Shown: one piece after another, positions 1 to 64,000 of the stretch | How the letters are laid out: each line of letters starts with the position of its first letter | How positions within the stretch are numbered: position 1 is the first letter of the stretch | Assembly: GCA_022823235.1 (NCBI GenBank) | Contig: JAJDXO010000059.1 | Coordinates: forward strand, 45,393-109,392 | Length of the DNA: 64,000 bases | From: Rhodospirillales bacterium | GTDB lineage: Bacteria > Pseudomonadota > Alphaproteobacteria > Rhodospirillales > UBA2165 | Reading direction: 5' to 3' | Program-made: the position numbers and the translations under genes | Notes under the pieces: model-generated | Seen by the model: the letters and a program-made list of their open reading frames with translations, nothing else | Database searches by the model: none | Told to the model about the DNA's origin: nothing

Positions 1-387
1 CAGCGCCTTGGAGATGCCGTGGCGCACCGCGCCGGCCTGGCCCGAAAGGCCGCCGCCGGAAACCGTGCACATGACGTCGTACTGGTCGACGCGCCCCACT
101 TCCTGGAACGGCTGGTTGAGCATCATCCGCAGTACGGGGCGCGCGAAGTAGGTCTCCACGTCCCGGTCGTTGACCACGATCTTGCCGCTGCCCGGCTTGA
201 GCCAGACGCGGGCCACCGCATCCTTCCGCTTGCCGGTGGCGTAGGCGCGGCCGTGCTCGTCGAGCACCGGCTCGGCGGGCGCCGCCGGCGCGGCCTGGAC
301 GGGCGCCTCGGCCTCCGCCGCCGCATCGCCGCCTTCGAGCGTTCCTTTGAGTTCCTCGAGGGCCTCCGCTGTCGGTTGATCAGCCAT
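1..387 (-). CDS. rpsI: 30S ribosomal protein S9 (3' end runs off the window edge)
   Basis: Own translation of the minus strand from ATG at 387 gives [16 protein letters not shown]...[81 protein letters not shown], a typical S9 core. It lies 1 nt downstream of rplM, as in the conserved rplM-rpsI operon. It is absent from the ORF track because there is no stop inside the window. Confidence 0.9.
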
Positions 388-388
388 A

Positions 389-853
389 TCAGGCGCTCCT
401 CTTGTTCTTCGGGTTCATGGCGGCGACGTCCAGCACCTGTGGCTTTTGCGCCTCGTGGGGGTGTTCGGCGCCGGCATAGACGTGCAGTTTGCGCATCTGT
501 TGGCGGCCGAGCGGCGAGCGGGAGATCATTCGCTCGACGGCCTTGTGAACCACCCGCTCCGGGTGCTTGCCGTCGAGAATCTCGCCGGCGGTCGCGCTCT
601 TGATGCCGCCCGGATAGCCGGTGTGACGGTAGTAGGTCTTGTCGGTGCGCTTGTTGCCGGTGAGCCGGACCTTGCCCGCATTGACGACGATGATGTTGTC
701 GCCGCAATCCATATGCGGGGTGAAGGTGGGCTTGTGCTTGCCGCGCAGCCGGGAAGCGACGATGCTGGCGAGCCGGCCAAGGACCACATCCTCGGCGTCG
801 ACCACGAACCAGTCCCGCTGTACGTCGCCGGGTTTGGCCGAATAGGTTTTCAT
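389..853 (-). CDS. rplM: 50S ribosomal protein L13
   Basis: 154-aa [33 protein letters not shown]...[21 protein letters not shown]...[10 protein letters not shown], a clear L13 signature. Confidence 0.95.
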
Positions 854-954
854 ACTTCAATTCCTCTCGAAGACGCGCGAATATACGGTTTCGCGCGCGC
901 AAGTCAACGCCGAAATTTACGAAAAATTCAATGATTTCCAAGGGTTAGAATTGC

Positions 955-984
955 GGTATTATAATACCTAAATCCAATCGTCAA
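955..984 (-). promoter_or_regulatory. Candidate sigma70-type promoter for rplM-rpsI inside a perfect 14-bp palindrome GGTATTATAATACC
   Basis: On the minus strand, TTGACG (979-984) is followed 15-17 nt later by TATAAT/TAATAC inside the palindrome 955-968. It is about 100 nt upstream of the rplM start. Pattern match only. Confidence 0.25.
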
Positions 985-1076
985 AAACATGAGGACGCCG
1001 GCCGGATTATCCCTTGCGGTGCCGGGATCAAACGCGGATTCTTAACGCCGGAGACGCACCCCAAGGAGGCTCCCAA

Positions 1077-1886
1077 ATGCCCGACGCCCCCCAGCCGGAC
1101 CGGATCGACGAAGCCATCCTGCTTCGCGACGACACGGAGACCGGCATCACCACCGTGACCCTGAACCGTCCCGCCAAGCGCAATGCGCTCTCCGACGCCA
1201 TGCTGGCGGAGCTGAAGTCGACCCTCGACGCCATCAACGGGGACCCCGCGGTGCGGGTGGTCATTCTCGCGGCCAACGGTCCGACCTTCTGCGCCGGGCA
1301 TGACCTGAAGGAAATGCGGGCCGACCCCTCCTACGACAACATCCTCAGGCTGTTCACCAATTGCAGCGAGGTGATGCTGACCCTCACACGGATGCGCCAG
1401 CCGGTCATCGCCCGGGTGCATGCGACCGCCGCCGCCGCCGGGTGCCAGCTGGTCTCCGCCTGCGACCTCGCCGTCGCCGGCGAGGACGCCAAGTTCGCCA
1501 CGCCGGGCATCGTCAACGGGCTGTTCTGCTCGACGCCCATGGTGCCGCTCAGCCGAACCGTCGGGCGCAAGGCGGCGATGGAAATGCTGCTCACGGGCAA
1601 TCTCATCGATGCCGAGCGCGCGCTCCGGTTCGGTCTGGTCAACCGGGTGGTGCCCGCCGATCAACTCGACGAGGCGGTGATGGAATTCGCCGAACGGATC
1701 GCCGGCCTGTCGACCAAGTCCATGTCCATGGGCAAGGCGGCGTTCTACAGGCAGATCGACATGGACCTGGACGAGGCTTACGCCTTCACCTCGAAAGTGA
1801 TGGCCGAGAATATGCAGGTCCACGATGCCCGGGAGGGCATCGACGCGTTTCTCGAGAAACGCCATCCCGAATGGCAAGACCGGTAG
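1077..1886 (+). CDS. Enoyl-CoA hydratase/isomerase (crotonase) family protein
   Basis: Motifs ITTVTLNRPAKRNALS and ANGPTFCAGHDLKE. Start moved to ATG 1077 because of the AAGGAGG Shine-Dalgarno sequence 8 nt upstream. Confidence 0.85.
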   Translation: MPDAPQPDRIDEAILLRDDTETGITTVTLNRPAKRNALSDAMLAELKSTLDAINGDPAVRVVILAANGPTFCAGHDLKEMRADPSYDNILRLFTNCSEVMLTLTRMRQPVIARVHATAAAAGCQLVSACDLAVAGEDAKFATPGIVNGLFCSTPMVPLSRTVGRKAAMEMLLTGNLIDAERALRFGLVNRVVPADQLDEAVMEFAERIAGLSTKSMSMGKAAFYRQIDMDLDEAYAFTSKVMAENMQVHDAREGIDAFLEKRHPEWQDR

Positions 1887-1895
1887 GCGCCCGGC

Positions 1896-2390
1896 TTGAG
1901 CCTGCATTATCCCGATACGTCGATCCGCGACATCCTCCGGCGAGTGAAGACCATCGCCATGGTCGGCGCCAGTCCGGATTGGGTCCGACCCAGTCACTTC
2001 GCCATGAAGTATTTGCAGCGCAAGGGCTACCGGGTGATCCCGGTGAACCCGGGAGCGGCCGGCGCCGAGATACTCGGCGAAGAAGTCTACGGTGCGCTGG
2101 CCGACGTCCCGCCCACCTTCGAAATGGTCGACGTGTTCCGCAACTCGGACGCCGCGGGACCGATTACCGACGAGGCCATCGAAATCGCATCCGAAAAAGG
2201 GATCGAAATCATCTGGATGCAGTTGGGTGTGGTCAACCGCGAAGCGGCAGCCCGCGCCGAGGCGGCCGGGCTGTCGGTGGTCATGGACCGCTGCCCCAAA
2301 ATCGAATACGGACGCCTGTTCGGCGAGTTGAGCTGGTCGGGCGTCAACTCCAGGATCATCACCGCCAAGCGCGCCCCCTTCGGACGGTAG
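1896..2390 (+). CDS. CoA-binding domain protein (YccU-like)
   Basis: 164-aa ORF with KTIAMVGASPDWVRPSHFAMKYLQRKGYRVIPVNP, the typical CoA_binding_2 pattern. TTG start in the track. Confidence 0.8.
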   Translation: MSLHYPDTSIRDILRRVKTIAMVGASPDWVRPSHFAMKYLQRKGYRVIPVNPGAAGAEILGEEVYGALADVPPTFEMVDVFRNSDAAGPITDEAIEIASEKGIEIIWMQLGVVNREAAARAEAAGLSVVMDRCPKIEYGRLFGELSWSGVNSRIITAKRAPFGR

Positions 2391-2394
2391 GACC

Positions 2395-3708
2395 ATGAGC
2401 GGCGAAACGAAAAATTCAGGACCCATCGAGTACGGTTTCGAGACCCGGGCGGTTCACGCCGGCGCCCAACCGGACCCGGTCACGGGCGCGCGGGCCACAC
2501 CCATCTACCAGACGACGTCCTACGTTTTCGACGACACCGAACATGCCGCCGATCTGTTCAACCTGTCCCGGTTCGGCTTCATCTATTCCCGGCTCGGCAA
2601 CCCGACCGTCTCGGTGCTGGAGGAGCGTGTCGCCAGTCTGGAAGACGGGCGCGCCGGCCTCGCGGCGGCATCCGGCCATGCGGCCCAGTTCCTGACCTTC
2701 TTCACCCTGCTGGAGCCCGGCGACGAGTTCGTCGCGTCGCGCAATCTATATGGCGGCTCGGTGACCCAGTTCGGCCTGTCGTTCAAGCGGCTGGGGTGGA
2801 CCTGTCATTTCGTCGACCCGGCCGACCCGGAAAACTTCCGCGACGCCCTGACGCCGAAGACCAAGGCGATCTTCCTCGAAGTGCTTGCCAATCCCGGCGG
2901 CATCGTCGTCGATCTGGAGCCGGTGGTGGAGATCGCGCGCGAGGCCGGCATTCCGGTGATCGTCGACAACACCATGGCGTCTCCCTATCTTTGCCAGCCG
3001 ATCAAATGGGGCGCCGACATCGTCATACACTCGACCACCAAGTACCTTTCCGGGCACGGTAATTCCATGGGCGGCGTGATCGTCGAGAGCGGCAAATTCG
3101 ACTGGCTCCAGGGCGGCAAATTCCCGGGCATGACCGAGCCGGACCCGGCCTATCACGGCCTCACCTTCTACGAAACCTTCGGCGACTTCGGCTTCACCAC
3201 CAAGGCCCGCGCCGTCGCGCTCCGGGATTTCGGGCCGACCATGGCGCCGCTGAATGCGTTTCTGACCATCACCGGGATCGAGACCCTGGCGCTGCGCATG
3301 GACCGGCACGTGTCCAACGCCCAAAAGGCTGCCGAGTTCCTGGAAGCGCATCCGGCCGTCGATTGGGTGTCCTACGCCGGATTGGCGTCAAGCCCGTATC
3401 ACGGACACGCGGCGAAGTACCTCCCCAATGGGCCCGGCGCCACGTTCACCTTCGGCCTCAAGGGCGGCTTCGATGCCGGCGTCAAAACGGTCGAGGCCTG
3501 CGAGCTGTTTTCCCATCTCGCCAACGTCGGCGACACGCGGAGCCTGATCATCCACCCCGCCTCGACGACCCACCGGCAGCTTACCGAGGAGCAGCAGGTC
3601 GCCGCCGGGGCCGGTCCCGACGTCATCCGGCTGTCCATCGGGATCGAGAGCGCCGGCGACATCCTGCGTGATTTGGATCAAGCGCTGGGTGCCGCCCGAA
3701 TGGCATAA
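2395..3708 (+). CDS. metY: O-acetylhomoserine sulfhydrylase (PLP-dependent Cys/Met metabolism family)
   Basis: 437 aa with PIYQTTSYVFDD, SRLGNPTVSVLEERVA, and STTKYLSGHGNSMGG containing the PLP lysine. Confidence 0.9.
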   Translation: MSGETKNSGPIEYGFETRAVHAGAQPDPVTGARATPIYQTTSYVFDDTEHAADLFNLSRFGFIYSRLGNPTVSVLEERVASLEDGRAGLAAASGHAAQFLTFFTLLEPGDEFVASRNLYGGSVTQFGLSFKRLGWTCHFVDPADPENFRDALTPKTKAIFLEVLANPGGIVVDLEPVVEIAREAGIPVIVDNTMASPYLCQPIKWGADIVIHSTTKYLSGHGNSMGGVIVESGKFDWLQGGKFPGMTEPDPAYHGLTFYETFGDFGFTTKARAVALRDFGPTMAPLNAFLTITGIETLALRMDRHVSNAQKAAEFLEAHPAVDWVSYAGLASSPYHGHAAKYLPNGPGATFTFGLKGGFDAGVKTVEACELFSHLANVGDTRSLIIHPASTTHRQLTEEQQVAAGAGPDVIRLSIGIESAGDILRDLDQALGAARMA

Positions 3709-3716
3709 CCGCTGCC

Positions 3717-4910
3717 ATGAACAGCCTGAAACACCGCGCCCACGCGTTCCTTGAGCTCTCGGTCCCCGGGGACCGTTGGGGCTACGCCTTCGACTGGTTC
3801 ATGGTCGCGCTGATCTCCGCCAATGTGATCGCGGTCATTTTGGAGACGGTCCCGGCGCTCTCGGAGGCCTATGGGACATTCTTCAACTATTTCGACATCG
3901 TTTCGGTCATCATCTTCACCGTCGAATATGTGCTCCGCGTGTGGTCGTGCACGGCGGACCGGGCCCGCGATTACGGCCATCCCGTCAAGGGCCGGATCAA
4001 GTTCATCCTGTCGCCGCTCGGGATCATCGATCTCCTGGCGATCCTGCCCTTCTATCTCGGCTTCCTCATCGATGCCGATCTCAGAATCCTGAGGGTGTTC
4101 CGGCTGATCCGGCTGCTCAAGCTCACCCGCTATTCGCCGGCCCTCATCGTCATCGGCGCGGTGATCAGGAACCAGTCCAAGGCGTTGACCGCGGCCCTGT
4201 TCCTGATGCTCACGGCTCTGGTCCTGACGTCGAGCATCATCTTCGCCGTCGAGCACCGGGTACAGCCCGACAAGTTCGGCTCCATCCCGGACGCCATGTG
4301 GTGGGGCATCGCCACGCTGACCACGGTCGGTTACGGCGACGTCACCCCGATCACTCCCTTGGGTAAATTCTTCGGCGCGGTGACCATGATCCTGGGTATC
4401 GGTATGTTCGCCCTGCCCACCGGCGTCATCGCCACCGGCTTCGCCAACGAGATCCGCAAGCACGAATTCATCGTCAACTGGCGGCTGGTTTCGCGGGTGC
4501 CGCTGTTCAATGACCTCGATGCCGCCCAGATCGCCGAGATCGTCAATCTGCTGAACCCGCTGGTGGTGCCGCCCCGTCACGCCGTGGTCCGCATGGGCGA
4601 ACCCGGGGACAGCATGTTCTTCGTTATCTCCGGCGAGTTGGAAGTGGAGGCGCCGGGCCAACCGTTCAAGCTCGGCGAGGGAGAATTCTTCGGTGAGATG
4701 GGCCTGCTGCGCAATACGGTCAGGCTCACCGACGTAATCTCGCTGACCGACTGTCAGCTGCTTGAACTCACGGCGGAAAATTTCTGGAAACTGATCGACA
4801 TCCACCCGGATCTCGGCGACCGGGTTCGCGAGGTGATGGAGCACCGGCTGACGATGGCCGACGACGTGACCACCCGGGTGGTGAACGGCTTTAGCACTCC
4901 GGCAGGTTGA
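3717..4910 (+). CDS. Cyclic-nucleotide-gated potassium channel (6TM ion-transport domain plus C-terminal cNMP-binding domain)
   Basis: Arg-rich S4 helix RILRVFRLIRLLKLTR, selectivity filter TTVGYGDV, and a C-terminal cNMP-binding beta-roll (FFGEMGLL...). MloK1-like architecture. Confidence 0.85.
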   Translation: MNSLKHRAHAFLELSVPGDRWGYAFDWFMVALISANVIAVILETVPALSEAYGTFFNYFDIVSVIIFTVEYVLRVWSCTADRARDYGHPVKGRIKFILSPLGIIDLLAILPFYLGFLIDADLRILRVFRLIRLLKLTRYSPALIVIGAVIRNQSKALTAALFLMLTALVLTSSIIFAVEHRVQPDKFGSIPDAMWWGIATLTTVGYGDVTPITPLGKFFGAVTMILGIGMFALPTGVIATGFANEIRKHEFIVNWRLVSRVPLFNDLDAAQIAEIVNLLNPLVVPPRHAVVRMGEPGDSMFFVISGELEVEAPGQPFKLGEGEFFGEMGLLRNTVRLTDVISLTDCQLLELTAENFWKLIDIHPDLGDRVREVMEHRLTMADDVTTRVVNGFSTPAG

Positions 4911-6267
4911 CCGCGAGGCCGCCGAGGCTGGTTTCCTTGAACTTGGAACTCATGTCGGCGCCGATCTGGCGCATGGCCTCGATGCAATTGTCGAGGGGCA
5001 TGAAATGGCTGCCGTCCCCGTGCAGGGCCAGCGACGCGGCCGACACCGCCTTGATGGCGCCGATGCCGTTGCGCTCGATGCACGGCACCTGGACGAGGCC
5101 GCCCGCCGGGTCGCAGGTCATGCCGAGATGGTGCTCCAAGGCGATCTCGGCGGCGTTCTCGACCTGTGCCGGCGAGCCGCCGAGCGCCGCCGCCAGTCCG
5201 GCCGCCGCCATCGCCGACGCCGAGCCGACCTCGGCCTGGCAGCCGCATTCCGCGCCGGAGATGGAGGCGTTGGCCTTGATCAGACCGCCGATGGCCGCCG
5301 CGGTCAGCAGGATGTCGGCGATCCCGTCCTTGGTCACACCGACGCAGTGGTCGCGGTAGTAGCGGATGACCGACGGGATGACGCCCGCGGCGCCATTGGT
5401 CGGCGCGGTGACGACCCGGCCGCCGGCTGCGTTCTCTTCATTGACCGCCATGGCGTAGACCGAGAGCCAATCCACCACCTGGTGAGGCTGCAGGCTGTTC
5501 GATCCCCGCTCGGCGATCAGGCGCTCATGGATGCCGCGGGCGCGGCGGGCGACATCAAGGCCGCCGGGCAGACTGCCCTGCGCCGCGAGACCGCGCTCGA
5601 TGCAGCCTTCCATCACCGACCACACACGGGAAAGGCCGTCATTCAGTTCGGCCTCGGTCATGACGGTAAGTTCGTTCGCCCGCTTCATGCCGGCGATGGA
5701 GAGCCCCGAGGCCGATGACATCTCCAGCATCTCGGCGGCGCTCCCGAATGGATACGGGACCGGACGGCCTTCCGCCTCCCCCGTACCGGCATGGGTCAGT
5801 TCCTCCGCCGACAGGACGAAGCCGCCGCCGATCGAGTAGTAGGTTTCCGACGCGAGATCGCTGCCGTCCGCCCCGACGGCTGCGAATGTCAGCCCATTTG
5901 GATGACCCGGCAGCGGCGCCGCCAGATCAAGATGCAGGTCCGCTTCCGGCGAGAATGCCATCGCCGGAAGCCCGGGCGGCGCAACCCGATGATCTCCCCG
6001 CACCCGCGCCTCGATCGCATCGGCCCGGTCGGGGTCCACCGACGACGGATCGCAGCCCATGAGACCCAGAATGACGGCGCGGTCGGTACCGTGACCCTTC
6101 CCCGTGTGCGCCAGTGATCCGTAGAGCGTACAGCCCACCCGCTCCGGCGCGTGCCCGTCCCGGCGCAGCAAATCGAGAAATCGCGCCGCCGCCACCATCG
6201 GCCCCATGGTGTGGGAGCTCGACGGACCGATGCCGATCTTGAACAACTCGAAGACGCTGACGAACAT
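4891..6267 (-). CDS. sdaA: L-serine ammonia-lyase (L-serine dehydratase, Fe-S type)
   Basis: 458 aa with N-terminus [24 protein letters not shown] and fused alpha/beta domains. The 3' end overlaps the convergent channel gene by 20 nt. Confidence 0.9.
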
Positions 6268-6311
6268 GACGCTCCCTCACCTCGAATTCCCATCGCCGGG
6301 CGAGGGGCCGG

Positions 6312-6827
6312 TTATTCCTTTTCCGACCTGGCTTCGACCAGCATGTCGCAGATTTCGCGCACCGCCCCCTCACCGCCTTTTTTCCCGGTGACATAAACCG
6401 CCGCCGCCAGCGCCTCGTCGGTTGCATCGGCAACGGTTATCGGGCAGCCGACCGCCTCGAATACCGGCAGGTCGTTCCGGTCGTCGCCCACATGGGCTAC
6501 GTGAGCGAGGTCGATATCGAGTTCCCTGCACAGCACCGAAAGGGTGTCGAGTTTGTCTTCGCTGGCCAGAAAGACGTACTCGATGCCGAGCCGTTCGGCG
6601 CGATGGGCGATGGATCGGGACCGGCTCGCGGTAATGATCGCGACGGGGATGCCCATCGCCTGGACGAGCTGCATACCGAGCCCGTCCTTGACGTTGAATT
6701 TCCGCATTTCTTCGCCTGAATCCGCGTAGTAGAGCCCGCCATCGGTGAGTACGCCGTCCGTGTCCAGCGACAACAGCCGGACCCCGGCCAGGAGCGCCCG
6801 CAGGCCGTCGTCTTGCAGTTCGTTCAT
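6312..6827 (-). CDS. kdsC: KdsC-like HAD-superfamily phosphatase (3-deoxy-D-manno-octulosonate-8-phosphate phosphatase family)
   Basis: LSLDTDGVLTDG (DxD motif), FNVKDGLGM, GDDRNDLPV. 4-nt ATGA overlap with kdsB. Confidence 0.7.
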   Translation of the reverse strand: MNELQDDGLRALLAGVRLLSLDTDGVLTDGGLYYADSGEEMRKFNVKDGLGMQLVQAMGIPVAIITASRSRSIAHRAERLGIEYVFLASEDKLDTLSVLCRELDIDLAHVAHVGDDRNDLPVFEAVGCPITVADATDEALAAAVYVTGKKGGEGAVREICDMLVEARSEKE

Positions 6828-7564
6828 CGTGCGCCCTCCCCGGCTTTCATCAACGCCTCGACCCGTGCCGCGTCTTCGGGCGTATCCACCCCGATTGAGC
6901 CCGGCGCCACCGCCACGGCGGCGACCCGTTCGCCGCGTTCCAGGAACCGGAGTATCTCCATGCTCTCCGCCCGTTCCACCGGTCCGCGCTCATAGCCGGC
7001 GTAGCGCGCCAGGGAGTCCGGCGTGAATGCGTAGAGACCGACATGGACGGTCGGCGTCATCGCCTCGCCCATGGCATAGGGGATGGGGTAACGGGAAAAC
7101 GATATGGCGCAGCCGTCCATGCCCGGCAGCAGGTGGACGACGGAGGGGTCGGCCTGCTGTTCCGGGCTCGCGCCGTCAACATAACCGGTGGCGACATCGA
7201 TCCCCCGGGGGATCGCATCCAGCAGACAGCGCGCCACCGCATCGATGGAGTCGGGATGGATCAGCGGTTCGTCGCCCTGGACGTTCACATAGACGTCCGC
7301 CGGCCGGTTGCGGGCCACTTCGGCCAGCCGGTCGGTGCCCGTCGGATGTTCGCCGGAGGTCATTTCATAGGCCATCCGGTTTGCTTCGCACACCTCGGCA
7401 ATCCGTTCGTCATCGGTGGCGATCACCACCTCGTCGACGGCCGCCGCCGCCGCCGCCCGATCCCAGACATGGGCGATCATCGGCCGCCCGGCGATGAGCG
7501 TTACCGGCTTGCCGGGAAACCGCGTCGAGGCCCAGCGGGCGGGGATAACGGCCAAGACAGTCAT
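6824..7564 (-). CDS. kdsB: 3-deoxy-manno-octulosonate cytidylyltransferase (CMP-Kdo synthetase)
   Basis: VIPARWASTRFPGKP, GTDRLAEV and VNVQGDEPL align with my recollection of E. coli KdsB. Confidence 0.85.
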   Translation of the reverse strand: MTVLAVIPARWASTRFPGKPVTLIAGRPMIAHVWDRAAAAAAVDEVVIATDDERIAEVCEANRMAYEMTSGEHPTGTDRLAEVARNRPADVYVNVQGDEPLIHPDSIDAVARCLLDAIPRGIDVATGYVDGASPEQQADPSVVHLLPGMDGCAISFSRYPIPYAMGEAMTPTVHVGLYAFTPDSLARYAGYERGPVERAESMEILRFLERGERVAAVAVAPGSIGVDTPEDAARVEALMKAGEGAR

Positions 7565-7585
7565 GCGGCGAGTATAATCAACAAC

Positions 7586-8035
7586 TTAGCCTGGACTAGC
7601 CAAATCGGGAGCCGCGGCGCGGGCCTCCCGTTCCTGGCGCCAGCGCATGGTCTTCAACAAGGTCTCGATGGTGATCGAGCCGAACGTGGCGCGGGCGATA
7701 TCGTCGATCTCTCCCAGTACCAGATCGAGGGCCCGGCCGATCTCCGTATCCGCCCCGTCGCCGCTCCCCGTGTCCGACGAGATGTCCTCGAACAGGCTGA
7801 TCACGTCGAGCAGCGTCACCCGCCGGGCATTGCCCGAGAACCGGTAGCCGCCGCCGGCACCGCGCGCCGAATCCACCAGACCGGCCCGCCCGAGGTCACG
7901 CAGCACCTTGGCGAGATGGTTGCCGGAAATCCCGTAGGCGGCGGCGATGTCGGTGGCCGATAGCTGCTCATCCGGATTGGCCGCCAATTCGAGAACCGCG
8001 TACAGCCCGTAACGGGTGGCTTTTTGAAGCTTCAT
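7586..8035 (-). CDS. Rrf2-family transcriptional regulator
   Basis: MKLQKATRYGLYAVLELA...ISGNHLAKVLRDLGRAGLVDSARGAGGGYRF, a typical Rrf2 winged helix. I see no 3-Cys cluster motif. Confidence 0.85.
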   Translation of the reverse strand: MKLQKATRYGLYAVLELAANPDEQLSATDIAAAYGISGNHLAKVLRDLGRAGLVDSARGAGGGYRFSGNARRVTLLDVISLFEDISSDTGSGDGADTEIGRALDLVLGEIDDIARATFGSITIETLLKTMRWRQEREARAAAPDLASPG

Positions 8036-8047
8036 CGGCGGCGTCCG

Positions 8048-8557
8048 CTAATCAATGGGCTTCTCCAGTTCGATGAATGAACCGGCCATCATGCCCTGGG
8101 AACGGAAGAACGACATATTGAGCTGGTCGTGGCGCGCCAGCATGGTGCGCACGGTCTTGACCCCGTCGGCGGCAAACCGCTCACAGATGGCATCGAACAA
8201 GGCCGAGCCGACGCCCGCGACCCGGCGTTCATGCACCACGCCGATGGTCAGGATCCAGCCGCAGGGCCGGGAGCCGAATTCCCAGGCGCGCACCTCGCCG
8301 ACGATGAACCCCAAAAACTCGTGATCGGAGGACGCGCTCTCGGCGATCAGGAAGTGCTGCCCGGGGTGGCGTTCGGTTTCATGAAACGTCTCGCCCCAAT
8401 AGTCCGGTTTGTGGAGGCCCGTATTGTCGCCGTCCAACTCGATCACCAGCGGCAGGTCGTTGGCGGTGGCCCGGCGGACCAGGACATCCGCCTCCCCGTC
8501 GCCGGTGGCGTGACGGGTGGCGTTGTCGTTGGCGAGCAATGTGGTGTCGTCGGTCAT
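8048..8557 (-). CDS. GNAT-family N-acetyltransferase
   Basis: Acetyl-CoA binding segment VVHERRVAGVGSALFDAICERF. The start is uncertain: ATG 8557 is chosen, and ATG 8620 is possible but lies inside the upstream palindrome. Confidence 0.7.
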   Translation of the reverse strand: MTDDTTLLANDNATRHATGDGEADVLVRRATANDLPLVIELDGDNTGLHKPDYWGETFHETERHPGQHFLIAESASSDHEFLGFIVGEVRAWEFGSRPCGWILTIGVVHERRVAGVGSALFDAICERFAADGVKTVRTMLARHDQLNMSFFRSQGMMAGSFIELEKPID

Positions 8558-8618
8558 TTGATTTCGACGGCTCAACTTGGTGCGATTCGCGTATTGACAC
8601 AATGGGGCGGTTCGCGGC

Positions 8619-8654
8619 ATAAGTAAATAGGTATTTCGGTACCGATTTACTTAT
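8619..8654. promoter_or_regulatory. AT-rich operator-like inverted repeat ATAAGTAAAT-N16-ATTTACTTAT in the GNAT / boxC divergent region
   Basis: Perfect 10-bp arms at 8619-8628 and 8645-8654. The embedded palindrome TCGGTACCGA is at 8636-8645. The site is a conspicuous AT-rich patch in a GC-rich genome. Confidence 0.3.
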
Positions 8655-8758
8655 AAAGGCAGAAAACCCCATAATTCGGACGTTTTAGGGAACCCGGGCC
8701 GCCTCCATCAAGACATGGCGGGGCCGGGAATCGGGAGAAAGAAGGACTTGGACCCGTC

Positions 8759-10408
8759 ATGATCGACTTCAGAACCCAACCGGACCAGTACAAGCACTGG
8801 AAGCTCAGCTTCGACGGCCCCGTCGCGACGCTCACCATGGATGTGGACGAGAACGGCGGCCTGATGGACGGCTACGAACTCAAGCTCAATTCCTACGACC
8901 TCGGCGTCGATATCGAGCTCTACGACATTACCCAGCGGCTGCGCTTCGAGCACCCGGAAGTCGGCTGCGTCATGATGACGTCCGGCAAGGACCGGGTGTT
9001 CTGCGCCGGGGCCAACATCAAGATGCTCGGCACCTCGTCCCACGCCTGGAAGGTCAACTTCTGCAAGTTCACCAACGAAACCCGGAACGGGATCGAAGAC
9101 GCCTCCGAAATCTCCGATCAGAAATATCTCTGCGTGATCAACGGCGTCGCCGCCGGCGGCGGCTACGAACTCGCCCTCGCCGCCGACCACATCATGCTGG
9201 TCGATGACGGCGCGTCGTCGGTGTCCCTCCCCGAAGTGCCGCTGTTGGCGGTGCTGCCCGGCACCGGCGGGCTGACCCGCGTTGTCGACAAGCGCCACGT
9301 GCGCCGCGACCATGCGGACTATTTCTGCACCCTCGCCGAGGGCATCAGGGGCAAGCGCGCCGTCGACTGGAAACTGGTCGACGAGGTGGTGCCGCGCTCC
9401 AAGCTAGAGGAAACCGCCGCCGCGCGGGCCCGGGAACTGGCCGCCGCCACCAACCGGCCCGAGGACGCCCGCGGCATTGAACTGACGCCGCTGGACATCG
9501 ATTTCTCCGGCGACGCCGTCAAATACGGCACCCTCGATGTGGAGATCGACCGGGACAGTTATGTCGCGACCGTCACGCTGAAGGCCCCCGACGAAGCGCC
9601 CTCTTCCGACCTTGCCGCCATTCACGACCAGGGCGCGGCGTACTGGCCGCTGGCCTTCGCCCGCGATCTCGACAATTTCATCATCCACATGCGGACCAAC
9701 GAGCCCGAGATTTCCACCTGGGTGTTCAAGTCCGTCGGCGACGGCGCCAACGTAGCGGCCGCCGACCGGGCCCTGATGGACAACGCCGGCGACTGGCTGG
9801 TCCGCGAGATCATCCATTACCTGAAACGCACCCTGAAGCGGCTCGACGTCTCGTCCCGCAGCGTCATCACGCTGGTCGAGCCGGGCAGCGCGTTTTCCGG
9901 CACCTTCTTCGAGTTCGTCCTCGCCGCCGACCGCTCCTACATGCTGGACGGCAACCTCGAGGGCTCGAACCTGCCGCCCGCCACCATACGGCTGACGGGC
10001 ATGAATTTCGGCCATCTCCCCATGTGCAACGGCCTGTCGCGCATGGAGACCCGGTTCCTCGACGAGCGTTCCCGCGTCGAGGACGCCAAGGCCGAGATCG
10101 GCAGCGATCTGGATGCCGAGGCCGCCGAAGAGTTGGGCCTCGTCACCTTCATCCCGGACGATATCGACTGGGACGACGAAGTGCGCATCGCCATCGAGGA
10201 GCGCGCCAGCTTCTCCACCGATGCGCTGACCGGCATGGAAGCCAGCCTTCGCTTTGCCGGTCCCGAAACCCTGGAGACCAAGATATTCGGCCGGCTCAGT
10301 GCGTGGCAGAACTGGATTTTCCAGCGGCCCAATGCGGTCGGCGACGAAGGCGCGTTGAAGCTCTACGGCACGGGGCAGCAGGCCAATTTCAACAAGGAAC
10401 GGGTATAG
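8759..10408 (+). CDS. boxC: Benzoyl-CoA-dihydrodiol lyase / 2,3-epoxybenzoyl-CoA dihydrolase
   Basis: 549 aa, a double crotonase-like protein with N-terminus MIDFRTQPDQYKHWKLSFDGPVATLTMDVDENGGL. It lies immediately upstream of boxB. Size and context fit BoxC. Confidence 0.8.
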   Translation: MIDFRTQPDQYKHWKLSFDGPVATLTMDVDENGGLMDGYELKLNSYDLGVDIELYDITQRLRFEHPEVGCVMMTSGKDRVFCAGANIKMLGTSSHAWKVNFCKFTNETRNGIEDASEISDQKYLCVINGVAAGGGYELALAADHIMLVDDGASSVSLPEVPLLAVLPGTGGLTRVVDKRHVRRDHADYFCTLAEGIRGKRAVDWKLVDEVVPRSKLEETAAARARELAAATNRPEDARGIELTPLDIDFSGDAVKYGTLDVEIDRDSYVATVTLKAPDEAPSSDLAAIHDQGAAYWPLAFARDLDNFIIHMRTNEPEISTWVFKSVGDGANVAAADRALMDNAGDWLVREIIHYLKRTLKRLDVSSRSVITLVEPGSAFSGTFFEFVLAADRSYMLDGNLEGSNLPPATIRLTGMNFGHLPMCNGLSRMETRFLDERSRVEDAKAEIGSDLDAEAAEELGLVTFIPDDIDWDDEVRIAIEERASFSTDALTGMEASLRFAGPETLETKIFGRLSAWQNWIFQRPNAVGDEGALKLYGTGQQANFNKERV

Positions 10409-10412
10409 AACC

Positions 10413-11831
<1,419 letters not shown>

Positions 11832-11890
11832 GAGTGGATGGCCGCGGTCCTCATCATAGAATCACGGGCCGGGTAAACCCGGCCCGGGGC

Positions 11891-11941
11891 CGAGGCATCC
11901 ACGGCCAGCCGATCGAGTTCGAGTACGTGCGGCTTCACTAA
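11891..11941 (+). pseudogene. Relic second copy of the last 16 codons plus stop of boxB (RGIHGQPIEFEYVRLH*)
   Basis: 51 nt matching 11781-11831 at 45/51 positions. All 6 differences are synonymous third-position changes (including TAG to TAA). The copy is 110 nt downstream of the first and out of frame with boxB. Confidence 0.6.
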
Positions 11942-11952
11942 ATCCAACGCCG

Positions 11953-12024
11953 TCATGCCCCGCCTTCGCGCGGGGCATCCAGGCCTTCATTTCTGGATCA
12001 CCCGGGCATAGCCGGGTGATGACG
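11953..12024. repeat. REP-like double-hairpin intergenic element (family copy 1)
   Basis: Hairpin ATGCCCCGC/GCGGGGCAT (11955-11978) followed by TGG-ATCACCCGG-N6-CCGGGTGAT-GACG (11997-12024). The same architecture recurs at 38866-38948. Confidence 0.5.
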
Positions 12025-12041
12025 ATGGAAGGAAGCCAACG

Positions 12042-12074
12042 AAAAGCCCCGGTTTCAACCCGGGGCTTTTCTTT
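12042..12074. terminator. Bidirectional intrinsic terminator between boxB (+) and the NUDIX gene (-)
   Basis: 11-bp perfect stem AAAAGCCCCGG / CCGGGGCTTTT with a 7-nt loop. The A-run and T-run flanks give a U-tract in both orientations. Confidence 0.6.
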
Positions 12075-12077
12075 CGC

Positions 12078-12512
12078 CTAACGGCCGCGCGTGATCTGCT
12101 TTTCGGCGAAGTCGCGGATCAGCTTGCCGAGGTCCTTTTGATCGACGGCACGCTCGGCTTCTTCGGGACGGTACCAGGCCCGGTCACGCTGTTTCGATTC
12201 GGGAAAGACATCGGCTTCATGGACGACTTCCATGGGATAGACCCGGACGCGGCAGATATCGCCGCCCTTGTCATCGCGCTTGGTATAGACGTAGGAGCCG
12301 ATGGACCGGCGCCCGATGGCGCCCGTGAGCCCGGCCTCCTCGAAGGCTTCGAATCGCGCCGTCTCGCGGGGCGTCAACCCCGGTTCGATGTGCCCCTTGG
12401 GCACGATCCAGCGCCGCGAGGTGCGCGACGTGATCAGCATGCATTCCACGGCGCCGTCGACGACCCGATACGGCAGGACGCCCACCTGCCGGACCAACGA
12501 CAGATTGATCAT
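12078..12512 (-). CDS. NUDIX hydrolase
   Basis: Nudix box region PKGHIEPGLTPRETARFEAFEEAGLTG. Start set to ATG 12512, which has GGAGGG 7 nt upstream. Confidence 0.8.
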   Translation of the reverse strand: MINLSLVRQVGVLPYRVVDGAVECMLITSRTSRRWIVPKGHIEPGLTPRETARFEAFEEAGLTGAIGRRSIGSYVYTKRDDKGGDICRVRVYPMEVVHEADVFPESKQRDRAWYRPEEAERAVDQKDLGKLIRDFAEKQITRGR

Positions 12513-12701
12513 CGCGCGGCCCTCCGGTTTCGGCGAGCGCACCGCCCGGAACCCAATTCCAGCGCCGCATACACGGTTTGTACGGACATCATCCGATCCC
12601 TCCCAGGCAAGCCATTTTCCGGCGGCCGCGGCCCGTTTGGACCCTGCGCGCGGCCGGTGATGACTACCAAGTATCCATCAGGTCATTAAAATGACATTAA
12701 A

Positions 12702-12719
12702 CTGTAACATTTCTGTTGA
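12702..12719 (+). promoter_or_regulatory. Pho-box-like direct repeat CTGTAAC-ATTT-CTGTTGA upstream of the PiT transporter
   Basis: 7-4-7 arrangement resembling the CTGTCAT-N4-CTGTCAT PhoB site, about 70 nt upstream of ATG 12789. The adjacent near-palindrome GTCATTAAAATGAC is at 12682-12695. Confidence 0.3.
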
Positions 12720-12788
12720 CCTCTGCGCCAATGCGGGCCAAACCCAGGTTATCGGAGCCTGGGTCCGATTGTCAGCAAAGGGACACGT

Positions 12789-14318
12789 ATGAGCCTGTCG
12801 CCCGATCCCCCCGACCCTGGTTCCGGACTCACCAAAAAGACCACCATCGACAAAGATCTCAAGCGTATCGTTCAGCTCGAGAAGGCGACGAGCCGCATAT
12901 CCCAGCGAAACCTGAATCTGGGCTTCGGGCTCCTGTTCCTGCTCGGCGTTTGGCTGTTCACCTTCTTCCAGGCCGGCAGCGGCGCCAATATCACCATCAT
13001 CTCCATCGCCGCCATCATCGGCGGCTACATGGCCATGAATATCGGGGCCAACGACGTCGCCAACAATGTGGGACCGGCGGTGGGCTCCAAGGCCCTCACC
13101 CTTCTCGGCGCCCTCGCCATCGCCGCCGTATTCGAAGCGGCGGGCGCGTTGATCGCCGGCGGCGAAGTGGTCACCACCATCTCCAAGAACATCATCAATA
13201 CCGAGGCGATCGCCGATCGTTCCGTATTCGTCTGGGCGATGATGTCCGCCCTCCTCTCCGCCGCCGTGTGGGTCAACCTCGCCACTTATGTGGGAGCGCC
13301 CGTCTCGACGACGCACTCCATCGTCGGCGGTGTCATGGGCGCCGGGATCGCGGCCGCCGGGATGGCCTCGGTGAACTGGGTGATCATGGCGCAGATCGCC
13401 GCCAGTTGGGTCATCTCGCCGGTGCTCGGCGGCGTGATCGCCGCCATATTCCTGGGCTTCGTCAAATTCGCGGTGCTTTACCGCGAGGACAAGATATCCG
13501 CCGCCAAACGATGGGTGCCGGTGCTGGTCGCCATCATGGCCTGCGCATTTTCGGTGTATCTGGTCATGAAGGGCCTGAAGCGGATCTGGAAGCCGGAGGC
13601 CGAAATCGTCGCGGCCATCGGCGCAATTGCCTTCATCGGAACCTATCTCATGGTCAAGGCGCGCGTCGCCCGGGCCGCCGTCCATCTGGAAAACCGCCGG
13701 AAATCGGTCGGCGATTTGTTCACGGTCCCGCTGATTTGCGCCGCCGCGCTGCTGTCCTTCGCCCATGGTTCCAACGACGTCGCCAATGCGGTCGGCCCTC
13801 TGGCGGCGATCGTCAGCGCGGTGGGCGGCGGCGAGGTCGGCGCCAAAGTGACGCTGCCGCTCTGGGTCCTGGCCATCGGCGCGGTGGGGATTTCAATCGG
13901 CCTGCTGCTGTTCGGTCCGAAGATTATCGAAATCGTCGGCGAGAAAATCACCAAGCTGGACCGGGTGCGGGCGTTCTGCGTCGCCCTGTCGGCGGCCATC
14001 ACCGTGATTGTCGCCTCGACCCTGGGACTTCCGGTGAGCTCCACGCACATCGCCGTCGGCGCGGTGTTCGGCGTCGGCTTCCTGCGCGAGTTCATCACCA
14101 ACCGGCGGGTCAATATTCCGCAGCCGCGCGCCGTGGGGGCCGCGCCGGTGCTCGACCCCAACTACAGCGGCTCCCATCGTTCCTGGACCAAGGCGCGCCA
14201 GCGGAAGCTCGTCCGCCGCCGCCACCTCATGACCATCATCGCCGCGTGGCTGATCACCGTCCCGTCGTCCGCCTTACTGGCCGCCGTGATCTTCTGGTTG
14301 ATTTCCGCCGTGGTCTAA
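12789..14318 (+). CDS. pit: Inorganic phosphate transporter, PiT (PHO4) family
   Basis: 509 aa, polytopic, with duplicated signature GANDVANNVGP / GSNDVANAVGP. Confidence 0.9.
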   Translation: MSLSPDPPDPGSGLTKKTTIDKDLKRIVQLEKATSRISQRNLNLGFGLLFLLGVWLFTFFQAGSGANITIISIAAIIGGYMAMNIGANDVANNVGPAVGSKALTLLGALAIAAVFEAAGALIAGGEVVTTISKNIINTEAIADRSVFVWAMMSALLSAAVWVNLATYVGAPVSTTHSIVGGVMGAGIAAAGMASVNWVIMAQIAASWVISPVLGGVIAAIFLGFVKFAVLYREDKISAAKRWVPVLVAIMACAFSVYLVMKGLKRIWKPEAEIVAAIGAIAFIGTYLMVKARVARAAVHLENRRKSVGDLFTVPLICAAALLSFAHGSNDVANAVGPLAAIVSAVGGGEVGAKVTLPLWVLAIGAVGISIGLLLFGPKIIEIVGEKITKLDRVRAFCVALSAAITVIVASTLGLPVSSTHIAVGAVFGVGFLREFITNRRVNIPQPRAVGAAPVLDPNYSGSHRSWTKARQRKLVRRRHLMTIIAAWLITVPSSALLAAVIFWLISAVV

Positions 14319-14412
14319 CCGCCATGCCGCCGGCCGGAGGTTTTACGGCAATCAACCTGGCCACGGTGGTCCGGTATGGTGTAGGACCCCCCATACCGCT
14401 GAGATCAGACCC

Positions 14413-14946
14413 ATGTCCCTTCGATCCTCCCCCGCCCGGTACGGTTCCCTCGCCCAAGGCCTGCACTGGCTGACCGCGCTGCTGATCGTCTGTTTGTTCG
14501 TCGCCGGCAATATCATGGACGACTTGGCGGCCGGCCAGAAGCTGACCGTCTACCGGGCCCATGCCGTCGGCGGCATCACAGTGCTGGTGCTGACCCTCAT
14601 CCGGCTGATCTGGCGGTTCATCGACCGGGACCGCCCGGAACTGCCGGCCGACATGTCCGGGCCCATGCGCTTCGCCGCGCGGGGCGCGCACTGGCTGATT
14701 TATCTGTTGATGCTGGCCATCACCGGCTCGGGGATAGCCACGCTGATCATGAGCGGCCTCGGCGAGATCCTGTTCATGGGCGCCGGCCGGCCGATCCCCG
14801 ACCGCATCGACGTGCCGCCCATGGACGCCCACGAACTGTTCGCGACGCTCCTGATGTGGCTCCTGTTCCTGCACGTCGCCGCCGCCCTCTACCATCACTA
14901 CTTCCGCAAGGACGGCGTGCTGCGCCGGATGATGCCCGGACGCTAG
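14413..14946 (+). CDS. Cytochrome b561 family protein
   Basis: 177 aa with 4 TM segments, conserved His residues (GLHWLTALL, AHAVGG, GAHWLIY, LHVAAALYHH) and the C-terminal RKDGVLRRM motif. Confidence 0.8.
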   Translation: MSLRSSPARYGSLAQGLHWLTALLIVCLFVAGNIMDDLAAGQKLTVYRAHAVGGITVLVLTLIRLIWRFIDRDRPELPADMSGPMRFAARGAHWLIYLLMLAITGSGIATLIMSGLGEILFMGAGRPIPDRIDVPPMDAHELFATLLMWLLFLHVAAALYHHYFRKDGVLRRMMPGR

Positions 14947-15256
14947 GAACCCGTCCCCTCTGGACTCCGAAACCCGGTCGGGGGTAGGATTTTACCTGCG
15001 GCTGCATTGGCCTGCATGTACCAAGGAGGGTAGGTAACTCTATGAATGAGACCGGCTCCTGTACCGCCCCCGGACGACGGGGGCACCGGTAAAGCAGGCG
15101 GCGGACATCCGCCGGACACCGATACAATTGAATATCTAGCTGATCGACGCGCCGTCGTGCCGTCGACATAGAGTTTCCGGCTTATCCGCTGGAACCGAGC
15201 GAAATGCGAAACATAGCGCCCCGCCGGGACCCCCCGGCGGGGTTCGCGCGTTACGC

Positions 15257-15916
15257 CTACTCCGCCGCTTGGGCTTTTTCCCCCACCCCGTTGGCCCGAA
15301 GCGCCGCAAGGGTATCCTCGGCCGACAAGGTAAACCCGAGCGCCGTCGAGATGCAGAGAAGCGCGGCTTCGTGCTGGGCCTCGCCATCCATGGAGCCGAC
15401 GCAATCGGTCACCACGATCGGCAGGAAGTCGAGTGTATTGGCGGCGGCCGCCGTGCACAGCACGCACGAATTGGTGTTCACCCCGGTGAGCAGCAGCGTG
15501 TTTATGTCACGCGACCGCAACGCGAATTCCAGGTCCGTCGCGAAAAAGCAATCCTTCCGCTTCTTGGTATCGATGACCAGATCGCCGTCCGCGTAGAGTC
15601 CGGGCATGATCTCCGTGCCGGGCATGCCCTGAAGGTTGTGGCGGAACTGGTTTGCGCGAGTGTCGCCCGCCCGATCGGCCTTGGTGCGCCAAAAGGGATT
15701 ACCCGCCGTTTCGGATGGATCCCGGTATTGGGACACCACATGAATGATGGGAATGCCGAGATCGCGGCAGGCATGATTGAAAGCTTCGTTTGATTTGGTC
15801 ACCGCGTCGGCGACTTCGGGCGGCGCCGGCAGGGTCGCCACCTCCATATCCATGTGCCCGCGATGGAGATCGATGGCGACCACGGCGGGCCGCACGTTTT
15901 CAAGACCGAGATTCAT
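15257..15916 (-). CDS. Isochorismatase-family cysteine hydrolase
   Basis: 219 aa with AVVAIDLHRGH and LLLTGVNTNSCVLCTA (catalytic Cys context). Confidence 0.8.
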   Translation of the reverse strand: MNLGLENVRPAVVAIDLHRGHMDMEVATLPAPPEVADAVTKSNEAFNHACRDLGIPIIHVVSQYRDPSETAGNPFWRTKADRAGDTRANQFRHNLQGMPGTEIMPGLYADGDLVIDTKKRKDCFFATDLEFALRSRDINTLLLTGVNTNSCVLCTAAAANTLDFLPIVVTDCVGSMDGEAQHEAALLCISTALGFTLSAEDTLAALRANGVGEKAQAAE

Positions 15917-16023
15917 GGTTCGCCTCCTCTCCTATTTTAACCGGGCTTCGATGTGTTGGGGATATCTTTGATCACCGGGGCCGGAAATAATCCCGGCCTT
16001 GACTCTTCGGAGCCGAATGAGAT

Positions 16024-16043
16024 ATCGTAAGAACTCTTACGAT
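16024..16043. promoter_or_regulatory. Perfect palindrome ATCGTAAGA-AC-TCTTACGAT in a divergent promoter region
   Basis: 9-bp arms with a 2-nt spacer, 33 nt upstream of the TauD-like start. A TCGTAA half-site is repeated again at 16054-16059. Confidence 0.25.
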
Positions 16044-16075
16044 CTTTTGGTATTCGTAATCGATGGGAGAGTGCC

Positions 16076-17155
16076 ATGCCCGACGAAGCCGCGGGAATGA
16101 CCGGCCGCACCCGAGGCAGGGTGGTCGCCGGAGAACCGGTCGCCGATATGGCGGCCTGGACCGGCAAGGAGTTCGAAGAGAGCACGGCGTGGCGTTACGC
16201 CGCGACCGGCGGAGAGCTGGATCATCTGGCGGCCATGGCGCGGCGGGTTGCGGCGGGTCTTGACGGCGATCCCAACAAGCTTCTCACCATGCGCGCCGAG
16301 GCCTTCGACCTCGGGCCCTTCGGCGACCGGGTGAGAGACGAGATTCTGCCCCAGGTCCGGGACGGCCTCGGCGTCGCGCTCTATCGCGGCCTGCCGATGG
16401 ACGATTTGACCCTGCTCGAAGCGGCCGTGATCTATTGGGGAATGGGCCAGCATCTCGGCGTCGCGCAGTCCAACAATCCTGAAGGCGACATGATCGGACA
16501 CGTTCTCGATACCGGGAAGGATTACAACGACCCCAAGCACCGGGGCTATCAGACCCGTGCGACCATGGATTATCACTGCGACCAGACGGATTTGGTCTGC
16601 CTGCTGTGCATCAACGAAGCAAAATCGGGCGGGCTTTCGAAACTCACCAGCAGCTATGCCGCCTACAACGAGTTGCTGAGACGCCGGCCCGATCTCGTGG
16701 AGGTCATGCGGCAACCCTATTGCTGGACCAAACACGCCGAGACCAATTCCGGCGAGGACCCCTACTACGAGAGCCCGGTGTTCAACTTCACCGACGGCAT
16801 GCTGTCGATCTCGTTCGGTCCCCAGCACATCATGAAGGGTCACGCCCTGGATGAAGCGCCGGATATCACGCCGGTGCAACTCGAAGGCATTCAGGTGATG
16901 GAAGGAATCGCCGAGGAGATCCACGGCGAAATGGAACTCAAGCGCGGCGACATCCAGTTCGTCAACAACTACACCATCCTGCATACCCGAACGGCATTCG
17001 AGGATTGGCCCGAACCGGAGCGCAAGCGGACCCTGTGGCGGCTATGGCTCAACCTCGACGATTTCCTGCCCCGCACCCCCTATTCCAGGCAATGGGCCCA
17101 GGGGGTCAGCATCGACGGCGCCGGGCAGCGGCTGGAACTGGTTTATCCCGGCTAA
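16076..17155 (+). CDS. TauD/TfdA-family Fe(II)/2-oxoglutarate-dependent dioxygenase
   Basis: 359 aa with the HxD facial-triad context MDYHCDQTD and the distal FVNNYTILHTRTAFED segment. Confidence 0.75.
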   Translation: MPDEAAGMTGRTRGRVVAGEPVADMAAWTGKEFEESTAWRYAATGGELDHLAAMARRVAAGLDGDPNKLLTMRAEAFDLGPFGDRVRDEILPQVRDGLGVALYRGLPMDDLTLLEAAVIYWGMGQHLGVAQSNNPEGDMIGHVLDTGKDYNDPKHRGYQTRATMDYHCDQTDLVCLLCINEAKSGGLSKLTSSYAAYNELLRRRPDLVEVMRQPYCWTKHAETNSGEDPYYESPVFNFTDGMLSISFGPQHIMKGHALDEAPDITPVQLEGIQVMEGIAEEIHGEMELKRGDIQFVNNYTILHTRTAFEDWPEPERKRTLWRLWLNLDDFLPRTPYSRQWAQGVSIDGAGQRLELVYPG

Positions 17156-17175
17156 GGCTAGGCGGAGGCCGGAAC

Positions 17176-17466
17176 CTAGACCCCTTCGACGATAATCAGG
17201 CTCCCATCCGCGGCCTTTTGGCGCATCTCCATGACCGGCCTGACCTCATCGGAGCCGTACCAGCGCCTGATCGTCTCCATGTCGTCAAACTCCAGGATGG
17301 TGACCATCACGCCCGGCCACTCGCCTTCGACAACCTCGAATGCGCCGGCGGCGGCTTTCCTGCGCCCGCCATGGGCCGGGATGGTCGGGGCGATCGCCTT
17401 CCTGTATTCGGCGAACAACTCCGGGTCTTTCAGTTCGTGCATCGTATAAACGACATATGCTGCCAT
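17176..17466 (-). CDS. DUF1330 domain protein
   Basis: 96 aa: MAAYVVYTMHELKDPELFAEYRKA...GGRRKAAAGAFEVVEGEW...ILEFDDMETIRRWYGSDEV, matching the DUF1330 pattern. Confidence 0.75.
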   Translation of the reverse strand: MAAYVVYTMHELKDPELFAEYRKAIAPTIPAHGGRRKAAAGAFEVVEGEWPGVMVTILEFDDMETIRRWYGSDEVRPVMEMRQKAADGSLIIVEGV

Positions 17467-17645
17467 CCGTACCTCCTTCGCTGGCGAAGAGACTGTAATG
17501 CAAGGACGACATGGGTGGAACGGCCGCCGGTTACCGCCCCGGCAATGCCCGGCCGCCGTTGGCGCGGATTGTATCTTCGCCTTTACGCGCCGGATTCGCC
17601 TGATTAGGCTTTTGTCCGGATTGTCTGGTGATTGGGAGGTGGTTG

Positions 17646-18767
17646 ATGCCCGACATGCCCTCCATGGAGTCCCTGCTCGGCGTCGAGACCGTCGATGACC
17701 TGCGGGGCCTGGCCCGCGACGACCTTCTCGACGCCCACGCCCGGGCGTGGGATTGGATCGCCGGCCCCGGCACGTGGCTTACCGGCGCCGAGCGCCTTGC
17801 CGTTGTGCGCGAAGTCCGGCAAGCAGCGGAATGCGATTTTTGCCGGGCCCGCAAAGATGCGCTTTCACCCCTCGCGGTCGAAGGAGAGCATGACCATCTC
17901 GGCGAGCTTGACGATGCCTGGGTCGAGGCGATCCACCGAGTTGCAACGGACTCGGGCCGCCTGTCGGCATCATGGGTGGACGGACTGATTGCCGACGGGT
18001 TGAGCGACGGAGCCTATATCGAAATCGTCGGCTTGACCGCAATGACCAAGATGATGGACGCCTTTGCCTGGGCCGCCGATGTTGAACCGCCGCCCCTGCC
18101 CCAACCCAGGGATGGTGCGGCAAGCGGTTACCGCCCGCCCGGTGCGAAGAAATCCGACGCCTGGGTTGCCGTCGTCAAGCTGGAGGATGTCAGTGAAACC
18201 GACGGACCGCTCTACGGCGCGACCGCCGGCGGCGTCCATCAGGCCCTGTCCCTGGTACCCGACAGCAAGCGAGCGTTCTGGGCGTTAGGCGAACCGCACT
18301 ACATCCCCATGGACGAAATCCGCAATACGGACACCCGGGTGCGCGCGATCAGCCGAGCCCAGATCGAGATTTTGGCAGGCAGGACCTCGGCGCTTCACCA
18401 GTGTATGTACTGAACGACCTCGCACGCGATGATGCTCCGTGCGAGCGTCCAGGACACCGGCGCTGAATTCGAACTGACATCTCTGTCCGGGGACGACGCC
18501 AAGGGCACGGTGCCGCACCAGAACCTGTTGCTCGACTTCGCCGAAACGGTGGTTCTCCGGGACCGGGACTCCGCAGCGGCGTTGCGGCCCAAACTGATCG
18601 AGGCACTGGGACCCGCGGGTTATCTCGACGCCTGCGCGGTTGTCGCCGGTTTCCACGGATTTACGCGCATCGCCGATGCATCCGGCGTACCTCTTGATGA
18701 ACGCTATCTCGGCGACGCAGAGGATGTGAAGGCGCAGACAGGGGTGCGGGAATACGACCCGCGTTAG
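17646..18767 (+). CDS. Two-domain AhpD/carboxymuconolactone-decarboxylase-family protein with in-frame TGA (18411-18413), candidate selenocysteine (C-M-Y-U motif)
   Basis: Track ORFs 17628-18413 and 18429-18767 share one frame, and only the TGA separates them. The junction reads ALHQCMY[TGA]TTSHAMML, which is the CxYCxxxH CMD signature. The downstream part looks like a normal CMD C-terminus. ATG 17646 has GGGAGG 6 nt upstream. Confidence 0.6.
18419..18445 (+). other. Candidate bacterial SECIS hairpin
   Basis: 8-bp perfect stem CTCGCACG / CGTGCGAG with an 11-nt G-containing loop, starting 5 nt after TGA 18411-18413. The loop starts about 16 nt from the UGA. Confidence 0.4.
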
Positions 18768-18772
18768 CCGAC

Positions 18773-19990
18773 CTATCGACCCAATAGGGCCCGGCCGCCA
18801 TTGGTGCGGGCGATATCCCAGTTCAATCCGAACTGCCGGCTGCCGGTCTGGGCATCGCGGAAGCAGCGCTCCAGGAAACCGCCGCCGACCATCTCACTGG
18901 CGCCCGCCGCGTAGAAAACCCGGTCGATGGCTTTCAGGGCCAATTGGGCCACGAAGGCGTTGGCCAGGATTCCGGGGCCCCGCTCCGGCGGAAACGGCGC
19001 GTTGCCGCCGGGGGAGAAATCGATCCCGCCCTCGCCGGTGGGCGGCGGCGCCTTCTCAAGCTGTGCCATGACTTTTTTCACGTGGCTGCGCAGCAGGGTC
19101 TCCGCGGCGTCGACTTCCACCGCCGACTCGCCGATCCGCATCTGCATGCTCTGGAAATCGCCGATCCGGGCGCCGAAACGGGAGGCGCGTGACCGGGTCG
19201 TCTCAACGAAGTCGTCCACGGCGCCTCTGGCCAGGCCGACCATCACCGAGGCCAGCGAAAACGGCCCGCCCGGCGCGGTGACGCGAAACGCGGGCATGTC
19301 GATGATCCCGCCGGACGGCTTCCTGCCCGGGGAACGCACCCGGTGCTCGGGCACGAAGACGTTGTCGAATTTGATGTCGTGGCTGCCGGTTCCCGCCAAC
19401 CCAAGGGCGTCCCAGGTATCCAGAATCTCGATCTCGCTCTGTTTGACGATGGCGCCGATTGTTCCGTCCTCGCCGTCGACGGGCGCGCCGCCGATCAGCA
19501 CCCAGTCCGAATGCAGGCACCCGCTCGAGAAAGTGGAGACCCCGCTGCCCGCATAGCCGCCGTCCACTTTCCTGAAGCTCCCCTCGATGTGCTTGGACGA
19601 AGACATCAGGGCGTCGGGGTTTTCGCGCCAGATATCGTCCATGGCGTCGATGCCGAACCGGTTCATGATCAGTGCGTGCTGGCCGACGACGCCGTACACC
19701 CACCCGGTGGACCCGCAGGCGCGGGACAGAATCATGGCCAGTTCGCAGAACACGTCCCACCCCATCTCGTAGCCGCCATAGGCCCTGGGCTTGATCACGT
19801 TGAACAGGCCGGTCTCATGCAATGACCGCATGGTCTCCTCGGGGATGCGGCGCTCGGCCTCGCATCGGGCGGCGCGCTCGCGAATCTCCGGCACCAGCGC
19901 CAGCGCGCGCCGCATCAATTCATCGGGTGTCGGGATGTCGCGGGCGGCGGCGCCATCGCCGCCCTCGTCCTCGGCAGTAAACTGGTCCAC
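18773..19990 (-). CDS. Acyl-CoA dehydrogenase-fold flavin-dependent monooxygenase (HsaA/HpaB-C2/DszC-like)
   Basis: N-terminus after GTG 19990 is VDQFTAEDEGG...PTPDELMRRALALVPEIRERAARCEAERRIPEETMRSLHETGLFNV, typical of the group-D oxygenase or ACAD type-2 family. The longer track ORF (to 20332) has an implausible N-extension. Confidence 0.7.
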   Translation of the reverse strand: MDQFTAEDEGGDGAAARDIPTPDELMRRALALVPEIRERAARCEAERRIPEETMRSLHETGLFNVIKPRAYGGYEMGWDVFCELAMILSRACGSTGWVYGVVGQHALIMNRFGIDAMDDIWRENPDALMSSSKHIEGSFRKVDGGYAGSGVSTFSSGCLHSDWVLIGGAPVDGEDGTIGAIVKQSEIEILDTWDALGLAGTGSHDIKFDNVFVPEHRVRSPGRKPSGGIIDMPAFRVTAPGGPFSLASVMVGLARGAVDDFVETTRSRASRFGARIGDFQSMQMRIGESAVEVDAAETLLRSHVKKVMAQLEKAPPPTGEGGIDFSPGGNAPFPPERGPGILANAFVAQLALKAIDRVFYAAGASEMVGGGFLERCFRDAQTGSRQFGLNWDIARTNGGRALLGR

Positions 19991-20261
19991 GGAATTTTCC
20001 CCCCGGAAGAAATAAATCGGCTTGAAATGCGAACTTGAAAAATGAAATCGGAAATGAGTCGGGATTTCAGACGTAATTCTTAGCCGCTCCATCGGCCGAG
20101 GACAATCTGGTCGGGTCGGACCACGAACCGGCAAGCGGCGCCGAAACCGGGTTGGAACCGAAGGCAGGGCAATTTTTTCCATCACTTCAACCGGCATTGC
20201 GGGGCGCGCGATTCCGGGCCAAACTTCCCGCGTGAAGTGGACAAAACCAGGGAGGGCAAAG

Positions 20262-21845
20262 GTGACAGACCATACCGTCACCATCGACCGCTCGGCGTCG
20301 CCGGCGACACTCGATTTTTCCGATACCTTCAACTGCGCGGTCTACATGATCGACCGCCACCTGGCCGAGGGCCGCGGCGGCAAGGTTGCCTTCCGCGAGG
20401 CGCAGACGGGCCGCGACATCACCTTTGCCGAGTTGGCCGAAAACGTAAATCGCACCGGCAACGCGCTTCTGGAACTGGGCCTCGAGCCCGGCGAGCGCAT
20501 GCTGATGATGGTCACGGACTGTCACGAGTTCGTCTATCTGTTCTACGGCGCCATCAAGGCGGGGGTGATCCCAGTGCCGTTGAACACCCTGCTGCGGGCC
20601 AAGGACTACGCCTTCATGATCGGGAACGCCGAAGCCGCCGGCGTGATCTACTCGCCGGAATTCGCCGGCGAGGTGGAACCCGCCCTGGATGACAGTCCGC
20701 ACAAACCCGCCGTCGTCCTGCGGGTCGATGGAGACGGCGAAACACTGGCCGGCAGGATCGGGGCAGCCTCGGCGGAGTTCGAAGCCGCCGCTTCCGGCCC
20801 CATGGATGATTGCTTCTGGCTCTATTCCTCGGGCTCGACCGGCAACCCCAAGGGCGTGATCCACGTCCACCGGGATATCCCGGTTACCTGCGAGCACTAC
20901 GCCGTCGGCGTCCTCGGCTGGCGGGAAGACGATGTGGTGTTGTCCGCGGCCAAGCTGTTCTTCGCCTACGGCCTCGGCAATGCGATGAACTTCCCCCTGT
21001 GGATGGGCTCGACCGCCGTGTTGTTCGACGCCGCGCCGACGCCCCGGGGCATGCACGACACCATCGAGGCGTTCAAACCCACCATCTTCTTCGGCGTCCC
21101 TACCCTCTACGCGGCGCAATTGAAGGAGATGGAAGGGGGTGCATCGCCGGATCTGTCGTCGCTCAGGCTCTGCATCTCCGCCGGCGAGGCCCTGCCCCCG
21201 GATATATTGGATCGCTGGAAAGAGCGAATCGGCATCGACGTCCTGGACGGCATCGGCACCACGGAAATCCTGCACATCTTCATCTCCAACCGGCCGGGCG
21301 ACATCAAGCCGGGCGCGTCGGGCAAGCTGGTGCCGGGCTACGAGGCTCGGATCGTCGATGACGACGGCAATGACGTCCCCGGCGGCGAGGCCGGCGGGCT
21401 GATGATCCGGGGCGACTCGCTGCTCCGGGAATACTGGCGAAATCCCGAGAAAACCGCCGCCTCCCTCAAGGACGGGTGGATCGTCACCGGCGATACCTAC
21501 GAGCGGGACGAGAACGGCTTCTTTACCTGCCATGGGCGGTCGGACGACATGCTCAAGGTGGGCGGCATCTGGGTCTCGCCGGTGGAGATCGAGTTGAAAC
21601 TCTCCGAGCATCCCAAGGTGCTGGAGGCCGCCGTCGTAGGGCGGGCCGACGACGACGATCTGATCAAGCCCGAGGCCTTCGTTGTCCTGAACGAATCTTC
21701 GGATGCGGGCGATGATCTGGCGGACGAATTGCTCAATCACTGCAAGGATGGGCTCGCCCGCTACAAATATCCGCGCTGGTTCAACTTCGTCGACGACTTG
21801 CCAAAGACGGCGACCGGCAAAATTCAAAGGTTTCGCTTGAGATAA
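20262..21845 (+). CDS. Benzoate-CoA / 4-hydroxybenzoate-CoA ligase family (AMP-forming)
   Basis: AMP-binding motif LYSSGSTGNPKGVIHVH and the C-terminal KYPRWFNFVDDLPKTATGKIQRF. The overall pattern fits aromatic acid-CoA ligases. GTG 20262 has GGGAGGG upstream. Confidence 0.8.
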   Translation: MTDHTVTIDRSASPATLDFSDTFNCAVYMIDRHLAEGRGGKVAFREAQTGRDITFAELAENVNRTGNALLELGLEPGERMLMMVTDCHEFVYLFYGAIKAGVIPVPLNTLLRAKDYAFMIGNAEAAGVIYSPEFAGEVEPALDDSPHKPAVVLRVDGDGETLAGRIGAASAEFEAAASGPMDDCFWLYSSGSTGNPKGVIHVHRDIPVTCEHYAVGVLGWREDDVVLSAAKLFFAYGLGNAMNFPLWMGSTAVLFDAAPTPRGMHDTIEAFKPTIFFGVPTLYAAQLKEMEGGASPDLSSLRLCISAGEALPPDILDRWKERIGIDVLDGIGTTEILHIFISNRPGDIKPGASGKLVPGYEARIVDDDGNDVPGGEAGGLMIRGDSLLREYWRNPEKTAASLKDGWIVTGDTYERDENGFFTCHGRSDDMLKVGGIWVSPVEIELKLSEHPKVLEAAVVGRADDDDLIKPEAFVVLNESSDAGDDLADELLNHCKDGLARYKYPRWFNFVDDLPKTATGKIQRFRLR

Positions 21846-21863
21846 AGGTTATAAACATAAGAA

Positions 21864-22787
21864 ATGATTGAAAAAATTTGTTCTTTGAGTGACGCCGTCC
21901 GGGATCTGGTCCGGGATGGCGACGGCGTGGTCATCGGGGCCTCTCTCGAGACCGCCATCCCCTTCGCCGCCACCTATGAAATCATCCGTCAGGGAAAGAA
22001 GAACCTGGAGATGATCGCGCCCATCTCGGATGCGTCCACGGACATGCTGATCGGCGCGGGCTGCGTCGGCGCGGTGACCGGCGCCTGGGTCGGCAATGTT
22101 TCCGGCGGGCTTGGCCACAACTACCGCCGGGCCGCGGAAAAGCAGATTCCGCACGCCCTGGACATCAACGACTACTCCAACTTCACCATCGGCATGGCCC
22201 TGTTCGCCGGCGCCTATGGGCTGCCTTACGCGCCGGTGCGCTCGATCCTGGGCTCCGACATCATCAACTCCAACCCCGCCTTCAAGATGGCGACCAACCC
22301 TTTTTCCACCGAGACCGAGCCGGTGGTCCTGGTGCCGCCGGTTAAGCCGGATGTCGCGATTTTGGGCGTTCAGCGGGCCGATGCGGCGGGGAACAATCAT
22401 TATTGGGGCTCGTCGGGCCTCGCCCAGGAGGCGGCGCTGGCCGCCGAACGGGTGATCATCGTCGCCGACGAGATCGTCGAGCCGGATGTGATTTCGTCCG
22501 ATCCCTCGCGGGTCCTGGTGCCGGGATTCCGCGTCGCCGCCGTCTGCCATGTGCCGGCGGGCACCCACCCCGCCCCGCTTACCGGACGCTGGCAGCGGGA
22601 CAGCGCCTTTTTCAACGATTATCACGCACGCTCCCGCGACGTGGACGGCTACAAGGCGTGGCTCGATGAATGGGTGTTCGCCGTCGAGGGCGCGCCCGGC
22701 TATGCGAAAAAGCTCGGCGACCGATTGTCGGCGCTCAAGATCGCCGGCAGCCGGAACGCGGCTCATGCTAATTACGCCGCCGAGTAA
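21864..22787 (+). CDS. CoA-transferase family I, subunit A
   Basis: 307 aa starting MIEKICSLSDAVRDLVRDGDGVVIGAS, similar to glutaconate or 3-oxoacid CoA-transferase A subunits. It is followed by a B subunit. Confidence 0.8.
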   Translation: MIEKICSLSDAVRDLVRDGDGVVIGASLETAIPFAATYEIIRQGKKNLEMIAPISDASTDMLIGAGCVGAVTGAWVGNVSGGLGHNYRRAAEKQIPHALDINDYSNFTIGMALFAGAYGLPYAPVRSILGSDIINSNPAFKMATNPFSTETEPVVLVPPVKPDVAILGVQRADAAGNNHYWGSSGLAQEAALAAERVIIVADEIVEPDVISSDPSRVLVPGFRVAAVCHVPAGTHPAPLTGRWQRDSAFFNDYHARSRDVDGYKAWLDEWVFAVEGAPGYAKKLGDRLSALKIAGSRNAAHANYAAE

Positions 22788-22820
22788 GAATAAACAATAA
22801 ATAACAAATACTTACGCGAT

Positions 22821-23579
22821 ATGGCCGACTATTCCACCCAAGAGCTGATGATAATCGCGGCGGCGCGGGAGATCCGTGACGGCGAACTGGTGTTCGTCGG
22901 GATGCGCCTGCCGATCACCGCCTACGGCGTCGCCCGGCTGACCCACGCCCCCAACGCGGTCGGCATGTTCGAGGGCGGCGTGACGCGCTACGCGCCGGCG
23001 GAGGAAACCCTTTACACCATGTGCGATCCCGCCAATCAGCGGAACGCGGCGTGGACCACCGGCCTGATCCAGGTGATGGGACACCTGCAGGCGGGCCGGG
23101 TCGATACGGGCTTCATCGGCGGCGCCGAAATCGACAAGTGGGGCAATATCAACACCTCCTACATCGGCGGCCACGAGAACGTCCAGGTGAAGCTGCCCGG
23201 CTCCGGGGGCGCGGCGGACATCGCCGCCATGTCCAAGCGGCTGATCGCCATCATGAACCACGAGAAGCGCCGTCTGGTGGAGCGGGTCTCCTACATCACG
23301 TCCCCCGGCTACATCAATGGCGAGGGCGGACGCGCCAAAGCCGGGATCGCCGTCGGCGGCCCCGCCGCCGTGATTACCGACAAGGCGGTACTCCGGCCCC
23401 ACGGACCGGCGAACGAGCTACATCTATCGAGCGTGCATCCCGGCCACACGGCGGACGAGGTGATCGAAAACACCGGTTGGGAGCTGAAGACGGCCCCCGG
23501 CATGACCGAAACGCCGGCCCCCGGCGACGCCGAGATGACGGCGCTGCATCAGGTGGACCGGGAGGGGTTCTGGCGGTAG
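22821..23579 (+). CDS. CoA-transferase family I, subunit B
   Basis: 252 aa with ELMIIAAAREIRDGELVFVGMRLP and GSGGAADI. Confidence 0.8.
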   Translation: MADYSTQELMIIAAAREIRDGELVFVGMRLPITAYGVARLTHAPNAVGMFEGGVTRYAPAEETLYTMCDPANQRNAAWTTGLIQVMGHLQAGRVDTGFIGGAEIDKWGNINTSYIGGHENVQVKLPGSGGAADIAAMSKRLIAIMNHEKRRLVERVSYITSPGYINGEGGRAKAGIAVGGPAAVITDKAVLRPHGPANELHLSSVHPGHTADEVIENTGWELKTAPGMTETPAPGDAEMTALHQVDREGFWR

Positions 23580-23593
23580 GCGGCCGCCTCGGA

Positions 23594-24055
23594 TCAATCC
23601 TGGCCGGTGAATTCTATGGCGCCGCCGGGCAGCAAATAGAGCACAAGAGCCTCGCCGCCGGAGACCGTCGGCTTATGCGCCGAGTCGGGTTCGTAGACCA
23701 CCCAGCCGGCGCCGCTGCCGTCGAATTCGGCGTCGCCCGACAGCGGCATCACCATGTCCACCTCGCCATTGGGATGCCGGTGGTGCGGGCCGACCACATC
23801 CTTCATCCGAACCACATCGACGGAGAACCCGTCGATATCCTTGATCACCCGGCCGAACTTGATGCCGCCCATCTCCCGGTCGCACATCCACCCCTCGGCC
23901 ACCGCCGCCTCGCAGGCCGCCTGGATGGATTTGAACGTTGCGCCGTCGGCGGGAAACCGGGCGTTGAGTTCATCGGCCAGCGCGCCGGATACCTCCCTGC
24001 CGGAAATCGCGCCGGTGACCTCGCCGATTAGCGACTGAAAGTCTTCGAGTGACAT
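23594..24055 (-). CDS. Small conserved protein, possibly DUF4863 / cupin-like (4-hydroxylaminobenzoate-lyase-like family)
   Basis: 153 aa with the His-rich segment VVGPHHRHPNGEVDMVMP, suggestive of a metal-binding beta-barrel. The family assignment is from memory only. Confidence 0.45.
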   Translation of the reverse strand: MSLEDFQSLIGEVTGAISGREVSGALADELNARFPADGATFKSIQAACEAAVAEGWMCDREMGGIKFGRVIKDIDGFSVDVVRMKDVVGPHHRHPNGEVDMVMPLSGDAEFDGSGAGWVVYEPDSAHKPTVSGGEALVLYLLPGGAIEFTGQD

Positions 24056-24068
24056 GGTGTTCTCCCAT

Positions 24069-24515
24069 CTAAGTCATGCGTTTGCCGGCCGCCCGATAGG
24101 CCTCGATGTTTTCCCGGAAATCATCGGGCGGCCGCACCGGCTTGAACCCGTCCAGGCTAATGAAACAGGCGGTGTGATTGAACCTGAGATAGTGGTTCCC
24201 GTCATCTCCCACTGCATCGACGATGAAGCTGATCGAGGCGTTGCCCAGGCGTTCGACGAAGACGTGGAGATCGACTTCGCAGCCCGGCTTCAGGGGCTTC
24301 ATGAACTGGCATTCCTGCCTCACGCTCGGCATGGCCATGTGGCGCTCGTACTTCAAACCGCCGAAATCGAGGCCCAGCACCTTCAAGTACCATGCTTCGA
24401 GCGCCTCCAGCAGGTAGTCGTAGACCCGGACCGTGTAGATCATGCCCTCGGGGTCGCAATCGCCCCACCGGACCCGGCGGCGGTAGGAAAACGGAACGTC
24501 GGTATAGGGATTCAC
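24069..24515 (-). CDS. Hotdog-fold acyl-CoA thioesterase (4HBT/YbgC-like)
   Basis: VPFSYRRRVRWGDCDPEGMIYTVRVYDYLLEA, the typical 4HBT N-terminus with catalytic Asp. Start set to GTG 24515. The rest of the 344-aa track ORF is GC-artefact extension. Confidence 0.7.
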   Translation of the reverse strand: MNPYTDVPFSYRRRVRWGDCDPEGMIYTVRVYDYLLEALEAWYLKVLGLDFGGLKYERHMAMPSVRQECQFMKPLKPGCEVDLHVFVERLGNASISFIVDAVGDDGNHYLRFNHTACFISLDGFKPVRPPDDFRENIEAYRAAGKRMT

Positions 24516-24644
24516 GGGTAATCGCAGGTGAATTGTGGTTGTTCTGTCGGTGCGGCTTGAATATGATGCATCGCATATTGTTCGTCTACCAAACAATTTC
24601 AAAAAGACGGTTCGCGAACCGGACCGGCTACGGGATTTTGGATC

Positions 24645-25151
24645 ATGAGTGATGACGCGAAGCAATCGGTCGTGCGCTGTACCCTGAACGGGCGGCCGCG
24701 GCGTGATTTCGTCCCCGACAATATGCTGCTGGTGGATTTCCTGCGCGAGACCGTGGGCCTCACAGGGACAAAGATCGGCTGCGACGGTGGCGAGTGCGGC
24801 TGCTGCACGGTCCTGATCGACGGTGAGCCACGCCACGCCTGCCTCACCCTCGCCGCGGTTTGCGACGGCACCGAAATCGAGACCATCGAGAGCCTCGATA
24901 CCGGGGGCCGGCTGGCGGCGATCCAGCGCGGCTTCAACGAAAAGCTGGGCGCCCAATGCGGGTTCTGCACGCCGGGCATGGTGATGGCCGCCGAAGGCCT
25001 GCTGCGTGAAAACCCGAACCCGACCGACGACGACATCCGGGCGGGCCTCGCCGCCAACATCTGCCGCTGCACCGGATACGTGAAGATTCTCGAGGCGGTC
25101 CATTTCGCCGCCGACGAGCTTGCCGGGCGCAGCGAGGAGGCCGCGGCATGA
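24645..25151 (+). CDS. Molybdenum-hydroxylase small subunit, two [2Fe-2S] clusters (HcrC/CoxS-like)
   Basis: [11 protein letters not shown] and CGFCTPGM...CRCTGY motifs. 168 aa. Confidence 0.85.
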
Positions 25152-27514
25152 ACGAGATCAAAAAGGACGTCAAACCGGCGAAGGTCATCGGCGTTCCGCG
25201 GCCGCTGATCGACGGCCCGGAAAAAGTCTCCGGCAAGGCGCTCTACACGGCGGACTTCATCCCCTATGACCACATGGTGGGCCGGATTTTCCGGAGCCCC
25301 GTCGCCCACGCCAACATCGTCGAGGTGGATACCTCCAAGGCCGAAGCGCTGAAGGGCGTATTGGGCGTGGTCACCGGCGACGACTGCGACGAGGGGTTCG
25401 GCGTGCTCCCCATTGCCCGCTACGAATACCCCTTGGCCCGGGAACGGGTGCGCTATCGCGGCGAGCCCGTTGCCGCCGTGGCGGCGGTGGATGTCGAGAC
25501 CGCACAGAAGGCCCTCGACCTGATCGAGTTCAAGTACGAGGAACTCCCCTCCTACTTCACCTCCGAAGAAGCCATGGCCCCCGACGCCGTCTCGCTGCAC
25601 GAGCACCGGGAGGGTAACATCGAACGGGACGTGGATTACGATCTCGGCGATGTGGATGGCGGATTTGCCGACGCCGATCTCGTCCTGGAGCGCGAGTACA
25701 ATTGCGCGGAGATTTGCCAGGTCCAGTCCGAACCCCATGCGGCGATCGCCGAGTACGACGCCGAGCGGGACTACATGACGGTTCGCGCCTCCACCCAGGT
25801 GCCGTTCTACGTCCACCTGATGCTGGCCAAGACCCTCAAGATGGACCAGTCCCGCATCCGGATGATCAAGCCCCATATCGGCGGCGGATTCGGCTGCCGG
25901 ACCGAGTGCCTGAACGTCGAACTGATCTGCGCCCTCCTCGCCCGCAAGGCCAAGGGCACTGTGCGTCTGGTGGTCAACCGCGAGGAGACCTTCATCACCC
26001 ACCGCGGCCGGCCCGAGACCGACGTCAAGCTGAAGGTCGGAATGAAGAAGGACGGCACCATCACTGCCGTCGACTGCCAGGCCATCCAGCGGGGCGGCGC
26101 CTATGGCGGCTACGGTATCGTGACCATTCTCTACGCGGGCTCGCTGATCAACGGCATCTATCAACTGGATGCGGTCCGCTACAACGGTCTCCGGGTGCTG
26201 ACCAACACCCCGCCGCCGGGCGCCATGCGCGGTCACGGAACGGTGGATGTGCGCTACGGGTTCGAAGCGATTTTGGACGAACTCTCCGTCGAGCTCGGCC
26301 TCGACCCCATCGAGGTGCGGCGAAAGAACCTGCTCAAGGAGCCCTACGAAACCTTGAACGAGATGTTCATCAACTCGTACGGCCTGCCCGAAGCCCTCGA
26401 TATCGTCGAGAGGGAATCCGGCTGGAAGGACAAGCGCGGCAAGCCGGGCAAGGACGGCGACGGCAAGTATCGCGGCCTGGGCGTCGGATGCGCCCACTAT
26501 CCCTGCGGCGCCTCCAAGCCGGTCAACTGGACCGGTGAGCCCCACGCCACGGTTCACCTGAAACTGGATTGGGACGCGTCCATCACGGTGCTGACGGGCG
26601 CCCCTGAAATCGGTCAAGGCTCATCGACCATGGTCGCCCAGTGCGCCGCCGAGGTGCTTGGGCTCGACATGACCCGCTTTCAGGTTCACTCGGGCGACTC
26701 CAAACTGGTGCCCAAGGACAATGGCGCCTATTCGTCCCGGATCACCTACATGGTCGGCAACGCCTCCATCGAGGCGGCGCGGAACCTGAAGACCATTCTG
26801 ATCGAAGCGGCGGCGAAAAAGCTCGACGCCAAGCCCGAAGACATCGAGTGTCTGGGCGAGGTCTACCGGGCCGCCAGTCAGGACGAGGGCCTGACCTTCG
26901 AAGAAGTGGTGATGGCAGCGCTCGAGGGCACCGGCACTATCACCGTGAAGGGCAATTTCGACACGCTCCCCGAAAGCCACGGCACCAGGAAGTTCCGGGG
27001 CGGCGCCATCGGCGGCTCCATGGCCTATGCCTATGCCGCCGAGGTGGTGCAGGTCGCCGTCGATCCGGACACGGCCGAGGTCGAGGTCGAACAGGTCTGG
27101 GTCGCGCAGGATGTCGGCCGGGCGCTCAATCCGCTCTCGGTCGAAGGTCAGATCCAGGGTTCGGTCTGGATGGGCATGGGGCAGGCCTTCTGCGAGGGCA
27201 CCCGCTTCCACAACGGGCTGCCGATCACCGGCAATATGCTGGACTACCGGGTGCCGTCCATCGTCGAGTCGCCGCCCATCGACACCCATATCGTCGAAAG
27301 CGTCGACCCCAACGGCCCCTACGGCGCCAAGGAAGCGGGCGAAACGTCCCTCGCGGCGTTCATCCCCGCCTACACCAACGCCATCGCCGATGCCCTGGGC
27401 GTGCGGCCCATCGACCTTCCGGTCACGCCGGACCGGCTGATGGAGCTGATCGAGGCGAAGGAAACCGAAGAGCGGGTCGCGGCCGCCCAAGACTCGTCCG
27501 TGGCCGCGGAATAG
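25148..27514 (+). CDS. Molybdopterin-binding large subunit of a xanthine-dehydrogenase-family hydroxylase/reductase (HcrA-like)
   Basis: 788 aa with aldehyde-oxidase/xanthine-dehydrogenase a/b-hammerhead and MoCo-binding domain patterns (GGGFG, AYSSR, GAKEAGE). ATGA overlap with the small subunit. Confidence 0.85.
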
Positions 27515-27524
27515 GAGCCGGCCG

Positions 27525-28499
27525 ATGGAATACATGCCCGACTTCAAGCTCCACCGCCCCGACAACATCGAGGACGCGGTCAAGCTGCGCGCCGAGGAAC
27601 CGGATGCCCTGTTCGTCGCCGGCGGCACCGACATGATCGTCAACGTCCGGCGCGGCATCGAGCAGCCCAAACACCTGATCGATATCACCGCCATCCAGGA
27701 GCTGAAATCCATCCTCCCGGATGGCGACGGCCTGCACATCGGCGCCGGTGTTTCATTGAAGGAACTTCAATCCAACAAGGACGTGCTCCGCGATTACCCG
27801 GCGGTCGCAGAGGCCGCCCGGGCCGTGGCCGGACCGACCCACCAGGAGTACGGCACCGTCGGCGGCAATCTCTGCCTCGACACCAGATGCCTGTTCTATA
27901 ACCAGTCCGAATGGTGGCGGCAGTCCAATGACTACTGCCTCAAGAAGCGGGGCGATACCTGTCATGTGGCGCCGGGCGGGAAGCGCTGCTTCGCGGCGTT
28001 CTCCGGCGACGTTGCGCCCTCGCTTCTGGTCTATGGAGCGGAAATCGATGTGGTGGGCCCCAATGGGCGGCGCCGGATGCCGCTCACCGATCTCTACCGC
28101 AACGACGGCATGGGGCACCTGACCCTCGAGGCTGGTGACATGCTGACCGCGGTCCGCCTGCCGAAGGCGTTGGCCGGATCGCCCTCCAGGTACGAAAAGG
28201 CCCGGGTCCGCGGCTCCATCGATTTTCCGCTGGCCGGCGCCGCCGTCCGGCTGGAGATGGACGGCAAGACGGTGAAGGACTTCGTCGTCGCGCTCACCGC
28301 GGTGAACCCCTACCCCCAGATCGTCAAGCGCACCGATACCTATGTGGGCAGGGAACTCACCGAGGCGGCGCTCGATGAAATCCGCGAGCTGGTCCGCAAG
28401 CAGGCCAAACCCATGCGGACCACCACCGTCGCGCCCTGGTACCGCCGCCGCGTCGTCGGCGCCCTGGCCCGCCGCCTCACGGAGGAATTGGCCGGCTGA
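27525..28499 (+). CDS. FAD-binding medium subunit with extra four-Cys loop (HcrB-like, candidate [4Fe-4S] insertion)
   Basis: 324 aa with the FAD-binding segment FVAGGTDMIV. An insertion with C122-x15-C138-x7-C146-x8-C155 (27873-27989) is not present in ordinary CoxM/XdhB-type subunits as far as I recall. Confidence 0.8.
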   Translation: MEYMPDFKLHRPDNIEDAVKLRAEEPDALFVAGGTDMIVNVRRGIEQPKHLIDITAIQELKSILPDGDGLHIGAGVSLKELQSNKDVLRDYPAVAEAARAVAGPTHQEYGTVGGNLCLDTRCLFYNQSEWWRQSNDYCLKKRGDTCHVAPGGKRCFAAFSGDVAPSLLVYGAEIDVVGPNGRRRMPLTDLYRNDGMGHLTLEAGDMLTAVRLPKALAGSPSRYEKARVRGSIDFPLAGAAVRLEMDGKTVKDFVVALTAVNPYPQIVKRTDTYVGRELTEAALDEIRELVRKQAKPMRTTTVAPWYRRRVVGALARRLTEELAG

Positions 28500-30604
28500 G
28501 GTTCATCTAGCTATTCGGAGTAAATTTGACCAAGTCCTCGAAGCGGGACCAACTGCCAAATACGCGTTCATAGTATTTGGAACTCAATAGGCATAGCCTG
28601 TTTACGTCCTTGCGTGTGGGGACCCTACCTAAGTGACGCTCCAATTTCCGATACTCGTAGATCAGGATTTTGCCGATGTTATGTCTCGTCGCATTCTGCG
28701 GATCTAAGATCTGACTAGAGAATATGTCTAACACCTTGGAGTCGATGTGTACTTTACACCCCGAGGGTAAGTTCAAGAGCTCTTTGGCATTCCCCAACGA
28801 AGCAATGGGAGTTGATTGTGGATCATCTAGTTGTGGTGTTATTCCATGATAATCCAGAATTCGGTAGGCGTTCTTAAAGTTCCCGATAAAATCGATTACC
28901 GTGCAATGGGTCTTGCCGACATGACGCCTCAACCCACGACCCAACTGTTGCATAAAAATCCTCTTTGAATTTGTAGGTCGGAGAAAAAGCAACGCCTCCA
29001 CGAAAGGGAAATCCGTACCTTCATTTAACACATCGACGGCGCAAAGGATGCGTATATCTCCTGTGCGAATTGCGTCTTCAAGTTTGCGACGATCCGCGTA
29101 AGATGTATCTGCTAGGTATGTTGACGCTGGAATCCCATGCTCGTTAAGGTTCGCGGCAAATCGTCTTGCGTGTGTTCGAGAACAGCAAAACGCCAAGGTG
29201 GGCCGGTTTTCGGCGTACTCTCTCCATTTATTGGCAATAGCCGCATCCCTCTCTGGCACTATTAGAGTTTTCTCCAGATCACGTACGGAGTAATTGCCCT
29301 CATGATCATTGAGCGCTGAGTAATCGATATCATCAAAACACCCGTAATAGTGATACGGTGCTAATATTCCGCAATCTACGGCGTAGCGAAGCTCGAAATG
29401 CACGAGTATTCGTCCGTCGCAGAGCTCAGAAATGTCTTGTCGATCCTCACGGAAAGGCGTGGCCGTCATTCCCAACAAGAATTCAGGCGAAAGGCCATTA
29501 ATTGCAGCGCGATATGATTTAGCTGCGGCATGATGAAATTCGTCCACCACGACGTAATCAAATTTTTTGTCTAAGAGCTTTGCTAGCTGGTTCCGAAGCA
29601 GTTGAATAGTAATCAAACTTACTTGCGCCGGTTGAACCAATTCCCGTCCGTCTTGGACCCGCCTAACGTTTTCGCTACCGAATTCAGATGCGAATTCCCT
29701 CTCTGCAACATCCAAAATTTCGTGGGTGTGGGCAACATAGAGAACATGATTGGCCTTTGCGCGCTTCGCATCCTTGGCGGCCACGCGCGTCTTGCCACTT
29801 CCGGTTGGCAACACTACCAAACCGGCCGACTGGCGAAATCGATGCGCGTTTTGTAACTCTTTGAGCGATTCTCGCTGTAGGATGTTGAGTGATTTGTGCT
29901 TGGCGACGAAGCCGCAATCGCACCGTCCTGCAACAAGCTTCGACCCATCTCGAGGACAGACAAATCCATAGGCTATAAGAAGGCGCCCTAGATCAGTCGC
30001 ATCCAAAATACTGTATGCAACTCCTAATCTTTCTGCTGTCGAGACAAACTGCTCCTTCACTGCATCAAGCACATTTCCTACGGTTGCGAACACCGCATAA
30101 TCTAAGCCATCAATCTTCTCCAAACGATAAATCTGGTGCGAAACGTCAGCCGGTCGGACTGTTTTGAAGCTCTTTCCTTTGAGCACAAACGCTGCGAATG
30201 CCGGTCGGCGATTTATGGTGACCTTATGTGTCAGGATATCGACGATTTCCGCCGGGCCGTGTGGAGTTTGATTTGAATCGGCAAGAATCGTTTGGATATA
30301 TGGCTCTAATTCCTCGCGTTCGTCGAGGGCGGCAACCGTGTCTAGAACAGCATCGGAAATATCGCGGCCGGATATTTCACCCGCCGCCTCAAACTCTTTA
30401 ACGTCAACGAATTCAATTAGCCCAGCCAATATTTCAATCTCGCTATCTTGTCACAATTTAAAATAGAGTTTCCGAATTTCCAAATCGCTGATACTGCCTC
30501 GAATAGGTAACCGGAAGTAAGTGCATTGGATCGACGCCAGCTCTTCCGGAGGCCGAGATGAAAAATAAGGGTCGACATTCTGCTGGCCAACGCAATGATA
30601 ACTT
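28500..30604. other. AT-richer single-gene islet (likely horizontally acquired; no mobility gene seen)
   Basis: Base composition drops abruptly 1 nt after the hcrB-like stop and recovers just before the RidA gene. By eye the islet is in the mid-40s % GC and the flanks are in the mid-60s (not computed). Confidence 0.55.
28507..30429 (-). CDS. Multidomain SF2 (DEAH-type, ResIII-like) helicase with restriction-endonuclease-like N-terminal domain, Cys knuckle and C-terminal homing-endonuclease-associated (HNH_repeat-like) module
   Basis: 640 aa. Helicase motifs are I LPTGSGKT, II VVVDEFHH, III MTATP and VI QQLGRGLRR. The N-terminal 55-160 follows an Mrr-like pattern (EIVDILT...AAFVLKGKS...VFATVG...ILDATDLGRLLIAYG). 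The Cys knuckle is CPRDGSKLVAGRCDCG. The C-terminus LGRVPTRKDV...YYERVFGSWSRFEDLV matches the GRxPT...FGSW repeat. TTG start in the track. Confidence 0.8.
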   Translation of the reverse strand: MAGLIEFVDVKEFEAAGEISGRDISDAVLDTVAALDEREELEPYIQTILADSNQTPHGPAEIVDILTHKVTINRRPAFAAFVLKGKSFKTVRPADVSHQIYRLEKIDGLDYAVFATVGNVLDAVKEQFVSTAERLGVAYSILDATDLGRLLIAYGFVCPRDGSKLVAGRCDCGFVAKHKSLNILQRESLKELQNAHRFRQSAGLVVLPTGSGKTRVAAKDAKRAKANHVLYVAHTHEILDVAEREFASEFGSENVRRVQDGRELVQPAQVSLITIQLLRNQLAKLLDKKFDYVVVDEFHHAAAKSYRAAINGLSPEFLLGMTATPFREDRQDISELCDGRILVHFELRYAVDCGILAPYHYYGCFDDIDYSALNDHEGNYSVRDLEKTLIVPERDAAIANKWREYAENRPTLAFCCSRTHARRFAANLNEHGIPASTYLADTSYADRRKLEDAIRTGDIRILCAVDVLNEGTDFPFVEALLFLRPTNSKRIFMQQLGRGLRRHVGKTHCTVIDFIGNFKNAYRILDYHGITPQLDDPQSTPIASLGNAKELLNLPSGCKVHIDSKVLDIFSSQILDPQNATRHNIGKILIYEYRKLERHLGRVPTRKDVNRLCLLSSKYYERVFGSWSRFEDLVKFTPNS

Positions 30605-31045
30605 TTGGCCGATGCAGCAGAGTGCCTGATGAGCGATTTCGAACAATTGTTGCCCGACGGCTGGAAGCAGCCGGTCGGCTACGCCAACGGCATCACCGGA
30701 CCGGTGAACGGCCGGCCGGTGTTCATCGCCGGTATGGTCGGCTGGACGGCGGAGGAGAAGTTCGAAACCCGCGACATGGCCGAACAGTTCGGCCGGACGG
30801 TCAGGAATATCTTGGCGGTGCTGGCGGAAGCCGGGGGCAAGCCCGAGCATATCTGCCGGATGACCGCCTACTGCACGGACAAGCCCGCCTACCTGGCCGC
30901 GCGCAAGGCGCTGGGTCCCATTTGGCGGGACCTCATGGGCGATCACTACCCGGCGATGGCACTGGTATTCGTCGACGCCCTGTTGGAAGATGAGGCTCTG
31001 ATCGAGATTGAAGCGACGGCGGTGATCCCCGCCGGAGGAGAGTAG
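30605..31045 (+). CDS. RidA/YjgF/L-PSP family protein
   Basis: 146 aa with [19 protein letters not shown] and the C-terminal LIEIEATAV pattern. The start may be ATG 30629. Confidence 0.75.
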
Positions 31046-31047
31046 CC

Positions 31048-32244
<1,197 letters not shown>

Positions 32245-32455
32245 CCTGAACCCGCTCGGGCCTTGGTCAAAACCCTCGCCGTCGTCACCTGCCCTGCCTG
32301 CGGCCATAGGGAACTTCCGCAGCGCGCGGAGGATTCTGGACATCGATCCGGATCGCGGCTAGCCTTCCTGCGGTAGGAGTCCTGACGGGCGCGGTCGACC
32401 GGAATAGCGCGCCGAGGTGTCGTTTGACTGTAACAGGGAAACGATGGGGGATGGG

Positions 32456-33832
32456 ATGGACCGGTTAAACGCAATCATCAGCGAGATTAACGCGTTCGCA
32501 TGGGGCCCGCCCATGCTCGGCATTCTGGGGGTGACGGGCGTGCTGCTCACCCTCGGCCTCATGTTCATGCCGTGGCGCAAGGTGGGGTACGGGTTCCGTC
32601 TGCTGTTCGACAAGGACGGCGCGACGGGCGAGGGCGAGGTCAAGCCCTTCAACGCGCTGATGACGGCGCTGTCCGCCACGGTGGGCACCGGAAACATCGC
32701 CGGCGTCGCTACCGCGATCGCGCTTGGCGGCCCGGGCGCCATCTTCTACATGTGGCTGATCGCGCTGTTCGGCATGGCCACGAAATACGCCGAGGCGGTG
32801 TGCGCGGTCACCTATCGCGAGGTCGACGCGAACGGCAAGTATGTCGGCGGGCCGATGTACTATCTGCGCAACGGCGTCGGCGAGTTCGCGCCCGAACTCG
32901 GCAAGTGGCTGGGGCTGGCGTTCGCGATTTTCGGCGCCGTGGCGGCCTTCGGCATCGGCAACGCAGTCCAGGTCAACTCGATGGCCGCTGCGCTCGACAA
33001 CAGCTTCGGCATTCCGGAATGGTCCACCGGGGTGGTCGTCGCGGCGCTGGTCGGCGTCGTCGTGATCGGCGGCATCCGGCGCATCGGCGATGTGGCCGGA
33101 AAGCTGGTGCCGGCGATGATCGTGCTCTATCTCGGCGCAGCGCTGGTGATCCTCGCGATCAACGTGACGGCGATCCCTGGCGCGATCGGGCTGATCTTCA
33201 CCCACGCCTTCACGCCGGCAGCGGCGACCGGCGGCTTTGCCGGGGCGGCGGTGGCGGCGGCGATCCGCTTCGGCATCGCGCGCGGCGTGTTCTCAAACGA
33301 ATCGGGGCTTGGCTCGGCCGCCATCGCGCATGCCGCGGCGCAGACCAACAGCCCGGTACGGCAGGGCATCATCGCCATGCTGGGCACCTTCATAGACACC
33401 ATCGTGGTGTGCACGATGACCGCACTGGTGATCCTGACCTCGGGCGCCTGGGTCATGACCGGCTCGGACGGCGGCGGGCTGACCGGGGCGGTGCTGACCT
33501 CGACCGGCTTCGAGACCTCGATGGCGGGCGGGCAGTACATCGTCACCGTCGCGCTGGCGGTGTTCGCCTTCACCACCATCCTCGGCTGGTCCTATTACGG
33601 CGAGCGGTGTTGGCAGTACCTGTTCAAGGAACGGAGCCTGGTGATCTATCGCGCGCTGTGGGTGCTGGCGGCTCTCGCTTTCGCGAACGTGAAGGTGGAC
33701 TTGGTGTGGAACCTCGCCGACACGCTCAACGGGCTGATGGCGGTGCCCAACCTGATCGGCCTGCTGTTGCTCGCGCCGATGGTGTTCAAGGTCACGCGCG
33801 AGTATTTCGAGGATTTGGGCAAACCGCTCTGA
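32456..33832 (+). CDS. Alanine/glycine:cation symporter (AGCS family)
   Basis: Polytopic protein with FNALMTALSATVGTGNIAGVATAI and ARGVFSNESGLGSAAIAHAAA. The start is uncertain (32417, 32444 or 32456). Confidence 0.85.
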   Translation: MDRLNAIISEINAFAWGPPMLGILGVTGVLLTLGLMFMPWRKVGYGFRLLFDKDGATGEGEVKPFNALMTALSATVGTGNIAGVATAIALGGPGAIFYMWLIALFGMATKYAEAVCAVTYREVDANGKYVGGPMYYLRNGVGEFAPELGKWLGLAFAIFGAVAAFGIGNAVQVNSMAAALDNSFGIPEWSTGVVVAALVGVVVIGGIRRIGDVAGKLVPAMIVLYLGAALVILAINVTAIPGAIGLIFTHAFTPAAATGGFAGAAVAAAIRFGIARGVFSNESGLGSAAIAHAAAQTNSPVRQGIIAMLGTFIDTIVVCTMTALVILTSGAWVMTGSDGGGLTGAVLTSTGFETSMAGGQYIVTVALAVFAFTTILGWSYYGERCWQYLFKERSLVIYRALWVLAALAFANVKVDLVWNLADTLNGLMAVPNLIGLLLLAPMVFKVTREYFEDLGKPL

Positions 33833-34113
33833 TGACGGCGCGGCACTGCGGTCGCAGGTCTTCTGGAACTCCTCCACCGCCTTAATGCCGTCGGCCTGTG
33901 AGGGTTCACCACCCTCCTTCGGCCTTCCAGCGTCAGCGGGTGGCAGGCGTCCATCCCATTTTTCCGGTCCTGGACCTGCCGGTCGTGCAGCGAAACCACT
34001 TATGTGGACGACGGCGAATGCTGCATCTTTTGCGTTCACGGGAACCACCGGATTTATTCCGTTCGCCGACCTCCTTGGGCGGGACCTCATTGCCCGCCGT
34101 ATCCGATCGGCCG

Positions 34114-34159
34114 AGAGCAGTATCCGGCCAAATGGTTCAATCTGGCCGGATACTGCTCT
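34114..34159. repeat. Perfect 17-bp inverted repeat AGAGCAGTATCCGGCCA-N12-TGGCCGGATACTGCTCT
   Basis: Read directly from the sequence. It lies 40 nt upstream of the DMT transporter start and about 280 nt downstream of the AGCS stop. No U-tract follows on either strand. Confidence 0.6.
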
Positions 34160-34198
34160 AGGCTGCCCGTCCAACCGAACCTCAGTTCAGAGAGACCG

Positions 34199-35098
34199 AT
34201 GAACCAACCCGCATCCGGGGGCCACCTCCACCAGCAATCACCCCTGCGCGGCGTCCTCTGGATGGCGGCGGCGGCCGTGTTTTTCTCGGTCTCGTTCGGC
34301 GTGGTCCGGCACCTGTCCGACAACAGCGATATCCACGCCTTCCAGCAGGCTTTCTTTCGCCAGGTCTTCGGGACGCTGGTCTTTTTGCCGATCATATTTC
34401 GCCACGGACTGTCGAGCATTCGCACCCACCAGCCGATTGCCAATCTGACCCGTGTGGTCACCAACGCGATCGCGCTCGTCCTGGCATTCTGGGGAGTTAC
34501 GCTGATTCCGCTTGCTCAGGCGCTGACCCTGCAATCGACCGTACCGTTTTTCGCCATCATATTTGCGATGCTGGTGGTGAATGAGCGGCCGGGGCCTCAT
34601 CGCTGGGCCGCGGTGTTGATCGGGTTTGCGGGTGCGTTGGTCATCCTGCGGCCGGGCGTCATCGAGATCAGCCTGGGAATGACCGTGGCTGTGGCCTCCG
34701 CCGCCTTTTACGGATTTAGCGACGCCTTCCTGCGCAAGGTCGCGCGCACCGACGGCACCATCTCCATCATCTTCTTCGGCTTTGCCGTTCAGGTGCCGCT
34801 CTTGCTGCCGCTGGCGATCATGCATTGGACCACACCGGCCTTGTCCGACTGGCCATGGATTTTGGCGATGGTGGTCTTATCCTTCGGGGCGCAGTTCTCC
34901 CTCTCCAAGGCCTATATCAACGCCGAGGCAAGCATCGTCTCGCCGGTGCTTTTCATTCGGATACCCATGGTCGCGGTGATCGGATTCATCTTCTTCGACC
35001 AGATCCCGGATATGTGGGTGTGGATCGGCGCCGCGGTTATCTTCGTCAGCACGGTCTATGCCGCCCGGCGGGAAGCTCTCGTCCACCGCCGGGTTTAG
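34199..35098 (+). CDS. DMT-superfamily (EamA-like) transporter
   Basis: 299 aa from ATG 34199 with about 10 TM segments and two EamA-like halves. The 364-aa track version adds an implausible Cys-rich head. Confidence 0.8.
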   Translation: MNQPASGGHLHQQSPLRGVLWMAAAAVFFSVSFGVVRHLSDNSDIHAFQQAFFRQVFGTLVFLPIIFRHGLSSIRTHQPIANLTRVVTNAIALVLAFWGVTLIPLAQALTLQSTVPFFAIIFAMLVVNERPGPHRWAAVLIGFAGALVILRPGVIEISLGMTVAVASAAFYGFSDAFLRKVARTDGTISIIFFGFAVQVPLLLPLAIMHWTTPALSDWPWILAMVVLSFGAQFSLSKAYINAEASIVSPVLFIRIPMVAVIGFIFFDQIPDMWVWIGAAVIFVSTVYAARREALVHRRV

Positions 35099-35100
35099 CT

Positions 35101-35601
35101 CTAGGCGTTCGCCGGTACGCCTTCCGAGAGGGGCAGCCGGTTCCAGGTGCATTTCACTTCGATGCCGCCGTCGCCCAGCAGCGTGCCGACCGGGCAGCGA
35201 TCCTCGGCCAGGACCGCCAGCCGCTCCAGTTTTTCATCCGGCTCCTCGGTTTCGATGTCGATGATCATTTCCGCTTCGGTGAAGCGCAGAAGCAGGTTTT
35301 TCTCCTCATCGCGGATCACCATGTTGGTGCCGATATCGGCGGTAATCCTTATGGCGCCGTGCTTGAAGCGCATGGCCTCGGCGACCTTCACCACCTGAAC
35401 CATCTGGCACGATGCCAATGAGGCGGTGAAGTGCTCGAGGGGGGCGGCCCCTTCATCCCGCCCGCCCCGGGACGGCGGTTCGTCGATGATCCAGGAGTGA
35501 CCGGTCGGGGTGGTGATCCTGCTTTGGACGCCGCCGTCGCTCTCGGCGACGGCCGTGCGGGTGGAAGCGGTAACCACTTCCTTCAATCGGGCTTGAGCCA
35601 T
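35101..35601 (-). CDS. OsmC/Ohr-family protein
   Basis: 166 aa with the two conserved Cys contexts LASCQM and EDRCPVG. Confidence 0.8.
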   Translation of the reverse strand: MAQARLKEVVTASTRTAVAESDGGVQSRITTPTGHSWIIDEPPSRGGRDEGAAPLEHFTASLASCQMVQVVKVAEAMRFKHGAIRITADIGTNMVIRDEEKNLLLRFTEAEMIIDIETEEPDEKLERLAVLAEDRCPVGTLLGDGGIEVKCTWNRLPLSEGVPANA

Positions 35602-35755
35602 TTCCCCTCCAGGAATTTCGTTTACACGTCGGCCGGCACTGTAGGCGGCTCCTGCGGATTATCAAGCCGCCCGGCGGACATCAGGGAGAGCCGCATTTCG
35701 GTGGAGACGCGGGGTCTCTATAAGCGAAGCCGACGAACCACGGGAGAACGAAAAG

Positions 35756-36367
35756 ATGCCGATGAGCGACGAGATGATCGAGCGCCTTACGATCCGCGAG
35801 CTGGTGGAAAACTGGGCCATATGGCGGGATTCGGGCGATTGGGAGCGGTTCCGCACGGTCTGGCACGATGACGGGCGGATGATGGCAACCTGGCTTCAGG
35901 CTGATCGCGATACGTTCATCGCCGGTTCCAGGAAGGTGTTCGAGAGCGACGTCAGCATCATCCACTTTCTGGGTGGCACCACATCGGATGTCGCCGGCAA
36001 CCGGGCCATTGCGCAGACCAAGATGACCATCAACCAGCGGGCCGAAGTCGAGGGTGTGTGGTGCGACGTGGTCTGTCTCGGCCGGTTTTACGATTTCCTG
36101 GAAAAGCGGGACGGCAAGTGGGGGTTCGTGGTGCGCCAGCCGATCTACGAAAAGGACTGGATCGCGCCTCTCGACCCGGGCGCGACGCTCACGCTGGATC
36201 AATCCATTCTCGACAGCTATCCCGTCGGCTACCGGCATCTGGCCTATTTGCAGGCCGGCCTCGGCTACGACGTCAAGCGGGATATGCCCGGCCTGAAGGG
36301 GCCGGAAATCGAAGCGCTTTACGCGCACGGCAAGGCCTGGCTGGAAGGCAAGCCGCTGGAAATGTGA
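35756..36367 (+). CDS. SnoaL-like / NTF2-fold protein
   Basis: 203 aa with IRELVENWAIWRDSGDWERFRTVWHDDGRMMATW, typical of NTF2-like SnoaL_4 proteins. Confidence 0.6.
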   Translation: MPMSDEMIERLTIRELVENWAIWRDSGDWERFRTVWHDDGRMMATWLQADRDTFIAGSRKVFESDVSIIHFLGGTTSDVAGNRAIAQTKMTINQRAEVEGVWCDVVCLGRFYDFLEKRDGKWGFVVRQPIYEKDWIAPLDPGATLTLDQSILDSYPVGYRHLAYLQAGLGYDVKRDMPGLKGPEIEALYAHGKAWLEGKPLEM

Positions 36368-36462
36368 TTAGCGTTTCGAAAACGCGAGCCACACGCCGCC
36401 GCCGGCGATGCAGGCAAGGATGTAGGTGACGTAGGCGGCGAAGTCGATACCGAGCATGGAAC

Positions 36463-37308
36463 CTAGGCCAGCGCGCCCGACTGGAAATCCCGCACTGCCT
36501 GCTCCAGTTCCTGGCGGGTATTCATGACGAACGGTCCGTAACGAGCCACCGGCTCATTGATCGGCCTGCCCTCGCAATAGAGGATTTGCGCGCCGTCGGG
36601 TCCCGCCGTGACGCCGGCCTCTCCTTCGCCGTGAAACACCGCGACCGAGGGTGCCGGCGCCGGGTGATCGCGTCCCAAATTGTCGGCGGCGGTGATGGAT
36701 CCCTCATGAACGCACATGAAGAGACCATTGCCGGTATCGGTCATGGCCGCCCAGTCGGCGTTCGGCTCCAGGGTTACATCCAGCAAACGGATCGGCGTAT
36801 GCGCCCGGGCCGGACCGGTGATGCCGTCATACTCTCCGGCAAACACCCGGACCACGCCCCCTTCGACATCAACCGACGGCACGTCGCTCGCCGGAATGTC
36901 CTGATAGCGGGGCTCGGTCATCTTGAGCGCCGCCGGCAGATTGACCCAGAGCTGGAAGCCGCGCAGCCGGCCCTCGACCATCTCCGGCATCTCCGAGTGG
37001 ATGATGCCCTTACCGGCGGTCATCCACTGGATGTCGCCCGGGCCCAGCACGCCCTCGTTGCCCACCGAGTCCTTATGCCGCACCAGCCCCTCGAACATGA
37101 TGGTCACGGTCTCGAACCCCCGGTGGGGATGGTCCGGAAACCCCGCCATATAGGTGTCCGGGTCGTCATTGTTCATCCTGTCGAGCATGAGAAACGGGTC
37201 GACCATGTCGAGGGACGGGGTGCCGATCATTCGGGTCAGTTGGACGCCGGCGCCATCGGAGGTGGGCATGCCGGCGTGAACCTGGGTCAGCGTACGCTTT
37301 TCGGACAT
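36463..37308 (-). CDS. Pirin-family protein (bicupin)
   Basis: FPDHPHRGFETVTIMFEG, IQWMTAGKGIIHSE and the C-terminal GPFVMNT...A..DF motif. ATG 37308 has an AGGA Shine-Dalgarno sequence. Confidence 0.85.
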   Translation of the reverse strand: MSEKRTLTQVHAGMPTSDGAGVQLTRMIGTPSLDMVDPFLMLDRMNNDDPDTYMAGFPDHPHRGFETVTIMFEGLVRHKDSVGNEGVLGPGDIQWMTAGKGIIHSEMPEMVEGRLRGFQLWVNLPAALKMTEPRYQDIPASDVPSVDVEGGVVRVFAGEYDGITGPARAHTPIRLLDVTLEPNADWAAMTDTGNGLFMCVHEGSITAADNLGRDHPAPAPSVAVFHGEGEAGVTAGPDGAQILYCEGRPINEPVARYGPFVMNTRQELEQAVRDFQSGALA

Positions 37309-37431
37309 TTCCTGGATTCCCCATCCCCCTGACCAATCAAGGTGGCCGATCAAGCTGGCGAGAACGATATTGTGAGACTACTTACTCAGGAGGTAGTCTT
37401 TTCACCGCATCCACGCAAGAAGGAACGGAAG

Positions 37432-38250
37432 ATGCTCGACCAGCCGGAAACCATCACGGGGACTCTCACCTTCGCCGTCGATATCGGCGAAAAGCCGGTC
37501 ACCTACCCGGAAAAGGACGTCAACGACCCGACTCGCGCCACCGGCGAGTACGAAGACCGGGAGGTGGAGCTGCGCAACGGGCGCCTGATCCGCGATCAGC
37601 TCAGCCTCGACAAGGAGGGTTTCCTGCTGATCGACAGCAAGACGGCGACCACCGATTTCTACGACGAAGAGGCCGTCAAAGGCGCTTACTACGACGAATG
37701 CATGGCCATCGTGAAGGAACACACCGGCGCCGATGAGATCGTGGTCATCGACCACACCATCCGGGTTCAGGACGAGGCAAAGCGCAAGGCGATGGATGTC
37801 CGCGCGCCGGTGCCGTCGGTGCACAACGACTTCACCGACTGGTCCGGACGCAAACGGGTGCACGACATCTTTCCCGAGGAGGAGGCCGAAGACCGGCTGA
37901 CCCGCCGGGTGGTGAGCGTCAATGTCTGGCGGCCGATCATGGAGCCGGTAATGACCGATCCCCTGGTTCTCTGCGATGCGACGACCCTCGGCGAAGGCGA
38001 TCTCATCGCCGCCGATCATATCTACACCTATCGGCGGGGCGAAACCTTCCGGGTCGCCCATTCGGACGGCCAGAAATGGTACTTCTTCCCCGAGATGACC
38101 ATGAACGAAGCGGTGCTGATCAAGTGCTTCGACACCGAGACCGACCGTACCCGATTCAATGCCCACGGCGCCGCCCGCATCGCGGCCCCGGAAGGCGTCG
38201 CCCCCCGGGAAAGCATCGAGGTCCGCACCCTCGCCTTCTTCAACGACTAG
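37432..38250 (+). CDS. CmcJ/NvfI-family oxidoreductase-like protein
   Basis: Pattern SLDKEGFLL...DFYDEE...VIDHTIR...SVHNDFT...VNVWRPIMEPVMTDPLVLCDA...KWYFFPEMTMNEAVLIKCFD, as I recall it for the CmcJ family. AAGGAA Shine-Dalgarno sequence before ATG 37432. Confidence 0.6.
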   Translation: MLDQPETITGTLTFAVDIGEKPVTYPEKDVNDPTRATGEYEDREVELRNGRLIRDQLSLDKEGFLLIDSKTATTDFYDEEAVKGAYYDECMAIVKEHTGADEIVVIDHTIRVQDEAKRKAMDVRAPVPSVHNDFTDWSGRKRVHDIFPEEEAEDRLTRRVVSVNVWRPIMEPVMTDPLVLCDATTLGEGDLIAADHIYTYRRGETFRVAHSDGQKWYFFPEMTMNEAVLIKCFDTETDRTRFNAHGAARIAAPEGVAPRESIEVRTLAFFND

Positions 38251-38261
38251 GAGGACCGCCG

Positions 38262-38804
38262 ATGGCAAAGGCTGTTTGGAACGGCGAGGTGATCGCCGAA
38301 AGCGACGACATCGTCATGGTCGAGGCCAATCCCTATTTCCCGATCGGCTCGGTGAAGGACGGCGTGCTGACCAAGAGCGACAGCCCCCGCACCTTTTGTC
38401 ATTGGAAGGGCTTCGCCGATTACTATGACGTAACGGTGGGCGAAGCGGCCAACGAAGGCGCGGCCTGGTACTACGATGAGCCCTACGAGCAGGCGGCCGA
38501 GATCAAGGACCGGGTGGCGTTCTGGAACGGCGTCGAGATCGAAGGGGCGCCGGAGGACAAGGGCAAGTTCGAACCGGAACCCAGCCGGCTCGGCGACCTC
38601 ACCGGCTGGCCGGCCCTTTGCTGGCTGTTGCGGCACCCCGCGAAAGCCGAGTTCACGGCGTCCGAGGTGGAGGAAATCACCAAGATCCCGGCGGCGGACC
38701 TGCCGGCGGCGTTCCAGGTCTTCGATGTTCAGCGCTACGCCACCCGCTACGGGTGGTCGCTGGAGGGCGAAGGCGCCGGCCTACTGCTTAAAAAAGCGGT
38801 CTAG
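38262..38804 (+). CDS. DUF427 domain protein with about 80-aa C-terminal extension
   Basis: AVWNGEVIAESDD...CHWKGFADYYDV...AWYYDEPYEQAAEIKDRVAFW is the DUF427 core. TAGGAGGA Shine-Dalgarno sequence before ATG 38262. Confidence 0.7.
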   Translation: MAKAVWNGEVIAESDDIVMVEANPYFPIGSVKDGVLTKSDSPRTFCHWKGFADYYDVTVGEAANEGAAWYYDEPYEQAAEIKDRVAFWNGVEIEGAPEDKGKFEPEPSRLGDLTGWPALCWLLRHPAKAEFTASEVEEITKIPAADLPAAFQVFDVQRYATRYGWSLEGEGAGLLLKKAV

Positions 38805-38865
38805 GCTCAAGACTCGATTGAGACACCGTAAGAGTGGTGCGGTGGCTGAGGCATAAAATGACTGC

Positions 38866-38948
38866 GTCATGGCCGGGCCCAGACCCGGCCATCCACGTGC
38901 ACCAGCGACCGCCAGACGTGGATCACCGGGTCAAGCCCGGTGATGACG
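38866..38948. repeat. REP-like double-hairpin intergenic element (family copy 2)
   Basis: ATGGCCGGG/CCCGGCCAT hairpin (38868-38891) followed by TGG-ATCACCGGG-N5-CCCGGTGAT-GACG (38919-38948). Same architecture as 11953-12024. Confidence 0.5.
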
Positions 38949-38989
38949 ACTTGCCGGTGAGTGAAGTGAGGGGGCTTGCCGTAACCGAC

Positions 38990-39028
38990 AAAAAAAGGCG
39001 GCCCCGCTCCAGATTCGGGGACCGCCTT
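38990..39028 (-). terminator. Intrinsic terminator downstream of the Prx-like gene
   Basis: The minus strand reads AAGGCGGTCCCC-loop-GGGGCCGCC followed by TTTTTTT. The plus-strand side is also T-rich, so it may also serve the DUF427 gene. Confidence 0.6.
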
Positions 39029-39051
39029 CTCTTTTCGCTTGAACCGGCGGC

Positions 39052-39699
39052 TCAGCCGAGGGCCGCGAGATCGGCCAGGGTCTTCTCGGGCTCGGGCCGG
39101 GTGGTGTAGTTCGGGTGAATATCGGCCGCCCGGACAACGCCGGAGCCGTCGATCACCAGCCGCGACGGAATGGGCAGCGTCCAGCTGTCGTCGCCATTGG
39201 TTCCCGGCAGGTCGAGACCGAAACCCTCGTAAATCTTCTTCACGTCGTCCGGCACCTGGAACTTGATGCCGAGTTCGGCGGCATAGTCGTTGCCGGCGTC
39301 GGTGAGGATATCGAAGGTCAGGTCGTGCTTCTCGACCATGGCCTGGGTCTTTTCGGACAGCTGGGGGCAGAGCGCCAGCAAGGTCGCGCCGGCGGCTTCG
39401 ATCTGGTCCTGTACTTCCTGCAAAGCGTACAGCTCCGCATTACAGTAGGGTCACCATTCCCCCCGGTAAACGGTCAGGACCACCGGGCCCTTGGCCAGCA
39501 GATCGGCCGAATTCACCGTCTCGCCCCGCGAATTGGGGAGCGAGAAAGCCGGCAGGGTGTCGCCGGCCTGGATGCAGGTATCGAGGATGCCGGATTCCGC
39601 CAGCTCCTTGGTCGCGGCGCCCATGACGGCCCGAACCTCTTCGGGCATCCGCTTGGCGCCGGCCTCGCGGATGGCGGCAAGTTTTTCTTCTAAGCTCAT
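39052..39699 (-). CDS. Peroxiredoxin-like (AhpC/TSA, PRX_like2-type) protein with in-frame TGA (39451-39453), candidate selenocysteine in a U-P-Y-C motif
   Basis: Track ORFs 39451-39699 and 39052-39423 are in one frame (648 nt total). Read through, the junction is VLTVYRGEW[TGA]PYCNAELYALQEV, which is the FYRGxWCPxC redox motif with the stop at the first Cys. Confidence 0.65.
39409..39432 (-). other. Weak candidate SECIS hairpin
   Basis: On the mRNA, CUGUAC-GCUUUGCAGGAA-GUACAG (6-bp stem, 12-nt loop beginning with G) starts 18 nt after the UGA. It is less convincing than the hairpin at 18419-18445. Confidence 0.25.
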
Positions 39700-39822
39700 T
39701 TAATTCTCCACGTTTCACTCAGGTTCTGATCCTGAGACTGTCTCCACTTTAGAGCAGCGATGGAGCCTTGGCGATAACGTTCCAGGCGGTGCGTTCCGCC
39801 GCATCCGGTCCGCGAAACCGGG

Positions 39823-40827
39823 CTATTCGGCGGCGTCGAATTCGCCGTAATGGGGATAGGTATTGGCCATGTACCAGCGATAGAAATCCCAGTAGGACTC
39901 GGTCGGGTACCTGGGCGGATTATCGGGCCCGGTACAGGTGGGCAGACATTCGCACACCGGCTCGAACGCACTGTTCACAAACAGCGCGATGGAGTAGCGA
40001 TCCGCGTCCCTGGGCGGAATGACCCGGTGGGGCGTGGCGCGGAACCGGTCGTTGGACCAGCGTTCAAGAAACTGGCCGGTATTGACCAGAATGGCGTCGT
40101 CCATGCGCGGCGGGCGGAACCAGTTGCCGTCGACGTCGAGAATTTCCAGCCCATCCACGTCGGCCTGCGGCAGAAAGGTCATGAAGCCCGTATCGGCATG
40201 GGGACCGAGTCCGAACTCGTTGTCCCCCAGATCCGGCACCGGCGGATAGTGAGCCATCCGGAAATAGGTGTAGTTGTTCTCGAAATACGGTTTGAAGAAG
40301 TCTTTCTCCAAATCCAGCGCCATCGCCCAAACCGGCAACAGCGTCTTGCCGAGATTTGTCAGCGTGGCCATGTATTCCCGAACCGTTTCCCGGAAACCGG
40401 GCAGATCGTCCGGCCACTGGTTTTCGTCGTAGAAGAATTTGCCTGCCTGCCGGTTGGGGTCGTCTTCGGGGTATTCGGTCGCGAACACCATCACTTCGGT
40501 GCTGTCGAACTTGGTGTTCTCGTTGTAGGTGGAGTGCTTGACCATGGTGAAGCCGGGCTTGATATATCCCCGCTGGTTCACGTTGATCTCGAGCTTCATC
40601 TTTTCTTCGATGGGCAGATCGTGAAAGCGCCGGGTCTCGGAGAATATCCGCTTGATCAGGTCGTCGCCGACGCCATGATTGCGGATGAAAAAGAAGCCGA
40701 CATTCTCGCACGCGTCGCGGAATTGATCGGCCAACGCTTCCAGCGCGCCCTCCCCGCCCGCGAGAAAGGGGCCGATATCGAGCACCGGCAGCTCGCCGAT
40801 TTCGACTAAACGATCGTATTTTGCCAT
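39823..40827 (-). CDS. 2OG-Fe(II) oxygenase (isopenicillin-N-synthase-like family)
   Basis: LPVLDIGPFLAGGEG...FRDACENVGFFFIRNHGV and GLGPHADTGFMTFLPQ...RFRATPHRV (HxD...H, RxS-like). ATG 40827 chosen as start. Confidence 0.8.
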   Translation of the reverse strand: MAKYDRLVEIGELPVLDIGPFLAGGEGALEALADQFRDACENVGFFFIRNHGVGDDLIKRIFSETRRFHDLPIEEKMKLEINVNQRGYIKPGFTMVKHSTYNENTKFDSTEVMVFATEYPEDDPNRQAGKFFYDENQWPDDLPGFRETVREYMATLTNLGKTLLPVWAMALDLEKDFFKPYFENNYTYFRMAHYPPVPDLGDNEFGLGPHADTGFMTFLPQADVDGLEILDVDGNWFRPPRMDDAILVNTGQFLERWSNDRFRATPHRVIPPRDADRYSIALFVNSAFEPVCECLPTCTGPDNPPRYPTESYWDFYRWYMANTYPHYGEFDAAE

Positions 40828-40960
40828 GACCCAAGGCTCCCAGTCGGCCGTCCACATGCATCCAAAATTTCGCCACCCTTCTTCGGGTGGACATTTGCCC
40901 GGTATTGAACGCTAATTCAACCGGAATTTGAAGCCATATCGAACTTTGAGGATGGACGGA

Positions 40961-41854
40961 ATGGGACAAGTGGCGGGCATCATCGGCTTGGGCATCATGG
41001 GATCGGCCTTCAGCCGGAATATGATGAAGAACGGCGTACAGGTTATCGGTTACGACATCGACGACGGCAAATTGGACGGCCTGGCCAAGGAGGGGCTGAC
41101 GCGGGCCGGATCCCCGGCCGATGTCGCCCGCCAGGCGGACGTGGTGATCACCTCCCTTCCCTCGCCGGCCGCCTTCCACGCGGTGATGACCGGGGAGAAT
41201 GGTCTCGCGTCGTCGGGCAAGACCGGTCTGGTGGTCGCCGACACGTGCACCCTCACCGTCGAGGACAAGCAGAAGGCGTTCGATGCCCTCGCGCCCCATG
41301 ACGTCATCCTGCTTGACTGTCCGGTGAGCGGCACCGGCGCGCAAGCCGCCAACGCCGATCTGGCCATACTCGGGTCGGGCGACGAGGCGGCCTTCCGGAA
41401 AGCAAAACCCATACTCGAAAGTTTTTCGCGAAACGCGCACTATGTCGGCGCCTTCGGCAACGGCTCCAAGACCAAATACGTCGCCAACCTGCTGGTTGCC
41501 ATCCACAACGTGTCGGCCGCCGAGGCATTGGTGTTGGGACAAAAAGCGGGCTTGGACCCGGCAACCTTGCTGGCCGTCCTTCAGGATGGCGCCGGGAACT
41601 CCCGCATGCTGGAAATGCGGGGACCGATGATGGTGGCCAACGACTACGATTCGAAGGTGTCCGCCACCATGATCACCCAGGACAAGGACATGGGAATCAT
41701 CGACGCTTTCATCGACGGCGTGGGCGCACCCGCCCCGTTATTCAAGGCAACGCTCGACCTGTACAAGGCAGCGCTCTCCCAGGGACTGGAGAACAGCGAT
41801 ACCGCGTCGGTCTGCGCGGTACTGGAAAACATGGCCGGCATGGAACGCGATTGA
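40961..41854 (+). CDS. NAD(P)-dependent 3-hydroxyisobutyrate-dehydrogenase-like oxidoreductase
   Basis: Rossmann motif GIIGLGIMGSAF and the beta-hydroxyacid dehydrogenase pattern GSGDEAAF...GNGSKTKYVANLL. Confidence 0.8.
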   Translation: MGQVAGIIGLGIMGSAFSRNMMKNGVQVIGYDIDDGKLDGLAKEGLTRAGSPADVARQADVVITSLPSPAAFHAVMTGENGLASSGKTGLVVADTCTLTVEDKQKAFDALAPHDVILLDCPVSGTGAQAANADLAILGSGDEAAFRKAKPILESFSRNAHYVGAFGNGSKTKYVANLLVAIHNVSAAEALVLGQKAGLDPATLLAVLQDGAGNSRMLEMRGPMMVANDYDSKVSATMITQDKDMGIIDAFIDGVGAPAPLFKATLDLYKAALSQGLENSDTASVCAVLENMAGMERD

Positions 41855-41929
41855 TTCGGCCCGGCCGATCGGCAAATCCCGACAGGCGCGGCCATGGTCA
41901 CGGACCGGGAAACGCGCTAAACCAGACAG

Positions 41930-42718
41930 GTGAACGAAACGGCAAATCCCAAGATCAGGCTGGAGGGCGTGACCAAGAGCTTTGGTGACGAGCATGTGCT
42001 GCGCGGCATCGATTTGGAGGTCGGCGACGGCGAATCGGTGGTGCTTGTCGGCCCGTCGGCCTGCGGCAAGACCCTGTTGTTCAAATGTATACTCGGACTG
42101 ATCCGGCCCGATTCCGGGTCGATCAGGATCGACGGCAAGGAAACCGTCGGCCTTGCCCCCGGCGAGCGGGAGCCGCTATTGCGGCGGGTCGGCATGCTGT
42201 TTCAGCAGTCCGCCCTATTCGACAGCCTGAGCATTTGGGAGAACGTCGCCTTCCGGCTGATTCAAAGCCGCCGGGTGCCGCGTACCGAGGCGCGCCGGCT
42301 GGCGGTGGAACAGCTCTCTCAAGTGGGAATGGACCCGGAGGTCGCCGACCTGTTGCCGGCGGAACTTTCGGGCGGCATGCAGAAGCGGGTCGGATTCGCC
42401 CGGGCGATTGCCGGCGATCCGGAGATCGTCTTCCTTGACGAGCCCACCGCCGGCCTCGATCCGATCATGAGCAATATCATCAACGAGTTGATCCTGGATG
42501 GGGTCCGCCGGCTAGGCGCGACGACGCTGTCGATCACGTCGGACATGTCGGGCGCCCGGATGATTTCCGACCGTATCGCCATGCTCCATGACGGCAAGAT
42601 CATCTGGCAGGGACCAACGGATCAGGTGGATGCCGCCGGCAACCCCTATCTCGATCAGTTCATCCACAGCCGCGCCGAAGGCCCCATCGAGACGGTGATC
42701 ACCCCCGACCCCGCCTGA
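41930..42718 (+). CDS. ABC transporter ATP-binding protein (MlaF-like), no adjacent permease
   Basis: Walker A GPSACGKT, signature LSGGMQKRV, Walker B IVFLDEPT. GTG start. Confidence 0.8.
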   Translation: MNETANPKIRLEGVTKSFGDEHVLRGIDLEVGDGESVVLVGPSACGKTLLFKCILGLIRPDSGSIRIDGKETVGLAPGEREPLLRRVGMLFQQSALFDSLSIWENVAFRLIQSRRVPRTEARRLAVEQLSQVGMDPEVADLLPAELSGGMQKRVGFARAIAGDPEIVFLDEPTAGLDPIMSNIINELILDGVRRLGATTLSITSDMSGARMISDRIAMLHDGKIIWQGPTDQVDAAGNPYLDQFIHSRAEGPIETVITPDPA

Positions 42719-42767
42719 CAACCGCCAAGTGCTTGCCGCCCCCCGGCTGAAGTGATAGCCAAATTGA

Positions 42768-43565
42768 ATGTCCAGCCCTACGCCGAGACCCCTCGTCGGA
42801 ATTCCCACCAGCGTGATGGAGATTACCGGCCGCAGTCATCGGGCCCATTACATCGGCCTGAACTACCCTGAGGCGGCGGCTGTGTTCTCCGGAGCGATGC
42901 CCGTCCTCCTGCCCGCCCGCGCGCATGACCTCGACGTCGAAGGAACCTGCGCGCAGATCGACGGACTGCTGCTCTCCGGCGGGCGCGCGAACATCGAGCC
43001 TCATCACTACGGGGGGCCGCCGTTTCCCGACGACGAACCCATCGATCCCGATCGGGATAACGTGGTCCTGCCGCTGATCCGCGGCTGCGTAGATGCCGGT
43101 GTGCCGGTCTTCGGAACCTGCCGCGGCCTGCAGGAAATGAATGTCGCTCTCGGCGGAAGCCTGCACTACCGGATTCATTTACTGCCCGGCAAGTTGGACC
43201 ACCGGATGCCGCGGGGCGACGACGTCACTACCGAGGACGTCATGGGTCTCAAACACACCATCAGACTGACGAGCGGCGGCCTGTTTCATTCCCTGGTCGG
43301 CACGGACGAGGTGATGGTCAACTCGCTGCACGGTCAGGGCGTGGACCGGCTTGCGGACGGCTTTGAGGTGGAAGCCGTATCGCCGGACGGGGTCATCGAA
43401 GGAATTAACCTGGTGGGCGCCAAGTCGTTTGCCGTCGGTGTGCAATGGCACGCTGAATGGAAGCCCGGCGAGCATGAACTGTCGAGAAAGCTGTTCGAGG
43501 CCTTCGGCGACGCGGCACGGGAACGGGCCGCCAAACGGCGCAACGGCGTCGGGTCAATCGACTAG
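42768..43565 (+). CDS. Gamma-glutamyl-gamma-aminobutyrate hydrolase family (PuuD-like, peptidase C26 / class I amidotransferase)
   Basis: GTCRGLQEMNVALGGSL (nucleophile Cys) and VQWHAEW. Confidence 0.8.
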   Translation: MSSPTPRPLVGIPTSVMEITGRSHRAHYIGLNYPEAAAVFSGAMPVLLPARAHDLDVEGTCAQIDGLLLSGGRANIEPHHYGGPPFPDDEPIDPDRDNVVLPLIRGCVDAGVPVFGTCRGLQEMNVALGGSLHYRIHLLPGKLDHRMPRGDDVTTEDVMGLKHTIRLTSGGLFHSLVGTDEVMVNSLHGQGVDRLADGFEVEAVSPDGVIEGINLVGAKSFAVGVQWHAEWKPGEHELSRKLFEAFGDAARERAAKRRNGVGSID

Positions 43566-44020
43566 AACGTCGATAAGTTGTCTTCCAGCGCGGTCCGCAG
43601 GTCCCCCTCGATCCGCGACGCCTTCCCCGTCTCCGCATCCACGCACACGGTGATGGTCTCGGCGACGGCGATGCATTTGTCTCCCTGAAATACCCCCTGC
43701 CCCATCGTATAGGAACTGCCGCCGACCCGCAGGACGACGGTTCCCACGTCAACCTCACCCGGGTAGCTCAACTCCGAAATATATTCCACGGTGAACTTCA
43801 CCACCACGAAGCCGGCGAGAATATCGACGGCCTCGCCGGGCATCTTGGCAATGCGGAAATCGACCCGGCCGTCCTCGAAGAATTGGTTGATGGCGATGTT
43901 GTTGACATGGTTGTTGGGGTCGAGATCGTTGTAGCGGATTCGCTCGGTGACCCAAGTCGCGTAGCCCTCGCGGGTTCGCAATGCGGGGTCGGGAACCGGT
44001 GCAGGTGTCGTGTCGTTCAT
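43562..44020 (-). CDS. Hotdog-fold acyl-CoA thioesterase (YbgC/FadM-like)
   Basis: 152 aa with VTERIRYNDLDPNNHVNNIAINQFFEDGR (catalytic Asp context). Confidence 0.75.
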   Translation of the reverse strand: MNDTTPAPVPDPALRTREGYATWVTERIRYNDLDPNNHVNNIAINQFFEDGRVDFRIAKMPGEAVDILAGFVVVKFTVEYISELSYPGEVDVGTVVLRVGGSSYTMGQGVFQGDKCIAVAETITVCVDAETGKASRIEGDLRTALEDNLSTF

Positions 44021-44134
44021 GGAAGCGTTTTACTTGGCCGGGGCCATTTCGGCGAGTACGGATCGCATGGACGCCGCCAAGTCCATTTCACCCCGCAGGC
44101 GGGCGCGGGCGTCCGGCGAGACGCCTGCCGCCGG

Positions 44135-45130
44135 CTAGCCCCTGACCTCGGATTGTTTCCGCGCCGCCTTGACCCGTGAAACGCGGCCCTTGGCTTCGGT
44201 CGCATCCTTCTTGGTCCGGGTGGGCGGCAGGCGCTTGCCCTTGGGCAAGCCGGTCAGGAACCACTCGGCGAAGGTGTCGGGATGGGGGTCGTAGCTCTTG
44301 GGCTTCCAGTTCTCGGTGCAGAAGTCCTCATCGCAGAAATACTCGTTGGGAGCGCCGACGGGGCTCTGGACGTACCAGAAGTAGCACGACGAGACGATAT
44401 GCCGGCCGGGTCCGACCGCGGTTTCCCAGCCGTTCTTCTGCATATACTGGCCGCCGCCGATCATTTCGCTGACGTCGCGCACCGCGAAGGCCAGATGGTT
44501 GAGGCCCGGCTCATCGTCGTGAAGGAGAAACACTTGATGGTGTCCGGCGCGGATGGCCGACCGGAGAAACACGCCGCGGCCGGTGTAGCGGTCGGTGAGG
44601 TGGAATCCCAGCCGCTTGCGGTAAAAGTTCTCCATCGCCTTCAGGTCGGGGACATTAAAGACGATGTGACCGATGCCCACCGGTTTGGCGCGGTCGTAAT
44701 AGATCGCGCGCTCGTCGACCCGGTGGACGTTTTCCGGACCGTTCATCGGGATGATTACCGGCTTCACGTTGATCCGCCGGCTGACCCGGAAACCGAGGCA
44801 CAATCCCATCGGATCGGTCACATAGAACGTGCCGTCCCTGTCCTCGGTGATTTCGTGATCCTTTTCGAGATCGGCCTTGAGCGCCTTCAGGTTATCCCGG
44901 GTATCGACGCCCCAGACCAAAATCCGAATGGTGGAGCCCTTCTCGAAGGCCGGCGGCAGGTGCTTCGCCGTCCGCGGGAAGATCTCGACGCGGGATTTAT
45001 TGGATGCTTCGTAGATCGAATGCTTCGGCGTGCTCTTGATTTTCTTGAGCCCGAAGTCGGTATAGAACTGCTGCGCCTTCTTCATGCTCTCGACGCCGAA
45101 GACCACGCGATCGACACCTACAATAGCCAT
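44135..45130 (-). CDS. Two-domain VOC (glyoxalase / extradiol dioxygenase) family protein with Lys/Arg-rich tail
   Basis: 331 aa with VGVDRVVFGVESMKKAQQFYTDFG and IGHIVFNVPDLKAMENFYRKRLGF repeats of the VOC fold. Confidence 0.7.
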   Translation of the reverse strand: MAIVGVDRVVFGVESMKKAQQFYTDFGLKKIKSTPKHSIYEASNKSRVEIFPRTAKHLPPAFEKGSTIRILVWGVDTRDNLKALKADLEKDHEITEDRDGTFYVTDPMGLCLGFRVSRRINVKPVIIPMNGPENVHRVDERAIYYDRAKPVGIGHIVFNVPDLKAMENFYRKRLGFHLTDRYTGRGVFLRSAIRAGHHQVFLLHDDEPGLNHLAFAVRDVSEMIGGGQYMQKNGWETAVGPGRHIVSSCYFWYVQSPVGAPNEYFCDEDFCTENWKPKSYDPHPDTFAEWFLTGLPKGKRLPPTRTKKDATEAKGRVSRVKAARKQSEVRG

Positions 45131-45227
45131 AATTCCTCACCCGCGATGGACGATTGTTGTTCGCGGCGGACATTAGCACCGGCGGGCGGGCATCCAAATT
45201 AGGCCGCCCCGAATGTCCGTCGCTCGG

Positions 45228-45710
45228 TCAGCTATTGAAGTCCAGCATGGCCGGCGAGATCAAGACGCCGAAAGCCTCGCACCAGATGACGACGCTCTTG
45301 AAGTCCTTCAGGTTTACCGAGGCGGGAATGGCATAGTTCTGGCTGCCCTTGAAGGCGCGAAGCCCGCCGAGGTCGAAATACTCGGCGTTCTTGACGTCCG
45401 CCGAGCGTTTGATGCCGGCCGCCTTCGACAAATAGACGTGGTACTTCGGCCCGGGGCCGACGTTGAAATCCTTGCCCAGATGAACCTCGTCGGCGAAGAC
45501 CGTCACTTTGCCGGAGCCGAAATGCACCGGATCGGCGGGGTTTGCGTGAATGAACGTGCCGGTTGCGACCACCGCCTTGGTGTCGGCTATGGCTTCGTCG
45601 GCAACGATATCCGACTGGAATATGAACGGGAACACGAAGATACCGACCGCAAACCCGAAACCGGTGCCGGCGACACCGCCCAAAAGGAACCAAAAGATAA
45701 TCTTCTTCAT
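45228..45710 (-). CDS. DM13-domain protein with N-terminal membrane anchor
   Basis: 160 aa with the TM segment IIFWFLLGGVAGTGFGFAVGIFVF, then GTFIHANPADPVHFGSGKVTVF...GPGPKYHVYL...VVIWCEAFGV, resembling DM13. Confidence 0.55.
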   Translation of the reverse strand: MKKIIFWFLLGGVAGTGFGFAVGIFVFPFIFQSDIVADEAIADTKAVVATGTFIHANPADPVHFGSGKVTVFADEVHLGKDFNVGPGPKYHVYLSKAAGIKRSADVKNAEYFDLGGLRAFKGSQNYAIPASVNLKDFKSVVIWCEAFGVLISPAMLDFNS

Positions 45711-45760
45711 CGCGTGTTCTCCATCAGCAACAGTGTGCTCCTGCCCCGCTGATAAATGAC

Positions 45761-46663
45761 CTATACCAGTTGGTATTCCCCATCCGGCGAAACTTCTCCG
45801 ACGGACACCAGCCGGCCCGTGTCGATCATATGGATGATGTGGGCGAGAACCGAACGACGGGCCGCGGGAATTAGCCGCTCATCGAGCCCCTGGTACATGG
45901 AAGTAACCATCTCGGGGATATGATTCAACCCCCGTTCGATACACTTGGTGATCTGGGTCTCCCGCTGCCGGCGGTGCGCAATCAACGCCCGGACGTATGA
46001 CCTCGGATTTTCCACGGGGTGGCCGTGGGTCGGCCAATAGACGGCTTCATCCCGTTCGGTGAGACGTTGGAGACTCGCCATATAAGCGCCCATGTCGCCA
46101 TCCGGCGGAGAGACGACGGTGGTCGACCAGCCCATCACATGATCCCCGGGAAACAGTGCGTTCTCTTCCCGGAGTGCGTAACACATGTGGTTCGACGTAT
46201 GGCCCGGCGTGAAGACGCATTCCAGGCTCCACCCCTCGCCCTCGATGACGTCACCGTCGCGGACCTCCACATCGGGGATGAAGTCCCGGTCTCCTCCTTC
46301 CTCCAGCGTCGGGCTGTCCCCCGTCTGGCCCGAACCGTGGGGGCCATAGGCATAGGTCATGGCGCCGGTCGCCTCCTGCACCGGTCCGGCCGCCGGGGAA
46401 TGATCGTGGTGCGTATGGGTGACGACGATGTGCGACACGGTCTCGCCGGAGAGCGCCTTCAGCTGGGCGTCGATATGTTCCTCCAGATCCGGACCGGGAT
46501 CGATGATCGCCACCTCTCCATGCCCGACGATGTAGGTCCCCGTCCCCTTGTAGGTAAACGGGCCGGGATTGCGGGCGACGATGCGCCGGATCAACGGCGA
46601 AACCGTCTCGATCACCGCATACTTGGCATCGAAGTCACGCCGGAATTTGAGCTCGCCGGTCAT
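45761..46663 (-). CDS. MBL-fold metallo-hydrolase
   Basis: HIVVTHTHHDH motif. 300 aa. Confidence 0.8.
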   Translation of the reverse strand: MTGELKFRRDFDAKYAVIETVSPLIRRIVARNPGPFTYKGTGTYIVGHGEVAIIDPGPDLEEHIDAQLKALSGETVSHIVVTHTHHDHSPAAGPVQEATGAMTYAYGPHGSGQTGDSPTLEEGGDRDFIPDVEVRDGDVIEGEGWSLECVFTPGHTSNHMCYALREENALFPGDHVMGWSTTVVSPPDGDMGAYMASLQRLTERDEAVYWPTHGHPVENPRSYVRALIAHRRQRETQITKCIERGLNHIPEMVTSMYQGLDERLIPAARRSVLAHIIHMIDTGRLVSVGEVSPDGEYQLV

Positions 46664-46678
46664 GTGCGGAGTATACGG

Positions 46679-48058
46679 TTATTCCCCGGGGGTTCGAGAC
46701 GGGAGACGCAGGGACGCCCTCACACCGGGCCGGGCATCTTCGAGGTACAGCTCTCCATCGTGCAGGTGGGCTATTGCGCGGACGAGGCTCAGGCCCAGGC
46801 CGCTGCCGGTACTGTTGCGGCTGGCTTCGAGCCGGACAAATCTTTGAGTTACCCGCTCGCGATCGTTTTCGGGAATTCCCGGACCCGAATCGGTCACCGA
46901 GATTTCGACCGCGTCCCCGGACCGATCGGCGCGAATCACGATGGCGCCGCCGGTCTCCGAATACTTGATGGCGTTGTCGATGAGATTGGCCAGTGCTTGG
47001 GACAGAAGCTGCCGGTCGCCCGCGAAGTCGATATTCCCATGAACCGCCGCCGAAAGGCCGAGGCCCTTTTCCGCCGCCGCCGGCTCATAGAGTTCGGCGA
47101 GATCGTCGATGAACGGGCCGAGGTCGATTGTCTCCAGGGAAATCTCCAGTTGCCCCGCCTCGGCCTTGGCGATGTTCAGCAAAGCGTTGAAGGTGGTCAG
47201 AAGATCATCGGCTTCGGAGATCGTCGCCTCGAGCGCGTCGCGGAATTGTTCCGCGCTCCCCTCGCCCATGAGCGTGACTTCAAGACGGCTTCTGAGCCGG
47301 TTCAAGGGACTGCGAAGATCGTGGGCGATATTGTCGGTAACCTCGCGGAGGCTGTTCACCAGCCGCTCGATCTGGTCAAGCATCTCGTTGAGATTAAGCG
47401 CCAGTTGGTCCAACTCGTCGTTGGCGCCCCGGACCGGGATTCGCTGATCCAACTCGCCGGCCATGATTTCCCGGCTGGTCCGGTTGATGACCTCTACGCG
47501 GCGCAGCAGGTTGCGGCTCATGAGAATGCCGCCCGCCAAGCCCAGCGCCAAGGTCAACGCCAGCGCCCACGCGAGCGAGGTGCGGATGAACTCGATAACC
47601 TCGGACTGGCCGTGGATGTCGCGGCCGACCAGCAGTTGAAATTCACCGGGAACGATCAGGTGCCGCGCGCGGGCCGGATGGGTCTCGACCCTGCCCCCGA
47701 TGGGCCGCCGATAGGGAAATTCCAGCCACCCGCCCGGCCGGGTTTCCACCTCGGGCCAGGCGTTCAGGTTCCCGGCAATCACGAACCGGTTGCCGTCGGT
47801 CAGCAGATAGAGGCTCTGGCGCTGATTGCGGCTGCGCTCCCGAACGACGTCGGCGAGCCCCACCAGCCCCGAACGGCGATACTGTTCCGACAGGCCGGTA
47901 ATCTCCGCGGCGATGGTTTCGTCGGTCTGCGCCGTGGTGAGCCGGGCGGTCGACCAGTAAATGAAGCCAAGCAGCAACAAGACCGAAGCGCCGAACACCG
48001 ACAGGTAGATCAGCGACAGCCGGAAGGTCGACGTCTTGAACAGCTTAGGAAGGTTCAC
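46679..48058 (-). CDS. Sensor histidine kinase (2 TM, HAMP, HisKA, HATPase_c)
   Basis: H-box VTDNIAHDLRSPL, N-box NLIDNAIKY, G-boxes DSGPGIP and GSGLGLS. GTG 48058 overlaps the regulator stop by 14 nt. Confidence 0.85.
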   Translation of the reverse strand: MNLPKLFKTSTFRLSLIYLSVFGASVLLLLGFIYWSTARLTTAQTDETIAAEITGLSEQYRRSGLVGLADVVRERSRNQRQSLYLLTDGNRFVIAGNLNAWPEVETRPGGWLEFPYRRPIGGRVETHPARARHLIVPGEFQLLVGRDIHGQSEVIEFIRTSLAWALALTLALGLAGGILMSRNLLRRVEVINRTSREIMAGELDQRIPVRGANDELDQLALNLNEMLDQIERLVNSLREVTDNIAHDLRSPLNRLRSRLEVTLMGEGSAEQFRDALEATISEADDLLTTFNALLNIAKAEAGQLEISLETIDLGPFIDDLAELYEPAAAEKGLGLSAAVHGNIDFAGDRQLLSQALANLIDNAIKYSETGGAIVIRADRSGDAVEISVTDSGPGIPENDRERVTQRFVRLEASRNSTGSGLGLSLVRAIAHLHDGELYLEDARPGVRASLRLPSRTPGE

Positions 48059-48722
48059 GAAGACAATACCCCGCCCCCCGGACCGTATGGAGCAGTTGCC
48101 GGCCGAAGTCCTTGTCGATCTTGGCCCGCAACCGGCTGATATGAACATCGATTACGTTGGTCTGGGGATCGAAATGGTAGTCCCAGACGTTCTCCAGCAG
48201 CATGGTCCGCGTCACCGTCTGGCCGGCGTGGCGCATGAGATACTCCAGGAGCCGGAACTCCCGGGGCTGCAGGGCGAGATCCACTCCCGCACGCCTGACC
48301 CGGCGGCTCAGCAGATCCATTTCCAGATCGGCGACGGACAATCGGGTTTCCACCTGCTCGGGATTGCGGCGCCGGACCAGCGCCTCGATCCGCGCCAACA
48401 GTTCGGCGAACGCATATGGCTTTACGAGATAATCGTCGCCGCCGGCCTTCAGTCCCTTGACCCGGTCGTCGACGTCGCCGAGGGCGCTCAGGAACAGGAT
48501 GGGCTCGTCTATGCCTTCGGCGCGCAGCCGGTTGACCACGCTCAGGCCGTCCATTTTGGGCAGCATGCGGTCGATCACCAGAACGTCGTAGCCGCCCTCG
48601 GCCGCCAGGGCATGGCCCTCCTCGCCGTCGGCGGCATGATCAACCACATGACCGCTCTCGGACAGGCCCTGCCGCATGTAGTCGGCGGCTTCCAGATCAT
48701 CCTCGATCACCAAAATACGCAT
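48045..48722 (-). CDS. OmpR-family response regulator
   Basis: MRILVIEDD...DVLVIDRMLPKMDG receiver domain plus a winged-helix C-terminus (LLEYLMRHAGQTVTR...GAGY). Confidence 0.9.
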   Translation of the reverse strand: MRILVIEDDLEAADYMRQGLSESGHVVDHAADGEEGHALAAEGGYDVLVIDRMLPKMDGLSVVNRLRAEGIDEPILFLSALGDVDDRVKGLKAGGDDYLVKPYAFAELLARIEALVRRRNPEQVETRLSVADLEMDLLSRRVRRAGVDLALQPREFRLLEYLMRHAGQTVTRTMLLENVWDYHFDPQTNVIDVHISRLRAKIDKDFGRQLLHTVRGAGYCLREPS

Positions 48723-48850
48723 GGCGGCTTTCATTCTCCGGGCTACCCTAAGGTAGTTCAAATTTTGGCGGATTTCACCTGGGCCTCAAAGGGGACGGTG
48801 CCCGGCCCCGATCGGGCGCCGGACACCGTCTACCTCGTCCCGAGGTAAAA

Positions 48851-50389
48851 TCAGGCGTTGCGGAGGGGCAGCGCGACGAAGCGCTCATTGCCGCGCCGCT
48901 CCACAAGCAGCAGCACCGCGGATCGGTCGGCGGCGCCGGCCCGTTCAATCGCATCGGCGACATCTCCCGGGGTTTCGACCGCCTGGCCGGCGACCGAGAC
49001 GATCACGTCGCCCCGGCTGAGGCCTTGGCGCGCCGCGGGACTGCCGGGCTTGATGGCGGTGATCACGACGCCTTCCGTATCCCGGTCCAGCCCGAGGGCC
49101 CGGCGGGTCTGCGGGTCCAGGGCCGCCAAACCGAGACCCAGCTTGTCGCCGGTCTCCGCCTTTGCAACCGGTTCGGCCTCGGGCGAGCTTCCGATACGCA
49201 CCTCGATGGTACGCTTCCGGCCGTTGCGCCAGATCTCCATCTCGGCCTCATCCCCCGCCTGTAGGGAACCGATGATCCGGGGCAGATCCTTGAGGCGCCC
49301 GACGGTCTTGTCGTTGACCTCCAGGATCACATCGCCCCGCTTCAGTCCGGCCTCATCCGCCGGGCTGTCATCGGTCACCCGGGACACCAGCGCGCCGGCG
49401 GCTTCATCAAGATCGAGGCCGGCCGCCAGTTCTTCGGTGACGGCCTGGATATGGACGCCGAGCCAGCCCCGCTGGACCCGCCCGTCGTCCTTCAGGTCTT
49501 CGATGACGGTCTCGGCGAGCGACGAGGGAATGGCAAACCCAATACCCACGTTGCCGCCCGACGGCGAGAAGATGGCCGTATTTACCCCGATCACCTCGCC
49601 CCGCAGGTTGAAGGCCGGGCCACCGGAATTGCCCTGGTTGATCGGCGCATCGATCTGCAGGAAGTCGTCGAACGGTCCCGCGCCGATGTCACGATCGCGG
49701 GACGAAATAATCCCGACCGTCGCCGTCTTGCCGACGCCGAACGGGTTGCCGATCGTCACGATCCAGTCGCCGACCCGCATATCGGCGGACGATCCGAATG
49801 AAACCGTCGGCAGATCACGCTTGGCATCGATTTTCAAAAGCGCGAGATCGGTCTTCTCATCCTGTCCGATGAGTTCCGCCTCGTACTTCTTACCGTCATG
49901 CATGACGACCGTGATTTCGTCGGCGTCATCGATGACATGATGGTTGGTGACGATCAGCCCGTCCTTTTCGATGATGAAGCCGGAGCCGAGCCCCTGGGTC
50001 CGAGGCCCGCGCGGCGCGCCTTTGAATCGGGGCCCTTCGGGCAGGCCGAATTGCCGGCTTCCGTCTTCGCCGAAGAAGCGCCGGAAGAACTCGTCAAATT
50101 GGGGCGGCATCTGGCCGGACGACAACGCCGGACCGGCAGCCCGTTTCTCGACCCGGATGGTGACCACGGCGGGGCTCACCCGCTCCACCACATCGGCGAT
50201 ATTCACCGGCATCGCCGGGACGGGCGCCGCCTGGACGGATTTCACCGCTTCGGCGGAATTTGCCGCGGATTTCCGGTCCGATTGGTCGGCGAATGCGATC
50301 CCGCCGGCGATCGTGCCGGTCGCGAGAGCCGTGACTGCCATCACGCCGAGAAGTTTTGACTTCGGTGTAGGTAAGAGTTGTCTTCGCAT
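48851..50389 (-). CDS. degP: Periplasmic serine endoprotease DegP/HtrA (Do family), two PDZ domains
   Basis: Signal peptide, catalytic TNHHV / D / GNSGGP triad contexts, and two PDZ-like segments. Confidence 0.9.
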   Translation of the reverse strand: MRRQLLPTPKSKLLGVMAVTALATGTIAGGIAFADQSDRKSAANSAEAVKSVQAAPVPAMPVNIADVVERVSPAVVTIRVEKRAAGPALSSGQMPPQFDEFFRRFFGEDGSRQFGLPEGPRFKGAPRGPRTQGLGSGFIIEKDGLIVTNHHVIDDADEITVVMHDGKKYEAELIGQDEKTDLALLKIDAKRDLPTVSFGSSADMRVGDWIVTIGNPFGVGKTATVGIISSRDRDIGAGPFDDFLQIDAPINQGNSGGPAFNLRGEVIGVNTAIFSPSGGNVGIGFAIPSSLAETVIEDLKDDGRVQRGWLGVHIQAVTEELAAGLDLDEAAGALVSRVTDDSPADEAGLKRGDVILEVNDKTVGRLKDLPRIIGSLQAGDEAEMEIWRNGRKRTIEVRIGSSPEAEPVAKAETGDKLGLGLAALDPQTRRALGLDRDTEGVVITAIKPGSPAARQGLSRGDVIVSVAGQAVETPGDVADAIERAGAADRSAVLLLVERRGNERFVALPLRNA

Positions 50390-50472
50390 CTCAATTCTCC
50401 TTGAAATCGAAAGAATTTCAGGGCATCGGAAGCGCCAACCGGCTTAAATTCCGATGCCGTCGAGAATTGAGA
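50389..50472 (-). promoter_or_regulatory. Structured degP leader: 11-bp outer stem pairing an upstream segment with the Shine-Dalgarno/start region, enclosing two hairpins
   Basis: The outer arms are 50462-50472 and 50389-50399; on the mRNA the upstream arm UCUCAAUUCUC pairs with GAGAAUUGAGA, which contains GGAGAA plus the A of AUG. The inner hairpins are 50422-50429/50451-50458 (8 bp) and 50402-50407/50415-50420 (6 bp). Confidence 0.4.
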
Positions 50473-50590
50473 CTAGCTATTGCCGTCTAACCGCTACCTG
50501 TCCGGCGGATTACCATTCGGTAACATTCGTCCAAAAATTATTGAAGACGAGGACACTGATGAAAACCTCGACGCCCGATCCCGCCGCCGC

Positions 50591-51754
50591 CTAACCCAGC
50601 ACTTTCTCCACCAACCGCACCCAGAACGATGCCCCGATGGGCAGAATCTCGTCGTTGAACTCGTAGCGCGTATTGTGGAGCGGATATGTTTCCCGGTCCG
50701 GGAATCCGGCGCCAAGGCGGACAAAGGTGCCCGGCCGCTCGTTCAGCATGAACGCGAAATCCTCGGACGCCATGGTCGGCGGATAGGCCTGTTCCAGATT
50801 TTCCTCACCGACCACGTCAACCGCCACCAAACGGGCAATCTCGCTTTCCGGAGCGTTATTGACCAACACCGGATAGAGCTGCTCGTACGAGACGTCCGCG
50901 CTGCCGCCGTGAGCCGACGCGATGCCGCCGGCGATTTGCTCGATCTGCGGCTTGATGGTCTTTTCCGGATCCAGGGCGAAGGACCGGACCGTTCCCCCCA
51001 ACACCGCCTGATCGGGGATCACGTTCATTGCGTCGCCGGCGTGGAACTGCGTTACCGATACGACGATGGCGTCGATCGGATTGGTGGCCCGGCTCGAGAT
51101 GGTCTGGAGGCCCGAGACGATTTCCGCACCGATCACCACCGGATCAATCCCCTGATGGGGCGCGGCCGCGTGGCTGCCGCGCCCTTTGACGACGATCTCG
51201 AATTTCGCCGCCGATGCCATTCCCGGCCCTTCGCCGATGCTGATTTTGCCGGCCGGCATGTTGGGCCAGTTATGCATGCCGTAGACGGTGTCGGCGGGAA
51301 ACTTGTCAAACAGCCCCTCCTCCACCATCACCCGCCCGCCGCCCGCCATCTCCTCGGCAGGTTGGAAGATGAAATGGACGGTGCCGTTGAAGTTCTTTGA
51401 CTCCGCGAGGTGCTTGGCGGCGCCCAACAGCATGGTCGTGTGCCCATCGTGCCCGCAGGCGTGCATCTTGCCGGGCACCCGGGATTTGTACGGAAGGTCG
51501 GTCTGCTCGGGCATGTCGAGAGCGTCCATGTCGGCGCGAAGGCCTATGGAGGGTCCGTCGCCATTGACCAGCGTACCGACGACGCCGGTCGTCGCCATGC
51601 CCCGATCAATCTCAATGCCGAATGCCGCGAGCTTTTCGGCCACCAAATCCGACGTCCGATGCTCTTCAAACGCCGTTTCCGGATGAGCGTGAATATTCCG
51701 CCGCCAGGACGCCATTTCGTCCTTCAGGGCGTCGAGTTCCTTGATGACCGGCAT
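50591..51754 (-). CDS. M20-family amidohydrolase (hippurate hydrolase / N-acyl-L-amino-acid amidohydrolase-like)
   Basis: 387 aa with WRRNIHAHPE, MHACGHDGH and FQPAEE. Confidence 0.85.
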   Translation of the reverse strand: MPVIKELDALKDEMASWRRNIHAHPETAFEEHRTSDLVAEKLAAFGIEIDRGMATTGVVGTLVNGDGPSIGLRADMDALDMPEQTDLPYKSRVPGKMHACGHDGHTTMLLGAAKHLAESKNFNGTVHFIFQPAEEMAGGGRVMVEEGLFDKFPADTVYGMHNWPNMPAGKISIGEGPGMASAAKFEIVVKGRGSHAAAPHQGIDPVVIGAEIVSGLQTISSRATNPIDAIVVSVTQFHAGDAMNVIPDQAVLGGTVRSFALDPEKTIKPQIEQIAGGIASAHGGSADVSYEQLYPVLVNNAPESEIARLVAVDVVGEENLEQAYPPTMASEDFAFMLNERPGTFVRLGAGFPDRETYPLHNTRYEFNDEILPIGASFWVRLVEKVLG

Positions 51755-51885
51755 CGTATTTTCCGTTCCAGACTATGCCCCGGAGAGTTTGACCAATGCG
51801 GGCCGTTTGCTCAACCACCGCCTTGCCCTTGACTTGCCGTTTCCATGGGCCAAGTTTCCATTCCTGCGCCGCTCACGGGAATCTC

Positions 51886-52743
51886 ATGACCACCAATCTG
51901 CCAGCCGACCTTGATGCCGACGAGGTTAACCGGATCGTCGATGCGGCCATCGCCGAAGATGTGGGCAGGGGCGACATCACATCCCAGGCCGTCATCCCCG
52001 AGGAAACGGATTTCGAGGGCGTCATGGCGGCGCGGGAACCCGTTGTCGTCGCCGGGCTGCGGATCGCCCAACTGGTTTTCGAAAAGTTTTCCCCTGAGAT
52101 TTCATTCGGCGTACTCGTCGCCGAGGGCGAGGCGGTTGAAACGGGAACCGCCCTGGCCCGGATTTCCGGTCCCGCCGGTGAGCTTCTCGCCGCGGAACGC
52201 ACGGCCATAAATTTCGTCCAGCATCTTTCCGGCATTGCAACGCTCACGCGGGTCTACGCCGACGCCATTGCTTCGGAAAACACGGTGCTTCTGGACACCC
52301 GCAAGACCATTCCGGGCCTCAGGCAGTTGGAGAAATACGCGACCCGGATGGGCGGGGCGACCAACCACCGCATGCGCCTCGACGATGGCGTGCTGATCAA
52401 GGACAACCACGTGGCGGTCGCCGGCGGCATCGGCGAGGCGGTCCGCCGGGCCATCGATGCCGGCCTGAAGCATGTCGAAGTGGAGTGCGACACGTTGGAG
52501 CAGGTTGCCGAGGCCGCGGAATCGGGCGCGGAGCGCATCCTGCTGGATAACATGAGCCCCGACGACATGCGCCGGGCCATCGAAATCATCGATAACCGCT
52601 GCACCACCGAAGCCTCGGGCAACGTGACCCTGGACAACATCAAGGAGGTGGCTGCGGCCGGTGTCGATTACGTATCGGTGGGGCGGCTGACCCACTCGGC
52701 GCCCGCGGCGAATATCGGGCTCGATTGGACCCCGGCGGCCTAG
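51886..52743 (+). CDS. nadC: Nicotinate-nucleotide pyrophosphorylase (carboxylating)
   Basis: EDVGRGDITS, LLDTRKTIPGLR, IKDNH and LDNMSP motifs. ATG 51886 chosen as start. Confidence 0.85.
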   Translation: MTTNLPADLDADEVNRIVDAAIAEDVGRGDITSQAVIPEETDFEGVMAAREPVVVAGLRIAQLVFEKFSPEISFGVLVAEGEAVETGTALARISGPAGELLAAERTAINFVQHLSGIATLTRVYADAIASENTVLLDTRKTIPGLRQLEKYATRMGGATNHRMRLDDGVLIKDNHVAVAGGIGEAVRRAIDAGLKHVEVECDTLEQVAEAAESGAERILLDNMSPDDMRRAIEIIDNRCTTEASGNVTLDNIKEVAAAGVDYVSVGRLTHSAPAANIGLDWTPAA

Positions 52744-52749
52744 CGTGCC

Positions 52750-54414
52750 CTATGACATCCCCACGATCTCGCCGTCCGAACCAATCGAAATCGCATTGGC
52801 CGCCGGTTCCCGCGGCAGCCCGGGCATGGTCATCATGTCGCCGCAGACCGCGACGATGAATCCGGCCCCGGCGCTGAGCCGGATTTCCCTCACCGGGAAC
52901 GGAAAATTCGTCGGCGCCCCGAGCGCTTTCGGGTCGGTCGAGAAACTGAATTGGGTTTTGGCGATGCACACCGGCACATTGCCCCACCCGGCTGCTTCCA
53001 GGTCCCGAATTCGAGCGGCCGCCGCGCTGGAAAGCTCGATGCCGCCGGACCGGTAAACCTTGCACGCAATGGCGCCGATTTTCTCGGCGATGGGGGCCTC
53101 CAGTTCGTAGACAAAGTTGGGCTCGGCCGGCTCCCCGGCCGTCGTCTCGACGACGGCGCGGGCCAGGCTTTCCGCGCCGGCGCCACCGTCCGCGAAGTGC
53201 GTGCATTCCTCGAAGCGAAAATCGGCGGCGGCGCAGAGTTCGGCCAGTTTCGCCACCTCGGCATCTCCATCGGCCGCAAAGCGATTCAGGGCGACGATCA
53301 CCGGCAACCCGAAATTCCGCATGTTTTCCGTGTGGCGCCCCAGGTTCGCAAACCCCGCGCCGACGGCATCGACGTTTTCGTCTTCGATGTCGCTCAATCC
53401 CACCCCGCCGTGGGACTTGAGGGCGCGGATTGTCGCGACAACCACTGCCGCCGACGGGCGAAGACCGGCAAGCCGGGATTTGATGTCGATAAACTTTTCC
53501 GCACCGAGATCGGCGCCGAAACCGGCTTCGGTCACCACAAAATCGGCGAGCTTCAAGCCTGCGCGCGTCGCCGCGACGGACGAGCACCCGTGGGCAATGT
53601 TGGCGAAGGGGCCGCCATGAACCAGGGCCGGCGTACCCCCGGCGGTCTGAACCAGGTTCGGCCGGATGGCATCCTTCAGCAGGACGGCCATCGCCCCCGC
53701 CGCGTCGATATCCCCGGCGGTGATCATCTCCCGCTGCCGGGTCCGGCCGACGACGATGCGGGACAGCCGCCGGGTGAAATCATCCGATCCTTCGGCAAGA
53801 CAAAGGATGGCCATGACCTCGGAAGCCGCGGTGATATCGAAACCGCCTTCCCGGGCAAATCCATTCGAGACTCCGCCGAGCGAGAGGGCGACCTGCCGAA
53901 GGGCCCGATCGTTCATGTCGAGGACACGCGGCCAGCTGACCCGCCGGGAGTCCAGGCCGGTCCCGTTTTCCCAATAGATGTGATTGTCGATCATCGCCGC
54001 CAACAGATTGTGCGCGGCCGTTACGGCGTGGAGATCCCCGGTGAAATGCAAGTTGATGTCGTCCGATGGCTCGATGGTCGACTTGCCGCCTCCGGTCCCG
54101 CCGCCTTTCATGCCGAAGACGGGTCCCAGGCTGGGTTCGCGGAGGCAAACGACCGCCCGTTCACCGATCCTTGAGAGACCATCCGCCAATCCAATGCTGG
54201 TGGTCGTCTTTCCTTCACCATAGCGAGTGGGGGTCATCGCCGTGACGAGGATCAGTTTGCCGTCGGTCTGCCCGTCGAGGCGATTTAGGAATTTCGAGGA
54301 GAGTTTGGCCTTTTGAGTACCGTAGGACTCAAGAGCGTCCACCGGAATGTCGAGTAGCGCGCCGATCTCATCGATCGGCCGCAAAAACCGTCCTTCGTCC
54401 GCCTCCCCGGCCAT
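52750..54414 (-). CDS. fhs: Formate-tetrahydrofolate ligase
   Basis: 554 aa with TAMTPTRYGEGKTTTSIGL, GGPFANIAHGC and EAGFGADLGAEKF. Confidence 0.95.
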   Translation of the reverse strand: MAGEADEGRFLRPIDEIGALLDIPVDALESYGTQKAKLSSKFLNRLDGQTDGKLILVTAMTPTRYGEGKTTTSIGLADGLSRIGERAVVCLREPSLGPVFGMKGGGTGGGKSTIEPSDDINLHFTGDLHAVTAAHNLLAAMIDNHIYWENGTGLDSRRVSWPRVLDMNDRALRQVALSLGGVSNGFAREGGFDITAASEVMAILCLAEGSDDFTRRLSRIVVGRTRQREMITAGDIDAAGAMAVLLKDAIRPNLVQTAGGTPALVHGGPFANIAHGCSSVAATRAGLKLADFVVTEAGFGADLGAEKFIDIKSRLAGLRPSAAVVVATIRALKSHGGVGLSDIEDENVDAVGAGFANLGRHTENMRNFGLPVIVALNRFAADGDAEVAKLAELCAAADFRFEECTHFADGGAGAESLARAVVETTAGEPAEPNFVYELEAPIAEKIGAIACKVYRSGGIELSSAAAARIRDLEAAGWGNVPVCIAKTQFSFSTDPKALGAPTNFPFPVREIRLSAGAGFIVAVCGDMMTMPGLPREPAANAISIGSDGEIVGMS

Positions 54415-54498
54415 GCCGCGCGCTCCCAGTCCGCAACCCCGTCCCGTTTGACCGGAATCATATCAGTTCACGGGACGAAGAAAAGAATCTACAACTGG

Positions 54499-55413
54499 AT
54501 GCCGCAGCCGGAATGGGCGGCTTCCCAACGCCGTCTTGCCCTCTCAACTTCAACGGCCGGGGTGCCGGAATTGGCCCGATCCGCTTTCAAGCTCCTCCAT
54601 ATGGCGATCTCGACGGTGCTGGGAAATCAGCCGAAGGGGTACTTCATTCCGTACCGCCATGCGGCGGAAATGCCGCCGCCGGGCTCGACCGCCTATCCTG
54701 CCATCGAGGAACTGTTCGACGCCGCCGGCGAGCGCCAGCGAGAATTCTTTACTAACATTAAGAAATACATAGAAGGCATTGAAAAAATTGGTGAAAATAA
54801 TTCACCGGAGCCTCGATGGGATCAGGATTGGTTCCCCCGGATGGACGCCGTGGCCGCCTATGTCATGGTGCGTGAATTCCAGCCGCGGCGGATCATCGAA
54901 GTCGGCTCCGGCCACTCCACCCGTTTTATGGCCCGGGCGGTCCGGGACGGAGCTCTTCCGACCCGAATAACCGCCGTCGATCCGGGACCGCGCGCAACGA
55001 TTGACGGCTTGGATGCGGAGACGGTCTCCAAACTGGTCCATGAGGTTCCCTCGGAATTGTTCGGGGAACTCGAAGCCGGGGACATTTTGTTCATCGACTC
55101 GAGCCACATCCTGATGCCCGGTACCGATGTCGATTACCTGTTCAACTCCGTTCTGCCCCGCCTGCCGTCCGGCGTTCTGATCCACATCCACGACATTCTG
55201 CTGCCGGACCCCTACCCCGACGCCTGGACGTGGCGCGGGTACAACGAGCAATTGGGTGTCGCCGCGCTGCTTCAGGGCGGTGCCTACGAAATTCTGTTTT
55301 CCAGCCGCTACGCGGTGACGCGGCTGCGAAATTCCTTCGAGGAAACGGCGGCGGCGGGGTTGCCCCTCAACAAAGGGGCCCTTGAAACCAGCCTGTGGTT
55401 ACGCAAGCTCTGA
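54499..55413 (+). CDS. Class I SAM-dependent methyltransferase-like protein
   Basis: IIEVGSGHSTRFMA (motif I-like) and ILFIDSSHI. The start is uncertain (54448, 54499 or 54601). An internal stretch at 54720-54830 is noticeably AT-richer. Confidence 0.55.
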   Translation: MPQPEWAASQRRLALSTSTAGVPELARSAFKLLHMAISTVLGNQPKGYFIPYRHAAEMPPPGSTAYPAIEELFDAAGERQREFFTNIKKYIEGIEKIGENNSPEPRWDQDWFPRMDAVAAYVMVREFQPRRIIEVGSGHSTRFMARAVRDGALPTRITAVDPGPRATIDGLDAETVSKLVHEVPSELFGELEAGDILFIDSSHILMPGTDVDYLFNSVLPRLPSGVLIHIHDILLPDPYPDAWTWRGYNEQLGVAALLQGGAYEILFSSRYAVTRLRNSFEETAAAGLPLNKGALETSLWLRKL

Positions 55414-55896
55414 GCCGGGCACCCGGCTGGCGCGGGTGAGGATGTAAATCGAGACCGGCGCCATGACCAGGAACATCAATGCCGGCGCCACCCAATCCTG
55501 AGCCACGAACAGGCTCACATAGACCAGACTTGCGGTCATGGAACCGATCGCCAGGGCCTTGGCGTAGACCGGGATAACTCGGTGCCGTTCCCAATTGATC
55601 AACAACGGGCCAAAACGCGGCCGGCTGTATAGCCAGCCGTAAAATCGCGCCGAAGAACGGGCGAAACACCACGCGGCAATAATCAGGAAGATTGTCGTCG
55701 GCAATCCGGGGACAACGGTGCCGACGGCGCCGAGGACGACAAAGAACACACCCGCGCCAATCAGCAACGGCCTGAGCACGGGGCCGACGGCGGGAACCGG
55801 GCAGTTGTCCCTTGGCGGCGGTGGGCCGCTATTTTTGCCCGGATTTTCGATCTCGTTCATACTCCAATATATGTGACCGGTCTTGTCGCTTAACAA
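55399..55896 (-). CDS. DUF454 (YbaN-like) inner-membrane protein
   Basis: PGLPTTIFLIIAAWCFARSSARFYGWL...RHRVIP. The start is uncertain (TTG 55896 or ATG 55860). The 3' end overlaps the convergent gene by 15 nt. Confidence 0.7.
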   Translation of the reverse strand: MLSDKTGHIYWSMNEIENPGKNSGPPPPRDNCPVPAVGPVLRPLLIGAGVFFVVLGAVGTVVPGLPTTIFLIIAAWCFARSSARFYGWLYSRPRFGPLLINWERHRVIPVYAKALAIGSMTASLVYVSLFVAQDWVAPALMFLVMAPVSIYILTRASRVPGSELA

Positions 55897-55920
55897 CCAC
55901 CGTGACCAATAATACCAAGG

Positions 55921-56661
55921 TCAGCCGTTCACGCCCAATTCCTCGCGTTCATGCCATTTCATACGGGTCTTTCGGATCGTCCGATCGGTCCCGGCCGATT
56001 CCGCGCCCAATTTTTGGGCCCAGGCCCACCAACTGTCCTGCACCTCGAAATTGCCATAGTCGGGATGCTGGGTGACAAGCAGCCGGTAGATGGCCTCTAT
56101 GTGGGGAACCGACACCTCCTCTTGGCTCAGGCTCCGCACGGTAATTCCGTCGCTCTGCATCCGGCCGGGATGTTTTCCCATCGTCCACGTATAGTCGTCG
56201 AACAACAGCCAGCCGCCGGGCCGCAGGAGTTTGTCCACCAGGAAATACGCCAGCCCGTCGATGGTCCAATTCTTCGCGCCGTCGATAAAACAGAAGTCAT
56301 AGCACGGCTCGCACACCCCGTTCCCGGAATGCGCCTCGATCTGTTTTTTCAGAAACCAGGTGTATGAGTTCTTTTCCCGGTGAATGGTGACCCGGCTGCC
56401 GAGCCCCGTCCTTTCGAGCAGCCTTTCGAGATTGGGATCCCGGTCGCCGGCGGTGAACAGGTCGACGGTATCGAGATGTCCTCGGCCTTCCTCCTCCATG
56501 GCCGCGGCCAAATAGACCGATGACACGCCATGGGCATGGCCCAGTTCCAGGCACCGTTCGGGGCGACGGTTGACGACGAACTGGTAAAGCTCCCAGCCCT
56601 CATCGACCCCCAGATACGGAATGCCCTCCAATGCGGCACGGACATCGTCAAATTTCATCAA
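55921..56661 (-). CDS. Class I SAM-dependent methyltransferase (Methyltransf_24 / O-MT family 3-like)
   Basis: CLELGHAHGVSSVYLAAA and FCFIDGAKNW...GGWLLFDDY. Confidence 0.7.
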   Translation of the reverse strand: MMKFDDVRAALEGIPYLGVDEGWELYQFVVNRRPERCLELGHAHGVSSVYLAAAMEEEGRGHLDTVDLFTAGDRDPNLERLLERTGLGSRVTIHREKNSYTWFLKKQIEAHSGNGVCEPCYDFCFIDGAKNWTIDGLAYFLVDKLLRPGGWLLFDDYTWTMGKHPGRMQSDGITVRSLSQEEVSVPHIEAIYRLLVTQHPDYGNFEVQDSWWAWAQKLGAESAGTDRTIRKTRMKWHEREELGVNG

Positions 56662-56698
56662 CGAATCCTAGCGGGCCCGCCCGCCGCCGTCGAGGCGG

Positions 56699-57853
56699 CT
56701 ACTTATAGGGGTCGGCCGCGTCGCGCAGTCCGTCACCCAGGAAATTGAAGGCGAGGACGACGATGATCACCGGCACCATGGGAGTCATCAGCCACGGGAA
56801 CAAGGTCACGGCCTCGATATTCTGGGCTTCGATGAGCAGGACCCCCCAGCTGGTGATCGGCGGACGAAGACCAAGCCCGAGGAAACTGAGTGCGGTCTCC
56901 GCCAATATCATCGTCGGGATGGATAGGGTCGCCGAGGCGATCAGGTGGCTCATGAAGTTGGGCAACAGGTGACGCCCGATGACACGCGACGGCTTCGCGC
57001 CCATGAGTGTGGCGGCTGTCGCAAAATCTTCTTCTCGGAGCGCCAGCAGTTTGGATCGAACCGCGCGGGCCAGCCCGGGCCAGTCGACCAGCGCCAATAT
57101 GAGCGTGATGCCGAAATAAACCAGTATAGGACTCCAGCGGGCCGGCAGCGCCGCGGACAGCGCCATCCATAGGGGCAATTCCGGCAGCGAGCGAAGAATC
57201 TCGATCACCCGCTGCACCAAATTGTCGACCCAGCCGCCGAAATAGCCGGCGAGGCCGCCAATGACGATGCCGAGAATGAAACTGAGGGTGATGCCGATCA
57301 GCCCGACCGTCAGCGAAATGCGGGCGCCATAAAGAATTCGGGACCACATGTCGTGTCCCAGCCGATCCGTACCCAGAAGGAAGAACGTCCCGCTTTCGGC
57401 CGGGCAAACCAGGTGGAAATCCGCCTCCACCATGCCCCAGAACCGGTAGGGATCGCCGGAACAGAAAAATCTGAGCGGCTGTACCTCGTCACGGTTGACG
57501 GAGTATTCCCGCTGCAGCGTTTCGAGGTTCAGCGTTTGCTCCAGGCCATAAACGAAGGGCCCGACAAAATCGCCCTCGTGGAAGAAGTGGATGCCCTGCG
57601 GCGGGGCATGCAGGAAATCCTCGTTCCGGGCCGACAGTTCGTAAGGAGCCAGGAACTCCGTGATCACGACGCTGAAGTACATGATCGCCAGTACGATGCC
57701 CGAAGCGACGGCAAGGCGGTGGCGCTTCAACCGCCACCACATCATCTTCCACTGTGACGCCAGGAAGTATTTTTCCTGCTCGGCCGTCAAGGCCTCGATT
57801 TGCTGCGGGTTGAACGGCTCCGAGGAGACGAAATGCCGATTGCCGTTGCTCAT
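56699..57853 (-). CDS. Peptide/opine-type ABC transporter permease (DppC/YejE-like)
   Basis: 384 aa with the EAA-loop region ATLMGAKPSRVIGRHLLPN and a BPD_transp_1 pattern. Confidence 0.85.
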   Translation of the reverse strand: MSNGNRHFVSSEPFNPQQIEALTAEQEKYFLASQWKMMWWRLKRHRLAVASGIVLAIMYFSVVITEFLAPYELSARNEDFLHAPPQGIHFFHEGDFVGPFVYGLEQTLNLETLQREYSVNRDEVQPLRFFCSGDPYRFWGMVEADFHLVCPAESGTFFLLGTDRLGHDMWSRILYGARISLTVGLIGITLSFILGIVIGGLAGYFGGWVDNLVQRVIEILRSLPELPLWMALSAALPARWSPILVYFGITLILALVDWPGLARAVRSKLLALREEDFATAATLMGAKPSRVIGRHLLPNFMSHLIASATLSIPTMILAETALSFLGLGLRPPITSWGVLLIEAQNIEAVTLFPWLMTPMVPVIIVVLAFNFLGDGLRDAADPYK

Positions 57854-58848
57854 TTCGCCGCCCCCCCGGTCAGGCGAATTCGGGGATCGAGAACGGCGAG
57901 CGCCAGGTCGGACAGGAACATGCCGATCACGGTCAACACCGCGACGAACATCAGGACCGCGCCGGACAGGAAGAAGTCCTGGCTCTGGAGCGCGCGGACC
58001 AGCGGCGGACCGACCGTCTCCAGTCCCATGACAATGGAGACGATTACCGATCCCGACACCACCTGGGGCAGCAGGTTGCCGATATCCGCGATAAAGGGAT
58101 TGAGCGCCATCCGCAACGGATACTTGACCAGCAGCCTGCCCTCGGCGAGGCCCTTGGCCCGGGCGGTCACCACATATTGTTTATAGAGTTCATCAAGAAG
58201 GTTCGCGCGCAGCCGCCGGATCATGCCCGCCGTTCCCGCCGTGCCGATGATGATCACCGGCGCTGCCAAATGTTCGAGGATCGACAGCGCCTTGGCGAAG
58301 GACATGGGCTGATCCAGAAACTCCGGCGCCATCAATGTCCCGATGGACGTGCCGAAAAACCGGTTGGCGGCATACATGAGAATGAGAGCCAATAGGAAGT
58401 TGGGTGTGGCCAACCCCAAGAACCCGAGGAAGGTCAGGCCGTAATCGCCCCAGCTGTACTGGTGGGTCGCCGAATAGACCCCGATTGGGAATGCAACGAT
58501 GTAAATGAACAGCACCGAGAAGAAATTCACGACGATGGTCAGAAATATTCGATCGCCCAATACGTCCTGAACCGGCAAATCCAATTCGAACGAGAAGCCG
58601 AGATCGCCCTGCAGCAAGCCGCCGACCCAGACCAGATATTGCCGCCACAACGGCTGATCGAGCCCATATTGATCGCGCAGGAATTGGATTTTCTGCCGAT
58701 CGACGTTCTCGCCCTGGCTCTCCAACTCGGCAATGACGGATGAGAGGTAGTCGCCCTCGGGCAGGTTTACGATGATGAATACCAACGCGCTGATGATGGC
58801 CAGCGTGACCACCATCACCAGTGTTCTGCGCGCGAGATAGTTCAGCAT
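57850..58848 (-). CDS. Peptide/opine-type ABC transporter permease (DppB/YejB-like)
   Basis: 332 aa starting MLNYLARRTLVMVVTLAIISALVFII, with TARAKGLAEGRLLVKYPLR. 4-nt overlap with the next permease. Confidence 0.85.
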   Translation of the reverse strand: MLNYLARRTLVMVVTLAIISALVFIIVNLPEGDYLSSVIAELESQGENVDRQKIQFLRDQYGLDQPLWRQYLVWVGGLLQGDLGFSFELDLPVQDVLGDRIFLTIVVNFFSVLFIYIVAFPIGVYSATHQYSWGDYGLTFLGFLGLATPNFLLALILMYAANRFFGTSIGTLMAPEFLDQPMSFAKALSILEHLAAPVIIIGTAGTAGMIRRLRANLLDELYKQYVVTARAKGLAEGRLLVKYPLRMALNPFIADIGNLLPQVVSGSVIVSIVMGLETVGPPLVRALQSQDFFLSGAVLMFVAVLTVIGMFLSDLALAVLDPRIRLTGGAAK

Positions 58849-58884
58849 GTCAGGCCCGACTCCCGGCTACCCGTCCTGGCGGTA

Positions 58885-60786
58885 TCACTTGCCGGCGAAC
58901 CAGAAGGTATCGGGCCGGTACACACCAAAGTGCGCGCCCGGTTCCCAATTGTAGATCGCCTTCTTGGGAACGTTCCGCAGGCGCGCGTTGACCACGACCG
59001 GCTGCGGGACCCGGGAGACGAGACCGATGGTGTAGACCTGATCGGTGAAGAGATCGAGCATCCGATGCCAGATATTGGTCTTCTCGTCCTTGGACGTCGA
59101 GACGTTCCACGCCTTATTCAGTTCCATCAGCTTCCTTGGGCCTTCCATGTCGACCGGCTCACCCGCCTTGCCCTTGGTCTCGACATATTGCCCCCACTTC
59201 GGCCATTGCAGGTGTTGCTGGCTGGTCGGGGCCAAGGCGGACGGGCTCGAGTCCGCCGTCGGAATGCCGTTCTCCAGGCCGAACCAGACGGCAACCTGTG
59301 TCGAACCGGCGAATACCCGGTTCCGCAGGACCTCCCGCTGGGAGGGCTTGATCAGCATCTTGACGCCAATCTTCGCCCAGGTGTCCTTGACCAGCCGAAG
59401 AATATCGGTCTGCTCCAATTCCTCGCCGGAGGTCTCGACCGTGATCTCCAACGGGCGTCCATCGGGAAGCCGCCGCACCGGCCCCGCTTTCTTGAGTCCG
59501 ATTTCGTCGAGCAGCGCGTTGGCCTTCTTGATGTCCAGCTTGGCCCAACGTTCGGCGTATTCCTTTTTGTATACCTGGCTCTCCCGCAGAACGCTGTTGC
59601 CGGTAGGCGACGCCAAGCCAAAGTAAATCAGCTTGCTGATCTGCCGGCGGTCTATCGCGAGCGACAGAGCGCGCCGGAACCGCACGTCCCGGAAGAGCTT
59701 CCGCCACACCGGATCGGAGTGGTTCATGTTGGGAAAAAGCGCCATATGGGCGCCCTTGGCGGTGGGCCACAGCTTGACGGTGTAGTTGTTCCGCTTTTCC
59801 GCCTTCTTGAGATACGGAAAATTCTTCAACGCAATACCGCGGGCCTGAAGATCCGTATCGCCGGTACCGGCCTTCGGCGAGATCAGCTTCGAACTCGCCA
59901 CCGTAACGATCACCTCGTCCACATAGGGCAACTGCCGGCCACGTTCATCGACCCGATGGAAGAACGGGTTGCGCTTGAAGACGAACCGCTTCGCCGGCGG
60001 CTTGGTGGTTTGAACCCAAGGCTGGAGGCTCGGGAAGTCGGGATTGTCGTTCTTGTAAGGCCGGTCGTAGCGGAAATGCAGCGAGACCCAGTTGCGCCGC
60101 TTGGCAGCCTTGACCATCTGATCAAGCTTCGCGGCGTCCTGATGCTTGGCGTGAAACTGTTTCATGTAGTGAGCCGGCCGGTAGATGAACTCGGGCCGGG
60201 CGCCGGCGAGCAGCGGCAGGAACTTCGGGTGCGGCGCGTCCCAGGTATAACGGACCGTTGTTTCGTCGATCACCTCGAATTTCGGTGGCTTTCCGTTGAC
60301 CAGCATGAATGCCGGCGGTCCGAGCTTGGAGATATCCGGGTCGGTGGCCATGTCCTCCCACCAATAGCGGAAATCCTCGGCGGTAAAGGGATGGCCGTCC
60401 GACCAACGGTGGCCTTTGCGCAGGTTCAGGGTGAACCGCCGGCCGTCGTTGACATCGACACTCTTGAGAATGTCGGGAACGATATTGAACTTTTCATCGT
60501 ATCCGACCAGCCGGGCATAGCCGTACACCACCATTTGGCGCACGTCCTTGGCGCGCCCCATGAGGATGTTCAGTTTGCCGCCATGCCTGCCGGCCCGTTT
60601 GGACTTGCCGTCGAACTTCACGACCGACGGCTCGGCCGGAAGGCGCTTTGCGATCGGCGGCAATCTGCCGGCCTCGACCTCGGCCTTCAGACTCGGGGTC
60701 TCGTCAAAGGCGGCCAGGGCCGGGGCCGAAATCAAGAACGCCCATAGCGATGCGCCGGCGGCAAGCGTACCCGGTGATCCTCTCAT
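58885..60786 (-). CDS. ABC transporter substrate-binding protein, family 5 (YejA-like, long form)
   Basis: 633 aa with a signal peptide (LWAFLISAPALAA). SBP_bac_5 pattern. Confidence 0.85.
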   Translation of the reverse strand: MRGSPGTLAAGASLWAFLISAPALAAFDETPSLKAEVEAGRLPPIAKRLPAEPSVVKFDGKSKRAGRHGGKLNILMGRAKDVRQMVVYGYARLVGYDEKFNIVPDILKSVDVNDGRRFTLNLRKGHRWSDGHPFTAEDFRYWWEDMATDPDISKLGPPAFMLVNGKPPKFEVIDETTVRYTWDAPHPKFLPLLAGARPEFIYRPAHYMKQFHAKHQDAAKLDQMVKAAKRRNWVSLHFRYDRPYKNDNPDFPSLQPWVQTTKPPAKRFVFKRNPFFHRVDERGRQLPYVDEVIVTVASSKLISPKAGTGDTDLQARGIALKNFPYLKKAEKRNNYTVKLWPTAKGAHMALFPNMNHSDPVWRKLFRDVRFRRALSLAIDRRQISKLIYFGLASPTGNSVLRESQVYKKEYAERWAKLDIKKANALLDEIGLKKAGPVRRLPDGRPLEITVETSGEELEQTDILRLVKDTWAKIGVKMLIKPSQREVLRNRVFAGSTQVAVWFGLENGIPTADSSPSALAPTSQQHLQWPKWGQYVETKGKAGEPVDMEGPRKLMELNKAWNVSTSKDEKTNIWHRMLDLFTDQVYTIGLVSRVPQPVVVNARLRNVPKKAIYNWEPGAHFGVYRPDTFWFAGK

Positions 60787-62714
60787 GATGCTTTCCTTAT
60801 ATCGGGGGCGTCCCCGGTCATCCTCACGAAATGACCGTCCCCGATATCGACCAATTTCGGTTTCGCGCTGTCGGCGACCGTGAACGGTTCCGGCCAGGCG
60901 GCCGGAACCGACGCCTTTCCCTCCATGAGCGCGGACAGATCGAGGCGGCGGTTGAGGTCCGGAAACGGCACCGCCGCCAATAGGGCCTTCGTGTACGGGT
61001 GAACCGGATCGCGGAACAGCGCTTCCCGGCCGGCAAGTTCAACCAGCCGCCCGGCGCACATCACGGCGATGCGGTCGGCAACGTAATCGACCACTGCCAA
61101 ATTATGCGAGACGAACAGATAGGTCAGACCAAGCTCATCCTGCAGGTCCTTCATCAAGTTCAAGATCTGGGCCTGAACCGATACATCGAGCGCCGATACC
61201 GGCTCGTCGCACAACAAGAGATCGGGCTTCAGCGCCATCGAGCGCGCGATGCTGATACGCTGACGCTGACCGCCCGAAAAACTGTGGGGGTAACGGTTGA
61301 GGAACCGGGGGTCCAGGCCGACCAAATTCATCAGCTCCTTCACCATCTCCACCCGATAGTCGCGGTCACCGATATCGTGGATGACCAACGGTTCGCTGAT
61401 GATGTCGAACACGGTCATTCGCGGGTTCAAGGAGCCAAACGGGTCCTGGAAGATGTACTGATAGACCTTGCGATAGGGGATCATTTCCTTGGGCGACAGC
61501 TTGGTGACGTCGACCGTCGTCCCGTCGTCCCGGAGCAAGACCTCACCGTTGTCGGGCTGAAGTGCCCCCATAATGATTTTGCTGAGCGTCGTCTTGCCGC
61601 AGCCGCTCTCCCCGACCAGCCCCAGGGTTTCGCCGCGGGCGATGTCGAAGCTCACGTCTTCGACCGCCCTGATGGTCGATTGGCCGCCGCCGAACAGGCC
61701 TTCCTTGCGGATGGTGAACGACTTGAAGATACCGTTGACGGAGAGCATGGGCCGGGAATCGCCGGCGTCCGCGCCGTCGTTTTCCTTGGGCGCCAACAGA
61801 TGGCCCGTCGTGTGCTCTATTTCGCGGATCGGCACCAGCCGCTCGCCGGGTTTCATATCGAAGTGCGGAACCGCGCGGAACAGCGACTTGAGATAGGGAT
61901 GCTCCGGATTCTCGAATATCAGCCGGCTCGATCCGGACTCCATGACCTTGCCGCCATACATGACAACGACATGATCGGCGACGTTGGCGACCACGCCCAG
62001 ATCATGGGTGATGATCAACACCGACATCTTCAAATGAGATTGGAGATCGTCCATCAGCTTCAGAATTTGCGCCTGGATCGTCACATCGAGGGCGGTCGTC
62101 GGTTCATCGGCGATCAGCAAGGCCGGGTTGCAGACCAGCGCCATGGCGATCATGGCCCGCTGCCGAAGCCCGCCGGATAGTTCGAACGGGTAGGTCTTGA
62201 CCGCCTTTTCGGGATTGGGGAAGCCGACCAGCCGGAGCATTTCGACCACCGCCCGGACGGCATCGTTCTTGGTGGAGTCGCAGTGCAGCATATTGGCTTC
62301 GCTGATCTGGTCGCCGATAGTGTGGAGCGGCGACAGCGACGTCATGGGCTCCTGGAAGATCATCGAGATGCGGCCGCCGCGGATCGACTGCATGGCGCGT
62401 CCGTGCGCCGGCAACGCGGCAATATCGGTGATGCCCGAACGCCGTTCCCGCCGGTCCCCGCTTCCCGAAAGCCGGGCCGGATCGTTGAAGAGGATTTGAC
62501 CGCCGGTGATCCGCGCAACCTTCGGCAGGATGCCCATCACCGCCTGGGCGATGGTGGATTTGCCGGATCCCGACTCGCCGACGATGGCAACGGTTTCCGC
62601 GGGCCCCACGGCAAATGAGACGCCGTCGACGGCCCTCACGACCCCGGACGGGACCCGGAACTCAACCTTCAGGTCGTTCACCGTCAGGATGTCTTGATCG
62701 GACAACTCGGCCAT
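60783..62714 (-). CDS. Fused double ATP-binding-cassette protein (YejF/DppDF-like)
   Basis: Two Walker A motifs ([16 protein letters not shown]), two LSGG signatures and two Walker B motifs. ATG 62714 chosen as start. ATGA overlap with the SBP gene. Confidence 0.85.
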
Positions 62715-62715
62715 C

Positions 62716-63198
62716 TCAGCACTCAATTCCCATGGCACTGAAGTTCTTGACCGTCGACGGCTGCAGCGCCAGACCGTTTCGCCTGGCCGCATCGACGGCA
62801 TGTCGCGCGACCCGATCGAAACCTTCCAGGGACGATTCAAGCCTCAATGTCTGCCCGTCCCCCCGAAGTCTCAGTTGCATCCACCCTTGTCCCCGGCCGC
62901 GAAATGTCGAGTAGTAGGACAGCGTAACCTCACCCAACGTCTCCCAGCGTAAAATTTGCTTGATGAAGCCGCTGACGGCAATGCCTTCGTCGCTCACCCA
63001 AACCCTGGTTATCTGGCGCGCGAAGGTGCGGACCGCGAACAAACCGAACATCGAAGCCAGCGCGACCAGCAGCCACATGCCGCCTTTGAGCGGAGTCCCG
63101 AAGGCCAGCGGCAGCAGACAGAGAATCGCCCCGATCGCCGAGCGAAGATAATCCGCGCCGATTTTCGACAGAGGATATCCGAGGGGGTCGTTCAGCAT
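62716..63198 (-). CDS. Hypothetical membrane protein (2 TM plus soluble bPH-like C-terminal domain), first gene of the ABC operon
   Basis: 160 aa with TM segments AILCLLPLAF and MWLLVALASMFGLFAV. There is no recognisable catalytic motif. The stop lies 1 nt before the ATPase start. Confidence 0.45.
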   Translation of the reverse strand: MLNDPLGYPLSKIGADYLRSAIGAILCLLPLAFGTPLKGGMWLLVALASMFGLFAVRTFARQITRVWVSDEGIAVSGFIKQILRWETLGEVTLSYYSTFRGRGQGWMQLRLRGDGQTLRLESSLEGFDRVARHAVDAARRNGLALQPSTVKNFSAMGIEC

Positions 63199-63231
63199 AG
63201 GGTTCCTCTTAATCCTTCTCCTGCGGCAACG

Positions 63232-64000
63232 TCATGACCCCGGACGGTCGCTGTCGTCCCTGGTCTGCTCCGCGGCCGCCGCCCCGGTTTCCGCGGTAAC
63301 ATCGGACGGAACGAGAACCTGCCCCTCTCCCGACCGGCAAGCCTCCAGTTGGGTATCGGCGTCCCCATCATCGAGGACGAGGAACCTGATTTCTCCCGCA
63401 TCACCCAGCTTCACCGTGTGACCGTCCACGTCGACAGGCCGGGCAACGTAGTCCGCAATTCGCTGGGCAACCGCCTGGAGTTCGGTACCGGCATCCATGG
63501 TGCTGAGGATAATGCCGAACTCGGTCTCCGAGAGACGGGCCCGCGTATCGGTTTCCCGGGTACAAGCCGTCAGACGCTCGGCAATCTCCTTGAACAGACT
63601 GTCGCGGGCGGCTGCCGGCAACCCGCCATCGGCGCCGTGAATATTGTCGAGGGTCCAGATCAGGATAGCGGCCCGCTCGCCGAAACCGCGGAAACGGGCC
63701 GTCGAATGGCGGAGGCGATCCCGGAATATACGGGCATCCGCAAGGTTGGTGACCGGGTCCCGTACGGTCGAGGCGGCACTCAGGTCGCGTGTGGTCCTCT
63801 CCAGCCGTTCCGCGATGGAGCGCGTAATCCGGGCCGACATCTCCGCATCCTCGGCGATCAGCTTGATGAACACGTCCTTGGAAATGCTGAGCACGGTCAG
63901 CGGCTCGTTGGCCGTGACGGTGGCGGTGCGCGGCGCTTCGCACAGCAGCGCCAACTCACCAAACTGATCATTGCGCCCCAGGGTCGCGATATGGGTCGGC
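63232..64000 (-). CDS. cNMP-binding domain protein with degenerate GGDEF domain (5' end outside window)
   Basis: FGELALLCEAPRTATV (cNMP-binding) followed by a GGDEF-like fold in which the active-site GGDEF is SETEF (63517-63531). The reading frame continues past 64000. Confidence 0.7.
   Translation of the reverse strand, partial: PTHIATLGRNDQFGELALLCEAPRTATVTANEPLTVLSISKDVFIKLIAEDAEMSARITRSIAERLERTTRDLSAASTVRDPVTNLADARIFRDRLRHSTARFRGFGERAAILIWTLDNIHGADGGLPAAARDSLFKEIAERLTACTRETDTRARLSETEFGIILSTMDAGTELQAVAQRIADYVARPVDVDGHTVKLGDAGEIRFLVLDDGDADTQLEACRSGEGQVLVPSDVTAETGAAAAEQTRDDSDRPGS

Follow-up and report, generated by a model that had tools for sequence, protein, structure and literature searches.

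A TGA codon divides one reading frame into two

The DNA analyzed here, referred to as the window, is a stretch of 64,000 nucleotides from a Rhodospirillales bacterium (GCA_022823235.1, JAJDXO010000059.1:45393-109392), and all coordinates are counted from its first letter. Two open reading frames of the plus strand, 17628-18413 and 18429-18767, lie in a common frame, and only the TGA at 18411-18413 and five sense codons (18414-18428) stand between them. As a preliminary description of the window had pointed out, the junction reads ALHQ-C-M-Y-*-T-T-S-H-AMML, the asterisk being the TGA. This single codon links both frames into one gene of 373 codons (17646-18767, plus strand). The features of the reading frame are as follows.

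17634-17639, plus strand: Shine-Dalgarno-like GGGAGG, read from the sequence, 6 nt upstream of ATG 17646
17646-18767, plus strand: predicted complete read-through coding sequence of an AhpD-related selenoprotein, based on the NF041238 match, tblastn and GC content by codon position
18411-18413, plus strand: in-frame TGA, very probably Sec256; TGA at this column in 80 loci and the window, Cys in the homologues P0026, P0027 and P0032

The probable start is ATG 17646, and a database protein with 98% identity (P0001) begins with the identical MPDMPSME. From there, the read-through product comprises 372 residues including Sec256 and ends at the stop codon TAG 18765-18767. GC content at codon positions 1, 2 and 3 is 0.71, 0.50 and 0.76 on the 5' side of the TGA and 0.73, 0.47 and 0.74 on the 3' side; since these profiles are alike, coding goes on in the same frame. 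The C-terminal part had been given as 118 amino acids; coding does continue past the TGA, over 117 codons. Standard gene callers split the gene, as had been anticipated, into fragments of 255 and 112 amino acids, and databases hold hundreds of entries truncated in this way. The surrounding genes (a TauD-family gene, a DUF1330 gene, an acyl-CoA dehydrogenase and an AMP-binding enzyme) are metabolic, unrelated and located on opposite strands.

The read-through protein belongs to the NF041238 family

When U was replaced by C, the read-through protein matched NF041238, an equivalog model for an alkylhydroperoxidase-related (seleno)protein (AhpD_rel_CFYUT). It scored 429 bits (cutoff 175), residues 24-370 corresponding to positions 2-355 of the 357 in the profile. 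The C-x-Y-U-T motif of the family is found at C253-M-Y-[TGA]-T257. Besides the full-length match and this motif, the window protein shares with the family its length of about 360 amino acids and its CxxU redox motif; the model is named for C-F-Y-U-T while the window has C-M-Y-U-T, and nothing essential differs. NF041238 is listed as a CxxU selenoprotein in a 2026 review, which equates it with the "hypothetical protein 1" of the 2005 Sargasso Sea study by Zhang et al. (PMC13188914). The family is already known and curated, and its selenoprotein status and CxxU motif have been in the literature since 2005, in keeping with the earlier remark that AhpD-like selenoproteins are not new.

AhpD-like CxxU and Prx-like UxxC selenoproteins are among the commonest selenoprotein families in marine metagenomes. 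The AhpD-like 1/2 and CMD-domain selenoproteins of the GOS and Sargasso Sea collections belong to the same superfamily as the window protein, share its CxxU motif, come from environmental Proteobacteria and have been seen beside Prx-like selenoprotein genes. These AhpD-like families correspond to TIGR01926 and PF02627 and are set apart from NF041238 in the 2026 review (PMC13188914). The window protein stays below the Pfam gathering cutoff for the CMD domain (PF02627; 18.3 bits vs 23, residues 226-266), and the Cys homologue P0026 has a precomputed PF02627 hit. TIGR01926 gave 41 bits against a cutoff of 81.8, and on its sequence the read-through protein is classed as a relative of TIGR01926, not as a member.

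The TGA is conserved across homologous loci

A scan of species-representative genomes, made with alignment A2, yielded 80 homologous loci from Rhodospirillales, Burkholderiales, other Alpha-, Beta- and Gammaproteobacteria and a few other groups, with 35-98% identity. Our results showed that TGA occupies the Sec column in all 80 loci and in the window, with no TAA, TAG or Cys codon among them. The tblastn matches pass through the TGA and cover residues 24-370. The window DNA is about 96% identical to L001, a Rhodospirillales metagenome-assembled genome, and about 95% identical to L002. Among the 76 sequences that are readable to their end (75 loci and the window), every one has 114-160 open codons after the TGA and no second disruption; their final stops are mixed (39 TGA, 31 TAG and 6 TAA). 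TGA also terminates many ordinary genes of the window, which indicates that recoding is local and that the genetic code is unchanged. By a rough choice based on GC3, the stop codons of 53 ORFs of the window, some antisense shadows included, are TAG (22), TGA (21) and TAA (10). It is unusual at 63% G+C that TAG is as common as TGA, the gene set being heuristic.

At the protein level, 532 relatives were found. Of the 120 best, nearly all have 234-263 amino acids and end exactly at ...QC[VMA]Y, which indicates that they were cut at the same codon. The sequence 3' of the TGA is annotated in separate ORFs of about 112 amino acids. A search with the C-terminal part gave 582 matches in 1.84 billion cluster representatives; most of the best 150 begin just past the position of the TGA, and none of these 150 is a full-length protein. 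Three full-length homologues, P0026, P0027 and P0032, are rare forms that carry C-x-Y-C-[TS]-x-x-H with Cys at the Sec column. The preliminary description had called for homologues with Cys or Sec at this column that continue through the C-terminal part, and both kinds are present. Together with the NF041238 match and the TGA in 80 of 80 loci, they bear out the proposal that the gene encodes an AhpD/CMD-superfamily selenoprotein in which Sec replaces the second Cys of C-x-Y-C-x3-H. We conclude that the TGA in this frame very probably encodes selenocysteine.

A conserved hairpin follows the TGA

Two stems can be drawn just downstream of the TGA, one conserved in the family and one proposed in the preliminary description.

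18431-18449, plus strand: family-conserved SECIS-like hairpin; GAUGCUC 18431-18437, loop CGUGC 18438-18442, GAGCGUC 18443-18449
18419-18445, plus strand: stem proposed earlier; CTCGCACG 18419-18426 paired with CGTGCGAG 18438-18445, perfect 8 bp, 11-nt loop

In the window, the family hairpin has 7 bp, including one U.G pair, and a 5-nt loop that begins 24 nt after the UGA. Across the family its loop reads CGUG[A/C], the second and third bases being G-U. The region around the TGA can be aligned across the loci without gaps, and codons +8 to +11, CUC CGU G[A/C]G AGC, form the top of the 7-bp hairpin. Almost no synonymous variation was found in these four core codons among 77 distinct sequences: Leu is CUC in 77/77, Arg is CGU in 77/77, Glu is GAG in 63/63 and Ser is AGC in 71/75. 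Other invariant residues nearby use 3-6 different codons each. Across 73 distinct sequences, 91.6% of the cells of the hairpin are paired vs 22-56% in slid controls, 28 cells are compensatory (C-G to G-C, A-U to C-G), and none of 500 shuffles reached the pairing values. Folded alone, the hairpin has -9.3 kcal/mol (z = -1.7) and is energetically unexceptional.

The stem proposed earlier as SECIS does exist in the window, with its 11-nt loop, and starts 5 nt after the TGA. It is not, however, a conserved element: 64% of its cells are paired, as in shuffles, it displays no covariation, and it is seen only in the window and its closest relatives (L001-L003). Its 3' arm overlaps the family hairpin, with which it is mutually exclusive, and in its extended form it is the more stable fold of the window (-19 vs -9.3 kcal/mol). 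The fold of the TGA region taken alone (z = -1.0) is not unusual for a G+C-rich composition. On the aligned sequences, the conserved SECIS-like element lies 12 nt further downstream than the stem proposed earlier; the best-looking hairpin of a single sequence is not the conserved one.

Bacterial SECIS elements have their loop 16-37 nt from the UGA (the bSECISearch range), with a G early in the loop. With a loop 24 nt from the UGA and an early G-U, the family hairpin fits this usual description. Like the SECIS of E. coli fdhF, it lies inside the coding sequence just past the UGA, within 16-37 nt, and carries G-U in the apical loop; the loop G-U of the window lies about 6 nt farther downstream of the UGA than that of fdhF. 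The family hairpin differs from the fdhF element in having no obvious bulged U and no match to an Rfam model. No Rfam family matched the window at gathering thresholds. When E values up to 10 were admitted, the sole hit near the TGA was to a miRNA family, which is meaningless.

In the three genes of Cys forms, the U of the loop is absent, and wherever codon +9 encodes Arg it is CGG, not CGU; the stem is degraded in two of them. The third, which encodes P0026 (L081, 164-1267), keeps a 7-bp hairpin in the SECIS register with the loop CGGGU in place of CGUGA. This hairpin looks like a fossil SECIS left by a recent change from Sec to Cys.

Genes of the Sec machinery adjoin some orthologues

A tRNA scan of the 64-kb window found no tRNA, and tblastn with verified queries from locus L060 found no match to selA, selB or selD in the window. 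Their absence from 64 kb of a genome of about 4.5 Mb says little. Of the 60 homologous loci scanned for tRNAs, 7 have tRNA-Sec at most 10 kb from the orthologue; this type accounts for 7 of the 13 tRNAs detected. selB or selA adjoins the orthologue in 10 of the 80 loci. Sel genes or tRNA-Sec are carried by 10 of the 80 loci, the types seen beside the orthologue being tRNA-Sec, selB, selA and selD. At L060, all of these lie directly 3' of the orthologue (11977-17666): tRNA-Sec, selB (401 bits), selA (580 bits) and a fusion of selD to a pyridine-nucleotide-disulfide oxidoreductase (Ndh-SelD, TIGR03169). By our estimate, a single-copy locus would lie that close by chance in about 0.5% of genomes. 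We infer that Sec is inserted in this organism.

Clustering of the neighbours of 81 loci yielded no conserved partner gene except the Sec machinery in a subset. At L065, a thioredoxin-reductase-like gene lies between tRNA-Sec and selB. A conserved ORF of about 490-600 amino acids occurs near the orthologue in loci of the Burkholderiales type, several of which carry Sec machinery. It is directly downstream in L011, L041, L052 and L065 (about +30 to +1820 from the TGA), about 2.6-4.1 kb downstream in L024, and upstream in L009, L018 and L027. In the one example that was read (L024), it has a CPTC thioredoxin-like motif near its N-terminus.

The probable Sec256 stands at the position of the attacking Cys of AhpD

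The residues of the putative redox centre map as follows.

18366-18425, plus strand: redox-centre signature E241-x11-C253-M-Y255-U256-T-T-S-H260, from the relay spacing and the alignment with PDB 6k40
18366-18368, plus strand: codon of E241
18402-18404, plus strand: codon of C253
18408-18410, plus strand: codon of Y255
18411-18413, plus strand: TGA
18423-18425, plus strand: codon of H260

Alignment A1 shows E241 and C253 without variation and Y255 with almost none, and each of the 77 distinct sequences has both the TGA and H260. All elements of the proton-relay signature Glu-x11-Cys-x-(His/Tyr)-Cys-x3-His can be recognised, with Sec at the second Cys. Published proton relays comprise E118, C130, H132, C133 and H137 in M. 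tuberculosis AhpD and E36, C48, Y50, C51 and H55 in P. aeruginosa PA0269. The spacing in the window protein is identical to both, and its middle residue is Tyr, as in PA0269. In M. tuberculosis AhpD, it is the exposed second Cys from which the attack on AhpC starts, and Sec256 is found at the position of this attacking Cys133; in B. thailandensis AhpD, the first Cys is more important than the second. Unlike AhpD and PA0269, the window protein has Sec for Cys and an additional conserved N-terminal domain, some 160 residues long, that has a CxxC as well, scores below the PF02627 cutoff and has no ahpC neighbour.

Residues 69-190 of PDB 6k40 (D. radiodurans) align with residues 230-351 across the TGA (E = 1.9e-6), CVYCAVSH standing opposite CMY[U]TTSH. 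6k40, 2prr and 3c1l, solved structures of the TIGR01926 type, align with the C-terminal half and gave the best Foldseek matches. They are single-domain Cys proteins of about 190 amino acids, whereas the window protein has two domains and Sec. The structure model used for Foldseek was made for the Cys homologue P0026 in place of the read-through protein itself. AhpD-like structures ranked best, with a target-normalised TM-score of about 0.65 and E = 4e-3, in a model whose catalytic half has pLDDT <60 for lack of full-length sequences.

The N-terminal domain carries a CxxC of its own

One further feature lies in the 5' part of the gene.

17832-17843, plus strand: C63-D-F-C66; CxxC invariant in the family, AhpD Glu/His relay absent

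This CxxC is part of ECDFC (residues 62-66), the Cys codons being 17832-17834 and 17841-17843. ECDFCRARK had been taken for an ordinary copy of the AhpD motif. The CxxC is indeed there, but it is no ordinary copy, as it has no His at +4 and no Glu at -12. Neither alignment A1 nor A2 shows any variation at C63, C66, H82 or H97, and many other residues are invariant too. The N-terminal domain (residues 1-165, window 17646-18140; about 160 residues) is the most conserved part of the protein, and it was modelled with pLDDT 80-97 in P0026. Pfam gave no hit for residues 1-166 and none when the N-terminal, middle and C-terminal pieces were searched separately, and no NCBIfam AhpD model matches the N-terminal half. 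When the halves were compared by hhalign, C63xxC66 fell opposite C253xxU256, though weakly (P = 0.0013, probability 18%), a faint hint in the sequence that they might stem from an internal duplication. The N-terminal domain could bind a metal or provide a second redox site.

A second candidate selenoprotein gene in the window

The preliminary description had mentioned a second gene with the same phenomenon.

39052-39699, minus strand: second selenoprotein candidate, peroxiredoxin-like (AhpC/TSA); TGA 39451-39453 in ...YRGEW-[TGA]-PYC

This gene does show the same pattern, with TGA at a Cys column (WUPYC vs WCPYC): the TGA stands where W-C-P-Y-C has its first Cys, and numerous full-length homologues read WCPYC. 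Close relatives (91-96% identity) are annotated only as the 123-amino-acid part past the TGA. A candidate hairpin at 39419-39439, 8 bp with the loop UGUAC, begins 11 nt past the TGA. Scores of this gene stay below the cutoff of every NCBIfam model. One homologue, P0121, has WWPYC where others have WCPYC or W[TGA]PYC; its TGA was probably translated as Trp by the gene caller, and P0121 is likely a mis-annotated Sec form.

In a scan of in-frame TGA codons over the whole window, a Cys next to the TGA was found in the two known candidates only. The other in-frame TGA candidates were rejected: they are either neighbouring genes that share a frame or shadow frames on the antisense strand.

Discussion

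Our analysis makes us highly confident that 17646-18767 is one gene for a two-domain AhpD-related selenoprotein of family NF041238, in which the UGA is decoded via a hairpin and the product most likely acts as a selenol/thiol oxidoreductase. The main competing view would take the TGA at face value, as a true stop that yields a 255-residue protein and perhaps a separate 112-residue protein from ATG 18429, either in an organism without Sec machinery or as the default outcome at scarce selenium. Gene callers yield exactly these two products, a Met stands at codon +7 in 84% of the sequences, and the window has no sel genes. Against this, the codon is TGA in 81 of 81 sequences while the final stops are a mixture of TGA, TAG and TAA, the stop would cut the AhpD domain and its helix carrying His260 in two, and the Cys forms are single polypeptides. 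The Met is missing at codon +7 in 16% of the sequences, and the conserved AUG is itself part of the hairpin stem. We regard a true stop as very unlikely.

If the gene were a pseudogene in decay, whose Cys codon had suffered a nonsense mutation, just one base change would have been needed (TGC or TGT to TGA), and Cys forms do exist. This explanation is effectively refuted by the same TGA in 80 loci of Alpha-, Beta- and Gammaproteobacteria and other groups at 35-98% identity, by protein-level conservation that continues 3' of the TGA, and by the constraint on synonymous sites just past it. A second disruption occurs in 0 of 76 sequences, and the close relatives have no frameshifts or extra stops; random nonsense mutation had been disfavoured in the preliminary description as well. 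With TGA in 80/80 loci, an open and conserved frame behind it and mixed final stops, pseudogene decay and a two-gene arrangement are both very unlikely. Selenium-independent read-through of the UGA, in which a near-cognate tRNA inserts Trp or Cys or the code is reassigned, would account for the homologue of the second gene that is written WWPYC, as if TGA were Trp. We consider it very unlikely, as TGA ends many ordinary genes of the window and 39 of 76 homologous sequences, and the conserved hairpin and the adjacent tRNA-Sec, selB and selA point to the Sec pathway.

Starting from the observed gene structure, family membership, Sec/Cys column, conserved hairpin and association with the Sec machinery in relatives, a selenocysteine-based mechanism can be proposed by analogy with AhpD. 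SelB and Sec-tRNA(Sec) would read UGA 18411-18413 as selenocysteine, guided by the short hairpin within the coding sequence at 18431-18449. In the AhpD redox centre the second Cys is solvent-exposed and makes the attack; Sec256 would replace this Cys, and its selenolate would attack an oxidised partner or substrate (disulfide, sulfenic acid or peroxide). C253 would then resolve the intermediate to form a selenenylsulfide, which a cellular reductant would reduce, regenerating the enzyme. Neither the window neighbours nor the 80 loci offer ahpC or a conserved partner, so that the AhpD-like cycle and its substrate are drawn by analogy only. With Sec in the place of the attacking Cys, the protein most likely works as a selenol/thiol oxidoreductase.

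Sec in all 80 loci, the rarity of Cys forms, which lack the loop U, and the conserved N-terminal domain could mean that selenium is required for the activity. The protein might in that case be a selenium-requiring enzyme with a second redox or metal centre and not an adaptor that recycles AhpC, which we think unlikely. The fold relatives found by Foldseek include the AhpD-like debrominase Bmp8, suggesting, as one possibility for such an enzyme, the reductive detoxification of an organic or metalloid substrate.

As this family has long been known as one of selenoproteins with a CxxU motif, the redox selenoprotein at 17646-18767 opens no new biological question. What is new is modest: the relocation of the conserved SECIS, the presence of Sec in 80 of 80 sampled species genomes and the frequent linkage to sel genes. 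The main value is for annotation, as callers split the gene and public collections hold hundreds of truncated entries of the family. A UGA followed 21 nt on by GCUC-CGUG-N-GAGC is a sharply conserved in-frame signal, which could serve as a marker to repair such calls. For the organism itself, the two candidates suggest that this Rhodospirillales genome is likely that of a Sec user with at least two redox selenoproteins.

Follow-up and report, generated by a model that had tools for sequence, protein, structure and literature searches.

A foreign single-gene insert in a Rhodospirillales bacterium encodes a SauUSI-like motor joined to a restriction-endonuclease-fold domain, a candidate stand-alone defence protein

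SauUSI, an experimentally demonstrated ATP-dependent dsDNA translocase–nuclease, has a coupler at residues 618–805, of which four-helix subdomain 1 occupies residues 618–669, and a DUF3427/SRA domain at residues 806–953 (PMC7913695). In the type ISP enzymes LlaGI and LlaBIII, the N-terminal half holds an Mrr-family PD-(D/E)xK nuclease, an SF2 motor and a coupler (PMC4666363). Hna, an 845-aa protein with N-terminal DinG-like SF2 domains and a C-terminal PD-(D/E)XK domain, is a 3′–5′ ssDNA exonuclease (PMC13381803). MtsD of the MANTIS system is a SauUSI-like ATPase–nuclease that has no target-recognition domain and is encoded in an operon, with a proposed role downstream of MtsABC (bioRxiv 10.64898/2026.09.23.753747). 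Here we describe a protein that resembles each of these in part and that is encoded by a solitary gene in a Rhodospirillales bacterium. A literature search found no paper describing its family.

The gene lies in the window, the whole stretch of 64,000 nucleotides that was analysed, within a 2,111-bp low-GC insert that holds this one gene and the DNA upstream of it (Table 1). The GC content of the insert is 48%, compared with 63–66% for the genome. Along the tract, GC falls from 0.63–0.67 outside to 0.46–0.52 inside, and GC3 is 0.495 for the insert gene and 0.84–0.90 for six neighbouring genes. The insert is the sole tract with a GC below 0.56 in the whole 64-kb window. These profiles bear out the initial annotation, made from the sequence alone, in its description of an AT-richer single-gene islet inserted between hcrB and ridA. 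The exact limits given there (28500–30604) did not stand, as comparison with empty sites shifted both borders. The RidA start also moved: it is most likely the ATG at 30629, not 30605, and aligns with the start in relatives.

Insertion was shown directly, because relatives whose flanks are ~95% identical at the nucleotide level (L010, L011 and L012) have the hcrB-like gene and ridA only 25–30 nt apart. These empty sites contain no match to the insert, and their copies of the left-flank gene are 94–95% identical to the one described here. That gene was assigned through PF00941 and PF03450 matches, obtained on the identical gene in L001. Far from being conserved at this position across the genus with the same composition, the insert gene was present at this locus in none of 80 related loci. 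The insert is foreign DNA gained by horizontal transfer, and its gene is recent foreign cargo that does not belong to the aromatic-acid catabolic cluster into which it is inserted. We found no target-site duplication or terminal inverted repeat at the insert ends, where only 10–20-nt repeats at chance level occurred. No tRNA was found between 15 and 45 kb of the window, and a Pfam scan of ten flanking ORFs found no methyltransferase or integrase, in agreement with what had been read from the sequence at first. A promoter is presumed to lie in the region upstream of the gene; no minus-strand sigma-70 consensus was found there, and a promoter and terminator scan returned nothing exceeding shuffled expectation and no promoter on the minus strand.

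Table 1. Positions of the insert, its gene and the encoded domains, and the flanking genes in the 64-kb window
Feature	Position	Strand	Description
Insert	28501..~30611	.	GC 0.48; single gene; takes the place of the ~25 intergenic nt that otherwise separate the hcrB-like stop from ridA
CDS, 640 aa	28507..30429	-	TTG start 30427-30429, TAG stop 28507-28509; nuclease-like domain, Cys knuckle, SF2 ATPase, C-terminal helical module
N-domain, residues 1-157	29959..30429	-	Restriction-endonuclease-fold (PD-(D/E)xK-like), outside any Pfam family
Cys knuckle, residues 158-173	29911..29958	-	C158-P-x-D...G-R-C170-x-C172-G
SF2 DExH ATPase/translocase core, residues 181-522	28864..29889	-	Walker A LPTGSGK213T, D296-E-F-H, TATP, QQLGRGLR
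C-terminal region, residues 523-640	28510..28863	-	Conserved linker (NLPxGC...) and C-terminal four-helix module
HNH_repeat match, residues 589-630	28540-28665	-	Pfam PF18780
Upstream region	30430..30611	-	182 nt, AT-rich, GC 0.445; arrived with the gene; presumed promoter and 5′ UTR
Left flank	27525..28499	+	FAD-binding medium subunit of a xanthine-dehydrogenase-family (4-hydroxybenzoyl-CoA-reductase-like) enzyme; stop codon abuts insert
Right flank	30629..31045	+	RidA-family gene (Ribonuc_L-PSP)
gcdH-like acyl-CoA dehydrogenase	31048-32244		After ridA

The TTG start of the insert gene is supported by full-length homologues (55–63% identical) that begin at the same position. All of the motifs quoted in the initial annotation were found in the 640-aa ORF (EIVDILT, AAFVLKGKS, CPRDGSKLVAGRCDCG, LPTGSGKT with K213, DEFH, TATP, QQLGRGLRR and LGRVPTRKDV...FGSWSRFEDLV), and all of its structural readings (a nuclease-like N-domain, a Cys knuckle, a complete ResIII/DEAH SF2 helicase and a C-terminal homing-endonuclease-associated repeat) held up in the searches described below. 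The AF2 model of the full-length protein is of moderate quality (pLDDT 71, pTM 0.46).

We found that the central motor is closest to that of SauUSI. Pfam assigned residues 181–327 to ResIII (E 3.6e-30) and residues 405–502 to Helicase_C. Query residues 182–611 aligned to residues 224–645 of SauUSI (PDB 7clg_A; E 4.5e-54), and SauUSI ranked first for the motor in Foldseek. The best PADLOC model was mREase_IV, a type IV methyl-directed restriction enzyme (E 6.5e-56), with an alignment that starts at query residue 182 (model position 224). The ATPase motifs are all invariant across 38 homologues. Next after SauUSI among the relatives of the motor came RadD (E 3e-23; NCBIfam model E 1.3e-34; second in the fold search) and archaeal XPB, which is consistent with an accessory, non-immune helicase–nuclease of DNA repair or recombination, comparable to RadD, XPB–Bax1 or Hef. 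The high sequence conservation of the family, like that of housekeeping enzymes, and the mostly housekeeping genes around its members also agree with a repair function. We nevertheless consider this function quite improbable. The protein scored 119.5 bits against the NCBIfam RadD equivalog model, whose cutoff is 720; the relatives whose flanks are ~95% identical lack the gene, and none of the 80 related loci has it at this site; and the family is compositionally foreign in most hosts, is patchily distributed across domains of life and has an N-domain in common with Avs-like proteins.

The N-domain has a confident AF2 model (pLDDT 89.4), the elements of which (H37–50, E65–72, E75–84, H93–105 and E111–116) build the alpha-beta-beta-beta-alpha-beta core of the restriction-endonuclease fold. 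Its best Foldseek matches were EcoT38I, MspJI, AspBHI, the N-domain of Avs4 (8dgf) and the N-domain of Rpb5, all of them weak (E 1e-3 to 3e-2, TM 0.35–0.41). The likeness extends, at the level of the fold, to viral ‘Mrr domain’ proteins, with no sequence match to Mrr_cat in Pfam. The confident model and the restriction endonucleases among its best matches agree with the earlier assignment of residues ~55–160 to an Mrr/restriction-endonuclease-like pattern. In sequence searches, Pfam gave no match for residues 1–180 and nothing for the isolated N-domain at E values up to 10, and a profile built from 26 N-domains likewise retrieved nothing from all PDB sequences at E values up to 10. PHROGs gave no match to the N-domain, to the 451-aa relatives described below or to the C-terminal-domain relatives; the full protein matched in the helicase core alone, apart from a weak match in the C-terminal module.

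Conservation points to a putative active site in the N-domain. Its invariant core consists of E37, E42, T55, H57, E61, D64, K84, Q99 and D122, and E61, D64 and K84 were conserved in 100% of 100 N-domain instances drawn from all architectures. D64 begins strand 2 and K84 lies in strand 3, from which the canonical middle acid of (D/E)xK is missing, position 82 being isoleucine or valine; a middle triad residue that was not obvious had already been remarked on. Nuclease activity of the N-domain is not assured, because this canonical acidic residue is absent at position 82. The missing acid of PD-(D/E)xK may be supplied by the invariant E61, or by D122 or E42. In the knuckle that follows, three cysteines are invariant in the homologue alignment and a fourth ligand was not identified. 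The knuckle is kept where the N-domain precedes another module (P0128 and P0129) and absent where the N-domain is C-terminal (P0221); the contigs bearing P0129 and P0221 are just 1.7–2.6 kb long. At the other end of the protein, the HNH_repeat (PF18780) passed its gathering threshold with 31.5 bits, or 34.1 bits on the isolated C terminus (cutoff 26). The C-terminal module aligns to the start of SauUSI coupler subdomain 1, up to SauUSI residue 645, and the protein ends ~30 residues later.

The insert protein and SauUSI have in common one chain that runs from an N-terminal nuclease (predicted, in the insert protein) through an SF2 DExH motor to a helical part, which in the insert protein matches the start of the first coupler subdomain; both are encoded by a solitary gene with no methyltransferase. 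It differs from SauUSI at both ends. The nuclease of SauUSI is of the PLD type, with an HxK(x)4E motif, whereas the insert protein has a restriction-endonuclease fold and a Cys knuckle; Pfam found no PLD nuclease in it, and the 7clg and mREase_IV alignments begin only at query residue 182. The insert protein also lacks coupler subdomain 2 and the 5mC/5hmC reader, with no match to DUF3427 or SRA, and at 640 aa it is 313 aa shorter than the 953-aa SauUSI. This comparison bears on whether the protein is a modification-dependent type IV enzyme, in which the N-domain or the C-terminal module would read a modified base and so license ATP-driven translocation and cleavage of modified foreign DNA, no methyltransferase being needed if the host DNA lacks the mark. 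SauUSI is its closest characterised motor relative and the best PADLOC model is a type IV methyl-directed one, a solitary gene without a methyltransferase partner is a hallmark of type IV systems, and MspJI and AspBHI, two modification-dependent enzymes, are among those whose nuclease domains the N-domain matches by fold. However, the part matched in MspJI and AspBHI is the catalytic domain and not the reader; the insert protein lacks the modification-reading DUF3427/SRA domain of SauUSI (806–953) and the greater part of the SauUSI coupler, the alignment stopping at SauUSI 645; and Pfam detected no SRA, PUA, EVE or other known modified-base reader in the 640-aa protein. A type IV enzyme thus seems to us unlikely.

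The N-terminal half of the type ISP enzymes shares its order of domains with the insert protein, and Foldseek aligns 725 columns to LlaBIII (4xqk). By contrast, their methyltransferase and DNA-recognition domains are absent from it, and the likeness in sequence is marginal (LlaGI, E 0.0095 over 55 residues), with no sequence match of the N-domain to Mrr. Pfam found no methyltransferase domain above threshold in the 640-aa chain; the sole match was Methyltransf_25 (E 0.017). HsdR proteins of the EcoR124I and EcoAI family likewise resemble the insert protein in the order of their parts, with a PD-(D/E)xK nuclease at the N terminus, then an SF2 translocase, and helices in the C-domain, and match it at the level of the motor. 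We therefore considered whether the protein is the cleavage or motor subunit of a multi-component system, inert alone and with partners encoded elsewhere, as for type I HsdR or MANTIS MtsD. The shared HsdR order, Foldseek alignments of 750–790 columns to EcoR124I HsdR and of the 725 to LlaBIII, and matches to the EcoAI R subunit (NCBIfam E 7.9e-23; PDB 3h1t E 5.5e-20) are all consistent with such a subunit. MtsD offers a precedent for a SauUSI-like module able to depend on partners (bioRxiv 10.64898/2026.09.23.753747). It resembles the insert protein in combining a SauUSI-like motor and a nuclease with no target-recognition domain, but keeps a PLD nuclease and has operon partners, whereas the insert protein has another nuclease and none. 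The proposed placement of MtsD downstream of partners speaks, for its part, against the autonomous defence enzyme that we favour below. Against the insert protein being a subunit, no neighbour recurs in 81 homologue loci. No hsdM or hsdS lies near the gene in these loci or within ~8 kb in the window, and only 1–2 unrelated type II methyltransferases occur among 148 non-redundant neighbours. The score against NCBIfam restrict_EcoAI was 80.7 bits (cutoff 550) and that against PRK11448 was 33 (cutoff 729); with RadD and EcoAI both below their cutoffs, profile searches assigned the protein neither to a housekeeping repair helicase nor to a known Res subunit. Finally, the foreign tract is just one gene in nine hosts, which would require any partner to be present already in hosts of very different phyla. 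We rate the chance that it is such a subunit as slim.

Hna, like the insert protein as we read it, combines an SF2 helicase and a PD-(D/E)XK nuclease in one single-gene protein. The order in the insert protein is reversed, however, and its motor is SauUSI/RadD-like; the published description of Hna (PMC13381803) thus agrees with the initial annotation that the two architectures differ. An abortive-infection sensor–effector in the manner of Hna or Nhi would stay auto-inhibited until released by something the phage makes or by an intermediate of replication, such as phage SSB, ssDNA or free ends, and would then degrade DNA indiscriminately. This mode of activation is documented for single-polypeptide nuclease–helicase defence proteins, Hna among them (PMC13381803). 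An abortive mechanism would also suit the reuse of the N-domain at the N terminus of Avs-like STAND proteins and the lack of any domain that recognises DNA sequence or modification. Yet the motor belongs to the SauUSI/RadD/XPB/HsdR branch and is neither DinG-like, as in Hna, nor SF1, as in Nhi, and the PADLOC models for Hna and Nhi had no match to the insert protein. An Hna-like or Nhi-like mechanism has, in our estimate, a low probability.

The N-domain recurs in at least four architectures, including a stand-alone family of 451 aa and a fusion to an LmuA/Cap4-like nuclease (P0133). It also forms the N terminus of the Avs-like STAND-TPR proteins P0128 and P0194 (1,252 and 1,549 aa), neither of which matched a PADLOC Avs model. 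Effector domains of Avs proteins sit N-terminally, and the N-domain is found at that effector position in these STAND-TPR proteins, an arrangement in keeping with a defence reading. Avs4-type STAND proteins have an N-terminal Mrr-like nuclease effector, and it is this region of Avs4 that the N-domain matches by fold (8dgf); where those proteins have a STAND NTPase and a TPR sensor, the insert protein has an SF2 motor.

Homologues of ~640 aa with the identities given above are scattered patchily across bacterial phyla and archaea. The family is well conserved, with a mean column identity of 67%, which is unusually high for an immune gene. The 81 homologue loci have no conserved neighbour, in line with the stand-alone gene proposed at the outset. 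The family gene has a GC of 0.36–0.56 irrespective of the GC of the host (0.39–0.72), and in nine high-GC hosts the low-GC tract equals the gene plus or minus 0–300 nt. Typically, then, the family gene forms a single-gene low-GC islet, and the insertion sites differ between all hosts. A selfish, self-propagating nuclease gene, which would cut naive loci like a free-standing homing-endonuclease gene and benefit the host only incidentally, could account for a moving unit of one gene, for the clean swap of an intergenic spacer, in which neither an integrase nor a target-site duplication nor inverted repeats are seen, and for a C-terminal module that matches a repeat named after its association with homing endonucleases. 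We regard a selfish gene as very improbable. A different site in every host is contrary to site-specific homing, a large ATP motor is atypical of homing enzymes, and homologous recombination in the flanks accounts for the junctions equally well.

We found some known defence genes near family members. One homologue (P0004) is adjoined by Iet-like AAA+S8 and SMEK_N genes, and further neighbours of homologues match IetS, PD-Lambda-1, a CBASS cyclase, GajA/PtuA-like and MADS proteins. Among the 148 non-redundant neighbours, however, at most about a tenth matched a defence model and most are housekeeping or metabolic, so that the enrichment of defence islands around the family seems weak. The family was found on none of 72,556 plasmids or 50,697 phage genomes (tblastn, no match covering at least 80% of the query), and a scan of IMG/VR returned no relatives; plasmid-borne helicase relatives that carry DUF3427 are at most 37% identical. 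The family is widespread in metagenomes from soil, peat, sediment and marine sites, and its absence from the plasmid and phage collections of cultured organisms may explain the lack of a published description.

On balance, we lean towards the view that the gene encodes a horizontally acquired, autonomous ATP-dependent nuclease–translocase, most likely directed against invading phage or plasmid DNA. The case for defence is circumstantial, because known defence genes are a minority of the neighbours, and catalysis and translocation are both predictions, the latter from homology. The SauUSI-type SF2 motor would bind DNA and translocate on it using ATP. The fold and conservation of the N-domain suggest that it would cut DNA, with E61, D64 and K84 as the likely active site, perhaps assisted by E37/E42, H57, Q99 or D122, and that the Cys knuckle would tie it to the motor. 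The C-terminal four-helix module may act as the first coupler subdomain does in SauUSI, contacting DNA or signalling to the motor. As there is no methyltransferase, separate target-recognition domain or conserved partner, discrimination between self and non-self would have to reside within the polypeptide or depend on a phage-derived trigger.

More tentatively, the family might be an unrecognised single-gene immune system of Bacteria and Archaea, and its N-domain a new PD-(D/E)xK-type effector family common to Avs-like STAND NTPases and the 451-aa family, in a system that would tell foreign from self DNA with no methyltransferase, reader or partner. Such discrimination could arise if SauUSI-type translocation were linked to a trigger, either structural or a phage protein. 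If confirmed, a defence role would add a compact, 640-aa, one-gene nuclease–motor system to the catalogue of immune systems and would assign a role to a restriction-endonuclease-fold domain that has so far gone unannotated, including its Avs-like occurrences. It would also pose the question of how a SauUSI-type motor chooses its targets without a domain that reads 5mC.

All sequence motifs quoted in the initial annotation were found in a 640-aa open reading frame whose GC was 0.46–0.52, compared with 0.63–0.67 in the flanks, and whose GC3 was 0.495, compared with 0.84–0.90 in six neighbouring genes. No other tract of the 64-kb window had a GC below 0.56. We searched 185,579 species-representative genomes for relatives of the flanking hcrB-like gene and kept the best 80 loci, mostly from Rhodospirillales MAGs; none of these 80 contained the helicase gene. 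In the closest three (L010, L011 and L012, the last being chromosome OZ243926.1), the flanks were colinear with the window at ~95% DNA identity, and the hcrB-like stop was followed by a spacer of ~25 nt and then by ridA. Junction alignment revealed that the insert replaces this spacer (CGACACGTTCTATGCTCGCGTGCAA). The tract holding the 640-aa gene is an insertion, and the identical insertion was present in L001, a locus assembled from an independent read set. The islet noticed initially is therefore real, and its reading as an inserted stand-alone gene is upheld, with defence as the function that we infer.

Features of the insert, the encoded protein and the surrounding DNA (window positions unless residues are stated)
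Feature	Position	Strand	Details
Insert	28501..~30611		2,111 bp; junction alignment with relatives
640-aa ORF	28507..30429	minus	TTG start
Restriction-endonuclease-fold domain (N-domain)	residues 1–157		basis: fold evidence
Cys knuckle	residues 158–173		C158, C170 and C172 invariant
SF2 ATPase	residues 181–522		Pfam ResIII 181–327, Helicase_C 405–502
Linker and four-helix module	residues 523–640		HNH_repeat 589–630, above threshold
Sigma-70-like hexamers	30572–30599	plus	TCGACA-16 nt-AATGAT
ridA start	30605–30631		mechanical call TTG 30605, partly insert DNA; relatives point to ATG 30629
PnbB homologue	23594–24055	minus	E = 4e-48
Tract absent from L012	~32309–34158		~1.85 kb; GC 0.66, normal for host; L012 counterpart 10695–10958
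Na:Ala symporter gene	32417–33832		within tract absent from L012

On one side of the insert lie genes for a CoA ligase, CoA transferase subunits, PnbB and a three-subunit xanthine-dehydrogenase-family enzyme, and on the other those for RidA, an acyl-CoA dehydrogenase, a Na:Ala symporter and an EamA transporter. The homologue of PnbB (4-hydroxylaminobenzoate lyase) adjoins the CoA ligase, CoA transferase and xanthine-dehydrogenase-family genes, which suggests that this catabolic cluster may handle nitro-/aminobenzoate-type substrates besides 4-hydroxybenzoyl-CoA. L012 carries ~0.5 kb extra near position 23589, and the symporter tract that it lacks is a second gene-content difference near the insert. 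The hexamer pair within the right end of the insert is directed into ridA and could drive ridA–gcdH, which the insertion separates from upstream transcription; the promoter scan that covers this pair gave no excess over chance overall. We looked for a target-site duplication and a terminal inverted repeat at the insert ends and for a tRNA near the insert, and found none; the ten flanking ORFs contained no integrase or methyltransferase.

The best 120 homologues from a search of 5.8 billion proteins were all full-length (619–665 aa, 55–63% identity, query coverage of at least 95% in nearly all). Their source names, where given, read only 'DEAD/DEAH box helicase', and their named hosts included Aenigmarchaeota, Terracidiphilus, Kiritimatiellae, Longimicrobium, Terriglobia and Thermodesulfovibrionales. 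Among 38 aligned members, mean column identity was 67%, and every ATPase motif and ~40 N-domain positions were invariant. A JGI metagenome scan yielded 80 more loci, chiefly from soil, peat, sediment and lake. Family members were absent from IMG/VR, 50,697 phage records and 72,556 plasmids; plasmid and phage searches returned only helicase-core matches at 37% identity or less, several of the top plasmid ones annotated DUF3427. Selfish spread of the gene seems far-fetched.

At 44 homologue loci (L002–L168), the GC of the family gene was 0.36–0.56 (mean 0.49) and that of the host flanks 0.39–0.72, with the gene more than 0.03 below its flanks in 30. Nine unrelated hosts of high GC had a low-GC tract comprising the gene ±0–300 nt, so the single-gene islet of the window is the usual habit of the family. 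Across hosts of 0.39–0.72 GC, the composition of the gene was pulled toward ~0.49, and in the lowest-GC hosts it lay above that of its flanks. Either all transfers were recent or the composition of the gene is constrained. Clustering of 392 ORFs within 6 kb of the gene at 81 loci revealed no recurrent neighbour, the largest neighbour family spanning 4 loci. The protein might instead rely on unlinked partners, as proposed for the SauUSI-like MANTIS component MtsD, although we consider this improbable. Most of 148 non-redundant neighbours were ordinary genes; the minority matching defence models included IetS, PD-Lambda-1, a CBASS cyclase, type II methyltransferases, GajA/PtuA-like ATPases, MADS proteins and PDC-M45B. 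One homologue, P0004, has an Iet-like AAA+S8 pair on one side and a SMEK_N protein on the other, in what looks like a defence island (L002/L003, 3866–7676 and 10059–10769); its S8 peptidase matches PADLOC IetS (E = 2e-277), and an FRG-domain protein lies upstream. Other homologues sit amid metabolic genes.

[quoted passage not shown] SauUSI also ranked first, above HsdR and LlaBIII, when the full-length model was used in a fold search, and the top PADLOC model was the SauUSI-type 'mREase_IV' (E = 6.5e-56), matched only at model positions 224–643 of 953. A role in DNA repair, to which the RadD match might point, appears improbable too. [quoted passage not shown] The two proteins have in common the ATPase and the start of the coupler, the latter matching the region that Pfam names HNH_repeat, but the 640-aa protein has another nuclease and no SRA reader. 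Tested for membership of SauUSI, type ISP, HsdR, RadD and Hna, it failed each time; it works on a theme common to them and is a member of none.

Residues 1–157 gave no match in Pfam, NCBIfam, PHROGs or PDB sequences. The model of this domain (pLDDT 89.4; alignment of 26 homologues) runs helix, hairpin of two long strands, helix, strand, helix, strand, helix. Its best solved matches were the restriction endonucleases EcoT38I, MspJI and AspBHI, the Avs4 N-terminal region, VC1899 and the Rpb5 N-domain, and a viral structure library returned Rpb5 and phage 'restriction endonuclease'/Mrr-domain proteins. These matches were weak (E = 1e-3 to 3e-2, TM 0.35–0.41) but mutually consistent, making a restriction-endonuclease fold a reasonable prediction. 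Over 100 instances of the domain, E61, D64 and K84 were 100% conserved and H57, T55, D122 and E37 were 97–99% conserved, which by sequence is an active-site pattern. The canonical acid two positions ahead of K84 is missing, as position 82 is I/V; our best guess is that the invariant E61 substitutes for it.

Among 1.84 billion cluster representatives, a profile search detected the N-domain in only 310 proteins. Besides the helicase form, the domain precedes a C-terminal half of no known kind in a ~451-aa family, stands at the C terminus of ~460-aa proteins, lies ahead of a TPR array in P0128 (1,252 aa) and P0194 (1,549 aa), and follows an LmuA/Cap4-like nuclease in P0133 (656 aa). A Walker-A NTPase (GKAGAGKST) is present in P0128 as well, an Avs-like layout, and the Cys knuckle accompanies its N-domain; PADLOC Avs models matched neither P0128 nor P0194. 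The ~451-aa sister family (P0129 and relatives, L172–L174), with a 270-aa C-terminal domain, occurs in Gammaproteobacteria, Planctomycetes and Thermoplasmatales, and every source-named member retrieved is labelled 'hypothetical protein'. Its genes are solitary, with transposases/IS elements, a reverse transcriptase, AbiEi and a serine recombinase nearby, and it probably represents a further one-gene system, likewise uncharacterised.

The protein is most economically read as an autonomous nuclease–translocase of the restriction-enzyme kind, in which a SauUSI-type motor would drive the enzyme, the PD-(D/E)xK-like N-domain would serve as the cutter, unlike the SauUSI nuclease, and the tail would be coupler-like. 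We somewhat favour this reading, in which the enzyme would be ATP-driven and foreign DNA would be its most likely target; the gene itself was acquired recently. The domain behind the 5mC dependence of SauUSI is missing, so cutting would have to be licensed in some other way. Modification dependence through another protein surface is rather unlikely, and similarly doubtful is release of an auto-inhibited enzyme by a phage trigger, as in the single-gene helicase–nuclease Hna (PMC13381803). The predicted nuclease–translocase belongs among single-chain nuclease–motor enzymes, which are already known, and its nuclease-fold domain is undescribed. We infer a function in defence for this gene, whose family is unusually uniform, solitary and broadly transferred.

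Follow-up and report, generated by a model that had tools for sequence, protein, structure and literature searches.

The window, i.e. the whole 64,000-nt stretch of DNA that was analysed, carries on its minus strand a gene for a peroxiredoxin-like (Prx-like) protein whose reading frame contains a single in-frame TGA. Between 39699 and 39052, the minus strand can be translated as a frame of 216 codons that is interrupted once, at codon 83, by TGA 39453-39451. This agrees with an earlier interpretation of the letters alone, designated the sequence-only reading in the following, in which the open reading frames 39451-39699 (82 amino acids, ATG start) and 39052-39423 (123 amino acids, TTG start) had been joined to one frame broken only by this TGA. 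The junction is composed of VLTVYRGEW, the TGA, and PYCNAELYALQEV, which is exactly the U-P-Y-C arrangement described before, and the predicted Sec-containing stretch of the Prx-like protein is GEW-U-PYCNAELYALQEVQDQIEAAGATLLALCPQLSEK. The features of the locus and a second in-frame TGA of the window are as follows:

39052..39699, minus strand: coding sequence of the predicted Prx-like selenoprotein, with Met1 at 39699-39697, Sec83, 215 residues and the stop codon TGA at 39054-39052
39451..39453, minus strand: in-frame UGA, codon 83, the U of W-U-P-Y-C, aligned to TGC/TGT in homologues
39442..39444, minus strand: TGT codon of Cys86, the second residue of UxxC, an invariant alignment column
39419..39439, minus strand: bacterial SECIS hairpin, based on pairing, covariation, energy and base-pair probabilities
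39439-39432, minus strand: 5' arm of the SECIS hairpin, (U)GCGGAGC
39431-39427, minus strand: apical loop of the SECIS hairpin, UGUAC
39426-39419, minus strand: 3' arm of the SECIS hairpin, GCUUUGC(A)
39706..39709, minus strand: Shine-Dalgarno-like GGAG, 6 nt 5' of the ATG at 39699, read from the sequence and presumed to function as such
38990..39033, minus strand: intrinsic-terminator-like hairpin followed by U7, 19 nt past the true stop codon, based on folding
18411-18413: second in-frame TGA, at the CxxU site (...HQCMY-TGA-TTSH...) of an AhpD/CMD-like protein, conserved in relatives

When the window protein was searched against Pfam with a Cys placed at the internal stop, residues 44-200 matched AhpC-TSA with E 4.5e-25 (88.4 bits, the cut-off being 26) and Redoxin with E 8e-20, in both cases in a single stretch across the TGA. 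The two halves therefore form one domain rather than a chance juxtaposition, in line with the previous impression that both look like parts of one normal protein. The terminator-like hairpin downstream of the gene has a folding energy of -31.2 kcal/mol (z -4.8), and none of 200 shuffled sequences was equally stable; a simple promoter and terminator scan found nothing, as a loop of more than 8 nt puts the hairpin beyond its reach. The GGAG before the ATG and the terminator hairpin after the final stop codon suggest a transcription unit that is built around the full-length frame.

The protein search retrieved two kinds of relatives, full-length Cys homologues of 212-225 amino acids (42-57% identity) and fragments of 122-123 amino acids that are 63-96% identical to the window protein. 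At the DNA level, all six fragments that were inspected have the same layout of 82 codons, the TGA and 131-132 codons, with no further disruption. Orthologues that exist as two separate genes or carry other lesions had been named in advance as an argument against recoding, and the six fetched orthologues instead keep the undisrupted layout. Three of the six (L003, L004 and L005; 63-67% identical) are surrounded by wholly different genes and thus represent independent genomic contexts. In a profile scan that covered a single genome for each GTDB species, 80 loci were obtained, codon 83 being TGC or TGT in 72 and TGA in 8 of them, and the homologous loci compared at this codon comprise 72 with TGC/TGT and 15 with TGA. 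The alignment to Cys orthologues that had been proposed as a check accordingly places the TGA of codon 83 opposite the Cys codon in all of the former. The TGA forms of the profile scan originate from Alphaproteobacteria, Pyrinomonadaceae, Vicinamibacterales, Ignavibacteriales, Desulfobacteraceae, Phycisphaerae and Actinomycetota MAGs, with one further source being a proteobacterial single-cell genome; overall, the sources of Sec-type sequences include Alphaproteobacteria, Acidobacteriota, Ignavibacteriales, Desulfobacteraceae, Phycisphaerae and Actinomycetota. Among the GTDB representative genomes there is no close relative, the best match (59% identical) coming from an Alphaproteobacteria MAG. 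A DNA-pattern scan of metagenome contigs for W-TGA-P-Y-C-N-x-E-L detected at least 120 loci and added about 110 TGA forms, and the collected set consists of at least 119 distinct Sec-type (TGA) and 73 Cys-type sequences.

Pairwise dN/dS values of the window gene versus its relatives are in the range of 0.10-0.39 for codons 1-82 and likewise for codons 95-215, which indicates that both halves are translated and are under purifying selection. The nucleotides immediately 3' of the UGA are almost frozen, whereas synonymous sites are otherwise near saturation among the orthologues; in a nine-sequence subclade, invariant residues use their major codon with a frequency of 0.93 within codons 84-94 versus 0.65 elsewhere.

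This region harbors the SECIS hairpin. Its core GCGGAGC-UGUAC-GCUUUGC corresponds to 39438-39420 and, including the extra pair U15:A35 (39439/39419), the stem comprises 7-8 bp. The hairpin starts 12-13 nt past the UGA. In a numbering that begins with the U of the UGA, its paired strands are nt 16-22 and nt 28-34, separated by a loop of 5 nt. The published model of bacterial SECIS elements specifies a loop of 3-9 nt, an upper stem of 4-16 bp and an MFE of -7.5 kcal/mol or lower (PMC13188914 Fig. 2A), as well as a G at loop position 1 or 2 with G/U as the next nucleotide and a spacing of 16-37 nt between UGA and loop (PMC13188914). These limits were applied here, and with its 5-nt loop UGUAC, a spacing of 19 nt and an energy of -9.3 to -10.2 kcal/mol, the hairpin 39439-39419 lies within the model on all four counts on which it was judged. 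Of the 119 Sec-type sequences, 118 have a loop that begins with UG, and all 64 non-redundant ones have the loop G. In a 54-nt context, the conserved hairpin dominates with pair probabilities of at least 0.975; in a 41-nt context, the MFE structure of the window sequence is an alternative fold (-12.2 kcal/mol), which competes because the window loop contains a C that is absent in the relatives. The previous characterization of the SECIS as modest and comparatively weak has consequently been abandoned, as the conserved hairpin is not weak.

The hairpin is a property of the Sec forms. Of its pairing cells, 91.7% are paired in the Sec forms (n = 119) versus 50.9% in the Cys forms (n = 73), and at least six of the seven pairs are formed in 90% of the former versus 1% of the latter. 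Similarly, the mean MFE of nt 13-38 is -10.0 kcal/mol in Sec forms versus -4.0 kcal/mol in Cys forms, and the Ala codon located in the 3' arm is GCU in 108 of 119 Sec forms versus 10 of 73 Cys forms. When the 3' partner was slid by 1-3 nt as a control, pairing in the Sec forms was only 31-46%, and slid controls of the formal covariation count gave 31-47%. Compensatory exchanges are evident at pair 16:34 (G-C in 64 sequences, C-G in 16) and at pair 17:33 (C-G in 53, U-A in 34 and U-G in 20 sequences). Within the 64 non-redundant Sec sequences, 89.5% of the cells are paired, two-sided changes occur in 31 cells versus 7.0 expected, and the covariation score is 0.280 versus 0.198 in shuffles; neither value was reached in any of 500 shuffles. 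The same helix was predicted independently by RNAalifold. The search pattern used for the metagenome contigs fixed nt 1-15 and 19-23 and left the 3' arm and nt 16-18 free, and since most Sec forms were obtained through this pattern, conservation at nt 1-15 and 19-23 is in part due to ascertainment; the 14 Sec sequences collected without the pattern show 94.9% pairing. The SECIS modelling and the search for conserved RNA structure that had been suggested earlier have thus revealed a covarying hairpin in the TGA orthologues. The element is, however, another one than the hairpin CUGUAC-N12-GUACAG favored in the sequence-only reading. That hairpin does exist (-6.9 kcal/mol), but its role as SECIS was rejected, because its 3' arm is not conserved in L003-L005; its 5' arm is formed by the apical loop of the actual element. 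A search of the whole window against Rfam at gathering thresholds gave no match, and permissive E-values around the site returned only a chance match to a CRISPR repeat (E 1.4), with no family fitting the element.

The second in-frame TGA at 18411-18413 is located in the gene of the AhpD/CMD-like protein, for which more than 100 protein clusters match with 49-98% identity. Five fetched relatives end exactly at the TGA codon, and three fetched full-length relatives carry Cys. The proposal that the 64 kb contain a second recoded gene has therefore proved right, this TGA being real and conserved across the more than 100 clusters. The redox-flavored neighborhood noticed before was also recovered in the form of Pfam labels for 2OG oxygenase, pirin, OsmC and SnoaL on a near-identical contig. 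Genes of the Sec machinery were searched for in the window and the fetched loci with SelA, SelB and SelD of E. coli as tblastn queries, which gave no match in the 64 kb, and ARAGORN detected no tRNA-Sec in the window, which is without any tRNA, or in about 210 fetched loci. Genuine selD genes adjoin the Sec-type orthologues in two loci, L103 and L131, where they encode Ndh-SelD fusions that reach 308 and 291 bits with the TIGR00476 model, whose cut-off is 125. As the 64-kb window lacks sel genes, we infer the use of Sec by the organism from the second conserved Sec-TGA gene in the window and from the selD genes beside the orthologues. Some further matches in the fetched loci were discounted, namely a "SelB-like" one in L103, which is CysN, and "SelA-like" ones in L089 and L165, which are DgaE-family lyases.

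Several other explanations for the interrupted frame have to be considered. A pseudogene or an assembly or sequencing error, in which a Cys codon TGC/TGT was mutated or miscalled to TGA, would require a single substitution only, and gene callers indeed split the gene into ORFs of 82 and 123 amino acids. We regard this as extremely improbable, since the same TGA recurs in at least 119 distinct sequences, which stem from independent assemblies and phyla, the frame is free of other disruptions with dN/dS values of 0.1-0.4 on either side, and the covarying hairpin is confined to the TGA forms; moreover, identities of 63-96% and differing neighbors show that the TGA-containing relatives are not one contaminant. 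There is likewise next to no probability that the locus consists of two small genes, one for an 82-amino-acid protein ending at the TGA and one for a 123-amino-acid protein starting at TTG 39423. The TTG is accepted as a start codon by gene callers because of a GGAG 9-10 nt upstream, but this GGAG belongs to one arm of the SECIS hairpin and the TTG to the other, and the 27 nt between TGA and TTG encode, in frame, the invariant active-site helix PYCNAELYA. In addition, both the Pfam domain and the predicted fold continue through the junction, and the Cys homologues of 212-225 amino acids are single proteins.

A reassigned genetic code with TGA as sense codon for Trp or Gly could be deduced from the database protein P0001, in which the orthologous TGA is rendered as W. 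However, the DNA of P0001 reads TGA with an intact hairpin, and the Trp reflects the choice of a gene caller that used code 4. Furthermore, TGA terminates the Prx-like gene itself and 7 of the 21 called genes on the near-identical contig, and a GC3-filtered scan of the 64 kb revealed two credible in-frame TGAs only, both at redox Cys positions, so that a code change can be dismissed for practical purposes. A search of the window for further recoded genes, defined by an in-frame TGA with coding potential on both sides, returned only the same two candidates. Selenium-free readthrough, in which Trp or Cys would be inserted by near-cognate decoding of the UGA after loss of the Sec machinery or under selenium limitation, would be compatible with the lack of Sec machinery genes in the 64-kb window and with the switches from Sec to Ser and from Sec to Cys that are seen among family members. 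We nevertheless consider it very unlikely, because the window and all of its close relatives have an intact SECIS hairpin, the second Sec-type gene of the window is intact, too, and loss of the machinery should be followed by decay. Such decay is exemplified by the protein P0002, which has TCA (Ser) at the site, one step from TGA, and whose hairpin is broken at the top (GCAGAGG-UGUGU-GCGCUGC), as expected once the UGA is gone.

Hence, the locus very probably represents a single intact selenoprotein gene in which UGA83 is read as Sec by means of the hairpin 39439-39419 and which encodes a Prx-like product of about 23 kDa. The reading of the Prx-like gene as a selenoprotein gene is strongly supported: the earlier proposal of a Prx-like thioredoxin-fold protein with Sec in place of the first Cys of CPYC is corroborated by the correspondence of Cys and Sec in homologues, the retention of the TGA in about 120 relatives with differing genomic surroundings, the purifying selection on either side of it, the covarying SECIS and the published listing of orthologues as selenoproteins. 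Translation would start at the ATG at 39699, and SelB together with Sec-tRNA(Sec) would presumably be recruited at UGA 83 by the SECIS hairpin, which lies inside the coding sequence. After the putative insertion of Sec, translation would proceed to the TGA at 39054-39052 and thereby yield the protein of about 23 kDa.

Structural features were deduced from an AlphaFold model (pLDDT 96.7, pTM 0.92) of P0004, a Cys homologue that is 56% identical to the window protein. The model has a thioredoxin/peroxiredoxin fold preceded by two long N-terminal helices (residues 3-35), and residue 83 is located after strand 73-77 and just before helix 84-95, which is the classic CxxC position. The nearest folds in the PDB are BCP/PrxQ and AhpE peroxiredoxins, with TM values of up to 0.90 on the target and 18-21% identity, followed by ResA-type proteins; a member of the W-U-P-Y-C subgroup was not found among the solved structures. 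According to the model, the protein is thus Prx-shaped with a thioredoxin-like UxxC center. In the alignment to BCP (2cx3, "...FSPVC..."), Cys86 corresponds to the peroxidatic Cys, Sec83 to Ser/Thr and Arg79 to Pro, i.e. of the canonical Prx signature P-x-x-x-T/S-x-x-C only the Cys is kept. As a separate observation, site 83 is occupied by Sec, Cys or Ser in natural relatives, and Sec is found at the position of the catalytic Thr of Prx while the homologue of the peroxidatic Cys is retained.

The chemistry is most likely that of a selenol/thiol redox couple, an assignment that is based on homology, as is the presumed enzymatic role. In a BCP/PrxQ-like thioredoxin fold, Sec83, located where the active-site helix begins, would take the place of the attacking Cys of CxxC. 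By homology, it may attack an oxidized substrate, either a disulfide or a peroxide, whereupon a selenenylsulfide would be formed between Sec83 and the resolving Cys86; the protein could then be re-reduced by a putative reductant of the thioredoxin type. A hybrid chemistry distinct from both the classic Prx and the classic thioredoxin-like type, in which the selenol would for example activate or resolve a sulfenate at Cys86, appears unlikely.

The sequence-only reading had listed the gene as a candidate selenoprotein; the family is not a new one, having been known since 2004-2008 under the designation "Prx-like 1" with a UxxC motif. It was defined in studies of the Sargasso Sea (PMC1088965; Zhang et al. 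2005) and of the GOS data (PMC2398784; Zhang and Gladyshev 2008), the latter recording 225 selenoprotein sequences and 2,740 Cys homologues for "Prx-like 1, pfam00578, UxxC" (PMC2398784 Table 2). A "Prx-like thiol:disulfide oxidoreductase, PF00578, UxxC" is kept as a high-confidence prediction in a review of 2026 (PMC13188914, Table 1). In the GOS supplement, reads under "#Prx-like 1" are printed with U (...VFRGHWUPYCNAELYAMQ...NGDDSWTLPMP...; PMC2398784), and for one of them, JCVI_READ_1091140194640, the alignment with the window protein covers 198 amino acids at 65% identity (E 9e-103). Since sequences with 65% identity are listed under Prx-like 1, the window gene is an orthologue of an already published family. 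The window protein matches PF00578 above threshold, contains UxxC and is homologous to the published members, with which it shares the domain, the motif, the stretches ...FRGHW-U-PYCNAELYA...NGDDSWTLP... and a predicted SECIS right after the UGA. Nothing essential distinguishes the window copy, which originates from a metagenomic contig with 62.8% GC, from the GOS sequences. Whereas the published family is broad, the window gene belongs to the subgroup W-U-P-Y-C-N-x-E-L.

Several related groups differ in defined respects. BCP/PrxQ and AhpE peroxiredoxins (PDB 3hjp, 5epf, 2cx3, 4x1u) have the closest folds, with Cys86 matching the peroxidatic Cys, but the window protein has R-G-E-W-U-P-Y-C in place of P-x-x-x-T/S-x-x-C and an extra pair of N-terminal helices (residues 3-35). 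Because of the altered signature and these helices, it does not count as a canonical Prx, with peroxidase activity being a candidate function. The Sec-containing Prx (TxxU; PrxU, NF040737) is also a selenoprotein of the AhpC/TSA fold with a bacterial SECIS; in that protein, Sec replaces the peroxidatic Cys, whereas the window protein retains this Cys and has Sec three residues before it. TlpA/ResA/DsbE proteins, which rank second among the matches in structure and sequence, share W-C-x-x-C at the start of helix 1, but they are membrane-anchored or periplasmic, whereas in the window protein no hydrophobic N-terminal segment is discernible by eye and this part is predicted to be helical. The selenoprotein group of cd02970 (PRX_like2, the label given in the sequence-only reading) in the 2026 review has a UxxS motif (PMC13188914) as opposed to UxxC in the window protein. 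With the NCBIfam selenoprotein models, scores stayed below the cut-offs for PrxU NF040737 (16.4 of 270 bits), the SelL-related NF040769 (29.4 of 120) and WAxxUGC NF041054 (18.5 of 300), and all scores with TlpA/ResA/DsbE-type models were far below the respective cut-offs. The NCBI annotation models would therefore not flag the W-U-P-Y-C subgroup as selenoproteins, and as the database entries are split or mistranslated, the gene appears to be unannotated.

At the level of the family, there is no novelty; the window gene is a clean but ordinary example, and existing knowledge of selenoproteins is unchanged. Its main value is for annotation, as public entries divide the gene into "hypothetical" fragments of 82 and 123 amino acids or read the UGA as Trp, and its recognition identifies the source organism as a probable user of selenium. 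It also adds a well-documented SECIS with clear covariation, and the series of Sec, Cys and Ser at one site, accompanied by a hairpin that is either present or decayed, can be used for teaching and for benchmarking selenoprotein finders.

The helix of the bacterial SECIS element lies within the coding sequence of the peroxiredoxin-like (Prx-like) selenoprotein gene, and the two codons coupled by it were compared with the homologous loci L088-L207, most of which came from a DNA-pattern scan:

39438-39436, minus strand, codon 88 of the Prx-like gene
39420-39418, minus strand, codon 94 of the Prx-like gene

In the window and these loci, among the matches listed, a codon 88 beginning with G (Ala or Val) is mostly accompanied by a codon 94 beginning with C (Gln), and a CUN codon (Leu) at position 88 mostly by a codon 94 beginning with G (Glu, Ala, Gly, or Asp). 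The protein sequence at both positions is constrained by the RNA helix. The last loop position (39427) is C in the window, as part of the Tyr codon UAC, and U in the closest relatives (L001, L006, and L007) and most of the subclade. This C gives rise to a competing fold in a short sequence context (-12.2 kcal/mol), which is gone in a 54-nt context.

A few relatives with TGA at the selenocysteine (Sec) site carry another hairpin (L020, around 3244-3290; L167; L175). That of L020, a Phycisphaerae copy, is located 5 nt further downstream (GCUGCA-UGCCC-UGCAGC), and in a divergent subgroup (IFYRGYW-U-PYCNSELRSF) the hairpin is CUCCG-AGUUG-CGGAG. G stands at loop position 2 in all these alternative hairpins.

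Serine occupies the Sec site in two database proteins, in P0006 as read from the protein entry alone and in the close relative P0002, whose active site is W-S-P-F-C and whose downstream hairpin is broken:

L214, 102-770, gene of P0002, TCA in place of TGA

P0002 looks like a Sec-to-Ser derivative which has lost its SECIS element. In public protein collections, the selenoprotein itself is found in two erroneous forms, either split into fragments of 82 and 123 amino acids or at full length with Trp at the Sec site, the latter resulting from a change of the gene caller to genetic code 4:

L213, 208-852, full-length entry P0001, underlying DNA with TGA and intact hairpin
P0003-P0011, P0104, P0106, and P0119, fragment entries

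The gene neighbourhood was compared with L001, L006, L007, and L208:

36463-40857, genes for a 2OG-Fe(II) oxygenase, a DUF427/NTP_transf_9 protein, a YDMC-family protein, pirin, a SnoaL-like protein, and OsmC around the Prx-like gene

Synteny is confined to relatives of >90% identity; orthologues of 63-67% identity have unrelated neighbours, and a conserved operon partner is therefore not evident. In two metagenomic loci among the matches listed, Sec-type Prx-like genes are directly adjoined by genes that encode selenophosphate synthetase as an Ndh-SelD fusion:

L103, 3523-5280, minus strand, TIGR00476, 308 bits
L131, 126-1469, plus strand, TIGR00476, 291 bits

A CysN gene, superficially SelB-like, is also close by in L103.

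The window contains a second gene interrupted by TGA:

17646-18767, plus strand, AhpD/CMD-like gene, in-frame TGA at 18411-18413

More than 100 protein clusters (234-263 amino acids, 49-98% identity) cover solely the portion preceding the TGA, and all five sequences fetched from these clusters terminate precisely at the TGA codon. The three full-length relatives fetched have Cys there (NQCFYCTSAH, NKCHYCSLSH). The motif of the window gene, HQCMY-U-TTSH (CxxU), agrees with the published AhpD-like CxxU selenoprotein type.
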